Virus record (IMG/VR): IMGVR_UViG_3300042197_000370
Reading direction: 5' to 3' (one strand)
Source of the DNA: a virus
DNA: 64,000 bases
Part shown: positions 1 through 64,000 of the stretch, in pieces
How positions within the stretch are numbered: the stretch's first letter is position 1
Layout of the letters: the number at the start of each line of letters is the position of its first letter
Translations under genes and position numbers: made by a program
Notes under the pieces: model-generated
Told to the model about the DNA's origin: nothing
The model's input: only the letters and a program-made list of their open reading frames with translations
The model's database searches: none

Positions 1-84
1 CTTTTTGACCTCAACAGTATCCTTTGCTTCCCAAAGCAGGTCAGCAATATGATGTTGAAGTGCGTTTTGAAGTTGTAGTTCCAT
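1..84 (-). CDS. Hypothetical protein, N-terminal part (runs off the window edge)
   Basis: ATG at 84 overlaps the TAA of the upstream gene; open to base 1: MELQLQNALQHHIADLLWEAKDTVEVKK. Confidence 0.55.
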   Translation of the reverse strand, partial: MELQLQNALQHHIADLLWEAKDTVEVKK

Positions 85-272
85 TATACTTCCAATCTTT
101 CAAATGTGATATGTTTACCATTGACTGTATTGTAATGCAACTCAGCCTGCACTTGCAACCTCAGAGGTGTATCCATCAATACATAATGGACAACTACATT
201 ACCGTTTACCTTATACTTTTCTTTAATGGCATGAGCGATGGCTAGATGCTGGCTGCGATTTGGTTGATACAT
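84..272 (-). CDS. Hypothetical early protein (62 aa)
   Basis: Track ORF 84..416, restarted at ATG 272 (MYQPNRSQ) just after the stop of the 274..516 gene. Confidence 0.6.
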   Translation of the reverse strand: MYQPNRSQHLAIAHAIKEKYKVNGNVVVHYVLMDTPLRLQVQAELHYNTVNGKHITFERLEV

Positions 273-273
273 A

Positions 274-516
274 TTAGTAGTCCGCAATAATGTTGCCATC
301 GTTATCAATATGAACAAACACCTTACAGAAAGTAAGGCCCTGTCCTTCGAGGTCTGGATCCTGATAACCAATTTGATAACAAAATTGTCCTGCATTTGTA
401 ATGCCAACAAATTCACTTTTGATTACAGTATCCTTAGGATAATTTTTACGCAAAAGTTCCTCAAGTGTAATAGAATTCAGAAAGGAACATTTGCGAATGG
501 TATCTACACTAATCAT
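274..516 (-). CDS. Hypothetical early protein (80 aa)
   Basis: ORF coupled by a TAATG overlap to the upstream gene. Confidence 0.7.
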   Translation of the reverse strand: MISVDTIRKCSFLNSITLEELLRKNYPKDTVIKSEFVGITNAGQFCYQIGYQDPDLEGQGLTFCKVFVHIDNDGNIIADY

Positions 517-1151
517 TAGATTACCTTCACACGATTGAGTTGGGTGATGTTCTCGCCATGACGCTTAACAGTACCTTCGGCAATGATCAACTTGCCAGCA
601 TCGATACCGTTGCGATAACTAAAAAACACAGCTTGGTCGTCAGTGGTCACACCGCTGACAAAGTAAACGCCATACTGTTGGCTGTAGTTGCTACGCACAA
701 CCTCAACATTAACCTTGACCTTCTGACCCACACGACCAACAAGTCCACCGCTGGCAGTTTCAAGTTTACGATTGATTGTGTCACGTTTGACGGCACGTTC
801 ATAGCATGAAGGGAGACTTGCGATCACCGCAACATCGTAGGTACTTTCAATAACATCACGATTGGCAATCACCATTGCGGTGTTGTCAAAGTCATTCAAC
901 TTCTTGCCCTGCAGGATCTTAAATGTCAGACCCTTGTAGTAAGTGCGAACCAACTCACCTTGCTCACGGTCAGCCTCGGTAATGAGGTCAGTGTTGGCAA
1001 TGAAGTTATCCATAATCTCACGATTAGTCTCGGTGTTCTTACCTTCCTCAACAATCTTAAGATAAGCACCATTGATACGCTGAGCCGCACATGCCGCGGC
1101 CCATACATCGGTTGCTTGAAAATTGATTACGGGGCGTTGATAGCGAGCCAT
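516..1151 (-). CDS. Hypothetical phage protein (211 aa), possible C-terminal OB-like beta domain
   Basis: Long ORF with GGAG SD and a consensus sigma70 promoter directly upstream. Confidence 0.85.
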   Translation of the reverse strand: MARYQRPVINFQATDVWAAACAAQRINGAYLKIVEEGKNTETNREIMDNFIANTDLITEADREQGELVRTYYKGLTFKILQGKKLNDFDNTAMVIANRDVIESTYDVAVIASLPSCYERAVKRDTINRKLETASGGLVGRVGQKVKVNVEVVRSNYSQQYGVYFVSGVTTDDQAVFFSYRNGIDAGKLIIAEGTVKRHGENITQLNRVKVI

Positions 1152-1182
1152 TTGTTTCTCCGTTGTTTCAGACTATACCGAT

Positions 1183-1211
1183 ATTATATGACAATTTGGA
1201 TTTATTGTCAA
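1183..1211 (-). promoter_or_regulatory. Early sigma70-type promoter
   Basis: TTGACA (1211-1206), 17 nt, TATAAT (1188-1183): perfect consensus. Confidence 0.85.
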
Positions 1212-1468
1212 GCCACAAACCGATCATAACTACGGATCGGACTATACTTGTTAGTATGCTTTTCCTTGTACTGTACGGTCTCACCCTTGAGTGCCAGTGC
1301 CGTAACCAACGTAGACAGGTCGCAATCTTCCTCAAGGTAAACTGTCTGACCCTTTTGGTAACTGTAAGGTGTAATCTTATCAGCAATGCCAAGTTGGTCG
1401 AGAACCTTGCGCTTAACCGCACCCCAGCCATGTCCGGGGTCGGCGTAGAATTTAATTACAAAAGCCAT
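1208..1468 (-). CDS. Conserved hypothetical protein (DPGHGW...YLEEDCD type)
   Basis: 86 aa ORF with a motif pattern I recall from phage/plasmid hypotheticals; coupled to the upstream gene. Confidence 0.8.
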   Translation of the reverse strand: MAFVIKFYADPGHGWGAVKRKVLDQLGIADKITPYSYQKGQTVYLEEDCDLSTLVTALALKGETVQYKEKHTNKYSPIRSYDRFVA

Positions 1469-1758
1469 TATCGGGCCTCCATCACGAATTCAAACAAAAT
1501 CCACTTAGCACGATTCAGTGCCTGGCGTGCATCCTCTGCACGATTGAAATCGACCTCACCATATTCGGTGTTGATCATTTCCTGTGCATCACTCATCAGG
1601 CTAGCAGCCATCATAGCAGGACCACTGAAGCGAAAAGTAAGGCTTTGTTCAACTGCCTCACGCATTTGAGCCTCGGTGCATCCGTACATACGGACTTCAC
1701 GCTTTTGTTGCTCGGTCATTTGTGCATATAGTGTAGTCATATTTGCTCCGTTAATCAA
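1468..1758 (-). CDS. Hypothetical early protein
   Basis: ORF directly downstream of the consensus promoter; true start may be MTTLYAQ (ATG 1740) after a GGAG SD. Confidence 0.8.
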   Translation of the reverse strand: MINGANMTTLYAQMTEQQKREVRMYGCTEAQMREAVEQSLTFRFSGPAMMAASLMSDAQEMINTEYGEVDFNRAEDARQALNRAKWILFEFVMEAR

Positions 1759-1772
1759 CTTTCAATACATGT

Positions 1773-1801
1773 ATTATACGCCCAAATCCATTTATTGTCA
1801 A
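1773..1801 (-). promoter_or_regulatory. Early sigma70-type promoter
   Basis: TTGACA (1801-1796), 17 nt, TATAAT (1778-1773). Confidence 0.88.
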
Positions 1802-1841
1802 GCCTTTAATCCACTGTTTTTAGCAGAAAAAAGGCTTGACA
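1796..1841. repeat. Inverted repeat / stem-loop overlapping the -35 box
   Basis: tgtcaagccttt (1796-1807) is the reverse complement of aaaggcttgaca (1830-1841). Confidence 0.75.
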
Positions 1842-1851
1842 AATCAACAAC

Positions 1852-2163
1852 TTACGCTACCTGCCAGGCTTCTTCTTCCTCAGTGACAACGGATTCGGAG
1901 CCGTCATACTCACTTACACGGAAGCGCATGCCCTTCGGTACCCAAGCCAATCGTAACTGGTGCGCACCGCCCAAATACACGCCCTCACCGTAGTTAGAAA
2001 CTACGTAGGCCTCGATTTGGTCATGCTGGTCAGTCTCAACCAATTGCACGATCACCGGGTCAAATAGCAACTTCGGATGCTCTGGGTTCCAAGTAAACCA
2101 ACCGGCACCAAAGTTCGGGGAATACAATACGGCTACAAAGCCGTCACGTTCTACTTTATCCAT
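1852..2163 (-). CDS. Conserved hypothetical phage protein (YSPxFGAGWxTWN type)
   Basis: 103 aa ORF with GAGGTG SD. Confidence 0.8.
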   Translation of the reverse strand: MDKVERDGFVAVLYSPNFGAGWFTWNPEHPKLLFDPVIVQLVETDQHDQIEAYVVSNYGEGVYLGGAHQLRLAWVPKGMRFRVSEYDGSESVVTEEEEAWQVA

Positions 2164-2171
2164 AAATCACC

Positions 2172-2441
2172 TCAAACTAAATCAACTTGTACATCAACAA
2201 AGACCTGTTCACCTTTGCCGTTGTAGACTTTCATGCGAGTGCCAAAACCTGTAGGGCGCTGACCTTCGGGAAGATGCTGATCACATCCAAGCGAAACCAA
2301 AGCACTAGTCACCGCAACTCGCTGGTCATGAAACGCCATATCAAACGCACCCTTGACAGTGGTATAGAAACCAACACCATTGCAAATCACACGAATTTTA
2401 CGGCTATTGTCAAGACCAGTGATATAACGCTTAGTACGCAT
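2172..2441 (-). CDS. Hypothetical early protein
   Basis: Restarted at MRTKRY (ATG 2441) after an AGGAG SD; the track's longer start lies inside the promoter. Confidence 0.75.
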   Translation of the reverse strand: MRTKRYITGLDNSRKIRVICNGVGFYTTVKGAFDMAFHDQRVAVTSALVSLGCDQHLPEGQRPTGFGTRMKVYNGKGEQVFVDVQVDLV

Positions 2442-2475
2442 TTCCGACTCCTGTTTATCAGTTTCAATACTACGT

Positions 2476-2504
2476 ATTATACACCCAAATCCATTTATTG
2501 TCAA
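2476..2504 (-). promoter_or_regulatory. Early sigma70-type promoter
   Basis: TTGACA (2504-2499), 17 nt, TATAAT (2481-2476); nearly identical to the 1773-1801 copy. Confidence 0.88.
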
Positions 2505-2507
2505 GCC

Positions 2508-2747
2508 TTACTTGACTAGACGGAACTTGGGTTTACGGTGTAGCGGAATTACAACACATGGGGCTCGGTCGATTTCCTGACTTAGTTTAGTCAGGTCCTT
2601 ACCTAGACCCTGTAGTAATTCTACAACATATGCCTTACGATGGTCACTCTGTTTGAGGAACCAACTGCGCAAGCCCTCAGGACCACTATCAATAAGAGTA
2701 GTCATAAGAAACTTGGTGTTGTGTGCGTCACGTTCTATAGTATCCAT
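2508..2747 (-). CDS. Hypothetical early protein
   Basis: Restarted at MDTIERD (ATG 2747) downstream of the promoter. Confidence 0.65.
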   Translation of the reverse strand: MDTIERDAHNTKFLMTTLIDSGPEGLRSWFLKQSDHRKAYVVELLQGLGKDLTKLSQEIDRAPCVVIPLHRKPKFRLVK

Positions 2748-2754
2748 AGTGTAT

Positions 2755-2783
2755 ATATTACAGTAGTTTGGATTAAATGTCAA
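2755..2783 (-). promoter_or_regulatory. Early sigma70-type promoter
   Basis: TTGACA (2783-2778), 17 nt, TAATAT (2760-2755). Confidence 0.65.
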
Positions 2784-4186
2784 GGCCTTTTAAACCATTG
2801 TTTTACAACGGATTCTGCTGGCTTACCACGTATGCTTTGACTGAGATTGGGGAAGCCCTCACTATCCTCTTTCATGCCATATTGTGTTTGTACGAACCCT
2901 GTGCTGGGCTTTAGAGTGTCAGTATGCCAATATGAACTATGAAAGTTCACCCCATCAACTTTAAAGAATGATTGTGATTTAATTGCTTTAAGCATTCCAT
3001 CAATGCCAATGGCTTGCACACTAAAGTCTGTGGTATAGGTAGTTTGTATACAATCAACCTTCTTGTTATCGGATGTTACACCCGAAATGCAGAACCCATC
3101 TTCAATCCATCCTTCTTTAAAATACTTGTCTCTGCTTTGTACTGCAATTTCAAAAATAACAGGAACTTCTCTACCTGATCTAGTGTTAGTACAATAATTT
3201 TGCGAGGGCCAAATACAATTGAAGTCTTGATATAGCCTATACATTTCTTTTGATACCGCATTACTAACAGTGTCAGAATTAAAATTAATCATTTCATGAT
3301 CGGACAATCTAGGCATTACTGAAATGTGCAGTGCATCAATTTTATCAATGATGCGATTGTCATGCCATGCCATAGTGCCTTGACCCCACGTTATCTTTCC
3401 TGAGAATACTTTGCGCATGTCATCAATGATACTTACAATTTCTTGTACATACATTTCTTGCATGACAGGATCGTGTAAGTTGCCAATATTCATTGCGTTC
3501 CAATCTGCTGATATACCAGACACTCCAATAGAGTCTCCAAACTTAGCAATGTTTACGATGTTCTTGTGATGTGATTCTAGTATAGTAGCCCATAGTTTCT
3601 TATCAACTATTTGGCCTAATTGAAGCAGGAAATTATTTTTATCGTCAATGATATTAAATTGCCATGCCAAATATACTTTGATATTTCTTTTTTTGGCCTC
3701 GGTAACAACGTACTCTATAAGTTTATATGAGTAAGTAAGATTTTCGGGTTTCTGTACCCAATAAGAAAGATTGGGGTCAACTGACCACCCATGTCCACCT
3801 ATATACAACCAAACGTTATCAACTCCTAATGATTGTAAACGGTCAAGAGAATCCCTATAAAGAATCTTAGTATATTCTTCACCGGTGCATGCATTACTAG
3901 TAGCAAATACTGCCCAATGATTTGCTGGTGTTGGTATGTAGTCCTTAAATCCTACACTACGTTGTACACTACTAGGTAGGGTATTAGTAACAATAGGTAC
4001 TGAATATGGACCTTTGTAAGAATCAGGATATGTGTTATCTTTATGTGGGTTGACACAAGTAGGTGGTTGTGCTATTGCAGTTGGTGTAACTGATGCTACA
4101 TTAACAGTTGGGGTCGGACTGCTACCACCGCCACCTCCGCAGCCTGCAATAACTGCTGCCAGTAGGGCAATTGAAAACTTTTTCAT
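2780..4186 (-). CDS. Lipoprotein with glycoside hydrolase-like TIM barrel (GH113/GTA-TIM-like)
   Basis: Lipobox IAG-C, Gly/Ser/Pro/Thr linker, then DSLDRLQSLGVDNV, MRKVFSGKITW and PVIFEIAVQS segments in GH113-like order. Confidence 0.7.
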   Translation of the reverse strand: MKKFSIALLAAVIAGCGGGGGSSPTPTVNVASVTPTAIAQPPTCVNPHKDNTYPDSYKGPYSVPIVTNTLPSSVQRSVGFKDYIPTPANHWAVFATSNACTGEEYTKILYRDSLDRLQSLGVDNVWLYIGGHGWSVDPNLSYWVQKPENLTYSYKLIEYVVTEAKKRNIKVYLAWQFNIIDDKNNFLLQLGQIVDKKLWATILESHHKNIVNIAKFGDSIGVSGISADWNAMNIGNLHDPVMQEMYVQEIVSIIDDMRKVFSGKITWGQGTMAWHDNRIIDKIDALHISVMPRLSDHEMINFNSDTVSNAVSKEMYRLYQDFNCIWPSQNYCTNTRSGREVPVIFEIAVQSRDKYFKEGWIEDGFCISGVTSDNKKVDCIQTTYTTDFSVQAIGIDGMLKAIKSQSFFKVDGVNFHSSYWHTDTLKPSTGFVQTQYGMKEDSEGFPNLSQSIRGKPAESVVKQWFKRP

Positions 4187-4251
4187 AACTGTCTGTCTAT
4201 GTTACCAAAGATAGACTATCTTAACACATATAGTTTTAAATTGCAAAATAA

Positions 4252-4278
4252 AAATGCCCGAAACTAGTCCGGGCATTT
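4252..4278 (-). terminator. Intrinsic terminator
   Basis: Stem aaatgcccg/cgggcattt with 9-nt loop, then a T-rich tract on the minus strand after the 4299 gene. Confidence 0.75.
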
Positions 4279-4298
4279 ATTAGACGTAAGTTATTGAT

Positions 4299-4571
4299 TT
4301 ACTTGTTTTTATTAACACCGTTAACAAAAGCATACATCTTTTCAGCAGTTTCCAAAACTTTATCAAGTCCTGGAAACTCTGGCATTCCAACAGTATTAAC
4401 CAGTTGGCCAGTCTTTTCATCACGTTTGGCACTAAGTTCCCAACCCTGCCACTTGTAAGTGTATTCGGCTTGAACCATGTCTTTTGCCATGTGTAAGATA
4501 TCAGTACGAATCTCGTAGCCGTTCTTGTTAAATTTTACTTCAGGTACGTTTGGTAATTTTGCTTCATTCAT
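4299..4571 (-). CDS. Conserved hypothetical phage protein (KNGYEIRTDIL type)
   Basis: Restarted at MNEAKLP after an AAGGAG SD. Confidence 0.8.
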   Translation of the reverse strand: MNEAKLPNVPEVKFNKNGYEIRTDILHMAKDMVQAEYTYKWQGWELSAKRDEKTGQLVNTVGMPEFPGLDKVLETAEKMYAFVNGVNKNK

Positions 4572-4590
4572 TTGTGTGTCTCCTTGTGTG

Positions 4591-4695
4591 TTAATACAAC
4601 TTGGTTTTGTTTTCTTTGTCAACAGGTTTGTTGAACTTTTCGGGATAATTTAACCTTTCCCATTCTTCATCAGATACAGGCCACCAGTTATTCAT
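4591..4695 (-). CDS. Microprotein (34 aa), not in ORF track
   Basis: Manual translation MNNWWPVSDEEWERLNYPEKFNKPVDKENKTKLY; ATG overlaps the end of the upstream ORF. Confidence 0.6.
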   Translation of the reverse strand: MNNWWPVSDEEWERLNYPEKFNKPVDKENKTKLY

Positions 4696-4810
4696 TTATC
4701 ATGATCCTTTTGGCTTCTTCGTATCTACCCATACGTGCTAATACTCCGGCGGCTCTTACTTTGCCTAACATATCACAATAGGATAAAAACCTATCTAATA
4801 TACTTTTCAT
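4688..4810 (-). CDS. Microprotein (40 aa), not in ORF track
   Basis: MKSILDRFLSYCDMLGKVRAAGVLARMGRYEEAKRIMINE; TAATG coupling to the upstream gene. Confidence 0.65.
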   Translation of the reverse strand: MKSILDRFLSYCDMLGKVRAAGVLARMGRYEEAKRIMINE

Positions 4811-4995
4811 TATATGATCCTTTCATTTGTTAATCGTTGATTATATTCAAAAGTCAAACGTTCTACATCACCTGAGTTTTGTGGATTTTTGCTTAGAATA
4901 TATTTTTCTAAGTCGCTACCATAATGAACAGGTTTGACTATATATCCAATTATGATTGCACTAAAAAATGCAATAACTGATAACAAGATACCCAT
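4810..4995 (-). CDS. Small membrane-anchored protein (weak DUF3563-like C-terminus)
   Basis: N-terminal hydrophobic helix, then LEKYILSKNPQNSGDVERL. Confidence 0.7.
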   Translation of the reverse strand: MGILLSVIAFFSAIIIGYIVKPVHYGSDLEKYILSKNPQNSGDVERLTFEYNQRLTNERII

Positions 4996-4996
4996 G

Positions 4997-5248
4997 TTAT
5001 TTCCCCTTAACTGAGGACCTCACATAGTTAGTCATGTAGTCAAAGAAATCTTTACTAGAAACAATCATGCCTATTGACGTAGACGCCATAATGCCTGCAT
5101 CAATTGCTTTTTTGGTATAATCTGCCTGCGAGTCAACGAATGAATTTAATGCATTGCGAATACCTTCATGCGGTACTGCAAGATTGACGAATTGCTTTTT
5201 GCTTGTTTGAACCGCGTCTACGGCGGCGTGTGCGAATGTACTAAACAT
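4997..5248 (-). CDS. Small amphipathic helical protein, phasin-like (tentative)
   Basis: 83 aa, Ala-rich helical pattern, AAGGAG SD, late promoter upstream. Confidence 0.7.
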   Translation of the reverse strand: MFSTFAHAAVDAVQTSKKQFVNLAVPHEGIRNALNSFVDSQADYTKKAIDAGIMASTSIGMIVSSKDFFDYMTNYVRSSVKGK

Positions 5249-5293
5249 AATTTTCTCCTTGTGTATGTGTGTACGTAGATTACTCTACAAATA

Positions 5294-5300
5294 TATTTAT
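5294..5300 (-). promoter_or_regulatory. T4-type late promoter (ATAAATA)
   Basis: Plus-strand tatttat in the intergenic gap upstream of the microprotein cassette. Confidence 0.55.
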
Positions 5301-5323
5301 GCCTGTTGTAATGCAAACAACGA

Positions 5324-5349
5324 AAAAGTGGGGAATTACCCCCACTTTT
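5324..5349 (-). terminator. Intrinsic terminator
   Basis: aaaagtgggg / ccccactttt stem with 6-nt loop containing the stop of the 5336 gene. Confidence 0.75.
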
Positions 5350-5590
5350 CTGTGTATTTCCTTAGTGCTAGTTGTCTTGAAAGCCAAAGCCTAAATTTAA
5401 CATAGTCACTAAGTTCATACTCATCCTCTTTAGGTCTTATTCTCCATGATTGATTGAGTGTAGTAGGTAGTATTGCATCGTCATCTACTTCATACCATCT
5501 GGGATCATTGGTTAAATATCGACTTAAACGAATTGGATTACTTCTTAGCAGCCTTATCTTCGGCTTTAGCAGCAGGCTTCGCCGCTTCAC
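5336..5590 (-). CDS. Hypothetical protein (start uncertain)
   Basis: C-terminus ELSDYVKFRLWLSRQLALRKY looks coding and ends in a terminator; N-terminus overlaps the next gene. Confidence 0.55.
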   Translation of the reverse strand: MKRRSLLLKPKIRLLRSNPIRLSRYLTNDPRWYEVDDDAILPTTLNQSWRIRPKEDEYELSDYVKFRLWLSRQLALRKYTEKWG

Positions 5591-5753
5591 TTTTTGCAGG
5601 CTCTGCTTTTTTATCAGCAGGTTTGGCTGCGGGTGCAGCAGGTGCAGCGGCTGCTGGTTTGGCTTCAGCCTTCTTTTCCTCTTTCTTAGCAGGTTCTGCG
5701 GCGAAAGCGGTTACTGCGAAAAGTCCAGAGATCAATGTTGCGATAAGTTTCAT
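5538..5753 (-). CDS. Secreted Ala/Lys/Pro/Glu low-complexity protein (Asr/acid-shock-like composition)
   Basis: Signal peptide MKLIATLISGLFAVTAFA then AEPAKK/KPAA repeats; AAGGAAA SD. Confidence 0.8.
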   Translation of the reverse strand: MKLIATLISGLFAVTAFAAEPAKKEEKKAEAKPAAAAPAAPAAKPADKKAEPAKSEAAKPAAKAEDKAAKK

Positions 5754-5842
5754 TTAAGTTTCCTTTTTAAAAGTACACAGAACGAAATTGTTGCTGTGTA
5801 TATATAATAACGCATGAGGCTCACAATGCGTTGACAACTATT

Positions 5843-5968
5843 TTAGCCGCCTCGCCCACTTCTACGAACTACACTAGCACCACCAAAGCCTTTTGTATTT
5901 GGTTTAGGTCCTTTGGTTTGTTTGTTGTTATTGAATGGGTTAGCATTCTTTTTTGCTGTATTAGCCAT
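5843..5968 (-). CDS. Small basic protein (41 aa), not in ORF track
   Basis: MANTAKKNANPFNNNKQTKGPKPNTKGFGGASVVRRSGRGG fills the gap between genes on the coding strand. Confidence 0.6.
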   Translation of the reverse strand: MANTAKKNANPFNNNKQTKGPKPNTKGFGGASVVRRSGRGG

Positions 5969-6003
5969 ATTAATAAATGGATTTTTACTTTTCTTTTCTT
6001 CAG

Positions 6004-6408
6004 TCATTTTTTCACCTTTATTGAATTTAAGTATTCTTGTAGACTTCCGTATAGGTTCATCAACATAGAAATTTTGCTATCATATAATCTGATATAAAAT
6101 GTTTTTGACTTGTCCTTTTTATTTACGCCAAGGTAATAAGGACAACTAATTTTTTTGTTTAGTTCAAGTACAAAGTTGTGATAACTTTGTCCTTCTTGTT
6201 TGAATTCATGGTCATAGAATTCAATATCTGCCAATTGAAATGCGGAGACGCCTTCGTCTGTTAAACGAAGGCCGTCTTGTCTGCCTGTGAACCACCATTT
6301 AAATATTACATCGTCAATGGGTAGTTCGTGGTAAATTCTATGTGACTTAGGAATCTCAGCCAGTATTGCTTCGGTAATTTTTTGTTTTACTGTTTTACGA
6401 ACGGTCAT
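6004..6408 (-). CDS. Hypothetical phage protein
   Basis: 134 aa ORF in a tightly packed operon. Confidence 0.75.
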   Translation of the reverse strand: MTVRKTVKQKITEAILAEIPKSHRIYHELPIDDVIFKWWFTGRQDGLRLTDEGVSAFQLADIEFYDHEFKQEGQSYHNFVLELNKKISCPYYLGVNKKDKSKTFYIRLYDSKISMLMNLYGSLQEYLNSIKVKK

Positions 6409-6694
6409 CGGGGTATACAGTTCTACCCGAGTTCATAAAGACAACCGTAAACTTGTCTGTTTTGAATTGTGCATTAAGTTTACGGCAAAGATTTCTTGCA
6501 TGACCCGGATTGCTGAAACTGGTCTTTTTATATTTTGGTGCCGCTTCGTTGGCTAGATAATGCTGGCTCTTTAGGTTAATAGGCTGGTCATCATAGAACA
6601 CGGCCCAAATGCCACTAGCCTCTACGATCTGGTCGCATTTGTATGTGGCTTTATCCACATGTTCTAAAATAATTTTTGGTTGTGTTCTACTCAC
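6395..6694 (-). CDS. Conserved large-phage hypothetical protein (KYKKTSFSNPGHA type)
   Basis: 99 aa ORF with a 4-nt start/stop overlap upstream. Confidence 0.8.
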   Translation of the reverse strand: MSRTQPKIILEHVDKATYKCDQIVEASGIWAVFYDDQPINLKSQHYLANEAAPKYKKTSFSNPGHARNLCRKLNAQFKTDKFTVVFMNSGRTVYPDDRS

Positions 6695-6888
6695 TTAAAT
6701 GATCCGCCTTTAATTTGAATATCTATAACTGGTTCAGGTTTAGATTTTTCCTTTTCATACAAATCAGACAGTAATTTAGCAATGTCATCACGTAGACCTC
6801 TTGCTTCATCTATTGGAATAACAATGTCTTTGGTCTTTTTACTCTCCGCTACTGACATTTTATCCAAGAAACGTCTTACATGTATCAT
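6691..6888 (-). CDS. Hypothetical protein
   Basis: 65 aa ORF coupled on both sides; ATAAATA 4 nt before the ATG. Confidence 0.7.
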   Translation of the reverse strand: MIHVRRFLDKMSVAESKKTKDIVIPIDEARGLRDDIAKLLSDLYEKEKSKPEPVIDIQIKGGSFK

Positions 6889-7346
6889 AAGATATTTATC
6901 TGATTTTTTGCTTCATCCTCAGTTTTATAAGGTCCTCTATACGGGTAACGCTGGATAAAGATGTATTTTGGACAAAAACTGACTTGTTCCGTACCATTTT
7001 GGTTCAAAATGTACCATCCGGCTGCATGATAACATTTACTCTTTTTAGACTTGGTAAATAGATGCAGTTTTCGCTTAATGTCGAAAATGCTATTATATGT
7101 CTTTGAAGTAGTAGGAAACTCTGGGTAAGGCAATTCAGCCTTAGTCTTATTAGACTTCATGGGCTGAAAACGTATGTTTACCCTACGCTGAATATCCTGA
7201 GTATTGTTAAAATGTGTCAAGTTTCCGTTAAGTTTAACTTCGTATCCTGACCCATCTGCAATAACATTTCCTACTTTTCTGTCTCCGTCTGTTACGACCC
7301 AATATTGATTCTTAATGATTGGTTTAGCAATTAATGTAGTTGACAT
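6885..7346 (-). CDS. Hypothetical phage protein
   Basis: 153 aa ORF with GGAGGG SD. Confidence 0.8.
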   Translation of the reverse strand: MSTTLIAKPIIKNQYWVVTDGDRKVGNVIADGSGYEVKLNGNLTHFNNTQDIQRRVNIRFQPMKSNKTKAELPYPEFPTTSKTYNSIFDIKRKLHLFTKSKKSKCYHAAGWYILNQNGTEQVSFCPKYIFIQRYPYRGPYKTEDEAKNQINIL

Positions 7347-7360
7347 TTGCCCTCCGTTGT

Positions 7361-7822
7361 TTATTTAGTGTCATTTTCTTTGGTAAGTTCGGCTACCAAC
7401 AGAAAATGGTCAAATGCTTTTTTGACTGCTGGATTGGTCATAAGTTTTTCAGCCTCTTGCGTCAAAGCCCTGACCGCAGCCTCAGCCGCATCCCTAGAAG
7501 CCGGACGAATAAGTGGATAATCATCCTGCTTGAAACTCTCAGCAAGTTCACGCCACAGTTTTTGTTGATGCTCTGTGATAGGTTGTTTTTGCGGTTTAAG
7601 GTCTAGTGCCTTTCTAATAGCATCAGACACCGCATCCTCGGCTACCCGACCAGCGGCAATCATGGCCGCATAGTTAGGGTCAATGTTATAGTGAGTAGAC
7701 TTGCCACCGGGATAACTCATAACAAGATGAGTACCCTTTGTAAAGGAATCTAGGAAGTCGCTGTCATATTCACTGACAGGCTTGTACCGTCGTCCTACTT
7801 TTTCATAATAAATCTTTTTCAT
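7361..7822 (-). CDS. Hypothetical phage protein
   Basis: 153 aa ORF, ATGA overlap. Confidence 0.8.
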   Translation of the reverse strand: MKKIYYEKVGRRYKPVSEYDSDFLDSFTKGTHLVMSYPGGKSTHYNIDPNYAAMIAAGRVAEDAVSDAIRKALDLKPQKQPITEHQQKLWRELAESFKQDDYPLIRPASRDAAEAAVRALTQEAEKLMTNPAVKKAFDHFLLVAELTKENDTK

Positions 7823-8100
7823 TTCTTTAACAGTTTGAACAAATCGTGTTTATGTTTTGGTGACCAGTATTTTCCTTCTTTACCGCAATCCCCAGAATAT
7901 CCTCGTTCCGAATAGCAATTCTTATAATCTGCCGGCACCGTGGTACCGCCGGTCACTGGATTAAAGTCTACTACACTTTTCTTACCTGTTCTCTTGCACT
8001 TATACCATTGCTGTCCGGGAGTTAACAGTTTGCTAGGATAATCATACCAAGGAATGAATGCATGGGTGCAATCCTTACATAACAGATTGTTATCATTCAT
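7819..8100 (-). CDS. Small Cys-rich protein (CxxC...C...C...C)
   Basis: Restarted at MNDNNLLCKDC (ATGA overlap). Confidence 0.7.
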   Translation of the reverse strand: MNDNNLLCKDCTHAFIPWYDYPSKLLTPGQQWYKCKRTGKKSVVDFNPVTGGTTVPADYKNCYSERGYSGDCGKEGKYWSPKHKHDLFKLLKK

Positions 8101-8321
8101 TCTTGAAATGCCTCCCAAAACAATTCATTATCCTTGACATTTGCTATGGGTTTGAGCCAACCTCTATCAATACAATCTAGTAAAATTGATTTATATTCCC
8201 TAGGACATTTATCACTAATTTCAAACCCTGCTCTAGGTGCCATAACTAATCCATCGATAATATGAAACTTTGGGTCACCTGATTTAATGGTTCGAATAGA
8301 TGTTTGGGTAACCTTAAACAT
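8097..8321 (-). CDS. Hypothetical protein
   Basis: 74 aa ORF overlapping the rnh stop. Confidence 0.7.
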   Translation of the reverse strand: MFKVTQTSIRTIKSGDPKFHIIDGLVMAPRAGFEISDKCPREYKSILLDCIDRGWLKPIANVKDNELFWEAFQE

Positions 8322-9318
8322 GTGCTAACTCACCTATATAAGGATTGTTCAACCACTTAGCATAACTATCAGCCTGATCGCTAATCTTCTGCAATTCGTA
8401 CTTACCACAAAACTTCATGAAGTGAACACCAACTTGCGGCGTAGTAGTTGTACGCACCCCGTTACGAATAGCATCATCTACCTTAACTTTAACGTCATCG
8501 GGTTGAGCAGTCAAGTCAATCAATGTACGGTTGCGCTCATAATCATCACGAACACGGCGCTCAACACCGTCATGATCAACCCAACGTTGCAACATCATGT
8601 TGTTCCAGTTAAAGCCTTGCTTAGTACGGTCAGCAAAGGCTTCGACAAGACCAACCTTGTTCTTGCTACCTTTCTCACGCACACCCGGGTAAGCACTGAA
8701 CACATTGTCAGTTGCATCACCACGCATACATTTTTTGAATAGCAAGTACTGTGGGTCCTCAAGTAGTTTATGTTCCTTAGTCTTTTTGTCAACTACAGGC
8801 TTACCGTTATCTTTGAAATATCCCTGTAGTGTAATGAGTTCGTTGGAGACTCCGTTATACTGGAACACATTTTCAGCAATAAGCTGAACGTAATCAGTAT
8901 CAGAACTAATAATGTAATGCGTGTCATTTGGATGTAGATGTATAAAACGTGCAATTAAATCGTCTGCCTCAGCGTTGGGTTCACGTAATACAGACACATT
9001 AGTTTTCTCACGCAAAAATGTTATAAACATTTCATACGTTTCCCAAAACATTTTGTTTTCTTCGATCTCTGCCTCAGTCATAGCAGATTCATCAAGTTTG
9101 CGATTAGCCTTGTACGGCTTATAGAAATCTTTACGCCAACTGCGACCCTCAAGACAGAACACAACGTGATCAATCTTATGGTTACGCACAATCTGATTGA
9201 CACTGGCAAGTGTCAGATGCAATGCCATACCAATCTTTTCCCATGTATCACTATTGCGACTGGCAACGTGACGGGCACGGAAGAAAGTATTAGCAGTATC
9301 GATAAGTGCGTAATTCAT
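8314..9318 (-). CDS. rnh: 5'-3' exonuclease / T4-type RNase H (FEN1/PIN fold)
   Basis: LIDTANTFFR, SWRKDFYKPYKANR, EADDLIA, SSDTDYVQL and GDATDNV motifs. Confidence 0.9.
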   Translation of the reverse strand: MNYALIDTANTFFRARHVASRNSDTWEKIGMALHLTLASVNQIVRNHKIDHVVFCLEGRSWRKDFYKPYKANRKLDESAMTEAEIEENKMFWETYEMFITFLREKTNVSVLREPNAEADDLIARFIHLHPNDTHYIISSDTDYVQLIAENVFQYNGVSNELITLQGYFKDNGKPVVDKKTKEHKLLEDPQYLLFKKCMRGDATDNVFSAYPGVREKGSKNKVGLVEAFADRTKQGFNWNNMMLQRWVDHDGVERRVRDDYERNRTLIDLTAQPDDVKVKVDDAIRNGVRTTTTPQVGVHFMKFCGKYELQKISDQADSYAKWLNNPYIGELAHV

Positions 9319-9351
9319 GTAAACTCGCTGGTAAGTTGATAATATACGTAT

Positions 9352-9380
9352 ATTATATGCAAAATAGTATTTTAAATCAA
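9352..9380 (-). promoter_or_regulatory. Sigma70-type promoter for rnh
   Basis: TTGATT (9380-9375), 17 nt, TATAAT (9357-9352). Confidence 0.7.
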
Positions 9381-9406
9381 CACATTTTGGGTAAATTTTT
9401 ACCCAT

Positions 9407-10612
9407 TTATCTGATTCTATAGATGAGGTGCATGTTCCTTTGCTCCCTCAACAGGTTATAATTATGGTCTACTATAGGTTGCAGTTTGGCTTGCCAATCT
9501 AAAAACTCACTATCCGTTTTGGAACATAGTCGTTCCAGTTCATTACATATGGCTTGAAGTCGTTCTTCATCATTTTCTATGTCATCGTAACTTTCATTAA
9601 TGTATGGATGAAACGTCTTATACCCGGCACGTTGTAATACTTTTAGTGATCCGGTGTAGCCTGCTAATATGAATGGCAACTTAGTAGCAATAAATTTATA
9701 AATCTTTTCTGTGAAAAAGTAACAGTCTAGTGACACACCACTTAATGATGGATTTGTAAGATATATGTTACCGGGGTCTTTGTCATGGAAGAATTTACTT
9801 TCAGTTACAATACCAAAATAACTGTCCTCATAAAAATGTGTGCTATCTACTTTGTTCATTGTAGATATGACTTCATTGTAGTTTAGATTTTCTAAATCTA
9901 AATTTAATGGGAACAGTTGCCAATTATCTTCTAATATCTTTTGTGTCTCTAAGTATGTATTTGGTAGATAGTGGTGTAGTCCTTTGATAACTGAATCAGT
10001 GTCAAAATCTAAATTTACTGTTTTGCTGTTCAGATAACAAGACACATATCCTTTATCTAGTAGTCCTCTTTTTATAATTTGTGCTACGATATGTAATCGT
10101 TCCCATTTAGTGTGCCTATTAAGTGATAAAAACTTTTTGCTTTTTACCTTAGGTTCGTTGTTTATAGTTCCCGAATTAGGATTCCAATGTATATAATTAT
10201 TTGCAGAGGTAACTTCTAAGTTGTTTTTAAATAGGCAGTTTATTTCTACCCAATTAAATCTATTACAATGATATTTGTAAAACGTTACATTTGCAGGATC
10301 TGGTGCACAGCCTAAAGCCAAATAAAGATTTCCAGGATGATATTTGGTATTATCTATTTCAGTTAATTCCGAAATGATTTTATTACATACATCAATTTGA
10401 TGATACGTTACACCTTCGCTCGTTATGTCAAAACAAACTTTGTTTTTGTTTTTATTAACACAATGCGAATGTATGTGTTTAGCAATCTCTATTGCATTGT
10501 CTTTATCAATGGTTGTAAATTTGTTTGTGTTTACAACAGTAATATCAAGACCCAAAGACTTATATAAATCGCTATTAGGATTTTCATCTAATGGGGGTAA
10601 CGGTATATCCAT
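9407..10612 (-). CDS. Putative glycosyltransferase-like protein, paralog 1 of 3 (IVxE...TEK..K/RP...PFI family)
   Basis: C-terminal block shared with 37687 and 55508; resembles the GT10-type nucleotide-sugar-binding motif. Confidence 0.6.
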   Translation of the reverse strand: MDIPLPPLDENPNSDLYKSLGLDITVVNTNKFTTIDKDNAIEIAKHIHSHCVNKNKNKVCFDITSEGVTYHQIDVCNKIISELTEIDNTKYHPGNLYLALGCAPDPANVTFYKYHCNRFNWVEINCLFKNNLEVTSANNYIHWNPNSGTINNEPKVKSKKFLSLNRHTKWERLHIVAQIIKRGLLDKGYVSCYLNSKTVNLDFDTDSVIKGLHHYLPNTYLETQKILEDNWQLFPLNLDLENLNYNEVISTMNKVDSTHFYEDSYFGIVTESKFFHDKDPGNIYLTNPSLSGVSLDCYFFTEKIYKFIATKLPFILAGYTGSLKVLQRAGYKTFHPYINESYDDIENDEERLQAICNELERLCSKTDSEFLDWQAKLQPIVDHNYNLLREQRNMHLIYRIR

Positions 10613-11052
10613 TAACTAACCTCTGATCTACCGTTACCAATGTCTTTGCTTTGAATTACCCGAACATCATTGCGTTTGCTGGGGTCAGCATCCTCTTGTT
10701 CATAGACTTCTAATGCAACATTGCGACAAACAGTTTGAAACCAACGGTCTACGATTTCAGCATCAGTGTCAGTTGACTTGATTTTATATCCTGCCTTAGT
10801 AAGATTGATTACAAATTTATCGTTCCAATCTAGTTCGAATGCACCGCTGTTAATATTATTTGGATCAATATCAACCTTTAATATAGCGATATACGGTTCA
10901 TTGTTAGCAGTAGCCTGTTCCTTGCTAGATAATACTACTTCCTTTTTCTTGCGTGGTTGTTTAGGTTTCTTTTCAACCTTAGGTTTTTCTGCCGGCTTAG
11001 CAAAAGCAGGATCATTTTCTCCACTCAACCATTTCTTTAATTTATCAAACAT
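10612..11052 (-). CDS. Conserved large-phage hypothetical protein (GAFELDWND type)
   Basis: 146 aa ORF, TAATG coupling. Confidence 0.8.
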   Translation of the reverse strand: MFDKLKKWLSGENDPAFAKPAEKPKVEKKPKQPRKKKEVVLSSKEQATANNEPYIAILKVDIDPNNINSGAFELDWNDKFVINLTKAGYKIKSTDTDAEIVDRWFQTVCRNVALEVYEQEDADPSKRNDVRVIQSKDIGNGRSEVS

Positions 11053-11061
11053 ATTTTATCC

Positions 11062-12087
11062 TCATGACTTGTATCTATCATACAATGCAAAACTGGCTAG
11101 ATTTTTAGCCTTACTCTCGCACATTATATCAGCCCATGCATTGTGTGTCAATGCCCAATCATTACATGCATTGTTCCAATAGTAGTCACTATGGGCACGT
11201 AGTTTCTGTTTATTATGACCACTCTCCATCAACGGAACAAGAGAGGGGCGTTCGTGTCGGGAATGGCTTGTAAGTACATCTTCCCTAGATACGGAGTAGT
11301 GTATAGCAGGACGCACACCGCGCCAACTATCAATAACCTTTTTAACACGGTCGTCATTTGCTTCAATGTATTCTCCAGTTTTAATCCAATTGTGATGAAT
11401 GTCGAGTACGATAGGAACAAGATCAGCCAACTCTAGGCACGAATCGAGACCCCAACTGATTTCTTCGTTTTCGATTGTGAGTCCATTTCTTGCTTCGGGG
11501 CTGAGTCTGTTGTAGGCCCGCCTGATGCCTTCGGGACCGGCTCGACCCGAGATGTGGACATTGATTTTAATGTCCTGAAACGATTTACCATATCCCATGA
11601 AACGGGCCATATCTGCATGGTACTCAAACTCCTCTATACTCTTATTTACTACCTCAGGACGATCACTTGCAAGTACCACAAACTGATCGGGGTGAAACGA
11701 AACACGAACATCATTAGCACGTGCAGTCTCACCTATAGGAGCCATCCAACGTTCAAGTGAGTTTTGAACATCGGTGCTATGCCAAAAGTCTTTGTACTCG
11801 TCCATAGTATAGAACGAAAACATGTCGCTAGTAAGACGCAACATACGTAGCCCGCGAGGCAACTCTGCGACTTTCTTAACAAGTGCATGAGTATTAAGAA
11901 TGTTACGTTTTGCTACATCAATAAGTTTGTCCTCGACAATTTGCCGTGACTTTTGACGTTTGGCCCATGCGTGAGTAGTGCCACCTGTATTGAGGCCCTC
12001 AGTGCTGGTAATCTCGCCCTTCTTATTGATTTCTGCCCATTTGCAAGCGAAACCAATGCGTTGTATAGACATGTCGAAAGTGTGCAT
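11062..12087 (-). CDS. uvsE: UV DNA damage endonuclease (UvsE/UvdE)
   Basis: RIGFAC, RLTSD, RVSFHPDQFVVL, LTIENEE, VLDIHH and LRAHSDY motifs. Confidence 0.92.
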   Translation of the reverse strand: MHTFDMSIQRIGFACKWAEINKKGEITSTEGLNTGGTTHAWAKRQKSRQIVEDKLIDVAKRNILNTHALVKKVAELPRGLRMLRLTSDMFSFYTMDEYKDFWHSTDVQNSLERWMAPIGETARANDVRVSFHPDQFVVLASDRPEVVNKSIEEFEYHADMARFMGYGKSFQDIKINVHISGRAGPEGIRRAYNRLSPEARNGLTIENEEISWGLDSCLELADLVPIVLDIHHNWIKTGEYIEANDDRVKKVIDSWRGVRPAIHYSVSREDVLTSHSRHERPSLVPLMESGHNKQKLRAHSDYYWNNACNDWALTHNAWADIMCESKAKNLASFALYDRYKS

Positions 12088-12167
12088 AGTAAACCAAAGT
12101 TGATAAATATATAATCAAGTGTACAATATATATGTAGTTATTGTCAACCTATTTGGAACCCAAAGTC

Positions 12168-13742
12168 ATGAATATAATAGAATTAATGGAAGGCGTTGAG
12201 CCAAAATTACCCGGTGCACCCAAAGGCATCAAAATTATGACCCCGCAACAGTTTGTGGCTGATGCAGGGGATGAGGAAGTGGATGAGGACCTAAGCCGTA
12301 GGGGATTTTTAGGGGCATTGGGTAAAGCAGGATTAGCAGCCGCAGGTGCTGGTCTAGCAGGTAAAGCACAGGCAAGAGTGTCCCCTGGACAAGATGATCG
12401 AGGTTTTGGTAATAACCAAACAAATACTAGTAAAGATTTGGGTGACGGTTTTGAATTAGCAACGGTAGATATTGCAGGGTTCACAGTAAAGGCAGTGTTG
12501 GATACACAAACTAATACGTATTATACATTGAATCGAAAGCCAACTACCGGAGGTGCTATTTTTAGTTCACCTGCAAAATATGTTTTTGTAAGAGACGGCA
12601 AAGTAAACACATCAATGAGTATAGGTCCTGCTACAAAACAAGCAATGCAAAAGGCAGGGCTTATTCAAGGTGTAGATGAGGCAACTAAACTTGCAGCACC
12701 TACTAGACCAATTGGCGATCCAGAGTTAACAGACTATTTGGATCGTATCCGTAATAGAGAAAAGAATAAGACAGACAAATATAAACTTCCATATATTCAT
12801 CGTAGTAGTGTAGTAAGTTACTATAATGAAGAAGGTAAAAAATACAATACTGACGCTATTAAAAAAGCACTAGCAGAAAGACCAAAAGCACTTCTTAAAA
12901 AGAATGAGAAGATGAAGCATAGTGACGGTGAAGAAGAACAATTTTTCAACGTTGGCTTTGCCGCATTAGTTGGTATAGCATTAGATGAGAATACAAACGA
13001 ATTGATTATTGTTAATACTTGCCCAGGTGCAGGTAGTTGTAAAGTAGATTGCTTTGCTATGAAGGGCGGTAAGGTACAGTTCCAAGGTCCATGGTTAAGT
13101 GATGGTAGAATTCTTACATATCTACTCAACGATCCAAATGGATTTTTTGAGCAATTAAAAGCAGAGATTAGTAAAGAAGTTTCTAAGAGCAAGGGCAAAT
13201 ATAAAGTAAGCATTCGCTGGCATGATGCTGGCGACTTCTTTAGCCCAGAGTATGCAAGTATGGCATTTAAGTTAGCAGACTCATTACCAAACGTTGACTT
13301 CTATGCATATACCAAAGTTGCTGACGTAGCATTGGGTAATAAGCCAAAGAACTTTATGATTAACTGGAGTGAAGGAGCAAGTAGTTCACAAGAGAAAAAA
13401 GTAAAGGGTGCTGATAGTGACTTATCAAAGACAAAGAACAGTAGAATTGTTCCTAGCGAATTGTTCTATGATTTGTTAGTAAAGGACGAAAAGAAGAACT
13501 TAGTTAAGGGTGCGGAAGGCCAATGGCAAGTAATACCTGACAAGTTACCTGAACTAAAACAAAGACTAGCCAAAGAATATGGATTAAGCGGTAATAGCAT
13601 ATTAAGTTATGATGAGTGGGAAAGTAAAGTAAAGGGCAAAGATAAGTCACCATTGAAGTACAATGTTATCATTGCTCCCGGTGAACCTGACTTAACTGCT
13701 AAAGACGCAGGCGTATTGAGTACGTTATTGTTGAAACACTAA
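12168..13742 (+). CDS. Modular protein: internal Tat-like signal module plus C-terminal gp88-like (radical-SAM-related) domain
   Basis: Restarted at MNIIELME; DLSRRGFLG...AQA module between two VDE sites; TCPGAGSCKVDCFA, RWHDAGDFFS and FYAYTK motifs. Confidence 0.75.
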   Translation: MNIIELMEGVEPKLPGAPKGIKIMTPQQFVADAGDEEVDEDLSRRGFLGALGKAGLAAAGAGLAGKAQARVSPGQDDRGFGNNQTNTSKDLGDGFELATVDIAGFTVKAVLDTQTNTYYTLNRKPTTGGAIFSSPAKYVFVRDGKVNTSMSIGPATKQAMQKAGLIQGVDEATKLAAPTRPIGDPELTDYLDRIRNREKNKTDKYKLPYIHRSSVVSYYNEEGKKYNTDAIKKALAERPKALLKKNEKMKHSDGEEEQFFNVGFAALVGIALDENTNELIIVNTCPGAGSCKVDCFAMKGGKVQFQGPWLSDGRILTYLLNDPNGFFEQLKAEISKEVSKSKGKYKVSIRWHDAGDFFSPEYASMAFKLADSLPNVDFYAYTKVADVALGNKPKNFMINWSEGASSSQEKKVKGADSDLSKTKNSRIVPSELFYDLLVKDEKKNLVKGAEGQWQVIPDKLPELKQRLAKEYGLSGNSILSYDEWESKVKGKDKSPLKYNVIIAPGEPDLTAKDAGVLSTLLLKH

Positions 13743-14593
13743 TGAGAGCAACTGAATTTCTTAAGGAGTCTGAAGTTGATGAAATGGCGTTAGCCAAATA
13801 TCAACCAATGGGTGACTTTACTAAGCCAGGACCATTTAGGGGAGTAGATAAGAAATTAGTGCCTCATCCTAAAAATCAGTTGAAGGCAGAAAAGTTCTTT
13901 GAAAAAACTCCATATGATTTTAGATTATTCTTTAGCAATATATCAGGTACAGGTCGCTATAGTGAATATGGTCCTATGGATCCAAAGAACGTAGAAATAA
14001 TATTTGGTGATGCCGCTAAAGATATTATAGATGGACATGATGATGCTATTACTGTAGTATTCGTAGGTAATAAAGGTGATAGCAAAGTTATGTTAACACC
14101 ATGGATGATGGCGCATCGTTTTGGACATGCTATACAAGCAGGAGTGCGCGGTAAGAATCAATGGAGTGCTTGGACAGAAGCCGAAAATCATTTTTTCAAT
14201 GCAGTTAACAATCTATTAAATGAATATTACGGTAAGATCGGTAAGCCAGGTGGTAATTTAAAATGGGAACTTACCCCTGAATACAACGCATTATTCAATG
14301 CTATTGGAACACAGCGTAGTAGCCGTAGTAATGAAATTAGAAGACCTTACGAATTTTTGTATGAACTATTTGCACAGTATTTAGGTACTGGTAATGTCAC
14401 ACTTAAGCCTTTCCCAACTAACTTAAGTTATGGTCGTAAAGTATGGGGAAATCCCACACGTTATATGAATATCAAGCCCGAGTTCCGTGACGAAAACGAA
14501 CGAAAGAATGCTGCCGAAACACTAGCACGTGATATGGAAATGATGTTTGATGACGTACTAAGCAGTAGCGTCGGCAAGATATTCGTTATGTAA
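13742..14593 (+). CDS. Putative internal head protein with capsid-targeting-like N-terminus
   Basis: MRATEFLKESEVDE start; HRFGH zincin-like motif lacking the catalytic Glu. Confidence 0.7.
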   Translation: MRATEFLKESEVDEMALAKYQPMGDFTKPGPFRGVDKKLVPHPKNQLKAEKFFEKTPYDFRLFFSNISGTGRYSEYGPMDPKNVEIIFGDAAKDIIDGHDDAITVVFVGNKGDSKVMLTPWMMAHRFGHAIQAGVRGKNQWSAWTEAENHFFNAVNNLLNEYYGKIGKPGGNLKWELTPEYNALFNAIGTQRSSRSNEIRRPYEFLYELFAQYLGTGNVTLKPFPTNLSYGRKVWGNPTRYMNIKPEFRDENERKNAAETLARDMEMMFDDVLSSSVGKIFVM

Positions 14594-15419
14594 CTTTTAA
14601 TAGTTCTTCAAACGAATACAAATTCTTCATATAGGGCGACACATCTTCTAGTACACTACTAGGCAAATCACCTTCTCGTCTAGGTCCATATGTAATATCA
14701 AACTCAACGTCATTGACCCTACGAAATAAATCTACAATTTCTTTAACACTATAACCTACACCATGTCCTAAGCATTCAACACTATTGCTAGGTTTATCAA
14801 TGGCAGTTACTAATGCTTCACAAATTTCTAATACATGTACATAGTCACGAACACATGTACCATCAACGCTTGCGTCATAGTCATTTCCGTGTATTGTAAA
14901 TGTACCGGTCTGACTAGCCTTCATTAAATTATACATTAATCCATCTGGATTAGTAGGTGGAACTACAGTACTACCAATTACATTATAAAATCTAAAAATT
15001 GTGTAATCTTTTGGATTTACCCCTGTGCAATACTCACGTACAACATCTTCTGCGGCACGTTTACTAATACCATAAGCACTAGCGCATCCTTCTGCGGCAC
15101 CAGTACTTGCAAAAATAAAGTTTTTAGTTTTTACCTTATTGATGACATTCATAGTACCATTAATATTGGTTATGTAATACATGATGGGAGTACGTTGACT
15201 CTCACCTACATTTACCTTAGCAGCCAAATGTATAACAGCATCAAACTCTTCTGCTATTTCAAACTGACGATTTATGTCTACGTTATAGAATCTATGCGCA
15301 GGAACTTGAGGTGGATTTATATCTAGACAATGTACTTCGTAATTCAGTTTATCCATTAACATTTTAACTAAATGCGAACCAATATATCCTGAACTACCGG
15401 TAACTAATATTTTTTTCAT
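14586..15419 (-). CDS. galE: NAD-dependent epimerase / UDP-glucose 4-epimerase
   Basis: ILVTGSSGYIGSH, VIHLAA, YGISK, RDYVHV, RREGD. Confidence 0.88.
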   Translation of the reverse strand: MKKILVTGSSGYIGSHLVKMLMDKLNYEVHCLDINPPQVPAHRFYNVDINRQFEIAEEFDAVIHLAAKVNVGESQRTPIMYYITNINGTMNVINKVKTKNFIFASTGAAEGCASAYGISKRAAEDVVREYCTGVNPKDYTIFRFYNVIGSTVVPPTNPDGLMYNLMKASQTGTFTIHGNDYDASVDGTCVRDYVHVLEICEALVTAIDKPSNSVECLGHGVGYSVKEIVDLFRRVNDVEFDITYGPRREGDLPSSVLEDVSPYMKNLYSFEELLKVT

Positions 15420-16141
15420 ATTTTCCTCACATCATCTTTTTTATATATATTATCCATAATTGTATCCTTCACATCCCATTCTAATTCTGTTAAATCTATG
15501 GCAGTATCTAATGTTTTATTTTTTATTAAGTCGCATATGATATTTGCTAAACGTTTATTGTTTAGTGAGTTAAGATGGCAGTCTCGCAAATCTCCGCCGC
15601 GATCTGTATTAACATTGCCGGTACGTTGATATTTTCCCTTATAAAAAATATGCTCTGCTATAGATACTTGATTTAATTTTAACAATACTGGATAACTTAC
15701 CTTAGGCATATCATAGTCTAATGGGAAACTAAAAATATTTACAAGGTACTTATTATTTTCTTGACAAATTCTATTCACATCTTTAACGATGTTGACACTT
15801 ATATAATTCAATAACTCCTCAGACATTATATCTTTTCTGATTTTATTATAAGGTTCCATTAGCGAATTACCTGTGAATCCTATTTCCCAAGCATAGTGTT
15901 CTAGTCCAAGTGGTGTTACTGGCCAACGCATACTGTTAGTATGACAAAACACAATACAATCGTATTTTTTATAACGTTTGATAAATTGTTCATATGAATA
16001 CCAATGTGATGTACCGCCCCTAGCCCACTGACCTGCTTTACCGTCGCCCATCATTTCATTTAATAATATAGGCCATGGCTTGTTCTCAGTGTAAACACCG
16101 TAATAGGCTGCAAAACTATCACCAAATATACCTATACGCAT
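15416..16141 (-). CDS. SGNH/GDSL-like protein
   Basis: N-terminal IFGDSF, ARGGTS block, C-terminal DCHL. Confidence 0.6.
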   Translation of the reverse strand: MRIGIFGDSFAAYYGVYTENKPWPILLNEMMGDGKAGQWARGGTSHWYSYEQFIKRYKKYDCIVFCHTNSMRWPVTPLGLEHYAWEIGFTGNSLMEPYNKIRKDIMSEELLNYISVNIVKDVNRICQENNKYLVNIFSFPLDYDMPKVSYPVLLKLNQVSIAEHIFYKGKYQRTGNVNTDRGGDLRDCHLNSLNNKRLANIICDLIKNKTLDTAIDLTELEWDVKDTIMDNIYKKDDVRKI

Positions 16142-17479
16142 TTATAGACCTTGAAATAAGCCGTCTGCCTCTGCCGTTTCTTCTGGCTCAAATGATGGAT
16201 CTCTAGTCAACCAAGTATCATCATCAGTATAGATTACACGAAATTTATGTTTGTTGGTTAATACACTGCGAATATCATCTATGCATACGATTTTTCTATT
16301 TAAACTCTGTACATAATCTAGGTATCTCACCGTGCCAAAGTTACAAATTTGTGCAGTATTACTATTGCTTTGTTTGCCTACAAACTTATTAAAGCATTCA
16401 TTCCATTTGTGAAACACTTGGTCTTCTATGGCACGATATTTTTCTAATATTCCATTAGCATACCATGTTTTAGCATCGGGCACATTATTATATAGTTCTG
16501 TTACTTTAGAAGCCATATTCTTTTTATTAACTGTAAAGAAATGATGACTATCAAAATTATTAGTCCAACGTTGATTTTCTAATACTACTGTTGGTAATTG
16601 TATATGCTGTTCATAGAAAGCCATGCCATAACTTTCTACAATGCTAGGATTGAATGCTACTCTTGCGCTTGTGATGAAATCTACTTTCTCTTGTCCTACG
16701 ATGCTAGCACGAACATCGTATGTCGCACCAATCTTCTTTAATCGTTCTTCAAACTTCTTTACACCGTTAGGGCTAGTCATCACTTTAGCAGGAAGTTTTG
16801 TCTGTTCGATCAAATCGATGAATAGTTCAGGATTCTTACCTTCTTCCCAGCGACCAACAAACAACACGCCCTCACGTGGTTTGTGATGCTCTTCCAGTAA
16901 TACACGCTCTGTGATAGGAATAGGAAGATGCCATGCCCCGTTACTCATAGATATTTGATTGAACTTGCTTTGTGTTCCAATCCATAATGCGTTGCATTCA
17001 AGTTGTTTACGCATCATATCATTAGTAGAGTATAAGAATGGATTCTTAGTATCCTTAAATATCTGACTTTCTAAATGTGTATAGGCAATAATTTGAACAA
17101 CATCTTCAAGACCCATGGTACTAGCAACCTGCACACTCTCGTAGGTATTACAGATAAGTGCGTCATAAATGTTATGCTCCATTGCTTCAACAATAGCATT
17201 ACGGAAGTTAGCCATACGTTCATAGCAAAATGTATCACCATACATAAAGATATTGCTATGTAGTGTGTATGGCAATGATTCTAATGGTGCGATGATGTTA
17301 GCCTTCAACGACTTGACAAACTCATTATCTTTAGGTTCTTTGTCACAAATAATATCAACTTTGATATTATGTTCATCCATAAGTTCGCAAAAACTTTTTG
17401 CAAACTGTCCTATGCCACCGTGCGGGATTAATGTTTGGTAACTAACAATAAATCCTATACGTTTGTCATACGTTCTCAC
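16142..17479 (-). CDS. GT-B (GT4-like) glycosyltransferase
   Basis: HGGIGQF, VLFVGRWEEGKNP, NPSIVESYGMAFYE motifs. Confidence 0.8.
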   Translation of the reverse strand: MRTYDKRIGFIVSYQTLIPHGGIGQFAKSFCELMDEHNIKVDIICDKEPKDNEFVKSLKANIIAPLESLPYTLHSNIFMYGDTFCYERMANFRNAIVEAMEHNIYDALICNTYESVQVASTMGLEDVVQIIAYTHLESQIFKDTKNPFLYSTNDMMRKQLECNALWIGTQSKFNQISMSNGAWHLPIPITERVLLEEHHKPREGVLFVGRWEEGKNPELFIDLIEQTKLPAKVMTSPNGVKKFEERLKKIGATYDVRASIVGQEKVDFITSARVAFNPSIVESYGMAFYEQHIQLPTVVLENQRWTNNFDSHHFFTVNKKNMASKVTELYNNVPDAKTWYANGILEKYRAIEDQVFHKWNECFNKFVGKQSNSNTAQICNFGTVRYLDYVQSLNRKIVCIDDIRSVLTNKHKFRVIYTDDDTWLTRDPSFEPEETAEADGLFQGL

Positions 17480-17697
17480 ACTACATCCTTTATTCTATTT
17501 ACCAAAAATTCATCACGATCATACCATCTAGATTCAAAGACTGCATCACCGGGCCCAGTCCACATTGCAGTTTGTTTGAATGCATGTTCAAACCAAATTA
17601 CTTTACCAGACAGATAACAACGTTTAGGCCACAATACAAATTTGTATTCTGTTCCTATGCAATTTCTTTTGAAACTGTCATCATATATCATTACCAA
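17476..17697 (-). CDS. Hypothetical protein
   Basis: 73 aa ORF; WPKRCYLSGKVIW pattern. Confidence 0.65.
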   Translation of the reverse strand: MVMIYDDSFKRNCIGTEYKFVLWPKRCYLSGKVIWFEHAFKQTAMWTGPGDAVFESRWYDRDEFLVNRIKDVV

Positions 17698-17873
17698 CTC
17701 TCTATATCAGTAATGTCTACCTTAATAAAACTAGGATTATATTCTAAAATAACATTTGGACCAATCCCACTTTTACTATCATAATGAAGTTTAACATAGT
17801 CAATTGTGTCATACATTTCAAATGCTTCTTTAATTTTCTCGTATTGATTTCTTGTTATAACTATCGTTGTCAT
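17691..17873 (-). CDS. Hypothetical protein
   Basis: Restarted at MTTIV (TAATG with queE). Confidence 0.65.
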   Translation of the reverse strand: MTTIVITRNQYEKIKEAFEMYDTIDYVKLHYDSKSGIGPNVILEYNPSFIKVDITDIESW

Positions 17874-18736
17874 TATGTGCCCCATTCATTTTTAAATAGT
17901 GGTACTTGAAGTCTATCACTATATCGCCAGCCACGTTGCATTGCGGCAAGTGCTACATTCTTTGCGTTTAGATTATAAACACTATCAACGCCACCAACAG
18001 GCATAATATAAGTATAGCCCCTAAACCCCGCTCTTCTAAACTCTTCTTCGGCTCTTTCTGCATCACGTATATCCTCTTCAGTTGCTACTACAAATTTTAA
18101 ATAGGCAGCACCATATTCTTCGTATTCACGTACAATCTGGGGATGTATAGCATCCTTCCAATCTTCTCCGCTTGCAGGGAGTTTAGCACTAACACTAAAT
18201 GTAATACTGCGAAAAAAATCTTGTGTATGATATCTCATCCACTTTTCTAAGTATCTCGCAAATTCTTTAGTAAGTTTTTGAGTACCATTAGTTTCAAATG
18301 TTATATGCTTTAAATCCTGCATCTTAGGATGCTCTAGTAACGCAGGATAACTTTTTTGCCATCCTAATAATGGCTCACCACCTGTAATGACTAAGTGTTC
18401 GTCCCGCCACTCTTTGTGTGGTAAGAGGTTGACGATTGCCTCTGCAATGCTTTCCGTTGTAAGTACCGGTGAAAGGTGCTTGAACCTAGGATCCCAACTA
18501 GCGTAAGAATCACAACCGGTACTAACAAGTGGAAGATCCCTATACTCTTTAAACCCTCTAGCATTGCTTGCAATAACGTTTCGCTCATTACTCTTTTCTC
18601 CTCGCTTCATTCCAAATCCGTCGCAAGTAAAATTGCAACCAAACGTTCTCAAAAAGACAGAGGGCACACCCATAAATCTGCCCTCTCCCTGTATACTATA
18701 AAATAATTCACTTACTTTTATATGTTCACCTAACAT
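17873..18736 (-). CDS. queE: 7-carboxy-7-deazaguanine synthase (radical SAM)
   Basis: ELFYSIQGEG, FLRTFGCNFTC...CD, VITGGEPLL, FETNGT, RLQVPLF. Confidence 0.92.
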   Translation of the reverse strand: MLGEHIKVSELFYSIQGEGRFMGVPSVFLRTFGCNFTCDGFGMKRGEKSNERNVIASNARGFKEYRDLPLVSTGCDSYASWDPRFKHLSPVLTTESIAEAIVNLLPHKEWRDEHLVITGGEPLLGWQKSYPALLEHPKMQDLKHITFETNGTQKLTKEFARYLEKWMRYHTQDFFRSITFSVSAKLPASGEDWKDAIHPQIVREYEEYGAAYLKFVVATEEDIRDAERAEEEFRRAGFRGYTYIMPVGGVDSVYNLNAKNVALAAMQRGWRYSDRLQVPLFKNEWGT

Positions 18737-18745
18737 AATATCCCT

Positions 18746-18937
18746 TTACCAATGATGTACTACATTTGCAATAATAAAACAACATGTTATCACATGTAGG
18801 AAAATCCAGAAAGTTTTTAGGAACAATGCGATTTTGGCTTCGTTGACTGTGAGAATAGGCACTCTAGGCCTATCCTCGTCTGTCTGTCCCATTAAGTGCC
18901 CGGTGGCCCGAGCCCAAATTTTTTCTAAACTGTTCAT
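18746..18937 (-). CDS. Small membrane protein
   Basis: 63 aa with C-terminal hydrophobic helix, coupled to queD. Confidence 0.7.
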   Translation of the reverse strand: MNSLEKIWARATGHLMGQTDEDRPRVPILTVNEAKIALFLKTFWIFLHVITCCFIIANVVHHW

Positions 18938-19461
18938 GCTTCGTATGTTGCAGAATTAGCATTATGCTCAAATACTTCTACAGAACGTAATTTTACACCT
19001 TGACCAGTTGGATACCTTGCTTCAAATACACGACCATCAGGGTGAGTCCAACTACGACCCTCTTTATATGCTTCAAGTATTTCGTTCATAGTCTTGTAGG
19101 CTAATTCAGCAAACTTTTCGCATCCCACTGCCTTTACTATGCGTAGGTCAATAAGCCCCATATTCTTGAAACCACCCTGCACACGATTTAGTTCTACAAA
19201 CGTTTGACGTTCAGGATCATCTTCAGCAATAATGGTAGTATGATCAAACATCCATTCACTCCATTCTTTAAATGCTTTGAGTCCACCGAAGTCCATGACC
19301 CAATTGCGGTCATCAAGTGTTTCACTTTCAAACACTAATTTGATTCCAATACTATAGCCATGTAGTAACGAACAATGGCTATGGATACTTTTCCACTGTC
19401 TAAAAACACATGAAAGTCCACGGTCGTTGCCGTAAGTTTTTGTTGATAAATATTTTGCCAT
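18934..19461 (-). CDS. queD: 6-carboxy-5,6,7,8-tetrahydropterin synthase (QueD/PTPS T-fold)
   Basis: HCSLLHGYS, WVMDFGGLK, FDHT, EVFE motifs; adjacent to queE. Confidence 0.9.
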   Translation of the reverse strand: MAKYLSTKTYGNDRGLSCVFRQWKSIHSHCSLLHGYSIGIKLVFESETLDDRNWVMDFGGLKAFKEWSEWMFDHTTIIAEDDPERQTFVELNRVQGGFKNMGLIDLRIVKAVGCEKFAELAYKTMNEILEAYKEGRSWTHPDGRVFEARYPTGQGVKLRSVEVFEHNANSATYEA

Positions 19462-19493
19462 CTCTAGTCTCCTTTACTAATGAGCAAGTTTGA

Positions 19494-19534
19494 TGGCGGC
19501 AGAGTTTATTAATCGGGGTGACGCCAAGACCGAT
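19494..19534 (-). ncRNA. Candidate cis-regulatory H-type pseudoknot (preQ1-I-like) in the queD leader
   Basis: AUCGG/CCGAU stem, loop UCUUGGCGUCACC, A-rich tail UAAUAAAC, loop UGGCG complementary to downstream CGCCA. Confidence 0.45.
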
Positions 19535-19535
19535 A

Positions 19536-20222
19536 TCATTTTTCTAAAATAAATCTAATTGTTCCGTTGATATGACCTTGAATAGGAAATTCATATCCTA
19601 GTCTATCAAATGGGCAATCAAATAAAACTAACTTATAAGGTAATTTTACAATCATTTCTTTTGTAAGGTCAACTAAATTTCTTGCAGGTGGTGCTTTTGC
19701 AAGTTTAGACGTTATGTAATGAGATTCTATCATACCCGTACTTAACGTAAATAAAAATCTACCACCCGGCTTAATTATTCGCATAGCCTGAACAATATTA
19801 TTTTCCACTTCGGTTAACTTACCGAAGTGCAAACTGTTTATAGCCATGCCACAATCATACTCTTCTATATGAGCATCTGCAAACTTTTCGGAGAAATCCA
19901 TATGTAAATCTGCATGCTCACCTGATGCATATCCACCCGGTTCAAGTGATGTTATATTAGGAAACCAGCGTTTCCAAAAACATTCTCCCGCACCTACATC
20001 AATAACACTTTTAGGGTTGTTATCGTATAGCCAACTAATGTAATAGAATATCTCTTTAAAGCCTATTTTATATTCATAGTGCCCTCGAGGAGATACTTTA
20101 TTTTGTACAACTTCATCTTTGACGAATAACTCGTAATGTTCTTCAAGTTCCTTTTCTAGGTTAGGGAAATTTCTAATTTCATGATTACGATTATACTCGT
20201 TTATATTAATATTTTCTATCAT
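19536..20222 (-). CDS. Class I SAM-dependent methyltransferase
   Basis: VIDVGAGE motif I and IIKPGGRFLF. Confidence 0.8.
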   Translation of the reverse strand: MIENININEYNRNHEIRNFPNLEKELEEHYELFVKDEVVQNKVSPRGHYEYKIGFKEIFYYISWLYDNNPKSVIDVGAGECFWKRWFPNITSLEPGGYASGEHADLHMDFSEKFADAHIEEYDCGMAINSLHFGKLTEVENNIVQAMRIIKPGGRFLFTLSTGMIESHYITSKLAKAPPARNLVDLTKEMIVKLPYKLVLFDCPFDRLGYEFPIQGHINGTIRFILEK

Positions 20223-20410
20223 ACTAAATCCATAAACATTTTCTTTCTACCTTCAACACCTAATTGAGTATCAAAGATTTCACGAACACGTTGTAACATA
20301 GCACAAGCCAACATCAACTCGTCTTGCCTGTCATTACACATAAAAAGTTGTTGATTAATGGGAGCCATCATTTCACTCATGCGATTTTCGATTTCTTCAC
20401 TGTTTATCAT
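20219..20410 (-). CDS. Hypothetical protein
   Basis: 63 aa ORF with GAGGA SD. Confidence 0.7.
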   Translation of the reverse strand: MINSEEIENRMSEMMAPINQQLFMCNDRQDELMLACAMLQRVREIFDTQLGVEGRKKMFMDLV

Positions 20411-20417
20411 AATATCC

Positions 20418-20891
20418 TCATTGATTTAACTTATTGATAATTTGTGCTTCTGCTACACGCTTTCGCAAACTACTAGAACTAAAACTATGATCACGGCCAT
20501 TGAATACTATCTCAATACCACGATCAATACATTCTTCACGCCCCGTAAAGTCTTTCTCTGCATATTCTACACCTAGTATACGCACATCTACAGGTAGAAT
20601 TAATAGTAAGTCAATCAAGTCTTGTTCAGTTTGATAAACAACAACCTCATCTACAAAACGACATGCGCTAAGTTGAATTTGACGTTCAACGATACTTTGT
20701 ACAGGATGATTCTTTGTATCGGGTCTATCGATAGTAGGATCAGTTTGTAATCCTGCAATCAAATAATCACAATGGTTCTTTGCTTCACTAAGCATAGCAA
20801 TGTGACCTGCATGCAACAAATCAAAGGTACTAAAGGTAATACCAATTTTAAGACCTTGAGCCTTTAATTCTTTAATCTTATTGAATATCAT
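20418..20891 (-). CDS. Cytidylyltransferase (TagD/glycerol-3-phosphate CT-like)
   Basis: FDLLHAGH HIGH motif, RDHSFSSSSLRKR; restarted at MIFNK (ATGA overlap). Confidence 0.88.
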   Translation of the reverse strand: MIFNKIKELKAQGLKIGITFSTFDLLHAGHIAMLSEAKNHCDYLIAGLQTDPTIDRPDTKNHPVQSIVERQIQLSACRFVDEVVVYQTEQDLIDLLLILPVDVRILGVEYAEKDFTGREECIDRGIEIVFNGRDHSFSSSSLRKRVAEAQIINKLNQ

Positions 20892-21124
20892 CTTTGTAAT
20901 GTTTTCCACATGACAGTTTGTTCATGTTCTTTTAAGAACTCCTCTTCTCCTGAAAAGGACCCACTATCTTTAAGAATAGCATCAACAAGCCATTTAATCT
21001 TATACAAGTCTTGTTTGATAGCCCATTGAGTATATCCGTCATTATAAGGACTGTGTAATTCTACACCTGCCATATAGACTTGATGATGAACACTATTATA
21101 ATCCATTGGTTTACGAAATCCCAT
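20888..21124 (-). CDS. Hypothetical protein
   Basis: 78 aa ORF coupled on both sides. Confidence 0.7.
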   Translation of the reverse strand: MGFRKPMDYNSVHHQVYMAGVELHSPYNDGYTQWAIKQDLYKIKWLVDAILKDSGSFSGEEEFLKEHEQTVMWKTLQR

Positions 21125-21291
21125 TATACTAATTCCTCTACAATACCTAATACTTCTGCTAGAATAAACAGTGCACCGGCTGGTACTAGCAATCCGTAGA
21201 TTAGCGTAATACCTGCCCCGATTCTAAATCCGCTCTTGACAAGGCTAACATAAAAATGTCCCTTGCTTGTATCTTTAGGTTGAACTTCCAT
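21124..21291 (-). CDS. Small membrane protein (55 aa), not in ORF track
   Basis: MEVQPKDTSKGHFYVSLVKSGFRIGAG...LGIVEELV; TAATG overlaps at both ends. Confidence 0.7.
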   Translation of the reverse strand: MEVQPKDTSKGHFYVSLVKSGFRIGAGITLIYGLLVPAGALFILAEVLGIVEELV

Positions 21292-21452
21292 TACTTACTC
21301 CATTTATCGTCCATATAACCACATGTGCAAGTACCTACCATATTACAATCATTGTTGCACTTTGAATGTCTAGGGGTAAACCTAATCAGTAGGTACAGTA
21401 TTATGCCGATGAGAATCAACGCCATAATTTTAAAAAACAACACGACGGTCAT
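21291..21452 (-). CDS. Small membrane-anchored Cys-rich protein (53 aa), not in ORF track
   Basis: TM helix then CNNDCNMVGTCTC; ATGA overlap with folE, TAATG with the next gene. Confidence 0.65.
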   Translation of the reverse strand: MTVVLFFKIMALILIGIILYLLIRFTPRHSKCNNDCNMVGTCTCGYMDDKWSK

Positions 21453-22129
21453 TTACAAGCCTGTCTTGCTATCTGATAGAATTCGTTGCGTACAGCAGGA
21501 TCATTTTTGAATCCACCACCTAGACGGCTAGTGACTGTGCTACTTCCAGTATCTTCAACACCACGTGACTTCACGCAATAATGCTGTGCATCGATCATTA
21601 CGGCAACGTCTTCTGTACCGAGAATGAACTGCAATGTGTGGAAGATTTGTTCTGTGAGTCTTTCTTGGATTTGTGGTCGCTTGCTGAAGTATTCAACGAT
21701 ACGATTGATCTTGCTGAGTCCAAGCACTCTATCCTTAGGTACATATGCAACAGTAGCGGTACCATCAATGATAACAAAGTGATGCTCACAATTACTTTGA
21801 ACATTGACATTCCTTTCAACGACCATCTCGTTATAACTCATCTTGTTATCTACAGTAGTGCATTTTGGGAATGCATCATAATCTAGACCCCAAAAGATTT
21901 CATTAACATACATCTTAGCAACACGTTTAGGTGTTTCGATAAGACTATCATCAGTTAAGTCTAGTCCTAAGGCTCTCATGATCTCAGCAAAGTTACCTTC
22001 GATGATATCAATCTGTTCCTTACGGTCTAGATTACGTTTTTTGATTGGGGTTTCAACACCTACTTTAACTAAGTGTTCGTGAACTTGGCGTCCCAATTCG
22101 GGATCGGTTTTAGTTTTGTTATATGACAT
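21449..22129 (-). CDS. folE: GTP cyclohydrolase I
   Basis: TPKRVAKMY, SNCEHH, GLSKINRIV, RPQIQERLT, HYCVKSRG. Confidence 0.95.
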   Translation of the reverse strand: MSYNKTKTDPELGRQVHEHLVKVGVETPIKKRNLDRKEQIDIIEGNFAEIMRALGLDLTDDSLIETPKRVAKMYVNEIFWGLDYDAFPKCTTVDNKMSYNEMVVERNVNVQSNCEHHFVIIDGTATVAYVPKDRVLGLSKINRIVEYFSKRPQIQERLTEQIFHTLQFILGTEDVAVMIDAQHYCVKSRGVEDTGSSTVTSRLGGGFKNDPAVRNEFYQIARQACK

Positions 22130-22196
22130 ATGAATCCTTCCTTACGCGGATATGAGTTTTGAAAATGTGCTACCGTTGTGTAGCACATGTATTTAT
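22130..22196 (-). promoter_or_regulatory. folE leader: late promoter, 9-bp hairpin with U tract, and SD-containing hairpin
   Basis: ATAAATA 22196-22190; ATGTGCTAC/GTAGCACAT stem 22188-22165; ATCC...GGAT around the AAGGAAGG SD. Confidence 0.5.
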
Positions 22197-22381
22197 GCCT
22201 TTGCTTCCTTACGTGCATTTTTTGTTTCAGTGATTTCGTTACGGCGAGCCTTAACTGCCTTGGCTAATTCACCCAATGCCTTACGGGCACGTGTCCCGGC
22301 TGCATTGTTACCCTTTTCAAACTTTTCATGTTCTACTAAGTATGCTTCCAAATGTGTGTTAATATCATTATGTGCGCTCAT
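22193..22381 (-). CDS. Histone H1-like (Hc1-type) small DNA-binding protein
   Basis: EKFEKGNNAAGTRARKAL motif, basic helical protein. Confidence 0.75.
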   Translation of the reverse strand: MSAHNDINTHLEAYLVEHEKFEKGNNAAGTRARKALGELAKAVKARRNEITETKNARKEAKA

Positions 22382-22644
22382 GTTTTCTCCTTTGATTTAC
22401 GCTTAGTTTTTGGCTTTTCGGCCTTTTCAATAACTGCACCTTCATAACCTGGATGATACGGTGCCTCATCGACCAGTTTCTTTTGATCATATTCACGTAA
22501 TGCTTGACTAACATCACGTTTCAATGCTTCCCAATCTGTGTAAAACTCTACACTGCCATCTTCATATTCTTTTCGTGTGCTATGGCTACCTATTGTTACT
22601 TTGGGCCATTCATTTACGGGTTGTTTATTTCGCTTTGTTGCCAT
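22378..22644 (-). CDS. Hypothetical protein
   Basis: 88 aa ORF in operon. Confidence 0.7.
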   Translation of the reverse strand: MATKRNKQPVNEWPKVTIGSHSTRKEYEDGSVEFYTDWEALKRDVSQALREYDQKKLVDEAPYHPGYEGAVIEKAEKPKTKRKSKEKT

Positions 22645-23399
22645 AATTTTTTCCTTATTAAAAACGGTATAATAACTTGTTCAGTATATATCTTGTGTTG
22701 TGCAGATCCAGGATGAGGATCGTTTTCTACTGGAAAGGGTAAGCCTGAATATTTAATAATCCATGATTGACAATCTTCAGCATCTATCCAATTATCAAAA
22801 TCAATTAAATCATATAGATATTTTACATCAGGATGATCGACTACATCAATGTGTTGGTCTGTATTTTTTGGATACCTTGTTTTGATATTTTTATTAAAAA
22901 CATCACTGAAGTACTCTGTCATAAAATACGGGACTCCGTGACTCTTTAAAAACCACTGTACGTTTAATATGTGTTCAATGGTTGATATAACTGATCCTAC
23001 ATGGTCGTAAAAATTATTATAAAAACTACTTGACAATGGATCGTCCCAATGGTCATTTACCAAGTAATAATTTGAATCGCTTACGATTCTAAGAGGATTA
23101 CTATCATTATCTCTATAACCCATTTTATGAAATTTGCCAGGATCACGGTCAAAGTAGTATTCATCTCTATGACACCCGGACCACATAATACCAACTAATA
23201 TATCTTTTGGATTGTAGTTCTTTAATGTTTCTAGTGTGTTAAAAATGGTTTTCTTGCTTATAATTCCATTGCTACCTGCACCATGGCCCAAATATAAAGC
23301 CTCAATACCCATAGCCCTACTTAAATGATAAGGCCATGTTTTGTGACCACTCGGAAATTGTGTGAAACTACATCCAGCAGATATAAGCAATTTTGTCAT
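22614..23399 (-). CDS. SGNH-like protein
   Basis: [17 protein letters not shown]-terminal DPHP motifs. Confidence 0.6.
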
Positions 23400-24424
23400 T
23401 TAGCAAATATATTATTGTATTGTTTATTAACTCGTATAAATGTTGTACACTTACTTAACTGTTTTAAAGTAGATGCACCAACATAACTGCAAGTACTACG
23501 TATTCCACCTAACAAATCTAATACTGTATTGTTTATAGGTCCGCGATACGGAACCTCAACAGTTCTGCCCTCGCTACTACGATAGTTTGCTACCCCACCG
23601 TGATGCTTATTCATTGCAGTATCACTACTCATACCATAGAACGTTACCTTGCCATTTTCAACATGACCGCCACCTTCGTCATGACCGGCTAACATGCCAC
23701 CAAGCATCACGAAGTCAGCACCCGCACCGAAAGCCTTACTAACATCACCAGGACAAGTACATCCACCATCAGCAATAATATGACCGCCAAGACCGTGAGC
23801 GGCATCGGCGCATTCAATAATTGCACTAAGTTGAGGGTACCCCACACCAGTTTGAATGCGAGTAGTACAAACGCTCCCAGGCCCAATCCCCACTTTAACA
23901 ATGTCGGCTCCACGTAAAATTAACTCCTGTGTCATATCTGCGGTAACAACGTTACCTGCAATAATTGTATGCGTAGGATATTTATCACGAACCTTACTTA
24001 CAAAGTCACAAAAATGTTCGCTGTATCCATTAGCAATATCAATACAAATGAAATGAATTTCAGGATATACGTTTAACGTTTGTTGCAGGTTAGTCCAGTC
24101 TTTATCACTAGTTCCTGTACTAACTGCAAAGTAGTTGCCACCAATATCTTCTACAGTGGTATCCATGTATTCCATGTATTCCATACCGATATTTTTAACT
24201 AGGCACGTAAACATTTTATGCCGGTATAATGCATGTGCCATTTCTAGTGTACCAACACCGTCCATGTTAGCAGCCATGATGGGAACACCGGTCCATTCAA
24301 ATCCGCTGTGTTTGAACTTGAATGTTCGTTCTAGGTTTACTTCTTTTCTGCTAGAAATTGTACTGCGCTTAGGGCGAATCAATACGTCACTAAAATCTAA
24401 CTTAACTTCGTTTTCGATTCTCAT
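23396..24424 (-). CDS. guaC: GMP reductase
   Basis: [40 protein letters not shown]. Confidence 0.95.
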
Positions 24425-24426
24425 TT

Positions 24427-25614
24427 TTATTCGTATTTGCTTTCTCTTGTATACTTGCGATAGTCTTTAGACATACGCAACCATTGCTGACCGCGACCTT
24501 CAAGAATATCACAGATTCTATCAATAGTGCCATCAGTCCAATCGCTAATCTTGCCTTGCTTAGGATGAGGTTGAATCAATAACTTATGCAACTTTTCTAA
24601 TGCATCATCCATACTCCATGGCACATACAAACGTTCATAGTCATTAGCAAATGTTTCAGGGAAACTACGATACGCAGGATACAATACATTGCATCCTAAT
24701 GCATCTGCCTCACTTACTGTATTGCTTACCCAGTCTTGTAATGCACAGTTGAACAATACACGTGTATCGTTAAGCAACAGATAATAGATAGTCTTATCTA
24801 AATCTTCATAAACTTTTAGTTTACCTTCTTCACGCATTTTATTAGTGCGTTGCATATAACTGCTATTGTTACTGCGTAGTTTACTACCGCTAAACACAGC
24901 AAATTCTACGTTGTTCCCATAACGATTGTGCCACTCATCGATCAAGTCCAAATAGAAGTCAGGTTGCTTTTCTTGATCCCAACGTGCGGCAAAGCCTACA
25001 CGCATATGACGTTCTTCAAATGGCTTGAGATTTTGGCCTGCATCTAATACTCTGCGTCTTACTTCTTCCTTACCGAATGCAAGACCACTGATATTATAGA
25101 TAGGGGCAGTCCAGCCTGCAACTCGCATATGCATAACCATTTCTTCATTGCTGGCTAACACACCATCTACGAATTCGTTAACCATCTTTTCATATTTCTG
25201 CATCCATTTCGACATGCCCCATACATGTACGAAATCATCAGGATCAATGGATTGAGCAAGACAACGGACAAAAATGCGAGGACGGTGAGCATCATCGACT
25301 TGATCAAGAATATAAGGTAGGCTCTCGATACCGGGCTGAAACATGTCCTCAAAGTAGATAACATCTTCATTTGTTACTAATCCTTCTTTCATCATTTTAA
25401 CAAGATTCATCAATTGACTCATGCCGTAATATGTACGACCATGCGCATCCAGTACTTGACCAGTTACAATCTGCTGATCACTAGATAGTGTTTCACCTGG
25501 GACAACAACGTACTTAATACTGCGCCGGTCAAAAACTGTTGTGTTCCAATCTGTTAATTGTAGTGTGTATCGTGCCTTGTATGGCTCCAAACCCATATAA
25601 AATAATTTTTTCAT
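24427..25614 (-). CDS. GT-B glycosyltransferase, possibly DNA-modifying
   Basis: [32 protein letters not shown] two-Rossmann pattern. Confidence 0.75.
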
Positions 25615-26390
25615 TATGCTACTCCGTATGTTTGTTTTAATGTGTCTTTAATCAATGTGTAATCCTCAATTGAAAGTTTACTACCTTTAAGGATACTATT
25701 CAAGTAGTGACTATCCCATGGATAGTTTGGGTAACTTGAATTAGTTATCCAATCAATACATTCTTTCTTAGCCCTAATATGGCAATTATACCAAGTACTA
25801 TGTACGTCTTTAGCGAATTCATATTCGTTTGATATATTGAAAAAGTTTACCATATTCTCGTAAAAGTCTTTATCTAGTACTTCATTATACAATGTTTCAC
25901 TATAACAAGTCAATATTTTATGACCCTCTTTTGGAATAAATGATCCATTGTTACTATCCATACCGTCTAGAAATGTTACAACACTATTTAGGCCGTCAAA
26001 CTTGTTTTCTTGTTTTAATTCTAAGATGTAATGTGGGTGAAGTTTCATAAACTTTTCAGTGCAGAATTTACCCGTAGACCTTAATAATATGGTCTTGTCA
26101 ACATCATACAATGAATTCTTATGCTTGTCCATAACTTGTGCAACCATGATAACTGTTTCTAATTGATCTTTTAGCATCAACTCGTAACGTATCCAATTAT
26201 AAAAATTTCTATTATCTGGGTATATAAATTTCTTAATAAATTCTACTTTACCCAATGTGTCGATTGGGTACGCACTATTTCGTATTACAAATCCTTTTGT
26301 GTTGATTTGTCCGTTATATTCATTAGACAATAACATTAACCAACGAACGTGATTGCTGAATCCACCATTAATAGCACATACACTATGCAT
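25614..26390 (-). CDS. Tandem paralog 3 (HSxCA..GxFxNHxRWL family)
   Basis: Shares N-terminal motif and NFYNWIRYE/YDxIVxFxxI..EYE blocks with neighbours. Confidence 0.8.
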   Translation of the reverse strand: MHSVCAINGGFSNHVRWLMLLSNEYNGQINTKGFVIRNSAYPIDTLGKVEFIKKFIYPDNRNFYNWIRYELMLKDQLETVIMVAQVMDKHKNSLYDVDKTILLRSTGKFCTEKFMKLHPHYILELKQENKFDGLNSVVTFLDGMDSNNGSFIPKEGHKILTCYSETLYNEVLDKDFYENMVNFFNISNEYEFAKDVHSTWYNCHIRAKKECIDWITNSSYPNYPWDSHYLNSILKGSKLSIEDYTLIKDTLKQTYGVA

Positions 26391-27165
26391 CTTCTAGTCC
26401 GTATATTTTCTTTGCATATTTCTTAATCATGTTGTAATCTTCTATTGGCATATTTTTGCCTTGTAATACATAATTAAAATAATGACTGTCCCAAGGGAAA
26501 TCGGGATATTCTGAGTTTAATAACCATTCAATACAATCGGATTTCGCTTGCTGATGTAAGTTATACCATATTGTATGAATTTGTTGCGCTTGTTCATACT
26601 CATTTGATATTTCTAAGAAATCTACTATATCATCGTAATATTCTTTATTTAATATTGGATCATAAAATGCTTCACTGCGACAACTAAAAATCCTGTGGTT
26701 ATCTTTGGGAATGTAGAGGCTGTTTTTTTCATCCGCACTTTTAAAAAAATTGTACATTGTTTCATCAGTGGATATGTTATGCTTTCTATTGTCTAGTATA
26801 AAAAAAGGATGCAATTTAACATATTTTTCTACACAGAACATGTGTTCGGATCTTAATAGGATCGTTTTAGTTATAGTTAAGTTTGGATCATTAAATTTCG
26901 TCATATGATGAGAACATAAAACAACGGTATCTAGTTTGTCTCTCAGTAATGATTCATAACGTAACCAGTTATAAAATTTTCTAGTATTAGGATATACATG
27001 TTCATGTATGAATTCTACTTTCTCAGAAGGATTAGTGGGGAAGTATTTACCACTTATAATAAATCCTTTGCTGTTAAGTCTATGGTCATTGTATTCATCT
27101 GACATTAGCATTAACCACCTCATGTGGTTAGAAAATGCTCCGGGTACAGCACATACACTATGCAT
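26383..27165 (-). CDS. Tandem paralog 2 (HSxCA..GxFxNHxRWL family)
   Basis: Restarted at MHSVCAVPG by alignment to the paralogs. Confidence 0.8.
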   Translation of the reverse strand: MHSVCAVPGAFSNHMRWLMLMSDEYNDHRLNSKGFIISGKYFPTNPSEKVEFIHEHVYPNTRKFYNWLRYESLLRDKLDTVVLCSHHMTKFNDPNLTITKTILLRSEHMFCVEKYVKLHPFFILDNRKHNISTDETMYNFFKSADEKNSLYIPKDNHRIFSCRSEAFYDPILNKEYYDDIVDFLEISNEYEQAQQIHTIWYNLHQQAKSDCIEWLLNSEYPDFPWDSHYFNYVLQGKNMPIEDYNMIKKYAKKIYGLEDA

Positions 27166-27763
27166 TATGCAACCCATACCACATTTGATGAATTTCGTTT
27201 GCGTAGTCATACAAATCTTCTAACTCAAAAAAATTTATTATTTTATAATAAAGCGATTTGTCTAATTTTGGAGTATACAGTGTTTTTCCTTCTACTATTA
27301 ATAATTCTTCATTTGGATTACATACAAAATCTGTTATACCTTTATTCTCATCTTCACAACGTTTAATGAAATCTTTAGGTGTAAACGTGTTTAGGGTAGG
27401 ATTAAATCTAACGTAGTGTTTTAAACAGTCTATTGGATCTAGTACTGAAGCCAATATTTTATGAGGACCAACTATATTTTTTGTTGCTACTTCCATCTTA
27501 TGAGATATTGTGATAATATGATCTAATTGACCACGATATCTCCATTCATACGCAATCCAATTAGAATGTGTCCGCTCTTTAGAGTACACATTTTCTTCTA
27601 TAAATTTTACTTTATCTTTACTATTCCATGGGAATGCTCTTTTGAATCCCATAAAACTATTTGCATTTAATAAACCTAAACTATTGTACTTTTGCGAAAG
27701 TAGTATTAACCAACGATAATGATTAGCAAAACCCCCTACTGGAGCACATATACTATGACGCAT
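27158..27763 (-). CDS. Tandem paralog 1 (HSxCA..GxFxNHxRWL family)
   Basis: Restarted at MRHSICAPVGG; shorter C-terminus. Confidence 0.78.
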   Translation of the reverse strand: MRHSICAPVGGFANHYRWLILLSQKYNSLGLLNANSFMGFKRAFPWNSKDKVKFIEENVYSKERTHSNWIAYEWRYRGQLDHIITISHKMEVATKNIVGPHKILASVLDPIDCLKHYVRFNPTLNTFTPKDFIKRCEDENKGITDFVCNPNEELLIVEGKTLYTPKLDKSLYYKIINFFELEDLYDYANEIHQMWYGLHNA

Positions 27764-28532
27764 TTTTTCTAATAATATCTTCTTCGATACAATTAATACC
27801 GTATTGAATTTCAATGACTTTCAAAGGTTCGTCAGTATCATTACATAACTGATGCCATTGATCTTTTGAAATGTGAAGATATTTATGTTCATCAAATTGA
27901 CCTAACTCATCAAATTCAGTTTTGACAGGATCGATAGTATTGACGGTTGCAGTACCGTGAGAAACAAACCAAAACTCACTACGCTCATTATGTTTTTGCA
28001 TACTTAGTTTTTGTCCAGGATTAACAGTTAATTCTTTAACTTTAACACTAGGACCATCTTGGTGAAGAACCCTATAATATCCCCAGTCACGTATAGTTTT
28101 AGGTGACTTCCATTCTTCTAATATCCAACTTGAACTGTTAGCCTTGTCTCCCCCACCTACACCAAACTTAAACGTTATATCCTTAACTACTGTTTCGGGA
28201 ATGTTCGTGACATTTCTATCGCCGCCGTTTGCAAATATAATATTTGCATAGGGGTAACTAATTTTTAATTCTTCTAATAATGATATTGCACTACCATCAC
28301 TATCGTCAAACGTTAATGTAGCATCTACATCTTTCAATGATCCCACTATCATTCTGCGTTCTTCAATGGGCATAAAGGCTCTACCTTTTTTACGGGTAAG
28401 CCATTCATCGCTATTAACGCCTACAATTAAACGATCACCTAATTGCCGTGCGGCGCTCAAATATTTTATGTGTCCACTATGTATTGGGTCAAAACCACCA
28501 GTACATACTACTATGTTTATTTGTTTTTCCAT
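27753..28532 (-). CDS. Cytidylyltransferase fused to a cupin (mannose-6-phosphate isomerase type II C-terminal-like)
   Basis: TGGFDPIHSGH HIGH motif, FANGGDR, then WGYYRVL...LSMQKH...RSEFW cupin; start MEKQ after an AGGA SD. Confidence 0.85.
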   Translation of the reverse strand: MEKQINIVVCTGGFDPIHSGHIKYLSAARQLGDRLIVGVNSDEWLTRKKGRAFMPIEERRMIVGSLKDVDATLTFDDSDGSAISLLEELKISYPYANIIFANGGDRNVTNIPETVVKDITFKFGVGGGDKANSSSWILEEWKSPKTIRDWGYYRVLHQDGPSVKVKELTVNPGQKLSMQKHNERSEFWFVSHGTATVNTIDPVKTEFDELGQFDEHKYLHISKDQWHQLCNDTDEPLKVIEIQYGINCIEEDIIRKNAS

Positions 28533-28711
28533 TAATTCCTTAATCCAACATAAAATAAAAAAAGTGCAAGTACTGCGAATATTGCATATGTCAACCAAGC
28601 GGGTGCGGGAGGCTTCTTAAGATGCGGGCACCTGCCTTGTTGAAAATCGCAATAGTACGGAAGCAACTCATCATTCATTTGCTTCCCGCAGTACTTGCAC
28701 CTCTCACTCAT
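28532..28711 (-). CDS. Small Cys-rich membrane-anchored protein (59 aa), not in ORF track
   Basis: MSERCKYCGKQMNDELLPYYCDFQQGRCPHL...AWLTYAIFAVLALFLFYVGLRN; ATGA and TAATG coupling. Confidence 0.7.
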   Translation of the reverse strand: MSERCKYCGKQMNDELLPYYCDFQQGRCPHLKKPPAPAWLTYAIFAVLALFLFYVGLRN

Positions 28712-28917
28712 GATGGTTTACGATCCATTTCCCAGTTGTCCTTAACAGGCTTTCCTGACAAGAACTTGTTGAACTGCCTATAAGTATGGCTCCTATTACT
28801 ATATAGGTCCTTCTCATCAAATACATATCCATAATCCTTACAGAACTCCAAGAACTTTTCCAAATCCTCAAAAATCTGCTTGACGCGGGGGTTATGCTTG
28901 ACTTCATGCTTTGCCAT
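28708..28917 (-). CDS. Conserved hypothetical phage protein
   Basis: 69 aa ORF with AAGGAG SD. Confidence 0.8.
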   Translation of the reverse strand: MAKHEVKHNPRVKQIFEDLEKFLEFCKDYGYVFDEKDLYSNRSHTYRQFNKFLSGKPVKDNWEMDRKPS

Positions 28918-28930
28918 TGTAATTTCTCCT

Positions 28931-29395
28931 TTAGATGGCTAGTGATTGATATGGTTTATGTGTATCGTATTGTGTCGTAGCACCGTTTTCTCCGTCTTCG
29001 GATACTGTGATTTCAATATCACGATTGGGATATCTCAGTGCTATTTGTAAGTATAGATCATCGCTGATCATTTCGCAACTCTTATGGTTCAATTCAAGTG
29101 TGCCTTCACTGTAAAGTTTTTCCAACCAACGTTTGAACTGAATGAATTCAATATCACGGTCGTCATGAAATACTTGAATGGCTACATTGAAATGAAAGAT
29201 GTGTCGATGTGGATACCCCAAAAAACTAACATCATATTCATCGTTAGTTGCTAGTTTAGGATCAGATGTTGCCGCTGGATATCGGTGTATACCTTCTTTT
29301 CGAAAGGTCACCCATATCATTTTTTTCGCATTCTTCATAATTCTACTTGTTTTCTCTACCAGAGCCTGTTCACGTTGTTGCATAATACCCCTCAT
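28931..29395 (-). CDS. dpdL: T-fold protein with LxxxHRHxF motif (DpdL-like, putative CDG decarboxylase)
   Basis: FLGYPHRHIFHF, DRDIEFIQFK, SCEMI, VSEDGENG; lies in the folE/queD/queE/TGT cluster. Confidence 0.65.
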   Translation of the reverse strand: MRGIMQQREQALVEKTSRIMKNAKKMIWVTFRKEGIHRYPAATSDPKLATNDEYDVSFLGYPHRHIFHFNVAIQVFHDDRDIEFIQFKRWLEKLYSEGTLELNHKSCEMISDDLYLQIALRYPNRDIEITVSEDGENGATTQYDTHKPYQSLAI

Positions 29396-29433
29396 TTAAA
29401 TAAATTTTTACTAGTTAAAAACGGAAATAGTCA

Positions 29434-29646
29434 TTAATACGTTCTATTTAATGTAGCCCAAGTTAGCCATTGATGGAAAGCATTATATACCTTTTCTGCT
29501 TCTTTTTCGTCTTGTTCGATTTTAACTCCACGAACATAGAAACCATCTTTTGCTACACGTAACATTTCTGTAGTATTAGAGTTTAAAGAAATCGAACTAG
29601 GATTATCTTCTCTAACATCATAGATAGTATTATCGTTCATCATCAA
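29434..29646 (-). CDS. Hypothetical protein
   Basis: 70 aa ORF. Confidence 0.65.
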   Translation of the reverse strand: MMMNDNTIYDVREDNPSSISLNSNTTEMLRVAKDGFYVRGVKIEQDEKEAEKVYNAFHQWLTWATLNRTY

Positions 29647-29830
29647 AATTAACTCGCTCGTGGTCTTCTTCCCACTGAAGTTTTCTCAATCTACGCAACT
29701 CGTCAAAGTACTTTGCCTGTTGCTCCTTTAACACATTTAATGATTCCTTATCACCTTCGTGACTATTAATCTTTTGTGTGGTTATTCTGTATGCTTCTTC
29801 AAGCGTTTTAATTCTACCATGATAAGACAT
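29630..29830 (-). CDS. Small coiled-coil protein
   Basis: Restarted at MSYHGRIK. Confidence 0.7.
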   Translation of the reverse strand: MSYHGRIKTLEEAYRITTQKINSHEGDKESLNVLKEQQAKYFDELRRLRKLQWEEDHERVNFDDER

Positions 29831-29831
29831 A

Positions 29832-30434
29832 TTAGGTCTCCTTATACATTTGATTGAAATGTTCAATTACTAAATCATCTTTTAAATTATACAACCAAGC
29901 ATTTGCTTGCTTCCATTCTTCAAAATATGATACATCCAAATCATTTTCCTTAACAAATTTTCCATCTACTATATCACTAAATTCTATATTGGTACAATCT
30001 TTATGGCTAGTGAATGCGTCTTTTAATAATCTCATGTTTCCAATTAAAGACCCTATCCTTTTATTAATATCAGGTTCTTTAATTAGTTCAATATTGTATA
30101 TTCTAATTATGCGATATAGTTTGCTTAATCTAGTTTCATCAGTTATACAAATTACACGTTCAAAGTCTGATAAATTTGGTACTACTGAAGGATGAATATG
30201 AGTTCCGTACCACATACCTTTAGTCCATTCTTGTGTGTTATAATAAGAAAATAATCTATCCCATTCTTTTCTGTCAAAGGTTCGCTGAACTAGTATTCCG
30301 TTATTTCCAATTTTAAAAAAACTATGTTCCTGCGAAGCGGCTATTGTTCCATCTACTATTTTATTCTTTTTATTATTTAACAAATCGCAAACTAAACCGC
30401 CCCCGCAGTAGTTAGGAAAACATACTAAATTCAT
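29832..30434 (-). CDS. Hypothetical protein, weak sulfotransferase/P-loop-like N-terminus
   Basis: Restarted at MNLVCFPNYCGGGLVCDLL. Confidence 0.65.
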   Translation of the reverse strand: MNLVCFPNYCGGGLVCDLLNNKKNKIVDGTIAASQEHSFFKIGNNGILVQRTFDRKEWDRLFSYYNTQEWTKGMWYGTHIHPSVVPNLSDFERVICITDETRLSKLYRIIRIYNIELIKEPDINKRIGSLIGNMRLLKDAFTSHKDCTNIEFSDIVDGKFVKENDLDVSYFEEWKQANAWLYNLKDDLVIEHFNQMYKET

Positions 30435-30435
30435 T

Positions 30436-31968
30436 CTATGCCAAAGCACTCATCATAGCGTCATCGCTATCTTCAATAGCCTCATCTACTTCAGGATCAG
30501 AATCTTGCTCTTCAAACAGTTGATTAAACATAGTTAATGCATTGACTGACTTCTTGCCACTATATCCTTGCCCAGCCTTCATTTGAGTCCAAAATCTACT
30601 ATGCTCTTCAATTAGGTCTAAACTTTTTTGACGGTCCTTTAATGAAAATATTTCATCTACAATTTCACCAAAACTAATATCTTCAAAGCGATCCAATACC
30701 ATAGCAGGCTTAGTACCTTGTTCATATCTACGATTTGCCTCTTGTACAGCAACAATATGTTGATATACGTTGTGTGCTTGCAACAATGTATAACTTAGTG
30801 TGTCCCAACTTGTTTTAGTTTCTTTACCATGCTGACCTAAGAAGCCTGGACCACGATAGCACAAGTCACGAACCATCATACGTTCAGTGATAGGACTATC
30901 ACTAAACATTCTATGTATATTGTCCTGCAACACAGCATCGCTAAACTTGCGAGTATCATTATGATATGATTTCTTTTCAGCAGTCTTTTCCATACTATAC
31001 GTCCACTTCTTATCATGCTCAATGGAAGTGTTATAGTATGCTAGACCTTTGGCAGCACTAAAGAAAGGGCTTGCGCAGTCAAAAGTAATCTGCAAGTTAG
31101 GATTATGATACTTGCGGACTGCACGTTGAATATCAGTAAACAATACTGCATATTCAAGAATCGATGTACCCAAACAATGTATAAGATCATGTTTGCCAGG
31201 TTCAAGCAAGCCATCATGAATGATGTTTACGATTCGTCTTAGCGTTAGGTGAATGTCAATCTTATTTTGACCCCCAAACGCCCAACCATTGAAATGATTG
31301 TCTGGATACACTTTTGGATCACAGTACTTTTTCATTTCGGCGTACCAATCGTCACTCTGCTTGTGATTCAAGCCCTGTAATACGTTTAAGAATTTACAGT
31401 TCCCGTTTCTATGCTTAATAAAATATTCGTTATTAATATGTGTAGCAAGTACAGCCTCATCGATTGTACTGATACCATGCTTATCTAACAAATGTTTATT
31501 ACGCAATGTTTGTGTTGGCACATCTAAACACATACCGTAATCCATGTATGTGTCCATCCATGTCAACACTAATTTTCTTTGTTTCAATGCTTTAGGGCAA
31601 TTAGGATTCTTCCAATCAGCAGGCCATTGACCTTTCATGATTTGAAATCCACCACTATCACCTAGCATAAACGTTCTACTTTCACGTTTACGAATAATAC
31701 TTTCAGCATGGTCATCAACTGTAGTATCTAAGTTGGCGTGACCAGCACTATACAAACCCCACTTATATTTGAATAATCCCTGCTTACTGTTTAAGAAGTT
31801 TAGACATTCAACGTCACCATTGAAGCCTGCAGGGATTCTTGCACTATCAAAATAGTTCTCCCCCTCACGTTGCTTGCCTAAGCCAGTGATGAAGAAACTA
31901 GACACTGCTGGTAAGAACAGTGCCCAATCAGGATTATGATTACTTGTGAGATTTTCTTTATCTATCAT
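30436..31968 (-). CDS. dpdA: tRNA-guanine transglycosylase-fold protein (DpdA-like deazaguanine enzyme)
   Basis: MLGDSGGFQ, MCLDVP, LNVLQG, GWAFGG, IHCLG, FDCASP and C-terminal AHNV correspond to TGT motifs. Confidence 0.75.
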   Translation of the reverse strand: MIDKENLTSNHNPDWALFLPAVSSFFITGLGKQREGENYFDSARIPAGFNGDVECLNFLNSKQGLFKYKWGLYSAGHANLDTTVDDHAESIIRKRESRTFMLGDSGGFQIMKGQWPADWKNPNCPKALKQRKLVLTWMDTYMDYGMCLDVPTQTLRNKHLLDKHGISTIDEAVLATHINNEYFIKHRNGNCKFLNVLQGLNHKQSDDWYAEMKKYCDPKVYPDNHFNGWAFGGQNKIDIHLTLRRIVNIIHDGLLEPGKHDLIHCLGTSILEYAVLFTDIQRAVRKYHNPNLQITFDCASPFFSAAKGLAYYNTSIEHDKKWTYSMEKTAEKKSYHNDTRKFSDAVLQDNIHRMFSDSPITERMMVRDLCYRGPGFLGQHGKETKTSWDTLSYTLLQAHNVYQHIVAVQEANRRYEQGTKPAMVLDRFEDISFGEIVDEIFSLKDRQKSLDLIEEHSRFWTQMKAGQGYSGKKSVNALTMFNQLFEEQDSDPEVDEAIEDSDDAMMSALA

Positions 31969-32363
31969 GGAGTTGTCTGTGGATGTACTCGTTGTTGCTC
32001 TGCTTCATTACCAGAACTTTTAAGTAATGTTTTTACCATAGTAATTTTATCATCAATGACTTTACGCTGATTCACTAAGTCTTTGATAGTAGGATTACGT
32101 TCTGATTCTGTCTGTAAATATTGTTCTTCCATTCGTTTAGCACGTGCCCATTCAAGTAAACTTTGTGTGTCATTATCTAAATCTATTTGGGCATGATTCA
32201 TACTTATGGTCATCCAACTACTACCATCATAGACCTCAAAGTTTTGATTATTACCATTATAACGCAACATTCCTGCGCTAGCATTACTCATGTTGACATA
32301 GGGGTAACTACTGTTACCACCCATAACAACAATGCCTCTACCGCTATTAATGTTTCTAATCAT
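31965..32363 (-). CDS. Hypothetical phage protein
   Basis: 132 aa ORF coupled to the clamp and dpdA. Confidence 0.75.
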   Translation of the reverse strand: MIRNINSGRGIVVMGGNSSYPYVNMSNASAGMLRYNGNNQNFEVYDGSSWMTISMNHAQIDLDNDTQSLLEWARAKRMEEQYLQTESERNPTIKDLVNQRKVIDDKITMVKTLLKSSGNEAEQQRVHPQTTP

Positions 32364-33082
32364 TTTGCTTGTGCCGGAAGAAGATACCGATATACTGCAA
32401 GTCCACTGTCAACAGTAACTTCGGCAGCACCCTGATCACTAATACGTACAGTTTTGTCACCTGGCAAGTCCATGATTGCTTGGAATACCTTAACAGGCCA
32501 CATCCAAGGACGATTCAATGCACCGCTGACTCCGGGATGAAATACAAAGTTACCACTGTGAGTGCTAGGTTCACCAAAGTAGATTTTCAAATCATTCTTA
32601 TCAGTCTTACATGTGAACTTATCTTCTTCACTGTTAGCACTTGCTTGCTTCTTAAAACGCTGAATACCTGCAACAGTAGGCTCAAACTCAACGTCCCACT
32701 TAGCACCCTTAAACTTAACGTCTTTTACCTTTTCTTCGATAATTGACTTACTCATCAATCGATAGTCATTAACAAAGTCACCGACTTTAGTTTCAAAGTG
32801 TACAGCAGTAGGAACATCATCCTTATTGCGTGTAACATTAATTACTGCATTATCATCATAATCATCAAAGCCTAAAATAGTTTTGAGTTTACCTAAGTTA
32901 GGCATACCAAACGTGCCGATGAAATCTGGCATAGGGGTTTTAGTAGTACCCATAACTACAACACTCTTATCTTCACTGACTGCGATAATCTGTGTTTCTT
33001 TGTCAGTGCCGTTGACTCTGATTAAGTCAATAACTCCTAGACCATGTGTATGTTGAATCAAATCCTGTAAATTGTCTTTCAT
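32360..33082 (-). CDS. DNA polymerase sliding clamp (gp45-like)
   Basis: About 240 aa alpha/beta protein next to PolB, ending DSGLAVYRYLLPA; restarted at MKDNLQD. Confidence 0.65.
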   Translation of the reverse strand: MKDNLQDLIQHTHGLGVIDLIRVNGTDKETQIIAVSEDKSVVVMGTTKTPMPDFIGTFGMPNLGKLKTILGFDDYDDNAVINVTRNKDDVPTAVHFETKVGDFVNDYRLMSKSIIEEKVKDVKFKGAKWDVEFEPTVAGIQRFKKQASANSEEDKFTCKTDKNDLKIYFGEPSTHSGNFVFHPGVSGALNRPWMWPVKVFQAIMDLPGDKTVRISDQGAAEVTVDSGLAVYRYLLPAQAK

Positions 33083-33124
33083 ATGTGTTCCTTTGTGTTT
33101 AATATTTAGGCGAGAATATTGTGT

Positions 33125-33153
33125 ATAATAATGGATTTTATTACGCTTGTCAA
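33125..33153 (-). promoter_or_regulatory. Sigma70-type promoter for the clamp-dpdA unit
   Basis: TTGACA (33153-33148), 17 nt, TATTAT (33130-33125). Confidence 0.7.
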
Positions 33154-33161
33154 TATCTAAT

Positions 33162-35870
33162 TTAACCAAATGAGAATAAATCATCAAACGTACTATTCGT
33201 ATCAGTATTGCTACGCAAATCCCAACCTAATACACCTAATAAGTTTTCAATCTTCTCGTCAACTAATGTGCGTTCCATTTCACTATCGTCAAATGGTAAG
33301 TCACAAAACCATTTAGGCAAGCGTAGTTCATCAGTTGGATATGCAATACTAGTGAAACCCAAAGCATTTGATTTGAGTTTACAAACAATGACTTTCATAC
33401 CATCAACCATTTTCATACTGTAATTGTCACCATTCACTCTACGTAAGTAGTTCCAATTCAATGCCGCACGTACATGCCCCGGCATGTTCGCTTTACCTGT
33501 CTTACTATTTTTTTCTAGTTCTTCGTAATAGGTTAACTTGTTTGCAGATTTAGGACTGCCCTTAGTCCAACTGTCTTGTTTACCAAGTTCTACTTTAAAT
33601 TCTTTAATTTTTTCAATAACATCATCACGTGTTTTACCTGCAAGAACCATTGACAATACTTCCATCAAAAACTCTTGCACATACTTGGGCGTGTCAGCAC
33701 GTTTCAAATCAAGACCCATAGCCTTGATATCACCCATTTTACCATTCACATCTTTGCGCTTGCCTTCTTTGTCATAGATGTTAATAGCATAGCGTTTCTT
33801 TGTAATGAATAGACTACGATCACCTACAAGTTCACGACCTGCTTTGATAATTTCGCCGTTCTTTCTTGGAGCATGAAATGCACGTTCCATAAATGCAGGG
33901 AAACTTTCATTTGCCTGTTCAGCAATAGCATCATAAAGTTGCACACATGCATCTTTATTCCACTCTAATTGTCCTTTTTCTATTTGTTCTTTTAATATCG
34001 GATACGCACTAAAGTAGCAACTATCAGTATCACCATATACGATAGTAGGACCTTCGTGATTGTACTCACCCGCAACTGTTTCATTGATGGTACTCATCAT
34101 GTGTCGCACAATCTGTCGGCCCGACAATGTAACACTTTGACCAATACGCTTATCATAGAAACGGCAATGTTCGTTTAACAATGCGCCATATGCAGAGTTA
34201 AGCAAAATCTTTCTAACAAGTTGTCGCTTATCATAGTACTCAAACATATCAGTACCATATGCTTCCTTAGCCTGCTTTTGAATTGATTTACGTTCTGTAT
34301 ACCAACGTGTAAGTAGACCGGGAATCACACCTTCTTGGTCACATCTAAAGATAGTACCATTAGCACTTAAGATATATGGTTTATGACTGTCAAAAATTAG
34401 TTTCCATACTTCGGCGGCACTCATTTCCACACTGCGACCATCCTCATAGTCAACTGTAAGCATAGTACCACGTTCTTGGTTCATGATTGATGTGTATTCT
34501 AAACTACCAAACAATCCTTCCCATAGTACGCTACCAGTTACTTCGTCATCGTCTTTACTTCGTTTCTTTTCACTAGCCAACCGTCTCCCTTTGTCATGCA
34601 TGTATTGGTTGGTGAGTGACTGTCTGACTTGAGCAACGATTGTTTCGGGAGCCATGTTGAGGGCTCTAATAGCACTGGGGTAGAGCGAGTTGATATCCAC
34701 TGCCCCGACCCATTCGTGGATGCCCCTTTTGGGCGTAGCAACATAGGCACCTGCCGCTTGTTGTTCATCACTATGATTTTCCTTTCGTTTTTTGTCTGGA
34801 ACTACCAAACCTCTTTCATGAGCCTCGTTCATGATTGCCATTTCAATCATCGCAACAGACCCCATGACTGTGGGCAACAGCACTGTGTTTTCATGCGCAA
34901 GTGCATTTGCCAAATCTAAGAATTTTAATTTGTTATGAATCTTAACAAGCAACATAGTATCTTGTCGATTGTATTCAATAAAACGTTTGAAGTCTTTATT
35001 GTACAATTGATCAAGTGTGCCTTCATATTGTGTTTTGTTTTCACCGACTTCCATTTCACCAATGAAGTCAAGTTTGTAACTATGGCGACTCTCATAGTTG
35101 TACTTCTTATACAACTGCAAATAGTCCATATGAACACGACCAACTAAATCATACGTTGTTTCTTCTTTGCCGAAACGTTCATATGTTCTCGCCTTAGGCA
35201 TCTGCCCAAGCAAACAAAACTTGCGTGTATCGTCTTTACTCATAATGCGAGTAACACGATTAACCATATAGGGTATGTCATACCCTTCTGAGTTCCAACC
35301 AGTTAGTATGTCTGCATCTTCAATCAATTGAAAGAAGGTTTCAAACATTTCTATTTCACTACGGAACAATAAGCAGTTTTCAAACTGACTGCAAATCTCT
35401 TGCGCAGTTTCATTGCTCATATGTTTGGGAGGAATAACAAGCGTGATGAGTTGATCAAGCCAATCCAAGTACATAGAAATAGCCGTAACCGGATTGAACG
35501 GATCCGATGTTGGGCTAAAGCCTTTATCCGGATCAAAGTCTACCTCAATGTCAAAGAAACATGTATGGAGTTTTGGAGGCTCTACCTTTAGATAGTTTTC
35601 ACTAAGGCATCTGAATACCACATTGATATCAGACTCAAACAGTTTCTTATTCGCATGAATTCGTTTTTCTTTTTCAAACTCACCACGCTTGCGTGTACTA
35701 AAACGACTTACAGTATCGCCATACAAACTGCGATACTTGCCTTTAGGATCGCTATAGTAAAGCGTATAGTTGCAGGGATATTCTTTATACGTGCGCTTGC
35801 CTTCAGGAGTTCGTTCTACAACGAAAATCCTGTCACTATCTCGGTCATGTATTGCGTCAATATACGACAT
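33162..35870 (-). CDS. polB: Family B DNA polymerase with 3'-5' exonuclease
   Basis: FDIEV, WNSEGYD, YNRQD exo motifs; DINSLYPS, KILLNSAYG, YGDTDS, KKRY pol motifs; no intein. Confidence 0.96.
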   Translation of the reverse strand: MSYIDAIHDRDSDRIFVVERTPEGKRTYKEYPCNYTLYYSDPKGKYRSLYGDTVSRFSTRKRGEFEKEKRIHANKKLFESDINVVFRCLSENYLKVEPPKLHTCFFDIEVDFDPDKGFSPTSDPFNPVTAISMYLDWLDQLITLVIPPKHMSNETAQEICSQFENCLLFRSEIEMFETFFQLIEDADILTGWNSEGYDIPYMVNRVTRIMSKDDTRKFCLLGQMPKARTYERFGKEETTYDLVGRVHMDYLQLYKKYNYESRHSYKLDFIGEMEVGENKTQYEGTLDQLYNKDFKRFIEYNRQDTMLLVKIHNKLKFLDLANALAHENTVLLPTVMGSVAMIEMAIMNEAHERGLVVPDKKRKENHSDEQQAAGAYVATPKRGIHEWVGAVDINSLYPSAIRALNMAPETIVAQVRQSLTNQYMHDKGRRLASEKKRSKDDDEVTGSVLWEGLFGSLEYTSIMNQERGTMLTVDYEDGRSVEMSAAEVWKLIFDSHKPYILSANGTIFRCDQEGVIPGLLTRWYTERKSIQKQAKEAYGTDMFEYYDKRQLVRKILLNSAYGALLNEHCRFYDKRIGQSVTLSGRQIVRHMMSTINETVAGEYNHEGPTIVYGDTDSCYFSAYPILKEQIEKGQLEWNKDACVQLYDAIAEQANESFPAFMERAFHAPRKNGEIIKAGRELVGDRSLFITKKRYAINIYDKEGKRKDVNGKMGDIKAMGLDLKRADTPKYVQEFLMEVLSMVLAGKTRDDVIEKIKEFKVELGKQDSWTKGSPKSANKLTYYEELEKNSKTGKANMPGHVRAALNWNYLRRVNGDNYSMKMVDGMKVIVCKLKSNALGFTSIAYPTDELRLPKWFCDLPFDDSEMERTLVDEKIENLLGVLGWDLRSNTDTNSTFDDLFSFG

Positions 35871-36471
35871 TAAATCCCTTATTGTAAATTTGTTCTGCCA
35901 TGTCTTTATGTGACTCAGGTCCTGGATGAACCTTATCCGTTGCCTTGTCCAAATAATTCCATGATATATCTTGTATTATATCAGGAACTTCAATGTTGTA
36001 AAGTGTGTTTGGATGATTCAATTTATCTTCTAAAGCCATAATGGATATGTGTTTCATGCTTTTTTCTTTAAAATACAAACTAGCATGTTGCATGATTAAC
36101 CAATTACGCCTGGCTATATCTGTTCTATATTTGTCAGATAGAATTACAAAATTTCTGTAAGAACTATGATTCTGTGAAATTCTAAGACCTTCAGATGGTT
36201 CTAAAAACTTATAGAATTCTAGCCTGTCAAAATAACTCCACATTGTTATTACAGTGTCATCAGGTTCAAATTTAAAATTAAGGACATTTGAAAATATTTC
36301 TGTCTGTCCAGCCCCCGGATTTCCCTTGTTAACAACTTCTAAATTTAATTTAGATCCTAGTACACTGGGCCATGCTAAATTACTGGCTTTATATACTTCT
36401 CTATAGGGCCAATTATCAGACAATGCAAATCCAAACGTTAGTGAACAACCAAATGTAACTAATCGACTCAT
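35857..36471 (-). CDS. SGNH-like protein
   Basis: VTFGCSLTFG, NKGNPGAG, DKVHPG. Confidence 0.6.
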   Translation of the reverse strand: MSRLVTFGCSLTFGFALSDNWPYREVYKASNLAWPSVLGSKLNLEVVNKGNPGAGQTEIFSNVLNFKFEPDDTVITMWSYFDRLEFYKFLEPSEGLRISQNHSSYRNFVILSDKYRTDIARRNWLIMQHASLYFKEKSMKHISIMALEDKLNHPNTLYNIEVPDIIQDISWNYLDKATDKVHPGPESHKDMAEQIYNKGFNVVY

Positions 36472-36472
36472 A

Positions 36473-36763
36473 TTAATTATTCAATAATCTTACCAAACCA
36501 ATTGTATCAATTGCTGTAAGTAATAGATAATTGGCTAACATACCAAATGATTTACGGTTCCAAGCAGCCCATGCATACATTGAGCATCCTGCAATCCATA
36601 AGGGATAAAGAGCCAAAAACGGCACGTTAGGTACCGTAATGGCTACTACAAAGGAACAACCTATGCTGATTGCCCAAGCAAGAACTTCGATAACAAATCT
36701 TAAACGATTTGATACCCAATCTTCTTTAATCCACTGAAAGATACCAACTAGTATATCGTTCAC
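36473..36763 (-). CDS. Small 3-TM membrane protein
   Basis: Three hydrophobic segments. Confidence 0.75.
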   Translation of the reverse strand: MNDILVGIFQWIKEDWVSNRLRFVIEVLAWAISIGCSFVVAITVPNVPFLALYPLWIAGCSMYAWAAWNRKSFGMLANYLLLTAIDTIGLVRLLNN

Positions 36764-37023
36764 AGAGTTTTGCCAACTGCCTCAAGGACGTTGTTAAGTT
36801 CTTCGTGTTCTTTGTTAGTCTGTCCAAGACTTGCCTTGTGTGCAATACGAATTGCTTTCTTTAATACGCTAGGCTTAACTTCTAACTCTTCGGCAACAGC
36901 CTTGATTGTGTCTGTAAGACCGCCTTGAAGCGTTTCAATTTCATGCATTACTGCCATACCTTCATTGACTAATTGCGTCAACTTAATTTTTGCATCACCT
37001 GTAAATGTACGTGCGTCACTCAT
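36760..37023 (-). CDS. dsbA: T4 DsbA-like double-stranded DNA-binding protein
   Basis: Restarted at MSDAR after AGGAG; IKAVAEELEVKPSVLKKAIRIAHK pattern. Confidence 0.6.
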   Translation of the reverse strand: MSDARTFTGDAKIKLTQLVNEGMAVMHEIETLQGGLTDTIKAVAEELEVKPSVLKKAIRIAHKASLGQTNKEHEELNNVLEAVGKTL

Positions 37024-37051
37024 AATTTTCTCCTGTGTTATTATATAGCGA

Positions 37052-37642
37052 TTACTCTTGTTTCTCAACTAATTTTTTCACCATGGTATGTAAGCCGGGA
37101 TTGACTTGCAACGCCATTGGCAATAGATTATGTCGAATAAGATTGCGGGTATACTTTGTATCTGTGTTACTAGTATCTTCACACCATGATACACCCTTAC
37201 GCTTGCACCAGTCAACGAATTCGGACTTCCTAGTTGTGAGGAACGGGCGCAAGACATTATTACGAAAGCGGGGAATTAGTTTGGGAGTGCCATGCATACA
37301 TGCCCAAAGATAAGTTTCTACTACGTCATCTAAATGATGCCCAGTTACTACATTACCTAATGGTTCTAAAAACTTATATCGCTCGTTTCGCCAAAATTCT
37401 TCTGGGCTTAAGTCATCGGGCTTTTGACTAGTAAGCATTCCTACGAATAAAGGTAGATTTCTATTAGTGCAGAATTTGGTAACAAATTCAAATGCACGTT
37501 CGCTATTCTCAGTGCCATGATGGAAGAACGCACATGTAACTTTGTGCTTTCTACTTAGAAAGTCTGTGATAGCAACACTATCTACTCCACCGCTAAGTGC
37601 AATGGTAATTTCTTTAGGCAAAGGAAAGAGTAACTTGAGCAT
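37052..37642 (-). CDS. tilS: tRNA(Ile)-lysidine synthetase, PP-loop domain only
   Basis: ALSGGVDS, RNERY, TGHHLDD, RPFL, DTSN...RNLIRH. Confidence 0.88.
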   Translation of the reverse strand: MLKLLFPLPKEITIALSGGVDSVAITDFLSRKHKVTCAFFHHGTENSERAFEFVTKFCTNRNLPLFVGMLTSQKPDDLSPEEFWRNERYKFLEPLGNVVTGHHLDDVVETYLWACMHGTPKLIPRFRNNVLRPFLTTRKSEFVDWCKRKGVSWCEDTSNTDTKYTRNLIRHNLLPMALQVNPGLHTMVKKLVEKQE

Positions 37643-37648
37643 TTGAGT

Positions 37649-37677
37649 ATTATATAATCAAACAGATAAAAAAGCAA
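37649..37677 (-). promoter_or_regulatory. Sigma70-type promoter for tilS-dsbA-polB
   Basis: TTGCTT, 17 nt, TATAAT. Confidence 0.6.
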
Positions 37678-37686
37678 ATGAATTGG

Positions 37687-38751
37687 TTAACAATGACGTA
37701 TGTATGTCCAGTCGAACTGAGTTCTAGGATCGACTTCTTTTGGTAATATAGATTTAATTTGGGTAATATCTTCTTTAACCATTTCATTAAATCTATTGAA
37801 ATTGTGTTCCAAATCTAGTTGAATATCGTTAATATATTTGGAATAATTGTCTTTAAAGTATTGGATACAACTTATGACGGCCCTTAACCTTTCATAATCA
37901 TCTACTATTGAATCATAGTCAATAGGCAAATATTCTCTAAATGTTTTAAAACCCAACTCTTCTAAACTTTTTAATGTATTAATACACCCTAAAATTATAA
38001 AAGGATGTTTATTGAGTATTGGTCTAAATGTTTTTTCTGTCAGTGTGGCTGAATGAAAGGCTGTTTCAGACACAATACTGAATGAAGTGTTTGAATATAT
38101 TTTAGGATCGTATGGCCAAGGCGATGATACAATAAAATCTAGGTTTTTAGTAAAAGAACTTCTATGAGGATCCATTGGATCTATATCTAAACTTTTATGG
38201 CAGTAACTGATAAAATTTTCAAATTCATCTTCTGTTAAATGATGTAACAGTTCTTGTCTAATGACTTGTTTACTTTTAGGAGATACAATATAAGACCAGT
38301 CTATGTATGATAACATAGAATTTTTATATAACTCATACATCAGTACGGTTCTAGAAAATCTTTCAATCTTGCCAGGAATATACAATCCTCTGCCAAAATT
38401 GTAATTCCATTGATCACTAATCTTATTTTTATTTTTTCCGTAATATTGATGATAGTATGTCGTCAGTTGCATACCGGAAAATGCTACATTACTGCAAGGA
38501 AATTTATAATTTTTATTTCTTACATTGGTAACTATGCAATAACTTATATTATGAGTTTTAAATTCTTTATCTACTAAAGTCCAATGCTGATCATCACTTT
38601 CAGTATATTTGGAATCTTCACTTATATCATCAAGAACCACACAAATATTTTTATTAGGCTTTGCTTCAAAAATAATTTGCCTTAGGTCTTTTCGTAGTTG
38701 TTGTATATCTAACCTATAATAGTTAAACTGTTTTCTTATAGTATAAACCAT
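37687..38751 (-). CDS. Putative glycosyltransferase-like protein, paralog 2 of 3
   Basis: SIVSET...TEKTFRP...HPFIILG...GFKTF...DYDSIVDDYERL. Confidence 0.6.
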   Translation of the reverse strand: MVYTIRKQFNYYRLDIQQLRKDLRQIIFEAKPNKNICVVLDDISEDSKYTESDDQHWTLVDKEFKTHNISYCIVTNVRNKNYKFPCSNVAFSGMQLTTYYHQYYGKNKNKISDQWNYNFGRGLYIPGKIERFSRTVLMYELYKNSMLSYIDWSYIVSPKSKQVIRQELLHHLTEDEFENFISYCHKSLDIDPMDPHRSSFTKNLDFIVSSPWPYDPKIYSNTSFSIVSETAFHSATLTEKTFRPILNKHPFIILGCINTLKSLEELGFKTFREYLPIDYDSIVDDYERLRAVISCIQYFKDNYSKYINDIQLDLEHNFNRFNEMVKEDITQIKSILPKEVDPRTQFDWTYIRHC

Positions 38752-39344
38752 TATTGAAATATATGTCTGTTCTTTTCACCGTAAATCTTTATATATTTAC
38801 CAGCAAGCATATCAGCCATTGCTTCAATAGGACTGCCAGGGTAACTATCTCCGGGTTTTATCATACCTAATTCACTCTGTCTAACGTGAACTAATTCATG
38901 GAACACTGTTCTAAGTATGTCTACAAGATTTCTATTAGCAGAATATACCCAAACACTATCACTGCCCTCTGTATGTGATCCTGTATGATGCCCTTGTTGT
39001 GCTTCTTGGGTATCCATACTTAATTCAATTTTTGGTATTTTTTGTAGATTTAATTTCTTTGCTGCCCATTTAACGAAATTGTCAACTTCACCTTGTAAGT
39101 CAGGGTCAGTGTTATCAACTTCGTCTAGTTTATTCTTTATCCAACTATCAGGAGTTTTCTTATATTTTCTAACGAATAAATCGTGCAATGCTTTTCCTGT
39201 GATCTTGTGTTTAGCACTAATCTTACGCATTAATTTATCTATGGTGTTGTAATCATGTTTTTCAAGGCTAGGTAGGCGTTTAGCGAGTTCCAACGCAGGC
39301 CCCTCGCTAATTGCATTTTCAGTAATAAAGTCTACAGCCCTCAT
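38751..39344 (-). CDS. Putative internal head protein with HExxH metallopeptidase domain
   Basis: MRAVDFITE start, KLDE boundary, TVFHELVHVRQ and distal E (PIEAMAD). Confidence 0.72.
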   Translation of the reverse strand: MRAVDFITENAISEGPALELAKRLPSLEKHDYNTIDKLMRKISAKHKITGKALHDLFVRKYKKTPDSWIKNKLDEVDNTDPDLQGEVDNFVKWAAKKLNLQKIPKIELSMDTQEAQQGHHTGSHTEGSDSVWVYSANRNLVDILRTVFHELVHVRQSELGMIKPGDSYPGSPIEAMADMLAGKYIKIYGEKNRHIFQ

Positions 39345-39571
39345 TCTAACCCGTAATTGCTAACAGATACAACCTCGTCATCATCCATAGTTGTATGACT
39401 TGTTATTTGTTCTTGTATAAGCCAATTATTGTAGTGTTGGTCGTATACTTCACTAGGAAAGGTTACTTCTTTAAATTTAAAATAATCTTCCATTAATGTA
39501 ACTCTTAGCCAATCATCAAAAGATAAGAAGTCCTTACCCTTAGCAGATTCGTATATGTGTTTAATAGCCAT
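39341..39571 (-). CDS. Hypothetical protein
   Basis: 76 aa ORF downstream of ATAAATA (39597-39591). Confidence 0.65.
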   Translation of the reverse strand: MAIKHIYESAKGKDFLSFDDWLRVTLMEDYFKFKEVTFPSEVYDQHYNNWLIQEQITSHTTMDDDEVVSVSNYGLE

Positions 39572-39593
39572 AGTATTTTTCCCCTATACTTAT

Positions 39594-40262
39594 TTATCTG
39601 ATTTGGTATTCAACTACGTTTGCTAATTCTGCTAAAAACTGCTCTGTAGTTGGTGTTTTGACCCCTGTTATTTGTAAAGTTACTCTAGGATAATGACTAG
39701 CATTTGCTGTGCTATGGGGTAGATTCTGCCAATCAAATGTTGTAACTTCCCCTACTTTCCACATACTGTGTTGATAGTTCCCATAACTCCAAAACTGTCC
39801 AGGTTGCCAATCAGTTAATGCTACTTGGATTCGTATGACACTATCTGGATCATTTGGGTTCCATTTCTCTAGTTTATCTAAATGTAAGTTCCATACTTCG
39901 CCTGGCTTTTGTACGTGTATGCGATTCATGCAATCATCTAACGCAAATAGTTTGCTGACCTCCTGAAGTACTTTAGGTATATCCCAATTAAGATGAGTAA
40001 TTTGATAATCTTTGCCATATCCAAAACGTTCCAAATCATAATCTTCTGCTTCTAATTCTTCTTCGGGTCTTGACTTGCCAACCTGTCCACGAGTTCTCCA
40101 AGTTGCAGGTTTAGCATTCTCTACCATTTGTTCTACATAGTCAGCAATGTCTAATTTAAACTTTCCTAAACGTATTACTTTATCAAAGTTAGGATCGATA
40201 ACATCATTTCTAAAATGATATTTGCTTCTAGGTTTTGTTGTTTCCCAACTACTTTTCATCAT
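39594..40262 (-). CDS. 2OG-Fe(II) dioxygenase (AspH-like double-stranded beta helix)
   Basis: HLD...PHSTAN...PRVTLQ gives HxD..H..R. Confidence 0.75.
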   Translation of the reverse strand: MMKSSWETTKPRSKYHFRNDVIDPNFDKVIRLGKFKLDIADYVEQMVENAKPATWRTRGQVGKSRPEEELEAEDYDLERFGYGKDYQITHLNWDIPKVLQEVSKLFALDDCMNRIHVQKPGEVWNLHLDKLEKWNPNDPDSVIRIQVALTDWQPGQFWSYGNYQHSMWKVGEVTTFDWQNLPHSTANASHYPRVTLQITGVKTPTTEQFLAELANVVEYQIR

Positions 40263-40930
40263 AACACCTTTACATTAATATCTTTAGTTTTATAGTCTTG
40301 TCTATACTTTTCCGGTGGAGGTTCAATTCTACAGAATCCGCAAGTCTCAAGGTTATTGAAAGTAATCAATCCACCCTTCATAGTAAATGTATTATCTAAT
40401 GAGGGCAATGTTCCTAATTTACCGTGCCATGCTTGCATTAGACCTTCATTCTGTCTATCTATGATTTTAGCCATAGTTTTTAAGTCTACATAATATTTAT
40501 CGTATTTTGGGTATGTGATATTAAAATGACCACAACGTACCCACCATCCTAAACAAGCATCATTAGGTCTATGTACTAGTATAACCGGACATTCAGGCCA
40601 TAATTCTTTAAGATACTTTACATTCTCATAATAACTGAATATATGACTCTTTACTATTTTGACCCCAGTGCCGTTAAATGGCTTGTCAAATAGCACCTCA
40701 GCCTGTTCTTTAGTTAATGTTGTCATATCCTCTGGTAAGTCAAATTCCATACCAGGATCAAAATACGCACCAAGATGCATAAGGTGCATTACGCCTCCGT
40801 CTGCATCATGGTGGTATGTTCTTTCGTCACTGTAGTCGCTTCTGTCAATACTTGGACTATAGTAAATGTTTTTTACTACGCTACTCCACTTAGAGCCAGG
40901 AGCGCCTGCTACGAAAATATATTTCATCAT
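40259..40930 (-). CDS. Sulfotransferase-like / P-loop protein
   Basis: IFVAGAPGSKWS (5'-PSB-like), VKSH, VILVHRPND (3'-PB-like). Confidence 0.6.
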   Translation of the reverse strand: MMKYIFVAGAPGSKWSSVVKNIYYSPSIDRSDYSDERTYHHDADGGVMHLMHLGAYFDPGMEFDLPEDMTTLTKEQAEVLFDKPFNGTGVKIVKSHIFSYYENVKYLKELWPECPVILVHRPNDACLGWWVRCGHFNITYPKYDKYYVDLKTMAKIIDRQNEGLMQAWHGKLGTLPSLDNTFTMKGGLITFNNLETCGFCRIEPPPEKYRQDYKTKDINVKVL

Positions 40931-41979
40931 TTAGCCTTTTGTGCGATATCTTCTTTGTAAATAGCATCTTGTTTAACTACGGCAGCAATCCACCATACTA
41001 AATCTTTAAGTGCTTTTTTAGTTAATTGTTTTTCAAGTGTAACCATTGCTTTATTAACATCATCACCTATAACCCATTCGTATTTGCCTGTATCTTTTTC
41101 GATATTGGCAACACTCTCAGGATCCTTAGACATTTCCAACAATGCTTTAACTAACTTATCTCTATTAGGATTGTTCTTGTCAATCCATAGTGATTTCTGT
41201 AATACGTCACGGTAGTTCTTTATTAATAGATAGGCATCGTAAAATTCACCTGAAGGAGCATTTCCCCATCGTTTGGCATATACGTCAGCGAAATGTAGTC
41301 CAGGAAAGTTTGGGTCTGCGACCACCCTCCCTGTCTTAATATCCATAACACCTTGTGAGAACCAATCAACATTTTCTTTAAGTTGTTTTGGATGTTTAAA
41401 GTATGCCGCAGTTGTCTCACGTGTAACATTGAGTTCACCTCGCATATACGCAAGTCTACGTTCGTTACCCTTCATACCCGCAACATAAATGACTTTTTTA
41501 TTGAAACAATCCTGATATTCTCTAACTGTTTTTAACGGGCCACAGATTAACATAGTGATAGCCATTAGATCAGGGTTCATGCCTGATCCTGCACTAAATC
41601 TGACTTCTTTGAACGGATCACTATCAGTTCTACGTCCAACTACGATTGTAAGATTTTGCAATCCTATTGGAGCGTAATCTTTGTAATTGTAATCGACCTT
41701 CTGTAATAAAAAACTTTCAGCATTACCACCATGTGCAACCATAATAGTTTTTGGATCCTTACGTAGTTCATTATGAAATTTGTTGAAACCAGTAACGTCA
41801 TTTATTCCTGGAATATTTTCTATAATGACTTTCTCACCTAACTTCTTTTCAAGTTCTTTGGCTACAATTCTAGCCCATACATCTGTGCCACCGCCCACCT
41901 GTTGCGGAACTATCATACGATAGTCCGCAAAGGCAGAAGTAGCGAACAGCATTGTAAATAACGCTATTAACTTCTTCAT
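40927..41979 (-). CDS. tctC: Tripartite tricarboxylate transporter substrate-binding protein (TctC/Bug)
   Basis: Signal peptide ending AFA; IVPQQVGGGTDVWAR, ENIPG. Confidence 0.8.
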   Translation of the reverse strand: MKKLIALFTMLFATSAFADYRMIVPQQVGGGTDVWARIVAKELEKKLGEKVIIENIPGINDVTGFNKFHNELRKDPKTIMVAHGGNAESFLLQKVDYNYKDYAPIGLQNLTIVVGRRTDSDPFKEVRFSAGSGMNPDLMAITMLICGPLKTVREYQDCFNKKVIYVAGMKGNERRLAYMRGELNVTRETTAAYFKHPKQLKENVDWFSQGVMDIKTGRVVADPNFPGLHFADVYAKRWGNAPSGEFYDAYLLIKNYRDVLQKSLWIDKNNPNRDKLVKALLEMSKDPESVANIEKDTGKYEWVIGDDVNKAMVTLEKQLTKKALKDLVWWIAAVVKQDAIYKEDIAQKAK

Positions 41980-41989
41980 TTAGTTCTCC

Positions 41990-42547
41990 TTAGAATAATC
42001 TCTTTTCGATTGAAATGCCATAACGATCACGCTTGACTCCGTTACCAAAGTCAAAATAATCATACTTAACATTTACTGCCCAACGCGGGTCTAACTTGTA
42101 CTTTACTGCAACTCTTGGTCCTTCGTAGTAGTCAACATCTCTTCCACCAAAACCTTCACGATATGCATAACCTAATTTAACTTGAACGTTATCAGTTACT
42201 TTGTATTTTACGCCTGCTTCTGCCTGCCAAAATTCTGTACTAGGCTTAAGGCTTTGATGCTTTTGTCCAACAGCAGTATTAACATAGAACATGTTATAGT
42301 CATAGTTTAATTTAACCATATAACGATTAGTCACACGACTATCTTGTTCACGTTCAACATTTCTAAAACCCAAACCCCAAGTAAAGTTTTTGTTAAGTTT
42401 AGTCTGCCAGTCTACTGACAATGCATATTGGTCATTGGTAGTATTTCGTTGGTCATCAAAGCGATAACCTAACTCAATCTTATCTTCTGCGTATGCTGCC
42501 GTACCTGCAGCCATAAGTGCTAAAATAGCAATCATCTTCTTAAACAT
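41990..42547 (-). CDS. Small outer-membrane beta-barrel protein
   Basis: Signal peptide ending AYA; alternating aromatic beta strands; C-terminal Phe (KRLF). Confidence 0.7.
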   Translation of the reverse strand: MFKKMIAILALMAAGTAAYAEDKIELGYRFDDQRNTTNDQYALSVDWQTKLNKNFTWGLGFRNVEREQDSRVTNRYMVKLNYDYNMFYVNTAVGQKHQSLKPSTEFWQAEAGVKYKVTDNVQVKLGYAYREGFGGRDVDYYEGPRVAVKYKLDPRWAVNVKYDYFDFGNGVKRDRYGISIEKRLF

Positions 42548-43991
42548 ATTTTATCCTCGTTTTGTTGAAAAATACGCCGTATATAATGGCTACGAACGTC
42601 AGAGCCATTAATGATCCACTGATGGGTCGTGTAAAAATATCAGTAAAATCATATAACTTACTGTATTGTAAGAAAGTACCTTCAAGTCTATCTGCCAATA
42701 CATATCCTATAACAAGTGCTGCCCTACTAAATTTGTACTTGCGTAATGCAAGACCAAAAGCGCAACACATTGCAAAGAAAACATAATCTTCCCAGTAGCC
42801 AGTATATTGTACGCTACTCCAAACTAATAATGCCATTACAGGCCAAAAATAATAACTGAACGGCAAGTTAGTTATGCGAACTGCATAACGTATAAAAAAT
42901 AATCCTAATACAAAACTTAATAGCAGACTCCACATGTAACTACTTGCTAAGTTATCAAAGAACGATAAGTCATTCAATAAAGATGGAGAACCTAGTTCAA
43001 TACCTACTAATAAAAATAGTGCAATGATAATTGCTTCAAAAGGCGCACCGGGTATACCAAACAACACAGTAGGAACATAACTTGTTGCTTTCTGTGCATT
43101 GTTTGCACCCTCACAACCTATTACACCCTTGACGTTACCATCACCAAATACAATCTTTTCATTTTTGTTTAGTGCAACTGTTTGTCCATATGCTAACCAA
43201 TCTGCAACACTGCCACCTATACCGGGTATCACACCTACAATTGCACCGATGAGTCCACCTCGTAGTCCGTCCCATTTATGTACCCAACTATCTACAAATC
43301 CTTGCCATATTTGTTGCCATTCTGTTTTAATATTTTGTATTCTTTCTTGTGTATGTCTATTTTGATATGCTTCTAATAGTTCAGGTATTGCTAACACACC
43401 GGCAAGTAATGGAGCAAGTTGTATACCGCCACCTAGATAGTCCCAACCAAATGTCCAACGTTCTGCGCCTGTTATTGGATTCTGTCCTACTAACCCCAAG
43501 AATACACCTAGTGCTAACGCTAATATACCTCTGAACCAATACTTGTTATTGATAAAGCAAACACTAGCAAACGCTAATAGTAGAAACGACAATATTTCAG
43601 GTATTCCAAACTTTAATATCAATGGAGCATAGTAAGGCAAGAACATAAAAACTAATGCCCCCCATAGTATACCATTAACAGTACTTGTGCTTAGTGCGGC
43701 TCCTAATGCTCTTGCAGCCTCACCCCTTTTAGTCATGGGGAATCCATCTACCATAGTGGCAGCACTTCCACTTGCTCCGGGTATGTTCATAACTACGCTA
43801 GCAAAACTATCTCCTATCGTGGCTGCTACAACAAGTGATGTAGTGAATACTACTAATGAATATGGTTCAGCACGAAAAATGTCTAAAAACCCAAATATTG
43901 TGATAAGACCTACGCCTGCGCCTGCTACGGGTATAATACCAAATAAAAACCCATAAAGTGTGCCTAAAATTAATGAGACTATGTATTCCAT
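42540..43991 (-). CDS. tctA: Tripartite tricarboxylate transporter large membrane subunit (TctA)
   Basis: Restarted at MEYIVSL; IPGASGSAATMVDGFPM, GVIPGIGG, GIPGAP; about 12 TM segments. Confidence 0.88.
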   Translation of the reverse strand: MEYIVSLILGTLYGFLFGIIPVAGAGVGLITIFGFLDIFRAEPYSLVVFTTSLVVAATIGDSFASVVMNIPGASGSAATMVDGFPMTKRGEAARALGAALSTSTVNGILWGALVFMFLPYYAPLILKFGIPEILSFLLLAFASVCFINNKYWFRGILALALGVFLGLVGQNPITGAERWTFGWDYLGGGIQLAPLLAGVLAIPELLEAYQNRHTQERIQNIKTEWQQIWQGFVDSWVHKWDGLRGGLIGAIVGVIPGIGGSVADWLAYGQTVALNKNEKIVFGDGNVKGVIGCEGANNAQKATSYVPTVLFGIPGAPFEAIIIALFLLVGIELGSPSLLNDLSFFDNLASSYMWSLLLSFVLGLFFIRYAVRITNLPFSYYFWPVMALLVWSSVQYTGYWEDYVFFAMCCAFGLALRKYKFSRAALVIGYVLADRLEGTFLQYSKLYDFTDIFTRPISGSLMALTFVAIIYGVFFNKTRIKYV

Positions 43992-44014
43992 GATAAGTAA
44001 TGTACTGAGAAAGA

Positions 44015-44021
44015 TATTTAT
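44015..44021 (-). promoter_or_regulatory. T4-type late promoter for the tctA operon
   Basis: ATAAATA in the divergent gap, 23 nt upstream of the tctA ATG. Confidence 0.55.
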
Positions 44022-44061
44022 CCCAATCAGAGAAAAATTTTTAATTTTGAGAAAATTTATT

Positions 44062-44796
44062 ATGAATACTAAAATTTTTAAACTAGTTATAAAAAATTTG
44101 CGTGAATCATTCAATTTACCTAAGTATGCTACACTTTCTAGGGACATAAGCGAATTTACTATAGTAAAAGAACTACCTTGGACTCCTGCACGATTTGACA
44201 AGTTCAAGCATAAAATAGAACAGACATTAGACTTGCCTACTGATTTAAACGGATCCGTTAAAGATATTGTCGATGACTTAGACGTACGGTACTCAGGAAG
44301 ATTCTTCGGTGAGATATGGAAACCCAGCACAGAAAAATATAGTTACACAGGCTGGCAACTTGTTGAAGAAGTAAACAAGTTAAAACCACGTGCAGTATTA
44401 GATGTGGGTTGTGGATACAATCAATTTAAAGACCGTATCCCAAATCTTGTAGGTATCGATCCATACAATAACTGTGCTGACTATCAAGTTGACATACTTG
44501 AGTTTGCCGCAGTAGCAGGAAGTTTTGATGCTATCATAGCATTGGGTTCAATTAATTTTAACAGTAAAGAAGATATTGAACAACGACTAGCCAATTGTGT
44601 TAAACTGTTAGCAGATAAAGGTAAGATGTTCTTTAGAGTTAACCCTGGTATTCAACATGAAAAGGGACCATGGGTTGATGTTTTCCCATGGTCGTTTGAG
44701 ATAGCACACGAATTTGCTAAAAAATTCAATCTACATTTAGAAACCTTTAAGAAAGATGCCAATAATAGATTGTATTTTGTTTATAGCAAAGTCTAA
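44062..44796 (+). CDS. SAM-dependent methyltransferase with an ACP-like N-terminal helical domain
   Basis: Restarted at MNTKIF; VLDVGCGYN motif I; first 75 aa follow acyl-carrier helix spacing but lack the DSL serine. Confidence 0.75.
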   Translation: MNTKIFKLVIKNLRESFNLPKYATLSRDISEFTIVKELPWTPARFDKFKHKIEQTLDLPTDLNGSVKDIVDDLDVRYSGRFFGEIWKPSTEKYSYTGWQLVEEVNKLKPRAVLDVGCGYNQFKDRIPNLVGIDPYNNCADYQVDILEFAAVAGSFDAIIALGSINFNSKEDIEQRLANCVKLLADKGKMFFRVNPGIQHEKGPWVDVFPWSFEIAHEFAKKFNLHLETFKKDANNRLYFVYSKV

Positions 44797-45417
44797 TTAC
44801 TTGTTAGCAAGCGGATTGTCAAGAGCCTTTTTAATCTTTTCATCCACTTCTTTGCGAGTAGCCTTAAGTTGATTATCAAGTTCTCTTTGTGATGCTTTTA
44901 TAGAGTTGTCCACACTTCTCATGTTAGCATCCATATCTTTACGAACTGCTCTCATTTCTGCTTGTGCATCTTTGATTGCAACATCAGTTTCACGTTGACT
45001 TTGTTTCGCACTACGCTCGACTGCTTCGACTACACCTTCTAATCTACGTATATCATTCTTTAAATCATTTTTGATATCTCTAGTATATTCTGCACTCTTG
45101 CTTACACTATCTTCGATTGACTGTTGAGCCTTAGCATTACCTTCTTCCAATACGGCAAGTCTCTTATCAAATGCTGATAAATCCGGACTTACATATTTGG
45201 CAATCTTATCTTTCATGCTCATGTAGTCTTTGTAAACTTCAAATGCTCCGTATAATCCACCTAATGTTGTAGATACAATTGTAGCCGCAACCATTAATTT
45301 AGCAGGTGTAAATTCATATCCACCAATACTAATTAAGGTGTCTTTACTAGCGTACTTTTTAGTCGCTGCCTCTAACTCATCGACCTTTTTGTTTAGGTCT
45401 ACTTTTTCTTCTGCCAT
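44797..45417 (-). CDS. Membrane-anchored coiled-coil protein
   Basis: One TM segment then long heptad repeats. Confidence 0.8.
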   Translation of the reverse strand: MAEEKVDLNKKVDELEAATKKYASKDTLISIGGYEFTPAKLMVAATIVSTTLGGLYGAFEVYKDYMSMKDKIAKYVSPDLSAFDKRLAVLEEGNAKAQQSIEDSVSKSAEYTRDIKNDLKNDIRRLEGVVEAVERSAKQSQRETDVAIKDAQAEMRAVRKDMDANMRSVDNSIKASQRELDNQLKATRKEVDEKIKKALDNPLANK

Positions 45418-45421
45418 TTTT

Positions 45422-47170
45422 TTATCTCCTATACTGTTGCTCTACCATTTCTTGGTGTAGCCTATCTGATGATAATTGACGCAATACTCTTGAATTGTCA
45501 ATTACCTTTTGATTTTTATAAATTTCTTTCGGTGCATAAAAAGACGCATCTCTTAATGCAAGTTGTAGATATGAATTGTATCCTATAGGTTGCATCATCA
45601 TTCTGTCTAAACTGATGCCCATAGATAATTCATTGTTTTGTGCAGTCTTGTTTAATGGATTTTCTTTTTGCTCTGTGCTAGAACTATTATTATTTTTTGT
45701 GTTGTTATCTATGATTTCAGTCAATGGGTTAGCACGATTAGTTAAAAAATTGTTAGTGAATAAAACGTTCTCTACTTCTGCACTACGCAATCCAGTCATA
45801 GTGGTTGTTTGCATACTAGATGTTGATTGTGTAACTACCGGCTGTATCGATATCATAGATACCTGTGTATCGACTGATTGAGTAGATTGATTATTGTTTG
45901 AAACATTCTGTTGCACACTTGCATTATTACCCATCATGAGTTGATTATTAACTGCACCAAAATTTTGCTGAGTGCTAGATGCTAAAGGTATACCCTGAGC
46001 AAATGAAGAACTTTGCACATTACTTTGTTGTGTTGTACTAACTTGTTGTGTGGCTGCTTGTATGCTTGCATTAGACGATGTATTTGCTACTGACATAGCA
46101 GTTTGTTCTGTGGCTCGTACAGCAGATTGTGCTACATCATTAGCGGCTTGTACAGCAGTTGAGGCAATCGCTTGTTCTTTCTTTTCATTGTTCTTGATCA
46201 TAGTCAGTATTGATGAAAGACTTGGTCCACCAGAAGTAGAACCACCTTGTTGTGGTGCAAAACTTGAACTTGCTACATTGTTTGATGAACCAGGGGGAGG
46301 TTGTGATCCTGGTGGCGGCTGTGATCCAGTCGGCGCCGGCTGTGATGATCCACTTGGTGGAGGCTGACTAGTAGATGATGTAGTTGTAGTCGTGCTGCCG
46401 GGTGGTGGAGGCTCTGAGCCTGGTGGGGGAGGTGAACTATATGCAATCTGTTGTTCTTGCTGTTTGGGTTCTGACTCCGGAGGCGGCTTGCTAAATGTAT
46501 CTGCTATCTCTATAGGACTAGATGTTCCTGTGTTAGTTGTTGTAGGTGTAGGTGATGTTTGCTTAACGCTATAATTCAACGATAAAGATATATCTCGTAC
46601 CCTAGGACCATAATAACCACTCCAAAAATTCATGTCACTACCCGTCCATGATATAGAAATGTCACCTAAAGAATTTAGTTGATATGGACTACTAAAAGTT
46701 TCAGTGCCTGTAAAGGTCTGAAAGGTAGCACCGGTATTTGTCAAACTATAATCATAGTTGTAGTATTCTAAAACTTTTCCTGTATTATTTGTAAGACTGC
46801 CATATACGTTTAATGAACCTCTAGTTCCAGAAGGATTATTTAAATCATTATATATCTTCCAAGAGTAATTAAAACCACCTACACTTATACCTTGTCCGCT
46901 CAATACTGAATTGATCGCTATTATCTGACTTACTGTATACGGCATGTAACTAAAACGAATCGTATTAGTATCAGTGTTGAATGCTGGAGAAGGACCGCCA
47001 CCAGTACCTTCTACTTGACCTAATTGACCACTATTCATGTAAATGACATTGCCCCATTTAGTAGGATCAATGAGGTTAGATGTAGTCTGTACGCTACCCG
47101 TAGTGGTATCTATGTTTTGCGCACAGACTACATTACTGACTAGTAATAGTAGGACTAAGAGTTTTTTCAT
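45422..47170 (-). CDS. Secreted protein: N-terminal beta-rich domain plus Ser/Pro/Gln/Thr low-complexity stalk
   Basis: Signal peptide ending VCA; PPPGS repeats. Confidence 0.82.
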   Translation of the reverse strand: MKKLLVLLLLVSNVVCAQNIDTTTGSVQTTSNLIDPTKWGNVIYMNSGQLGQVEGTGGGPSPAFNTDTNTIRFSYMPYTVSQIIAINSVLSGQGISVGGFNYSWKIYNDLNNPSGTRGSLNVYGSLTNNTGKVLEYYNYDYSLTNTGATFQTFTGTETFSSPYQLNSLGDISISWTGSDMNFWSGYYGPRVRDISLSLNYSVKQTSPTPTTTNTGTSSPIEIADTFSKPPPESEPKQQEQQIAYSSPPPPGSEPPPPGSTTTTTSSTSQPPPSGSSQPAPTGSQPPPGSQPPPGSSNNVASSSFAPQQGGSTSGGPSLSSILTMIKNNEKKEQAIASTAVQAANDVAQSAVRATEQTAMSVANTSSNASIQAATQQVSTTQQSNVQSSSFAQGIPLASSTQQNFGAVNNQLMMGNNASVQQNVSNNNQSTQSVDTQVSMISIQPVVTQSTSSMQTTTMTGLRSAEVENVLFTNNFLTNRANPLTEIIDNNTKNNNSSSTEQKENPLNKTAQNNELSMGISLDRMMMQPIGYNSYLQLALRDASFYAPKEIYKNQKVIDNSRVLRQLSSDRLHQEMVEQQYRR

Positions 47171-48324
47171 TACTCAAACCAACCCTTACTCTTACCTTTA
47201 GGTACCTTTTTAGGATTTGCTTCCCACGCAGCCTTTGCTTGTTCACCAATCATACCCTCATATGGGCAGGGAGTTCCGGCTGCCATCATAGCATCAAATA
47301 CACGACGATCTTGACACATAGCCGCAACCGCCGCCACTTTCATACCCATGTCGTATAATGTCTTAGATAGTTTTAAACGTTCGCAATTCTCATCACGTAA
47401 TGTAGAGCCAAAACTCATACCGAGAATTTGTGTTTGTGCTGCACCACTGACACCAGTAGTACATAAATCAGCATTACCACCTGACAACATTGCAGGAGCA
47501 ATCGCTGTTGGTGGAGGTTGAATGACTTTCTGTGTGACAGTTGTTTCATTGATGTTGCGATTAGTCATCTCACCTTGTTGGATGTTTACGTTTGTGTTAC
47601 TACTAACGCTATTATTTTGATTGACATTAGTTGCGGTGCTAGTTGAAGTATTGATGTTTCTGTTAGTCATATCACCAGTATTAACGTTAGTATTGACGTT
47701 ATTATTAGTGCTTGTGCTAGTAGAAACATTGTTGTTATTATTGGTAACACTACCGCTCATCACATTGTTATTAGTATTAACGGATGTGCTAGCATTGTTA
47801 TTGTTATAAGTCATAGTACCGCTATTGATGTTATTGTTAGTATTAACGGATGTGCTAGCATTGTTATTGTTATAAGTCATAGTACCACTATTGACATTAT
47901 TATTATTATATGTCATAGTACCGGTATTAACATTGTTATTGTTATTAGTCATTGTACCATTGTTGGTATTTTGATTGATATTAGTAACAGTACCACTTTG
48001 AATGTTGTTATTTGTATTAACATTCGTTGACGTACTTGTATTGTTATTATTGTTAGTGTTAGTGCTATTAACCGTGCTAGTGCTAGTACTATTATTGTTA
48101 GTAGTAGTCATGTTTGTAGTGTTAACAGTGCTGGTACTATTACTTGTACTATTCGTATCAACTAAAGAGGTAGTTGTATAACCTCCTTGGTTGATAGGAG
48201 TTGTGGTACTCGTAGTTGTTCCACCGGTTGTACTTTGCGTACTAGTGTTTGTAGTTTGTGAATATGCTGGAGTACTACCCATAAAGGCAGCAACTATAGC
48301 CAACATAAGGATCTTTTTTATCAT
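47170..48324 (-). CDS. Secreted Asn/Thr-repeat protein with a Cys-containing C-terminal domain
   Basis: Signal peptide; NNNNxNSGTMTY repeats; PPPTAIAP..DLC..NCERLKL..MCQD..GTPCPY. Confidence 0.85.
   Translation of the reverse strand: MIKKILMLAIVAAFMGSTPAYSQTTNTSTQSTTGGTTTSTTTPINQGGYTTTSLVDTNSTSNSTSTVNTTNMTTTNNNSTSTSTVNSTNTNNNNNTSTSTNVNTNNNIQSGTVTNINQNTNNGTMTNNNNNVNTGTMTYNNNNVNSGTMTYNNNNASTSVNTNNNINSGTMTYNNNNASTSVNTNNNVMSGSVTNNNNNVSTSTSTNNNVNTNVNTGDMTNRNINTSTSTATNVNQNNSVSSNTNVNIQQGEMTNRNINETTVTQKVIQPPPTAIAPAMLSGGNADLCTTGVSGAAQTQILGMSFGSTLRDENCERLKLSKTLYDMGMKVAAVAAMCQDRRVFDAMMAAGTPCPYEGMIGEQAKAAWEANPKKVPKGKSKGWFE
47771..47886. repeat. Intragenic direct repeat, 50 bp at 66-bp period
   Basis: ttagtattaacggatgtgctagcattgttattgttataagtcatagtacc at 47771-47820 and 47837-47886. 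Confidence 0.85.
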
Positions 48325-48376
48325 TTTTATTGTTCCCTGTTGCTGTATAAACTAAAAATACCTTTAGTTTAATCAA

Positions 48377-48383
48377 TATTTAT
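48377..48383 (-). promoter_or_regulatory. T4-type late promoter for the secreted-protein operon
   Basis: ATAAATA in the intergenic gap upstream of 48324. Confidence 0.5.
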
Positions 48384-48406
48384 TAGATATGGAACAAGAA
48401 ATGAAT

Positions 48407-48485
48407 GCTCACTTTTACCTACGGGGTAGCGAATCCTTTGGTAGCCCAGCAGCCGGGCACATAACCCTAACGGTCCTAGGGTATG
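48407..48485 (-). ncRNA. Candidate structured RNA (three adjacent hairpins)
   Basis: GC-rich intergenic island: CAUACCCUA/UAGGGUUAUG, GCCCGG/CUGGGC, UUCGCU-ACC/GGU-AGUGAG; strand inferred. Confidence 0.5.
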
Positions 48486-48488
48486 TTC

Positions 48489-48935
48489 TTAGTTACACCA
48501 ACTTTGTTTTGCTTCGCCAAAATATTCTCTAGCGTAGCCATTGGCTATTAACATTTGTCTTAGACTTTGCCCATCAAGTAATAAATCACCTAATACTCTT
48601 CCACCAAACTTATCCCAATCCATAAGATATACTTGATGAACTTTCGCATTTGAAACGGCTTGTTTAGTAAATGCTGATGCTGCCTCTCCTCGTTGTGCTT
48701 CGTTAGGACATTTAGCACGAAATCCTTTTTCAGGAGTATCAACACCAAATACACGCAATGCTAATTCAGGCTTTAATGGCGCCGGCAAAAAACTTGCTTT
48801 AAAAACTATAGTATCCCCATCACTAACACGAATTATTGTTACATCATACATTACACCTTGCTTTTTTTGTGCGAGTACAGGAGTTGCAAACGTTAGTGTT
48901 AATGTCGTAATTAACGCTGTGATAAATTGTTTCAT
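48489..48935 (-). CDS. Staphylococcal nuclease (thermonuclease) homolog with signal peptide
   Basis: RVSDGDTI, LRVFGVDTPE, DKFGGRVLG, NGYAREY. Confidence 0.9.
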   Translation of the reverse strand: MKQFITALITTLTLTFATPVLAQKKQGVMYDVTIIRVSDGDTIVFKASFLPAPLKPELALRVFGVDTPEKGFRAKCPNEAQRGEAASAFTKQAVSNAKVHQVYLMDWDKFGGRVLGDLLLDGQSLRQMLIANGYAREYFGEAKQSWCN

Positions 48936-49312
48936 TTGTCTAAGTCTCCTGCAAAGTGTGACATATATCTATCCCCTTTTATTTTCTGTACTGGCGCCAT
49001 AGTTTTATTAAAACCAGTTATAGCCTGCATAAAATCTTTTTTACTATTAGCAGCCACATCTTGCATCTGCTCTCTTTCATTTGGCTTAAGACTCATATAT
49101 GTTTTTAAGAATCCTACAATCTCATCCATAGACAATTTTGCTTTGGTATTGTCTCTAAAGAGTATAGGATAGTTGCCATCTACGTCAAATGCTTTTCTAA
49201 GTTGCATGACTAAGTGTGGTACCTTATCTTTGTCTGGATCGGCAGGAACTTCTTCCTGATCGTCAAAGTCAGGATCAAATTTGCCTTCTTTTAATATTTC
49301 ACTAATTTTCAT
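48932..49312 (-). CDS. Putative internal head protein
   Basis: MKISEILKE start. Confidence 0.7.
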   Translation of the reverse strand: MKISEILKEGKFDPDFDDQEEVPADPDKDKVPHLVMQLRKAFDVDGNYPILFRDNTKAKLSMDEIVGFLKTYMSLKPNEREQMQDVAANSKKDFMQAITGFNKTMAPVQKIKGDRYMSHFAGDLDK

Positions 49313-50511
49313 AATGTTCCCTCATATCTTTCAAACCATGGATCAATGATAACTATAGTACCATCTTTACGTTGCATAGCATTGTCTGTATGCAAGTCCC
49401 AATACATTTTATTAATCTTACCTGTTCTGTATAGTAATTCCATTACAGTATACAGTAGTTGCATCTCTGCATGTTTATTTTCATTACCCTTTACCATTGA
49501 TAAATTTTGCCACTTCAAAGCAAACTGATTTGCTTTATCAGTGTGAAAATCATACCATGTTTTTGGATATCCCAACAAATCATCTACTTTATTCCATGAT
49601 ACTTTATTTGAAACGTAATCACTAAAGAACCAAACTATACCTTGTGTAAAACTATCTTCTTTAATGGGATATAGTTGTTCCATACTAACCTGTATGTAAT
49701 TCTTATTACCCAATTTAAATTCTATGTAATCTTTACCTTGTATAGGTATAAACTTTGGTAAGCATGCTAAGTCTTTATGTTGTGTACAAAACTCATAGAA
49801 CTTTTTGAATACGTATGCAGCCTGTGTAATATCTTTACTGTCAGGCATAATGACTTTTATCACATGCCCTTCATCTCTACTCCATACAGTAGCATCAGCG
49901 CCATGACCTAATTGCTTATAGCCTGCATTTTTAAGTTCCTGAGTGATTCGTTTCGCCTCAGGAGTTCCTGACTCTGCTTCGTCTACATCTACTTCATTAA
50001 CGATAACAGTGGAACCCGGTTTAGGATGTGTCAATCCTATCTTGTCTGGATATAATGGACCCGATTCAACACGTTCGCCGCCATCAAAATACTTTAACTC
50101 TACAGGCAACTCATCCCAACCTAATGCAGCCGCAGCCATGATACGATGATTACCTTCATTGACCCAGGCTTCACCGTTGTATGCCACCATAACAAAAGGA
50201 GCATATTCTTCACCATTTCTTTTTAGTGGTAACTTACCTGTATCTTTCATTATTTTCATAATGGCTTCTAGGTCTTTTTCTCTGACGTTCTTTTGTTCGC
50301 CACGCATGCCGGGCAATCTCTTCAACAAACTAACAGGTAGTTTAGGTTCAGGTCTTACAATACCAGTTGTTGATCCCATATATGGTACACCGTAACTGTC
50401 ACGACCTCTGCTCTTTGCGTATTCAACTTTTCCAGCCAGCCAATCCTCATTAGGAACATCTGTAATCAGCATGCTCTCATTTAATTTAGAGGTAAATTCA
50501 CTGGCTCTCAT
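49309..50511 (-). CDS. Putative internal head protein: ParB/Srx-like domain plus protein-kinase-like domain
   Basis: MRASEF..KLNE; EGNHRIMAA; VDE boundary; LGHGADATVW, VIKV, DLHTDN, IIDP. Confidence 0.75.
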   Translation of the reverse strand: MRASEFTSKLNESMLITDVPNEDWLAGKVEYAKSRGRDSYGVPYMGSTTGIVRPEPKLPVSLLKRLPGMRGEQKNVREKDLEAIMKIMKDTGKLPLKRNGEEYAPFVMVAYNGEAWVNEGNHRIMAAAALGWDELPVELKYFDGGERVESGPLYPDKIGLTHPKPGSTVIVNEVDVDEAESGTPEAKRITQELKNAGYKQLGHGADATVWSRDEGHVIKVIMPDSKDITQAAYVFKKFYEFCTQHKDLACLPKFIPIQGKDYIEFKLGNKNYIQVSMEQLYPIKEDSFTQGIVWFFSDYVSNKVSWNKVDDLLGYPKTWYDFHTDKANQFALKWQNLSMVKGNENKHAEMQLLYTVMELLYRTGKINKMYWDLHTDNAMQRKDGTIVIIDPWFERYEGTL

Positions 50512-50516
50512 ACATA

Positions 50517-50523
50517 TATTTAT
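50517..50523 (-). promoter_or_regulatory. T4-type late promoter, 5 nt before the ATG
   Basis: ATAAATA-TATGT-ATG, no SD. Confidence 0.55.
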
Positions 50524-51059
50524 TAGTTTTGACTTTTATACAACTCGTCAAAAATCTGTATGAAATAGTCAAATGCTAGGTTAGCCTCATCAGCCAAATC
50601 CATCGTTAATTTGTCGTTGAATGATTTGATGATGCCGGGTCTATCTTCAAATTGATATGCTCTACCGGTACCGGGTACAACCCTAGCCATTAGTTTGCCA
50701 CCATATAGATCGCCCATATGTCTTACATAGACATGTGCTAGTAACAAATGAGGATTGTGATATGCAGTAGCCCACAAGTGGTCGATATACTTTTTAGTAC
50801 TAGGCATTAATTCTCTAGTATAATTATTATTAAGTTCTTTTAAATCTTCACAGATTGCGGTATAGCGTTCTATGCCTGGTAAATCTTTTAGTATATCAGC
50901 ACCACGTGCGGCTAATTCTATTACTCTGTATATCTCACGCAATTCAAATAGGTAATGAACGTATTGATCTACAGTGGGACCATTCATAATGGTCTGTATC
51001 ATGGGCAGTGATTCTACCTCACGATGCTTGGCATTAGTTACTTCTCTTAATATTGTCAT
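50523..51059 (-). CDS. Heme oxygenase (biliverdin-producing, Ho1/HemO-like)
   Basis: LREVTNAKHREVE (proximal His) and AHVYVRHMGDLYGG. Confidence 0.88.
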   Translation of the reverse strand: MTILREVTNAKHREVESLPMIQTIMNGPTVDQYVHYLFELREIYRVIELAARGADILKDLPGIERYTAICEDLKELNNNYTRELMPSTKKYIDHLWATAYHNPHLLLAHVYVRHMGDLYGGKLMARVVPGTGRAYQFEDRPGIIKSFNDKLTMDLADEANLAFDYFIQIFDELYKSQN

Positions 51060-51499
51060 GCGCGGGCTTTTTTGAGTGTGCTACGTAACATCCAACCATG
51101 TTTTTCATGTGCATCTAAACGTCCTGCAATAAAATCTGCAATACCCTGTTTATTTTCTGCCTCAGCATGTTCAAAACAATTGTTGAGCAATTCAATAACT
51201 TTTTGATTATCTACTTCTAATTCTTGTAACATAAGTTCAGCACGTGGAATCATGGGTTGTTCTTCAATGATTGATAACTCACTGAATCTACGCATACTAC
51301 CTGGAGTATAACTGTCTAATGTTCTAATATATTCTGCTGTTTGGTCAATAGCGTTACCATAGACCTCTTCGTAAATGTCACCAAAGAACTTATGGTATTG
51401 TGGGAAGTTAGGGCCCTCAACGTTCCAATGAAAATGTTGCGCCTTAATTACAAACGCATAACTTGTTGATAATAATGTTTTTAATGCTTCTGCTAGCAT
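51056..51499 (-). CDS. dps: Dps / DNA-binding ferritin-like protein
   Basis: HFHWNVEGPNFPQYH, DQTAEYIR, HEKHGWML; restarted at MLAEALK. Confidence 0.92.
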   Translation of the reverse strand: MLAEALKTLLSTSYAFVIKAQHFHWNVEGPNFPQYHKFFGDIYEEVYGNAIDQTAEYIRTLDSYTPGSMRRFSELSIIEEQPMIPRAELMLQELEVDNQKVIELLNNCFEHAEAENKQGIADFIAGRLDAHEKHGWMLRSTLKKARA

Positions 51500-51500
51500 G

Positions 51501-51617
51501 TTATCCTCTACATAATAATTCTGATGCTTTTGTTTTCCAAACGTTTGGAAAAACACTGTGTACAATTAATATTCCTGCTATAGTTAATGCCCTACGCATG
51601 TGTTGAAAGTATGTCAT
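51501..51617 (-). CDS. Small protein (38 aa, DUF6356-like), not in ORF track
   Basis: MTYFQHMRRALTIAGILIVHSVFPNVWKTKASELLCRG. Confidence 0.6.
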   Translation of the reverse strand: MTYFQHMRRALTIAGILIVHSVFPNVWKTKASELLCRG

Positions 51618-51637
51618 ATTTACATCTTGTAAATGTG

Positions 51638-51865
51638 TCATTTCTTCTTTCTTCCCTGACAATGGGCACGTTGACTAAAACCTTTTGGATTATTACAGTT
51701 TATACTACTTTTATATTTCTTAGACCATTTCTCTTCAATCTGTTCTTCATTAGTCATAGCAGTAATACGCCTAGGACCTTTGCGTTTGAACATGTTATAT
51801 TCTTGTTCATAGGTACCGGGCATAGGTAAGCCCTTATTTTCTGCAATGAATTCGCTGGCTCTCAC
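51638..51865 (-). CDS. Small putative internal head protein
   Basis: MRASEFIAE start; IEE boundary then KWSKKYKSSINCNNPKGFSQRAHCQGRKKK. Confidence 0.75.
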   Translation of the reverse strand: MRASEFIAENKGLPMPGTYEQEYNMFKRKGPRRITAMTNEEQIEEKWSKKYKSSINCNNPKGFSQRAHCQGRKKK

Positions 51866-52017
51866 TTCAAATATACCTTTTTAGTTTTGACACTAGGATC
51901 TGTTTTAGGATCAATAGGTTTAGTATTGGTTAACATATTACCCTTTTTAGGTTTGTTGTCAGTCAATGTTTGCTTCTTTTGACCGGCTATAGCCAATCCC
52001 GTAACTACTTTTAACAT
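51862..52017 (-). CDS. Small basic protein
   Basis: Restarted at MLKVV just after the upstream stop; 4-nt overlap with the GTG start of the downstream gene. Confidence 0.55.
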   Translation of the reverse strand: MLKVVTGLAIAGQKKQTLTDNKPKKGNMLTNTKPIDPKTDPSVKTKKVYLK

Positions 52018-52018
52018 A

Positions 52019-54241
52019 TTATTTCCCTGCAGGTTTAATATCATACCAACGCCAGCCATCGCCGTCGTTACGATTGACCGCTTCAGTTTCACTTATACCC
52101 TGTGCTATGCCTGAGGGTTTTACTTTATACTTACGATAACTTTGTCCTGCGTTACCACCTTGACCCATTCCACCTGCGTATGCAGTATCTTCATTCTTCT
52201 TGCCACCAGTGCCCCAATTACTTGCGCCTTTTTTACGGCACTTGACTAATGCACCACTAGCATAAGCACTAGGCCATACTTTATAACGGCTCTTAACTTT
52301 GTAGTAGCAGGCGTCTTTCTTTTCGTTCATCATTTCTGCTTCATACATAGCACCACCGCATTTAGGACATTGTTGATGACCTTCTTCTACGCTTTCTTTT
52401 GGCACACAATTAGGGACCATTTTACCGCCCTTACTTTTCATACCAACTTGCTTATGTGTATCCCAGCACTTTTCGTCTAATTGTTCTTCCGCTACGTTTT
52501 TGGCTATTTTATTCAATTCATAGTGAACTTTATCACCGGCGTCAGCCCTAAATGCTCTGAATCCTAATTCCTTAGCATAACGCTGAACTAACCTATCATA
52601 TAAATTAGCACGACTTTGTGTTTTTTGTCCTGGTTCAACTTCTTTGCTGGCTGAGAAGATTACTCTTTTGGGTTTGTACTTCTTAATAAATGTTTGAATA
52701 GCACTTAATACTGTAGCAAATATTCTATGTGCATCACCTTCTCCTGTGACTTCTTGACTGTCATTTCTATAAAATTCAACACTCCAGGCTTCTTCACCTT
52801 CTTCATTTGCGTCTAGGTTAAACATGATACTTAGGTCATCACCATTGGGTATTTCAGCGTAGGCTGTTACCTCATCCATGTCACCAGGATACCATTTTAG
52901 TTTGTAGGGTTGGTCAAAGGATTCCTCTAAATCTTGTGCCTCCGCCGTATCTTGCTGTTTTGTAAATACAAGATCACCATCGTATTTTCTATCAACATAG
53001 CCTGCTTCTATAGCATCATCTTCCCACATGATATCACCGATCATGTTTTCTAAAAATGACCAGTAATCATCGTCTCCGATAAACTCCATGTTCATACCGT
53101 AATAAGTATTATTTTTTGTATCAAAACCATTTCGCATAGTAGAGAATTCTTTAGCATTATTGCCTGTAGTTGAAGATAGTTTATATATAGCATGTTTATG
53201 ACTATCATCCTGAGGATTTCCTGTAGCAAGAAACATTGGGCTTTGGCGTGTTATGCCATTTTGATCTATTCTTATTTCGTAAATTCCGTCACGGTCATTA
53301 TTACCAATTACTGATGCTACAATTTTATTTGTTCTAAGATTTTTGAAAACCAAATCAACATCATCTATTCCTTTTGATCGTGGTCCAGTAGCGTAAACAA
53401 TTCCTTCAGTATTGTTTTCATTTAATGAATTTTTAGGTTTTTTATGATGTTTCTTCATGTTTATAGCAATAGCAGCCTGTTGAGCAGGGTTCATAGCTTC
53501 ATTTGATTTCTTTTTTGTAGCTACATTCTTTGCTGGGCCACTACGCTCTGGATTAGGATCTTCTCTACGCTTACGTGCTGCCGCGCTTGCACGACCCTTC
53601 TTTCCTAGACTGTGGGCTTTACTCTGTGGTAAGCATTTTGGCTTACCCTCGCTGTCATCACCCCTTGCACAATCACCGCGAATCTTGCCATCAGGACCAA
53701 AACGAACCCACTTCTCTTTAAACCATTTGCGTAGATTCTCATCTAGTATTTCATCATCGTCCCAACGTGATTGTTGTAATGCTTCTTCAAATACTTCATC
53801 TAATCCGTATACTGCTGATTCTAATTGATTCTTTGCATTATACACATCATCAATTGCTGATTCAAGTGAATCTTTATCAATATTGAACTTTTCTGCAAGC
53901 ATTTGAATTTGTACAATAATATCTGTAGCAGTATCATCATACTTGATTTGTTTGGTTATCTGTCTGGCTTTTTGTAGTGCCATTTCTAATTCTGCTTGTC
54001 TATCTGCACCTTCTTCAAGTCCACCTGAATATACTGGCTTCCCTGCTTTACGTGCAGCCAATCTTTTTTGTAGTTCAGGATTAACATCAGATTTTGGCGC
54101 CGGCGCAACCGGTGATGCTGGAGCCTTAGGTTCTGCAATAGGTTTATCAAAGGATGTGATTTGTCCCGCCTTACGTGCAGCCAAACGCTTTTGTAGATCG
54201 GGATTTAATTCTGATATCAAACCTTTTATGATAGAACTCAT
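52019..54241 (-). CDS. Large modular (polyprotein-like) putative internal head protein
   Basis: About ten short modules each preceded by LEE/LDE/SNE/LNE/VEE/MNE/KNE. Confidence 0.8.
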   Translation of the reverse strand: MSSIIKGLISELNPDLQKRLAARKAGQITSFDKPIAEPKAPASPVAPAPKSDVNPELQKRLAARKAGKPVYSGGLEEGADRQAELEMALQKARQITKQIKYDDTATDIIVQIQMLAEKFNIDKDSLESAIDDVYNAKNQLESAVYGLDEVFEEALQQSRWDDDEILDENLRKWFKEKWVRFGPDGKIRGDCARGDDSEGKPKCLPQSKAHSLGKKGRASAAARKRREDPNPERSGPAKNVATKKKSNEAMNPAQQAAIAINMKKHHKKPKNSLNENNTEGIVYATGPRSKGIDDVDLVFKNLRTNKIVASVIGNNDRDGIYEIRIDQNGITRQSPMFLATGNPQDDSHKHAIYKLSSTTGNNAKEFSTMRNGFDTKNNTYYGMNMEFIGDDDYWSFLENMIGDIMWEDDAIEAGYVDRKYDGDLVFTKQQDTAEAQDLEESFDQPYKLKWYPGDMDEVTAYAEIPNGDDLSIMFNLDANEEGEEAWSVEFYRNDSQEVTGEGDAHRIFATVLSAIQTFIKKYKPKRVIFSASKEVEPGQKTQSRANLYDRLVQRYAKELGFRAFRADAGDKVHYELNKIAKNVAEEQLDEKCWDTHKQVGMKSKGGKMVPNCVPKESVEEGHQQCPKCGGAMYEAEMMNEKKDACYYKVKSRYKVWPSAYASGALVKCRKKGASNWGTGGKKNEDTAYAGGMGQGGNAGQSYRKYKVKPSGIAQGISETEAVNRNDGDGWRWYDIKPAGK

Positions 54242-54243
54242 AA

Positions 54244-55443
54244 TTAATCCTTCTTCTTTTTGTTCTTATTGTCTAAGTAACCACGTTTGTTTGCAGTAGC
54301 CCAAGCAATATCTTCTGCCTTATCAGCACTCTTACCGGATTTCATTTCAGACTTTTTAATGTGCTGTACCATGCGGTCAACTTTTGCGCCTTCCATCATA
54401 CCTGGTTGACCTATGCGTTGTGCCGCGGCTTGTGCCATTTCCTTACTACGGTCACGATAAAGCATATCACCCATCTTCTTCATCATCTTATGAAACTTGA
54501 TAGGATCTGAAAATACTTTAATGATTTCGTCTACACGACCGTCTTTAACGGCTTGTTTATAAACACCATATGCAAAACGTGCTTCAGGATATTCTAATGT
54601 TACTGTGTCATCACCTAACTTAACATCAGCACTTGTGCCATCTTTGGCTGCATATGCAATTGCTTTAGCATTGTCATATCCTACAGATCCGGAACTCATG
54701 TTTTCTGTTAATCCATTAAGACTTTGTTCAACTTGCTTGACCCAACCGCTAACATCGCTTGAACCAATTTCATCAACATCACCAACAAAGTCAGCAACAT
54801 CATCTACTGCTTGTCCAACTTTCTCAGGACCATGCTTTGCTAATAAGTCAGTACGTTGCATCAATATTCTTCTAATGATAGCATTCGCTACTGGATTATC
54901 TGGGCCTTCTATACCCTCACCAACACCACCTGCGGCTACGACGCCACCCTGCATTTCTTGTACCTTCTTACCTTCTAGGTATTCTGCAATGGTGTTTAAG
55001 TAGTCTGCTGCCTTAATAATCTTTTCCTGCACCCAGCCCTCAAGACCTTCATCTTCGCTACGGTCTTTAATTAATCCATAGACTGTTTTAGCATTCTTCA
55101 TGGCTTGTATTAAATCACTACGTGCCATTTCAACTTCATGATCTACACGACTTTTTCCTTTTGGAACAAAACCAAACACCTTAGGTTTTTCTGCTCTCAT
55201 TAAGAACATATCTTCTTCAGATAGTTCATCTTCTTTAATAGCACTTTCGCTAATGCTATTTGTATATGGGCCTTTCTTCTTTGCTTTGCCAAACATGACC
55301 TTATCTGCTGGTTCTAATCCAGCAACTTTGGGTCCTGCTTTAGGTCTTTTTTGTGTCTCGCCCATAGGCTTTGCAACTGCGGCTACTGAGCCTGATGCAG
55401 TTGCCCCTGCGGTTGTTTCATTTATAATGTTTTCTATTTTCAT
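54244..55443 (-). CDS. Modular putative internal head protein
   Basis: MKIENIINE start; ISE/IKE/VGE/LTE/MME boundaries; DHEVEMARSDL..GWVQEKI module. Confidence 0.8.
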   Translation of the reverse strand: MKIENIINETTAGATASGSVAAVAKPMGETQKRPKAGPKVAGLEPADKVMFGKAKKKGPYTNSISESAIKEDELSEEDMFLMRAEKPKVFGFVPKGKSRVDHEVEMARSDLIQAMKNAKTVYGLIKDRSEDEGLEGWVQEKIIKAADYLNTIAEYLEGKKVQEMQGGVVAAGGVGEGIEGPDNPVANAIIRRILMQRTDLLAKHGPEKVGQAVDDVADFVGDVDEIGSSDVSGWVKQVEQSLNGLTENMSSGSVGYDNAKAIAYAAKDGTSADVKLGDDTVTLEYPEARFAYGVYKQAVKDGRVDEIIKVFSDPIKFHKMMKKMGDMLYRDRSKEMAQAAAQRIGQPGMMEGAKVDRMVQHIKKSEMKSGKSADKAEDIAWATANKRGYLDNKNKKKKD

Positions 55444-55466
55444 GGTCTAAATCCGTACTAATGTAG

Positions 55467-55502
55467 TATTTATCTGAAATACGGCAATATGACTTATAAA
55501 TA
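55467..55502. promoter_or_regulatory. Back-to-back late promoters
   Basis: Minus-strand ATAAATA at 55473-55467; plus-strand TATAAATA at 55495-55502, 5 nt before ATG 55508. Confidence 0.55.
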
Positions 55503-55507
55503 AAAAC

Positions 55508-56671
55508 ATGATAATCAACTTAAACAAAATACCTAGCATAGAATTCGATCTACTTAAGGGAGGGTGCAAAGTAGAAGAATTGCGTCAGTCCGTACTCAAC
55601 TACATTTATGAGAGTAAAAACTCGTCAATATGTAAGAATAACAAGATTTTCTTATTAAAATGCACACAATACAAAGGTCTATATGAAGTTTCTGTGGGTG
55701 ATATTTTAGGTCCTGATATTATTAAATCCATACAAAATAAGGAGATAATGTTAGGGATAGATTGCTCTTCGGAAGCACATTACGGAATGGTAGATGTTGC
55801 CTATGAGATAGCAGAAGAATTATATTTACCTAAAAGTCAGATTTTACTTATAACCAGTTCCACTGATATGGAATCATACATGAAGAGTAAGTATGAAGAA
55901 CATATTCATTTAGAATCGTATGATCATTTTGAAAAATTAGCACAAAGACAGATAAAGAGTTATAAGTTTACAGACCATGTTAAACCGTTGGAGTACCAAA
56001 AGAAATTTATCTGTCTTAATAGAATGTTACGTGATCATAGAGTAGCATTATTACACCTACTATATGAAAAAGATTTGCTTAGACAAGGATACGTAAGTTG
56101 TCCAACGGTTGAAGATTACCATAAATTTGCGCCGGCACTACGGGTAAAAATTAACGTACATGAACAAATGAGAAATCTTTTTCCTAAACTTGCAGATAGA
56201 TTGAACTATGACCAGCAAATAAATGATATGTTGCCAATGATAGTAGATACAAATCAAATTATGGAGTTTAATTTAGCATATGGATTACCACAGAACTTTG
56301 GTTTAGAACCCTATTATACTACGTCATACTTTAGCGTAGTTTCAGAAACATATTTCTTCAATAATAACCCAACGTTCATCACAGAAAAGATTTATAAACC
56401 AATTGCTTATAAACATCCTTTCATCGTATCAGGAACATACAATATACTAAAACATCTAAGAAGCAAAGGCTATAAAACGTTTGATGGTGTAATAGATGAA
56501 AGTTATGACTCTATAGAAGATGAGACAGAACGTTTAATAGCAGTTGCTAATGAGATACAACGATTGTGTTCGCTTACACCTGCTGAAGTTATAGAGTTTA
56601 ATAATAGAACAAAAGAAATTGTTGATTACAATCAACAAGTCTTAATAAGTAAGAAAAATTTCATGCAATAA
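55508..56671 (+). CDS. Putative glycosyltransferase-like protein, paralog 3 of 3
   Basis: FICLNR..RDHR, SVVSET, TEKIYKP, HPFI, GYKTF, DESYD. Confidence 0.6.
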   Translation: MIINLNKIPSIEFDLLKGGCKVEELRQSVLNYIYESKNSSICKNNKIFLLKCTQYKGLYEVSVGDILGPDIIKSIQNKEIMLGIDCSSEAHYGMVDVAYEIAEELYLPKSQILLITSSTDMESYMKSKYEEHIHLESYDHFEKLAQRQIKSYKFTDHVKPLEYQKKFICLNRMLRDHRVALLHLLYEKDLLRQGYVSCPTVEDYHKFAPALRVKINVHEQMRNLFPKLADRLNYDQQINDMLPMIVDTNQIMEFNLAYGLPQNFGLEPYYTTSYFSVVSETYFFNNNPTFITEKIYKPIAYKHPFIVSGTYNILKHLRSKGYKTFDGVIDESYDSIEDETERLIAVANEIQRLCSLTPAEVIEFNNRTKEIVDYNQQVLISKKNFMQ

Positions 56672-56693
56672 AAAAGCCCCTTTCGGGGCTTTT
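56672..56693. terminator. Bidirectional intrinsic terminator
   Basis: aaaagcccc-tttc-ggggctttt between convergent genes. Confidence 0.85.
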
Positions 56694-56694
56694 C

Positions 56695-57573
56695 TTATTT
56701 TGCTTCCTGTTGCTTTTTCTGCTCTTGTGCCTGAACATACATTGGGCCAATGTTGTCAAGTAAGTACTGCTGATTTTCCATACAGAAAACATAACTACCA
56801 CTGTGACGTAGTAATACACGTTTATCAACGTAAATCTTGCCACCAAGATCACGCCAGTTTTCACAGAAGGTCCAATCTTCGCTGTAGTAACGATTCTGAC
56901 GAACTGCGGTATCAAAGTATGTCTTTAAGTGTTGATCATACTTTGGATCTAATCCGATATCATTCTTATACTGCTTTACAGCAGGATGACTGTTCAACTT
57001 TTGGAATACGTGTTTCTTCATCAACAAGAAACCAGTTCCTGCTTTGCTTACTTCTTGTAATCCATCTGGTCCTTCTTCAGCACCCTCGAATCCATTAACT
57101 ACCCACTTGATAGGCATAGTCTTCATTGGGTACAATCCACCGATAACATCCTTATCACGGTTTAACAAAACCAACAAATGCCATGGCTCCCAACCAATGT
57201 CAGCATCAACAAAGAATAAGTGTGTTGCGTCTGGCATATCTAAGAACTTAGCAGTAAGTGTATTACGTGCGCGGCTAATGAGACTTTCATTAACCATTGT
57301 TTCTAATGTCCAGTCAATACCAAGTTGACGGGCTGTGTTAGCCCACTTAATAAATGACATAAATGTAGATTCAGTTAACATACCACCATAACATGGCATA
57401 GCGATATGCACACGTGTGGTTCTTAAATAGTCTACGTTTACTTGAATTTGTCCCTGTTGATTTGTGGGCTTATCAGTTATAACTGGATTAGCAGGAGTAC
57501 CTACTCCTTGCTGTGCTGCGATTTCTTGTACCTTTTCAACTGGTACAGTCTTTTCTGATTTTTTGCGGGCCAT
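56695..57573 (-). CDS. GT-A (GT2-like) glycosyltransferase
   Basis: IAMPCYGG, ESLISRARN, FVDADI (DxD), YSEDWTFC. Confidence 0.8.
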   Translation of the reverse strand: MARKKSEKTVPVEKVQEIAAQQGVGTPANPVITDKPTNQQGQIQVNVDYLRTTRVHIAMPCYGGMLTESTFMSFIKWANTARQLGIDWTLETMVNESLISRARNTLTAKFLDMPDATHLFFVDADIGWEPWHLLVLLNRDKDVIGGLYPMKTMPIKWVVNGFEGAEEGPDGLQEVSKAGTGFLLMKKHVFQKLNSHPAVKQYKNDIGLDPKYDQHLKTYFDTAVRQNRYYSEDWTFCENWRDLGGKIYVDKRVLLRHSGSYVFCMENQQYLLDNIGPMYVQAQEQKKQQEAK

Positions 57574-57623
57574 GTGTTCCTCTCAAAGTATAAACATATT
57601 TACTGAGGAAACAGGTGATGAAA

Positions 57624-58271
57624 TTATTTTTCTGGAAGATAATCAGCACTTTCGGAAACCATTGTTTCTTCAGTGTTTTCTGCTAGTTCACCGCTCATAC
57701 CTATGTCTAACATTTTAACAACGGTCTGTGCTAATTTAGGATTTTTCTGAGTTGATGGGTATAAACTCATAACCATTGCAGTCTTTTGTCTATCATTAAG
57801 ATTGGGCCATGCATTACGTATTTCTGTAGCACTTTTAATGCCGGGGCCAAACTCTACAGTTGGTAGATATGCAATGTAAGCATGCTTACTAAATGGTTGT
57901 AGATTCTTTCCTGTCCATGGCTGAAAGTACGCAGGGCTACCATCTTTTTTAGTACCACCAGGCTTAGGCTGTTCGGTCTTGTCTTTCTCGCTACGTACAA
58001 ATATTAGTACATCCTCTTGTGGATCGTATTTACTTGTAATCTCTTCTGCTTTAAAAGGACTCTTAACTTGTACAAAACGTCCAGGCTCAACACCTGCAAG
58101 TTTCGCTAGTTTCTCTTTTATTGAGAAGGGGAAGGGTCTTGTTTTAGTATCGTTAGTTGCTGCCACGTATACATCTGCTTGTGGGAAGGCTTCTAATGCA
58201 CTTTTATATAATGCATAATGTCCTGCATGAAATGGATGAAACCCGCCGGGCATAACAACTATCTGTTTCAT
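57624..58271 (-). CDS. Cytidylyltransferase-like / HIGH nucleotidyltransferase
   Basis: PGGFHPFHAGH and SATEIR motifs. Confidence 0.8.
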   Translation of the reverse strand: MKQIVVMPGGFHPFHAGHYALYKSALEAFPQADVYVAATNDTKTRPFPFSIKEKLAKLAGVEPGRFVQVKSPFKAEEITSKYDPQEDVLIFVRSEKDKTEQPKPGGTKKDGSPAYFQPWTGKNLQPFSKHAYIAYLPTVEFGPGIKSATEIRNAWPNLNDRQKTAMVMSLYPSTQKNPKLAQTVVKMLDIGMSGELAENTEETMVSESADYLPEK

Positions 58272-58272
58272 A

Positions 58273-58659
58273 TTAGTAAGTCAACTTTACGTAATTAACT
58301 ACACCACCCTGAAAATCTTCTACCTTGGCTCTTAAATAAACAAAGTTACCTTCTACGTTAGTATACATTCTAGCGTTACTAGCAATCTGAGGTGCGCTGT
58401 TTGGACTAGCATTGGCATTAGCCACTAGTTCGTAAACATCGAACCAGTCATTTGACGTAGGATCAGTTGCTAAACTTGCCTCTATAACAATATTTCCAGT
58501 GCAATTAGTTAAACTGATATTAACTGTTTGTAGGTCTTGATTACCTAAATAATAAGCGGCAGCAGGTTGACTGTTACCAGTCACCGTGTAAGGTGCACCG
58601 TTACCTGGATTAAGGTAAGAAGTTTGTGATAATAATATCAGAGTTGTAGTTTGAGACAT
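58273..58659 (-). CDS. Hypothetical beta-rich protein (probably virion-associated)
   Basis: 128 aa ORF in a late operon. Confidence 0.75.
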   Translation of the reverse strand: MSQTTTLILLSQTSYLNPGNGAPYTVTGNSQPAAAYYLGNQDLQTVNISLTNCTGNIVIEASLATDPTSNDWFDVYELVANANASPNSAPQIASNARMYTNVEGNFVYLRAKVEDFQGGVVNYVKLTY

Positions 58660-58829
58660 TATTCTGCCCCCACAACCTCTACGATAACACCATCGCCTAC
58701 TAGTTCTTGGGCTACTTGCTCTAGTGCTTGCTGAATTTCACGGCTAGCAATGACTTCTTTAGAACCGTCGCTATCCTTGACAATTTTACTGAATTTTACT
58801 ACTAGAACATCTTCAACTATTTTCGCCAT
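58659..58829 (-). CDS. Small protein (56 aa), not in ORF track
   Basis: MAKIVEDVLVVKFSKIVKD...GDGVIVEVVGAE; GGAG SD, ATAAATA at 58859-58853, TAATG coupling. Confidence 0.72.
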   Translation of the reverse strand: MAKIVEDVLVVKFSKIVKDSDGSKEVIASREIQQALEQVAQELVGDGVIVEVVGAE

Positions 58830-59535
58830 CTAAATACTCCATTTTCTCAGAGTATTTATGCTTATTCTGCTCAGATTCTAATTTGTAGATTTTGGACGAA
58901 AGTATCCCGGGAAACACTAATCTTAGCAAAGTCAGCATACTTTCTTCGTTGTAGTCTATATAATAACTATTATGCATCCAACGGCTTGAGTTGATTCTAC
59001 CATTGGAAACCGCGTGAACTAATGCACTGGAAATCTTAACACTATCTCTAGTTTTGTAATTTTCAACAAAAGAGCATATTTGGTCTACTTTATCACTATC
59101 TAGTCTGATGCCCTTTAAGTAAATCCTATAGTCATGTTTAGGCTTATTCTTAAAGAATTTGACTCCCGGAGCAATAACGTTGGCCTCAGTATATTGGATA
59201 TCACTACCAATCTCTTCCAGTGTTTTTAGAAGTTCTAAGTCATTAGAAAACACAGCAAACGTATCATACTCAATTCGTATGATTGAGTCCTTCTTATATG
59301 TATTACGCCATTTAATAAAGAATTCAATAGCGTTTAAATCTAAATCATCATTGCTATACTGTTTTCCATAATGCCATGGATCCTGCCTACGCTTCTCTAT
59401 TTTCTTTTGGAAGTCTTTAACTGTAGTACAATAATAAGTAAATCTTACACCCAACAGTTGGCATGTTGCGCGGTACTTGTACTTGTTAAAGAATAGTTTA
59501 TCACGGTCTTCCAGGTTCAACTTGAATGATTCCAT
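58813..59535 (-). CDS. Hypothetical phage protein
   Basis: 240 aa ORF. Confidence 0.75.
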   Translation of the reverse strand: MESFKLNLEDRDKLFFNKYKYRATCQLLGVRFTYYCTTVKDFQKKIEKRRQDPWHYGKQYSNDDLDLNAIEFFIKWRNTYKKDSIIRIEYDTFAVFSNDLELLKTLEEIGSDIQYTEANVIAPGVKFFKNKPKHDYRIYLKGIRLDSDKVDQICSFVENYKTRDSVKISSALVHAVSNGRINSSRWMHNSYYIDYNEESMLTLLRLVFPGILSSKIYKLESEQNKHKYSEKMEYLDGENS

Positions 59536-61780
59536 CTTCTCCCACCATTGCGGTTACTTTTTGTGAAACACTAAAATCAATTTCTTGATTTTCATTTAAC
59601 ACGGCCATTACGTTAGCACTGTTGATACGCTCAAACAAAATCTTTTTAGATAGTGGGACACGAATCATTTCATCAATCTTACGTGCTAATGGTCTAGCAC
59701 CCATCTTCTTATCATAACCCTTATCAGCCAAATACTCAACAACAGGTTCGCTAAGGTTGAGAGTAATGTTATGCTTTTCTAATAGACTCTTCTTAAGTTC
59801 ATCAGTAAACTTAATTACAATCTTTTTAATGGATAGCATATCAAGTTTATTAAACTTACATACAAGGTCAAGACGATTACGAAACTCAGGCTTAAAGAAG
59901 TCCTTCAATGCTTTCTCATCTTCTCCTGACTTTTCCATGTCACCGAAGCCAATGTTATTACGTTCACTATCAGCACTACCCAAATTACTGGTCATGATAA
60001 TGATAGTATTTTTACAACTGACCTTCTTACCATTACTACCTGTGATTGTACCCTCATCAAGCATTTGTAAAAAGATATTGAAGATATCGGGGTGAGCCTT
60101 TTCAACTTCATCAAACAACATGATAGCATGTGGATTCTTACTCAAGTCACTAATCAAACGACCACCTTGTACTTGGCTATCACCAAAGCCAACATAACCA
60201 GGAGGAGGACCAATCAATGAACTAACACTATGCTTTTCACTGTACTCGCTCATGTCATATTTGAGCAATGGCATGTCGAGATTTTTACTCAATAATTTAG
60301 CAAGTTCTGTTTTACCAGTACCAGTAGGACCCAAAAATAAGAAACTTGCTGTTGGTTTAGTTTCATTACCAATACCGGCAAATGAAACGTAAACACGTTC
60401 AAGAACCTTTTCAACAGTTTCATCTTGTCCGTACAACTTACTCTTAACATTGATATCAAGGTTTTGTATCCTATCAAAATTATCACTATTCAATTTGTCA
60501 GCGGGTACGCCAGTAAACTTCTCAACTTGGTCATGCACTAGTTGCTTAGTAATGATTGCATCTTCATTACCCAATACTTTTTGTTTAGCACAGGCTGCAT
60601 CAAGCAAGTCAATGCTCTTGTCAGGATTCTTACGGTCATTGATATAACGACCTGCATTTTCTACAGCCGCTTTAATTGCTTCATCAGTAATATTAACTTT
60701 ATGGAAGTCATTAAGTCTTGCAGCCAATCCACTGAGAATGCGAATCGTAGTTTCTTCAGTAGGCTCATCAATGCTTACACGATAGAATCTGCGCATCAAT
60801 GCACGATCCTTTTCGAAACTCTCGTAGAATTCTTCCCATGTTGTACTTGCAATAACTTTCAATGTTCCCTTAGTGATTGCAGGCTTGATCATGTTAGCAA
60901 AGTCAACACTACCATTGCTGCCACTTCCTGCGTTCTGCATAGTATGTGCTTCGTCAATGAATAGAATGGCTTTCTTTTTAGTATTCAATGCATCAATAAC
61001 GTGTTTGACCTTTTCTTCAAAGTCACCACGGTAGCGACTGCCTGCAAGCAAACTACCAATCTCAAGGCTGTATAGTTCGTGATCTTCAAGGAACTCAGGA
61101 ACTTCATTGTTTACAATTGCTAGTGCGATGCCCTCTGCGATGGCAGTTTTACCAACGCCCGGGTCACCCACCATCAATACGTTACTCTTAAATCGCTTAG
61201 CCAATACGTTAATGATATCATCAATCTCTTTATGGCGACCAATGACAGGTTCTAACTTACCTTGTCGTGCAAGTTGAGTCAGATTAATTGTGTGTTCTTC
61301 AAGGATTTCATCTGCTTGATTATCGGTAAGTTTATTGCCGTAATCACTTCCCTTATAAGTTTTCTGCCAGTGTGCAACAAAGTCTTGCTTGTTTACACCG
61401 TACTTCAACAAGAAATAATGGGCATGACTATTACCCTCTGCTGCCATGCTCAAATACAAATCAATTGTAAGTACTTGTCTACGACCAGTAAACAATACTT
61501 GTGTTACACTACGATTCATAACACGCTCAAGGCTGTTAGTCTTACGTGGCATAACATCAGGGTCTTTACTTTCAATAGCATGCAATCCGTTAAGATATGC
61601 TTCTATCTCCGAAACCATCAAATCAGTATCAACATTAAGAGTGTTCAAACATTTCTTAAAGGGAGGGTGAGTAACCAATGCTAACAGTAAATGTTCAATA
61701 GTAACATATTGATGTTTACGTTCTTTAGCACTGGCTATTGCCTGCTCAATAATGTTTTCAATTTCAGGTGAGTTATTCAA
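59501..61780 (-). CDS. clpA: ClpA-type AAA+ chaperone
   Basis: Clp N domain, GDPGVGKT, FIDEAH, GPTGTGKT, LFDEVEKAH, GARPL. Confidence 0.93.
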   Translation of the reverse strand: MNNSPEIENIIEQAIASAKERKHQYVTIEHLLLALVTHPPFKKCLNTLNVDTDLMVSEIEAYLNGLHAIESKDPDVMPRKTNSLERVMNRSVTQVLFTGRRQVLTIDLYLSMAAEGNSHAHYFLLKYGVNKQDFVAHWQKTYKGSDYGNKLTDNQADEILEEHTINLTQLARQGKLEPVIGRHKEIDDIINVLAKRFKSNVLMVGDPGVGKTAIAEGIALAIVNNEVPEFLEDHELYSLEIGSLLAGSRYRGDFEEKVKHVIDALNTKKKAILFIDEAHTMQNAGSGSNGSVDFANMIKPAITKGTLKVIASTTWEEFYESFEKDRALMRRFYRVSIDEPTEETTIRILSGLAARLNDFHKVNITDEAIKAAVENAGRYINDRKNPDKSIDLLDAACAKQKVLGNEDAIITKQLVHDQVEKFTGVPADKLNSDNFDRIQNLDINVKSKLYGQDETVEKVLERVYVSFAGIGNETKPTASFLFLGPTGTGKTELAKLLSKNLDMPLLKYDMSEYSEKHSVSSLIGPPPGYVGFGDSQVQGGRLISDLSKNPHAIMLFDEVEKAHPDIFNIFLQMLDEGTITGSNGKKVSCKNTIIIMTSNLGSADSERNNIGFGDMEKSGEDEKALKDFFKPEFRNRLDLVCKFNKLDMLSIKKIVIKFTDELKKSLLEKHNITLNLSEPVVEYLADKGYDKKMGARPLARKIDEMIRVPLSKKILFERINSANVMAVLNENQEIDFSVSQKVTAMVGEDGIIQVEPGRP

Positions 61781-61801
61781 TGTTTATTTCCTTTTACGTA
61801 T

Positions 61802-62599
61802 TTATTTTGCTTTGAACTTATTGATACTCTCTATGATATCATTTGATATATTATCAGGAATAAATGGTTTAATCAAGAGTATTTGGTCTCCGAACCCTCC
61901 TTTGCCATCAGGCATACCTTCTTTTGGGATACGTAGTTGCATATAAGGCTGTGTGTTTGGCTTTACAGTAACATCCAATGTCTTTCCACTTAAAGTAGTA
62001 AATTGTACTTTAGTACCAACAATTAAGTCTAGCACAGATATTGGTTGATTACTGTATAAGTCTTGCCCACGCCTATCAAATTTTAAATGAGGCATCACTA
62101 CGAATTCAACAATTAGGCTACCCGAATTCAACACGTTTTCATATCTAAGTTGGGCTCCGGTGGCTACACCTTTTGGAACATCAATACTAATGACTTTCAA
62201 GCCCTCATGAGTATGCATTTTAAGAGTATGATTAGCACCAGTGTATGCATCTTCTAATGATACAGTTACTTTAGTTCTATATACTTGTCTACCTTGATTC
62301 TGAAAGGGGTTTGGTCTGCCACCAAACATGTGTGCAAATATATCATTGATATTTTCTCCGTCGATGTTAAAACTAAATCCGCCGGGAAACCCTTGACCTT
62401 GACCAAAAGGATTGGGATTGTCGTACTGTTGTTTCTTTTGTGGGTCGCTTAATACATCGTAGGCGGTTTGAATATCCTGAAACTTGTGGGTATCCCCACC
62501 TTTATCAGGATGATGTTGACTTGCTAGTTTACGATAGGCTTTTTTAATTTCATCGGGCGTAGCATTTCTACTAACGCCCAATGTTTGATAATGATCCAT
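61802..62599 (-). CDS. dnaJ: DnaJ/CbpA-type co-chaperone (no zinc finger)
   Basis: J domain with HHPD, G/F-rich linker, C-terminal substrate domains. Confidence 0.9.
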
Positions 62600-62616
62600 T
62601 CAATATTATAGCATAC

Positions 62617-63132
62617 TTACTTGAGTGAGTTCAAGCCAGGCAGTGACATTCCGGGTGAACCTGCTTGCGCACCATTACCGGGTGCATCTGCTAACTTCTC
62701 TTTTGTTCTACCGTATACTGCGATACCTAGAATTGCGCCCATTGAGATATGGAATAATCCAGCACCCATAAGTGTAACTGGTTGCCATTGTGCTGTTACC
62801 TGACCCTTACTAATTGCTTGAAGCAATGACCAAAGCACTGGGAAAATAATGAAGTCACAAATGCAAACTGCCATATACATCCAGCCCATGCTAGGACGCC
62901 ACTTCTTATTGATCCAATCTTCGTTTGTATTCTTAACTAACACCTCAGCGTTCTGTGCGGCATTGTTACCTGCCTGTGTGAGGTTTAACATCTGGTTGGC
63001 TTGTTCGTTTCTCTGTTGCATTTGTCCGTAAAACTCCTTGTCATCAACCATTGACGTATAATGTTCATCGTTGCGACCAATGACCACCATTTCCTCTTCT
63101 TCGTAACGCTTAGTTAAAACTGTACGCTCCAT
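62617..63132 (-). CDS. Holin-like membrane protein (3TM/GTA-holin-like)
   Basis: KWRPSMGWMYMAVCICDF..P and ILGIAVYGRTKEK. Confidence 0.6.
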   Translation of the reverse strand: MERTVLTKRYEEEEMVVIGRNDEHYTSMVDDKEFYGQMQQRNEQANQMLNLTQAGNNAAQNAEVLVKNTNEDWINKKWRPSMGWMYMAVCICDFIIFPVLWSLLQAISKGQVTAQWQPVTLMGAGLFHISMGAILGIAVYGRTKEKLADAPGNGAQAGSPGMSLPGLNSLK

Positions 63133-63133
63133 T

Positions 63134-63676
63134 TTACATCCCCGCCATGGTTTTTATTTTTGTTATATAGTCGTTGTCAGAATGTATTTTTTTCGTACTA
63201 AGATTTGCAATAGTACGCATCTCGTTCAACTCTTCTTCTTGTTCTTTTTCTATCTTGTACTCGTTTGGATTTAATATGATTACTTGTTTTAATATATCAA
63301 TGTCAGCATCATATGTTTCATCATCAACTTCGATAGTCCAATCTTTTAATTTTAATCCAGTCAATGTTTGCAAATCTTCTAATAATTCAATGATTCTTTC
63401 TGGTACTGCAAGTCTACGATTCATTTCTACAAACACTAAGTATTTGTTTGGTTCAATCTCACCGTCACTTACACTTGCATCTAATACAAAATCATAACCT
63501 CGTTCGAACCAACTTACTAAATCTTCACCGGCCATTTTAGAATTAACAACAAAGGTAACAGTTACGATATCTTTGTCTTTACCCATTTTAGCGGAGTACT
63601 CATCTACAGTGACCTTAGGTTCAACTTGTCCCTGCATATCTTCATAGTCTAAGCCTTCTGTAAGTATTCTGTTCAT
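63134..63676 (-). CDS. Conserved hypothetical, probably virion-associated
   Basis: MNRILTEGL start, AAGGAA SD, internal LNE. Confidence 0.78.
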   Translation of the reverse strand: MNRILTEGLDYEDMQGQVEPKVTVDEYSAKMGKDKDIVTVTFVVNSKMAGEDLVSWFERGYDFVLDASVSDGEIEPNKYLVFVEMNRRLAVPERIIELLEDLQTLTGLKLKDWTIEVDDETYDADIDILKQVIILNPNEYKIEKEQEEELNEMRTIANLSTKKIHSDNDYITKIKTMAGM

Positions 63677-63684
63677 AATGTTCC

Positions 63685-64000
63685 TTAGGCTACTGGAGGG
63701 GCAGCGGCTGCTCCTGCATTCATTTCTTGGTCGGGTGCTGCCTCTTGGTCTTGTTCCTGAGTACCTTCTTTATCAAGGTCCTCATCATATGCATCCTCAA
63801 TTTCCTTAAGGTCAATAGTAGCGTCAGCCAAATCGATAGAACCTTCTTTAATGTCATCCATTAGTTCTAATGGAATCTCAATTTCTACGAACCAAACTTT
63901 CTTTTCTACGGCTTTAGGATAACGTGTACCGGGAACAAAATCTTCATAATCTTGTATTTGGATAGGAACTTTAACTTTAGACTTAGCAAATTTAAGTTTG
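63685..64000 (-). CDS. Acidic protein, C-terminal part (enters from the window edge)
   Basis: Open frame ...VWFVEIEIPLELMDDI...AAAPPVA ending TAA at 63685. Confidence 0.7.
   Translation of the reverse strand, partial: KLKFAKSKVKVPIQIQDYEDFVPGTRYPKAVEKKVWFVEIEIPLELMDDIKEGSIDLADATIDLKEIEDAYDEDLDKEGTQEQDQEAAPDQEMNAGAAAAPPVA

Follow-up and report, generated by a model that had tools for sequence, protein, structure and literature searches.

We show that a gene in a 64-kb window of viral DNA (the whole stretch that was analysed) has a modular architecture in which a conserved, twin-arginine (Tat)-like signal peptide lies inside the chain, at the start of a mobile module and directly behind a repeated site pattern of the form hydrophobic-x-Glu, and that the phage lineage to which the window belongs carries a T4-type prohead protease. 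The gene, at positions 12168-13742, probably encodes a head-packaged modular polyprotein of a giant T4-like lake phage. We propose, as a possibility that we place a little short of evenly balanced, that a packaged cargo, once cut by the head protease, becomes a substrate for the Tat system of the next host. More tentatively, we suggest that T4-like lake jumbo phages may use a two-step code, in which a capsid-targeting-sequence (CTS) leader would load polyproteins into the head, the head protease would unmask Tat or Sec signals, and the new host would export the injected modules to the periplasm within moments of infection, the modules being shuffled between genes and phages at linkers kept at synonymous sites.

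The gene, its product and its immediate surroundings are laid out as follows.

12101..12107, plus strand: candidate T4-late-promoter-like heptamer ATAAATA, about 60 nt 5' of the start codon, as read from the sequence
12168-13742, plus strand: whole ORF, 524 aa, with ATG at 12168 and stop at 13740-13742
12168..12191, plus strand: capsid-targeting-sequence-like leader, aa 1-8, ending L-M-E
12192..12287, plus strand: conserved 32-residue peptide P-K-L-P-G-A-P ... I-M-T-P-Q-Q-F, kept in nearly all homologues
12279-12287, plus strand: first junction V38-D39-E40, at the end of the 32-residue peptide
12288..12680, plus strand: swappable module (signal plus passenger), 393 nt, 131 residues, with flanks GTGGATGAG and GTAGATGAG
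12288..12374, plus strand: Tat-type signal peptide, aa 41-69, with RR at 44-45, h-region at 54-65 and K-A-Q-A at 66-69
12375..12680, plus strand: passenger, aa 70-171, with a compact core at about aa 90-165 of six strands and one helix
12669-12680, plus strand: second junction G-V-D-E, at the end of the passenger
12681..13739, plus strand: GP88 domain, aa 172-524, with an invariant C-x5-C-x3-C, common to all homologues
13742..14593, plus strand: downstream gene, 283 aa, its start overlapping the stop of the target gene (TAATG), translationally coupled

The C-terminal 353 residues are shared by more than 1400 metagenome homologues in a search of 5.8 billion proteins. They contain the sole Pfam domain of the 524-residue protein, GP88 (PF17338), which scores 85.6 bits at aa 243-410 against a gathering score of 24.4. 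Across more than 200 sequences examined, the layout is a leader, then from none to more than seven mutually unrelated modules, then GP88, and total lengths in the family range from 364 to 1098 residues. The common N-terminal part reads M-x-x-x-E-L-x-E-G followed by the P-K-L-P-G-A-P...I-M-T-P-Q-Q-F peptide. In a few relatives, L050 and P0116 among them, this 32-residue peptide sits directly before the GP88 domain instead of at the N-terminus, and it therefore travels with GP88. The structure model of the domain has a pLDDT of 71; its language-model neighbours are all GP88 clusters, Foldseek returned nothing below E 0.04, a PDB sequence search gave no match, and the best VIA comparison (Z 7.2, to partial beta/alpha barrels, with some radical-SAM enzymes at Z of about 6) is not decisive. 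No close relatives were found among cultured phages, the nearest phage-collection record being gp56 of Streptomyces phage Gilgamesh, which shares the GP88 domain only, at 30% identity, and a literature search found no paper on PF17338 or on 'GP88' in the phage sense. Similar leaders also start other genes of the 64-kb window, including the downstream gene, whose CTS-like leader ends in L-K-E and is followed by S-E-V-D-E, and which has no family match in Pfam, PHROGs or NCBIfam. The ORF at 52019-54241, of 740 residues, is a second polyprotein, with modules in common with GP88-family members.

The stretch between the two VDE motifs is a discrete mobile module that is polymorphic for presence, absence and replacement. 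We compared the window with four loci whose flanks are 96-99% identical at the protein level. In the DNA alignment, two of them (L002 and L004; 96-98% identical in the C-terminal part) lack exactly nt 12288-12680, and in the other two (L001 and L003; 96-99% identical) the slot is filled by an unrelated module rich in Lys and Gly. The preliminary description of this DNA had raised the prospect that homologues gain or lose the VDE-to-VDE module as a whole, and this is what the four loci display. The GVAE linker is conserved at synonymous sites. Recombination of the DNA, and not proteolysis, may therefore be what keeps some of the junctions conserved, a point that we count against the head-protease reading.

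Both borders of the module have the hydrophobic-x-Glu form of T4-type prohead-protease sites and are predicted cut sites. The motif of the T4 prohead protease is L/I-x-E, with L/I reportedly given as the canonical T4 P3 by Black, Showe and Steven in 1994. The Val at P3 of the window junctions differs from canonical T4 L/I, a point that we count against the head-protease reading. In a comparison of 176 distinct family members, V/L/I/M-x-E and then A always come directly before the GP88 domain. As aligned, P1 is Glu in 163/176, the remainder apparently being register slips when judged by eye; P3 is V, L, I or M in 159/176, P2 is free, and P1' is Ala in 164/176. At the other end of the same proteins, the leader ends in L-x-E at residues 6-8 in 154 of the 176. 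Studies on T4-family prohead proteases have determined that these enzymes cut after Glu in three-residue motifs with a phage-specific P3, such as A-x-E in SPN3US and S/A/G-x-E in phiKZ (PMC5694885; PMC10052503), and that the T4 CTS comprises the 10 N-terminal residues of IPIII, with targeting dependent on residues 4 and 7 and processing on residues 8 and 10 (PMC9026906). The leader of the present family is similar to this IPIII sequence. A function of the junction as a ribosome-binding site was ruled out, given that most modules have no start codon within reach.

A gp21-type protease is present in the lineage. Four of five related records (G001-G004) encode a Peptidase_S77, a scaffold protein and Gp23 in T4 order, and the capsid protein of the related records has L-A-E followed by S at the position where T4 gp23 is cut. 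The PolB proteins of G001, G002, G003 and G005 are 80-88% identical to that of the window; G001-G003 are 335-524 kb long and 95-100% complete, and the protease-positive G004, a 63%-complete fragment, has no PolB match. Searching the 64-kb window by tblastn with the relatives' protease, scaffold and capsid proteins found no head genes, so that the gp21-type protease is known only from the relatives.

The preliminary description had placed an EEVDE about 40 residues into the protein, followed by a Tat motif and a passenger of about 100 aa that ends at a second GVDE. These elements are all there: VDE occupies aa 38-40, the twin arginines, h-region and A-Q-A follow, and the passenger (aa 70-171) closes with G-V-D-E. 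In detail, S-R-R-G-F-L at aa 43-48 is followed by a 12-residue h-region of Ala, Gly and Leu and then by K-A-Q-A. The signal starts at aa 41 of the ORF, and the proposed cleavage would be needed to make it N-terminal. When the 64-kb window was scanned in six frames, no RRxF plus hydrophobic segment other than the aa 41-69 stretch lay in a credible gene. The NCBIfam model TIGR01409 matches aa 42-69 over its full length (profile 1-29), the score of 16.0 bits being just short of its cut-off of 16.7, and Pfam TAT_signal (PF10518) did not report the window copy at E<=0.01. The Lys that usually follows F-L is displaced by five residues, to aa 53 in the h-region. Because of this displacement and the score under the cut-off, calling the SRRxFL motif 'textbook', as was done at the outset, is slightly generous for the window copy, although the term holds for the relatives, 8 of 10 of which pass TIGR01409 at internal positions 35-425. 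The window copy is a somewhat degenerate, off-consensus instance of the phenomenon.

In the relatives, the Tat head is conserved, selected and position-specific behind the junction. Tat-headed relatives carry the full R-R-G-F-L-K/R-G, with RR and F invariant in 19/19 Tat-headed cluster representatives and an h-region, basic residue and A-x-A c-region laid out in 17 of the 19; L048, L052 and P0159 pass the gathering score of Pfam TAT_signal. Average identity is 85% in the 12-residue RR block, compared with 55% in the passenger and 32% in the residues that precede the junction. The heads start at aa 35-711, some of them behind folded modules, and the RR stands 2-4 residues after a hydrophobic-x-Glu in 14/14 cases; it is never truly N-terminal, and the head is often accompanied by a canonical L-x-E of its own. 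More generally, 31 of 42 uncharged hydrophobic 15-mers in module regions lie no more than 12 residues from a junction, compared with 24% for random positions. The heads fall into three classes, one of which, Gly-zipper-like and found after EVDE, has no signal-peptidase site. At least six unrelated passengers are found behind the Tat head, one of them a Peptidase_M48 domain (L132; 524-kb genome G003), and the head of L052 closes with a lipobox, V-A-G-C. When the five relatives' genomes were searched in six frames with TIGR01409, the internal signal of G003 was the only Tat signal found; in these genomes and in the window, Tat-type signals were found only inside long modular proteins. Other genes of the window carry ordinary N-terminal Sec and lipoprotein signals, and these phages therefore rely on host export of newly made proteins in the usual manner. 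No match to a phage-encoded member of the TatA/B/E family was found in the five relatives.

The passenger itself has a well-predicted core (AlphaFold2 pLDDT >90). A search among 1.8 billion proteins gave 40 cluster representatives for the module, all of them inside long phage proteins or directly behind a leader, and a free-standing secreted form was found neither among these 40 representatives nor, at the DNA level, in 38 viral loci. In these representatives, the passenger is preceded by a Tat-type head in 19, by a Sec-like head (G-W-K ... A-H-A) in 2 and by no head in 19. Since the headless relatives, some directly behind the leader, make up 19 of the 40, the domain is presumably useful without a periplasm, which we count against a strictly periplasmic role. 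Foldseek against the PDB gave no match with E<0.4, the best VIA comparison (Z 4.9, to a polo-box-like sheet plus helix) lies within noise, and the protein atlas offered no usable match. With a passenger that has no recognisable fold or family, and with half of its relatives carrying no signal, the roles initially offered for it, superinfection exclusion and envelope repair, find no support.

Our structural and comparative data can be assembled into a proposed sequence of events, in which the protein is predicted to be packaged, cut at each site, ejected into the cytoplasm and exported, with a putative function for its passenger. The 8-residue leader would carry the polyprotein into the prohead core, where a gp21-type prohead protease would cut after Glu at three places: behind the leader (aa 8), behind VDE (aa 40) and behind GVDE (aa 171). 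Cleavage would free the conserved peptide, one exchangeable module and the enzyme-like GP88 domain, and the cut at aa 40 would make D41 a new N-terminus, that of a Tat signal peptide on a small beta-rich domain. The module would then be ejected with the DNA into the cytoplasm of the next host, refolded, recognised by TatBC and exported, and signal peptidase would cut after A-Q-A (aa 69), so that a ready-made phage protein would reach the periplasm ahead of all phage gene expression. Tat, a host export machinery, takes proteins that are already made and folded. The proposed mechanism fits this property, as well as the delivery of active CTS-fused enzymes by T4 (PMC9026906), and foreign proteins fused to a CTS have been packaged, processed and delivered in active form into E. 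coli by T4 (PMC9026906; PMC3012670). The original interpretation, that cleavage converts cargo into a Tat substrate, is thus supported in part: by the discrete module, by its hydrophobic-x-Glu borders, by the protease of the lineage, by the conserved head behind the site, and by the general exclusion of an internal start (see below).

Several other explanations of an internal Tat-type signal deserve to be weighed against cleavage in the head. It is fairly unlikely that the signal is a relic, the module having come from a once free-standing gene for a secreted protein that was fused in frame, with the signal idle in the window copy. About half of the heads have Met two residues ahead of RR and the others Ile, Leu or Val, each a single nucleotide step from ATG, a pattern that resembles a decayed start codon. 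In addition, the window head is off the family consensus and below the cut-offs, and half of the passenger relatives are headless, either by loss or from the outset. A relic would not be expected, however, to have the RR block as the best-conserved part of its module, nor to keep the h-region and A-x-A that the window retains; the heads recur on unrelated passengers, and no free-standing ancestor-like form turned up among the 40 cluster representatives and 38 viral loci.

It is unlikely that the signal instead works in the producing cell, either because the uncut precursor is exported, by loop insertion behind a 40-residue extension, or because prohead-cut modules leak and are exported late, tying a periplasmic activity to head maturation. 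In the window protein RR stands just 44 residues into the chain, Tat n-regions of 25-30 residues occur naturally, the thylakoid Tat pathway tolerates N-terminal extensions, and the passengers elsewhere include the envelope-type M48 peptidase. In relatives, however, 110-710 residues, with folded modules among them, come before this head, and burial to as much as 710 residues makes export from the producing cell unlikely as a rule. Moreover, the 40-residue leader is kept in many members that have no signal at all, and an uncut chain would drag along the 353-residue GP88 domain, which is signal-less in most homologues. Late leakage has to be set against the behaviour of T4 internal proteins of 8-20 kDa, which stay in the head. 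As a point against unmasking by the head protease, the uncut window protein, with RR at residue 44, might already read as a Tat precursor with a long n-region.

We regard as improbable a third reading, that the hydrophobic heads are membrane-seeking segments of ejected proteins that hold cargo at the inner membrane or help to open it at DNA entry. The ejection proteins of other phages are membrane-active, and the Gly-zipper-like class of heads, lacking a signal-peptidase site, would suit such a role. The remaining features of the heads, namely the invariant RR with F-L-K, the A-x-A c-region, the lipobox and the matches to curated Tat models, are ones read by TatC, signal peptidase and Lgt, and not by the bilayer.

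Very improbable is internal translation initiation, which would yield an ordinary Tat precursor from within the gene: a GTG (V38, 12279), the only such start on offer, does lie 7 nt after a weak GGGGA, and L092 has an in-frame ATG two codons upstream of RR with GGAGG 5 nt in front of it, but the window has no ATG near the head, the purine-rich run encodes an acidic linker also present in members without a signal, and no stop follows the passenger, so that GP88 would remain attached to an internally started product. Two codons ahead of RR, the window has CTA and other copies have TTA, CTC or ATT, which rules out an internal start codon, an ordinary origin that the preliminary description had itself considered, as a general explanation. 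Some copies, like L092, could be read both ways.

The proposed unmasking of a signal by the head protease has parallels in several known systems. The closest in outline are the T4 internal proteins IPI, IPII and IPIII and Alt, which likewise have a short leader ending in hydrophobic-x-Glu, a protease of the gp21 family (here found in the lineage) and highly variable cargo behind a conserved leader (PMC3012670; PMC9026906). In contrast to these single proteins, which act in the cytoplasm, the family described here has exchangeable modules that follow one another within a single ORF, set apart by repeated sites and with a conserved GP88 domain at the end, and predicted export signals open some of the modules. 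The inner-body and ejection proteins of phiKZ, 201phi2-1 and SPN3US are also cut after Glu by a gp21 homologue, at multiple sites per propeptide (PMC5694885; PMC10052503), but P3 is Ala, Ser or Gly in those phages as opposed to V/L/I/M here, and no export signals have been reported behind their sites. Polyvalent proteins (Iyer et al. 2017; PMC5512222) resemble the family in being multi-domain, delivered with the invading DNA, built from shuffled effectors and thought to be cut apart. They differ in having their own peptidase domains and cytoplasmic effector enzymes, whereas cleavage here is predicted to occur in trans, by the prohead protease at linker motifs. The likeness is functional and not one of membership: the protein has one Pfam domain, GP88, and no peptidase domain in its 524 residues. 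The text of Iyer et al. 2017 does not contain the terms 'signal peptide', 'twin-arginine' or 'periplasm' (PMC5512222).

Outside phages, the logic of the proposal resembles that of the bipartite presequences of thylakoid-lumen proteins, in which a protease removes a first targeting peptide and thereby exposes a Tat or Sec signal for the next membrane (PMC10267391). The premise of the preliminary description that a Tat signal must be N-terminal in order to work goes too far, given that thylakoid lumen proteins carry a Tat signal behind their transit peptide (PMC10267391). Because the stromal protease exposes that signal, the unmasking principle has a precedent, though not in phages. The thylakoid case is one of eukaryotic organelle import, with no homology and no capsid step, and the analogy is therefore one of logic only. 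Among the results listed by full-text searches, no paper linked twin-arginine signals to a prohead protease, a CTS or internal proteins, in agreement with the earlier statement that no description of such a route was known.

Known injected phage proteins act in the cytoplasm. If head-protease cleavage does turn packaged modules into Tat substrates, the earliest phase of infection would extend to a further compartment, with pre-made virion cargo in the periplasm, and envelope defences, superinfection, and remodelling of the cell wall and membrane would come within its reach. Such cleavage would also represent the first bacterial-virus counterpart of organelle bipartite presequences, and would explain why Tat-type signals in these phages were found only inside long modular proteins, as Tat exports proteins that are already folded. 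In practical terms, T4-type packaging vectors could then be used to deliver chosen proteins to the periplasm, and the grammar of modules and linkers offers a handle with which to catalogue hundreds of cargo domains in uncultured giant phages.

We found that Tat signal-like hydrophobic segments of the kind that opens the module at 12288-12680 (hereafter heads) also stand before other passengers, as the remainders of such modules are called. One case is L132, a polyprotein of 687 residues in a 524-kb relative (record G003, nt 6432-9485), in which the same head as in the window lies immediately behind P-V-D-E and is followed by a domain of the Peptidase_M48 family (H-E-x-x-H). Across the genomes of five relatives, this head was the sole match to the Tat model TIGR01409. 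Two GP88-family genes, L052 (2338-4059) and L048 (2173-4059), carry Tat heads at residues 110-130, on passengers that differ from the window's, and the head of L052 is closed by a lipobox, V-A-G-C, the signature predicted for a Tat-exported lipoprotein. The record that holds L132 (524,565 bases) has PolB twice, close to opposite ends and on opposite strands, with identities of 83% and 81% to the PolB of the window. Possible readings are that the 524-kb "genome" arose as an artefact of assembly or that it includes a large inverted duplication.

A second class of heads sits directly behind V-D-E or V-A-E and consists of G-W-K/L, an Ala/Gly/Leu stretch and then A-H-A or A-Q-A, a composition that is Sec-like. 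It is carried by the related proteins P0016, P0019, P0045, P0097, P0133, P0152, L041 and L122, and several passengers, including that of the window, follow heads of this class.

The modules of the target gene precede a GP88 domain (PF17338), and the parts of the window concerned are:

12192-12275, + strand, conserved peptide L-P-G-A-x-x-G-I-x-I-M-x-P-x-x-F
12681-13739, + strand, GP88 domain, with an invariant C-x5-C-x3-C and many invariant His, Asp and Trp positions
13739-13744, + strand, TAATG, where the target-gene stop overlaps the start of the next gene
52019-54241, - strand, ORF of 740 residues, a second linker-delimited polyprotein

The conserved peptide is not bound to the N-terminus and, because in some relatives (L050, P0116) it is placed behind other modules and directly ahead of the GP88 domain, it seems to belong functionally to GP88. 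Structural neighbours of the domain are weak (Z of about 6) and comprise partial beta/alpha barrels, including radical-SAM enzymes. In Streptomyces phage Gilgamesh, the GP88 homologue has the major capsid protein on one side and the head-to-tail adaptor on the other. The gene downstream of the target gene, which had no family match, starts with a leader resembling a capsid-targeting sequence that ends in L-K-E, followed by S-E-V-D-E.

The ORF at 52019-54241 has at least two modules in common with the N-terminal regions of GP88-family proteins from other phages. The parts shared with these regions are:

Trp/Lys-rich Cys module, after L-D-E
K-D-A-C-Y-Y-K... module
DUF6934-like part

Among related loci outside the window (for example L016, L022, L039, L040, L049 and L072), the most frequent linker, or putative prohead-protease site, is G-V-A-E. 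Across 46 distinct module contexts its codons are nearly invariant (GGT GTG GCG GAA), with Val encoded by GTG in 43 contexts, against 10% among all Val codons, and Ala by GCG in 44, against 6% among all Ala codons. Since synonymous sites are conserved, these counts point to a role of the linker at the DNA level, which would most simply be that of a crossover site in module shuffling.

Follow-up and report, generated by a model that had tools for sequence, protein, structure and literature searches.

Class I preQ1 (preQ1-I) riboswitches are the closest described systems to the RNA element considered here. They fold into an H-type pseudoknot in which a G-C pair forms the floor closing P1 and L3 is A-rich (PMC11625349). 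A strictly conserved specificity C precedes the 3' strand of P1, and further ligand contacts are provided by U6 in L1 and A30 in L3 (PMC11625349). The type I members are further marked by UC before P1, by UU on top of this helix and by a C in the tail that is conserved (PMC11625349). All the preQ1 riboswitches covered by that review are OFF switches (PMC11625349).

The element analysed here is carried by a stretch of viral DNA of 64,000 nucleotides (IMG/VR record IMGVR_UViG_3300042197_000370), referred to below as the window. An initial annotation, made from the letters alone, had proposed a preQ1-I-like pseudoknot in the leader of a queD gene. The RNA that it quoted is found exactly on the minus strand, at 19461-19536, and the pseudoknot proves to be real, conserved and phage-borne, as well as non-canonical. 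In this study, we describe the locus, the fold and the family to which the element belongs, and discuss how it may control the downstream gene.

The queD locus

In the ORF listing of the window, the genes around the queD leader are all on the minus strand. The parts of the locus are as follows.

17873-18736: QueE-like radical-SAM gene, downstream of queD after a 63-aa ORF (Pfam/PHROG scans)
18934-19461 (-): QueD/PTPS-family gene, 175 aa (PF01242, E 2.4e-13; phrog_2389, E 3.4e-34)
19459-19461 (-): queD start codon, inside the 3' arm of the sequestering helix described below
19462-19535 (-): gap of 74 bases between the 228-aa ORF and the QueD-family gene
19536-20222 (-): upstream ORF, 228 aa, no Pfam family; its TGA stop (19538-19536) lies one base before P1
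21449-22129: FolE, upstream of the queD leader (Pfam/PHROG scans)

The gap had been singled out as the only sizeable one in the operon, and indeed no other gap this large occurs between ORFs of at least 40 aa from about 14.6 to 22.1 kb. A promoter scan near the leader returned 17 promoter-like sites where 17.1 were expected from shuffles; many homologous leaders carry a TTGACA-17-TATAAT promoter that ends a few bases 5' of P1. In the window, P1 adjoins the upstream gene and no clear promoter is seen, so that the element probably lies within a polycistronic mRNA.

The QueD-like protein encoded at 18934-19461 (-) reads CSLLHGY, that is CxxxHGY, where canonical QueD has CxxxHGH. CxxxHGY is also found in its homologues (L001-L407), the second subfamily having CNLIHGY. 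One zinc-binding histidine is thus substituted, and the chemistry of the enzyme may therefore differ from that of QueD.

Sugar genes stand among the deazaguanine genes at 14586-17479, 20418-20909, 24427-25614 and 27753-28598 (-), the types at these four loci being epimerase/dehydratase, glycosyltransferase-like, cytidylyltransferase-like and mannose-6-phosphate-isomerase/cupin. Comparable sugar-nucleotide genes lie beside the motif in other phages too, and their interleaving may point to a sugar-bearing hypermodified base. The modification cluster also contains an IMPDH/GMP-reductase-family gene (23396-24424 (-); PF00478, E 1.7e-71), which may have a role in guanine-nucleotide recycling.

Architecture of the aptamer

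Within the gap, the RNA can be assigned part by part as an H-type pseudoknot.

19492-19534 (-): whole aptamer, H-type pseudoknot of 43 nt; 43.6 bits with R1, 35.0 bits with R2 (E about 1e-6)
19530-19534 (-): P1 5' strand, AUCGG, pairing with 19512-19516
19517-19529 (-): loop UCUUGGCGUCACC, between the P1 strands
19527-19529 (-): L1, UCU; the family pattern is N-C-U plus 0-5 nt more
19519-19526 (-): P2 5' strand, UGGCG, then U (of a U.C mismatch), then CA (covariation, four-combination test)
P2 pairs: U19526-A19494, G19525-C19495, G19524-C19496, C19523-G19497, G19522-C19498, C19520-G19500, A19519-U19501
19517-19518 (-): L2, a variable base plus the specificity C19517; in 89 distinct protein-anchored aptamers this position is always C
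19512-19516 (-): P1 3' strand, CCGAU, pairing with AUCGG (covariation)
19504-19511 (-): UAAUAAAC, the A-rich part of L3
19502-19511 (-): L3, UAAUAAAC plus UC, 10 nt, with A at positions 3, 5 and 7
19494-19503 (-): UCUGCCGCCA, the 3' segment after the A-rich part
19494-19501 (-): P2 3' strand, UGC plus CGCCA (four-combination test, covariation)
19469-19475 (-): Shine-Dalgarno sequence AAAGGAG, starting 18 nt past A19494

R2 is a covariance model built exclusively from leaders of another QueD subfamily (YKYTS, see below), with the window excluded. Elsewhere in the window it gave no match above 7.3 bits, compared with 35.0 bits at 19492-19534 (-). A match of this strength by a model derived from a different subfamily indicates that the element is more than a chance occurrence.

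A family of uncultured phage leaders

Altogether, 172 instances of the motif, comprising 119 distinct aptamers, were collected from uncultured phage contigs, and a QueD/PTPS-family gene follows in about 170 of them. The downstream QueD genes belong to two main subfamilies, MAKYLSTKTYG... (the type of the window) and ...YKYTSTKEYHDAFPC... (the YKYTS subfamily), and to two rarer PTPS-like forms. At loci of QueD relatives in IMG/VR (80 of 269, with 75-87% identity), the element lies just upstream in all but five, and a scan with a degenerate pattern added 116 further loci, nearly all of them true instances. A set anchored on the YKYTS protein, and hence independent of any pattern (80 loci from at least 594 relatives), contains the motif at 74 of its 80 loci; five of the six loci lacking a match are incomplete on the 5' side. 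A single copy is present in every one of five large phage records, of which four are at least 97% complete. Conservation upstream of homologous queD genes, on which the initial annotation had staked its proposal, is thus borne out across hundreds of uncultured phages.

An exact-sequence scan of viral contigs for the stem-loop of the window found no match. In bacterial and archaeal genome contigs, the 120 listed matches to the degenerate pattern were all chance-like, with neither N-C-U nor P2, and R2 had no match in a sample of 156 bacterial genomes; neither result weighs heavily against an occurrence in bacteria. The sole blastn match among cultured phages spans 57 nt and falls inside queD of Flavobacterium phages. 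In a sample of ten cultured-phage queD loci, which includes those of Acidovorax ACP17, Flavobacterium immuto, Stenotrophomonas Marzo, Xanthomonas PhiXhv-15 and X1, and Sinorhizobium Phosso, queD has neither a leader gap nor the motif, for which scores stay at or below 11 bits. No model among cultured phages came out of these searches. The motif did not turn up in full-text searches of the literature.

Some individual loci depart from the usual arrangement. In one relative (L067:2498-2998), the motif precedes a canonical PTPS of 141 aa (CSHLHGH) that is followed by a QueD-like gene, so that two T-fold genes share one leader. Elsewhere the motif lies upstream of genes for non-QueD proteins of 113 aa (L186:6412-6827) and 240 aa (L194:4620-5410); the latter protein has no homology to the 228-aa ORF upstream of the leader in the window. 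An upstream ORF starting from an AUG that is present within many P2 3' strands was considered and dropped; the window has no such AUG.

Covariation and conserved bases

Covariation was assessed in two alignments. The first, A1, holds the 119 aptamers, which were selected for 5/5 pairing in P1, with P2 playing no part in the selection. The second, A3, is an unbiased set of 89 distinct protein-anchored aptamers; pattern scans fix several of the 'invariant' bases, a bias from which A3 and A2 are free. Over P1 and P2 together, 85.7% of the cells in A1 are paired, against 66.3% after shuffling, and the covariation score is 0.473 compared with 0.144 for shuffled alignments; none of 500 shuffles reaches the observed value and slid controls give 0.04-0.10. 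The paired fraction in A3 is 89.7% and the score 0.355, against 0.115 when shuffled, again with 0 of 500 shuffles reaching it and slid controls at 0.03-0.08. Both helices therefore covary across phage queD leaders, which is the check that the initial annotation had proposed.

These results bear on whether the structure is a hairpin that arose by chance or one that terminates or attenuates transcription, a reading that is hardly tenable. The leader has a minimum-free-energy z-score of just -0.17, which would suit a fortuitous fold; this value comes from nested folding, which cannot represent a pseudoknot. Hundreds of covarying homologues refute such an origin. In addition, no U-tract follows either helix and, although five terminator-like sites were counted near the leader (2.3 in shuffles, sd 1.6), none falls in the gap.

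In the 89 distinct homologues, P1 is 99.8% paired. Its third pair is CG in 66, AU in 14 and UA in 9, whereas the top two pairs are G-C in all 89. The first base of L1 varies, its C is nearly invariant and its U is invariant. The A-rich part of L3 measures 8 nt in 88 of the 89 aptamers; the third of its A's is invariant, and the first two positions hold A in 90% or more. It had been noted that the loop begins with U and ends with C, like the ligand-contacting loop ends of preQ1-I. The final C does hold up, being invariant in the 89 homologues, but the initial position may be U, A or C.

This pattern of conservation can be set against the idea of a leader operated by a protein or independent of any ligand, that is an operator for a phage protein (e.g. 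the QueD-like enzyme) or a constitutive fold setting the level of translation, which we regard as rather unlikely. The element keeps to a single protein family, and there is a precedent in phage leader pseudoknots bound by their own gene product, such as the pseudoknot in the gene 32 mRNA leader of phage T4. However, the conserved unpaired bases coincide with places of the preQ1-I pocket, namely the C before the P1 3' strand, the G-C floor and the A-rich L3. Moreover, out of 45 nt about 20 are invariant or nearly so, and a pseudoknot is present as well. A profile of this kind has been linked to biochemically sophisticated RNAs, among them riboswitches and ribozymes (Weinberg et al. 2017).

Extension of P2 through the supposed long L3

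Two registers had been offered for the second helix, UGGCG with CGCCA or GGCG with UGCC, together with a longer L3. The family supports the first register. The second finds no support because the UGC engages UCA of the loop, as shown by compensatory changes. Three variants in A3 exchange UCA for UCG and, at the same time, UCUGC for UCCGC. When the four combinations were scanned for, UCA..UCUGC gave 98 true instances in 116 matches (85 distinct aptamers) and UCG..UCCGC gave 69 in 120 (49 distinct aptamers), whereas the mismatched UCA..UCCGC gave one true instance in 117 and the mismatched UCG..UCUGC at most one in 71, which is chance-like. A further combination, UUA..UCUAC, occurs in one lineage. 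These counts imply that the A of UCA pairs with the middle U of UCUGC and that the preceding C pairs with the G. A pairing of UCUGC with the P1 5' strand had also been considered and was rejected, UCUGC being fixed while P1 varies.

Judged from these sequence patterns, P2 runs through a conserved U.C mismatch into what appeared to be L2 and the long L3. The true L2 then usually consists of 2 nt, a variable base and the invariant C, with three in a few relatives. The claim of a longer L3 is accordingly not upheld as it stood: a portion of it belongs to the extended P2, and what is left is an A-rich L3 of 10 nt.

On a FastTree phylogeny of the downstream QueD proteins, the A-U or G-C state changes 18 times, compared with 45 times for shuffled labels, and the G-C form is found with three different platform designs. 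The G-C form thus arose, or moved, several times.

Expression platform and predicted logic

The minimum-free-energy fold of the leader contains a structure that competes with the pseudoknot.

19492-19497 (-): sequestering helix, 5' arm GCCAUC (MFE fold), overlapping the P2 3' strand
19457-19462 (-): sequestering helix, 3' arm GAUGGC (MFE fold), holding the start codon
19482-19484 and 19469-19471 (-): inner hairpin, CUC and GAG respectively, in which part of the Shine-Dalgarno sequence is paired

In platform MFE folds, the P2 3' strand pairs with the Shine-Dalgarno/AUG window in 122 of 134 distinct leaders, and the designs by which it does so differ. Leaders of the window's type use GYCAUC..GAUGGC. 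Others use CCAUUGUU..AACAAUGG or AAGUCAUC..GAUGACUU, in which bases after the AUG covary with P2, and a further design is CCUAUG..CAUAGG(AG). In the G-C subtype, ACACUCC faces GGAGU, and the P2 5' strand GGUGU mimics a Shine-Dalgarno sequence. In each of these independent designs, the P2 3' strand can thus pair with the start codon or with the Shine-Dalgarno sequence.

The effect of the knot was modelled by imposing P1 and withholding both P2 strands from other pairing. Over positions -13 to +3, the modelled unpaired probability rises from 0.44 to 0.59 with the knot (control, 0.47), and the accessibility of the ribosome-binding site of the window itself from 0.36 to 0.55. The predicted gain is modest, and it was computed with nested-fold thermodynamics, in which the knot itself has no representation. 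Part of the inner hairpin of the window (CUC:GAG) could persist once P2 has formed.

As the P2 3' strand acts as an anti-start or anti-Shine-Dalgarno strand, knotting should free the ribosome site, giving ON rather than OFF control. This speaks against the proposal that the element feedback-represses queD and queE, since formation of the knot should activate translation. A preQ1-I variant of canonical logic, in which preQ1, preQ0 or CDG would fold the knot and bring about end-product repression of queD-queE, is in our view distinctly improbable. Its architecture resembles preQ1-I, the known preQ1 riboswitches are all OFF switches (PMC11625349), and in some relatives no more than about 8 nt separate the end of the knot from the Shine-Dalgarno sequence, so that a folded knot could hinder the 30S subunit. 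In the window, however, the knot ends 18 nt before that sequence. The P2 3' strand does not contain the Shine-Dalgarno sequence but is complementary to it or to the start codon in the 122 leaders mentioned above, so that knotting releases the ribosome-binding site, and QueC was not found among the main ORFs of the window or, beyond weak partial matches far from queD, in the related near-complete genomes.

We consider that the element is probably a cis-acting translational ON riboswitch in a phage queD-like leader. A guanine-like small ligand, be it a 7-deazapurine, guanine itself or a pterin intermediate, would bind between P1 and P2 by pairing with the invariant C, and would stabilize the knot. 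The knot would in turn withdraw the anti-start strand from the hairpin formed by GCCAUC:GAUGGC and CUC:GAG, and the start codon and Shine-Dalgarno sequence, once freed, would allow QueD to be translated. The knot and the sequestering helix are mutually exclusive, and it is from this that we infer that a ligand stabilizing the knot should switch translation on. Several points count against the ON riboswitch, among them the modest gain in accessibility and the possible persistence of the inner hairpin. Ligand-activated control is an unusual logic for a biosynthetic gene, and, to judge by the bases at these positions, the contacts equivalent to U6 and A30 are missing.

Candidate ligands and the modification pathway

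Clues to the ligand come from the genes around the motif and from one further gene of the window.

28931-29395 (-): DpdL-like T-fold gene, 154 aa, with LGYPHRHIF

LxxxHRHxF is the proposed signature of the CDG decarboxylase DpdL (PMC10516641). Pfam and PHROG scans of the window, covering its 20 main ORFs from 14.6 to 32 kb, did not detect QueC. In a set of 20 large contigs that carry the motif, of which four are at least 97% complete, the only QueC matches were weak and partial and lay far from queD, and the Pfam TGT model gave none on the same contigs. The conserved neighbourhood of the motif comprises FolE upstream and a QueE-like gene downstream, as well as sugar-nucleotide enzymes, glycosyltransferases, HIT and PRTase; a QueC cluster is absent from the 20 commonest gene clusters near the motif.

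Given the DpdL-like gene and the lack of QueC among the main ORFs of the window, the product made by the phage is probably 7-deazaguanine or one of its derivatives, and not preQ0. With no QueC found in the window or the related phage genomes, preQ0 and preQ1 made by the phage are unlikely ligands, and 7-deazaguanine, CDG, guanine and pterin intermediates are the candidates.

A more far-reaching reading, to which we would give somewhat less than an even chance, is that of a phage-exclusive riboswitch class that has a preQ1-I-like fold, responds to a ligand other than preQ1 and activates the first committed enzyme of a queC-less 7-deazaguanine DNA modification. Candidate ligands would then be 7-deazaguanine, CDG, guanine that DNA transglycosylation sets free, or a precursor of pterins, e.g. 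H2NTP. If this is true, the preQ1 riboswitches would have their first natural relative of the ON type.

If the element does bind a ligand, it would represent an abundant riboswitch of viruses rather than of cells, with a logic opposite to that of every known preQ1 riboswitch, and would control DNA hypermodification, an anti-restriction trait. The identity of the ligand would reveal which intermediate phages monitor while rebuilding their guanines. The aptamer is very small, at 43 nt, and the refined fold, with its extended P2, U.C mismatch and 2-nt L2, provides a defined construct for binding and structural work.

Comparison with known riboswitches

Rfam 15 gave no match in the whole window at gathering thresholds. 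At E<=10, sub-windows of 401 nt and 76 nt yielded no preQ1 model and just two chance snoRNA matches. The Infernal search with Rfam preQ1 models that had been suggested at the outset thus returned no RF00522 match in the window, where the gathering score of 39 is not reached, and membership of preQ1-I is not upheld. On five related jumbo-phage records, no RF00522 match overlaps the motif (below about 9 bits there); the scores listed elsewhere in these records are 8.8-17 bits, and controls from Bacillus and Mesobacillus score 39-51 bits. Conversely, R1 and R2 did not detect canonical preQ1-I examples.

The phage motif shares with preQ1-I a 5-bp P1 closed by a conserved G-C (89 of 89 aptamers), a specificity C directly 5' of the P1 3' strand (C19517 in the window), an A-rich L3 directly 3' of P1 and an association with 7-deazaguanine biosynthesis genes. 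It differs in the position equivalent to U6, which is U, A or C, in that equivalent to A30, where Y-U-C precedes the P2 3' strand, and in the P2 3' strand, which in place of Shine-Dalgarno bases or a terminator feed carries an anti-start or anti-Shine-Dalgarno sequence. Features of riboswitches in general are present, namely a conserved leader aptamer, an alternative platform pairing and a consistent gene association. Because the U6 and A30 equivalents are missing, P2 is longer and devoid of the Shine-Dalgarno sequence, RF00522 does not detect the motif, and R1 and R2 miss canonical examples, the motif is treated here as a new variant with a preQ1-I-like fold and not as a member of the family.

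Among the known types, type I (RF00522, e.g. Carnobacterium antarcticum) has the same H-type pseudoknot with a 5-bp P1, G-C closure and A-rich L3; as in type I, the specificity C of the phage motif is usually preceded by U, and the 3' tail has a conserved C. Unlike type I, the phage motif has N-C-U and not UU in L1, an L2 of 2-3 nt and a P2 of 7-10 positions with a conserved U.C mismatch, where type I has 3-4 bp. Its P2 lacks the Shine-Dalgarno sequence, its predicted logic is ON, and in the searches made it was found in uncultured phages only. Types II and III (B. subtilis queC, T. tengcongensis, E. coli) share the fold class and the position of the specificity C. In these types, a canonical pair forms the ceiling of the pocket, and in the phage motif A-U or G-C does so. 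The base before the specificity C, a fixed A in types II and III, is U, C or A in the phages. UC takes the place of the A30 equivalent, the canonical tails being AUAAAAAACUA (L326, L327).

In its proposed mechanism, the phage motif may be likened to the add adenine riboswitch of Vibrio vulnificus, a translational ON switch in which ligand-stabilized folding of the aptamer frees the ribosome-binding site from a sequestering strand. The add riboswitch has a different fold, a three-way junction, and a different gene context; the likeness would be one of switching logic.
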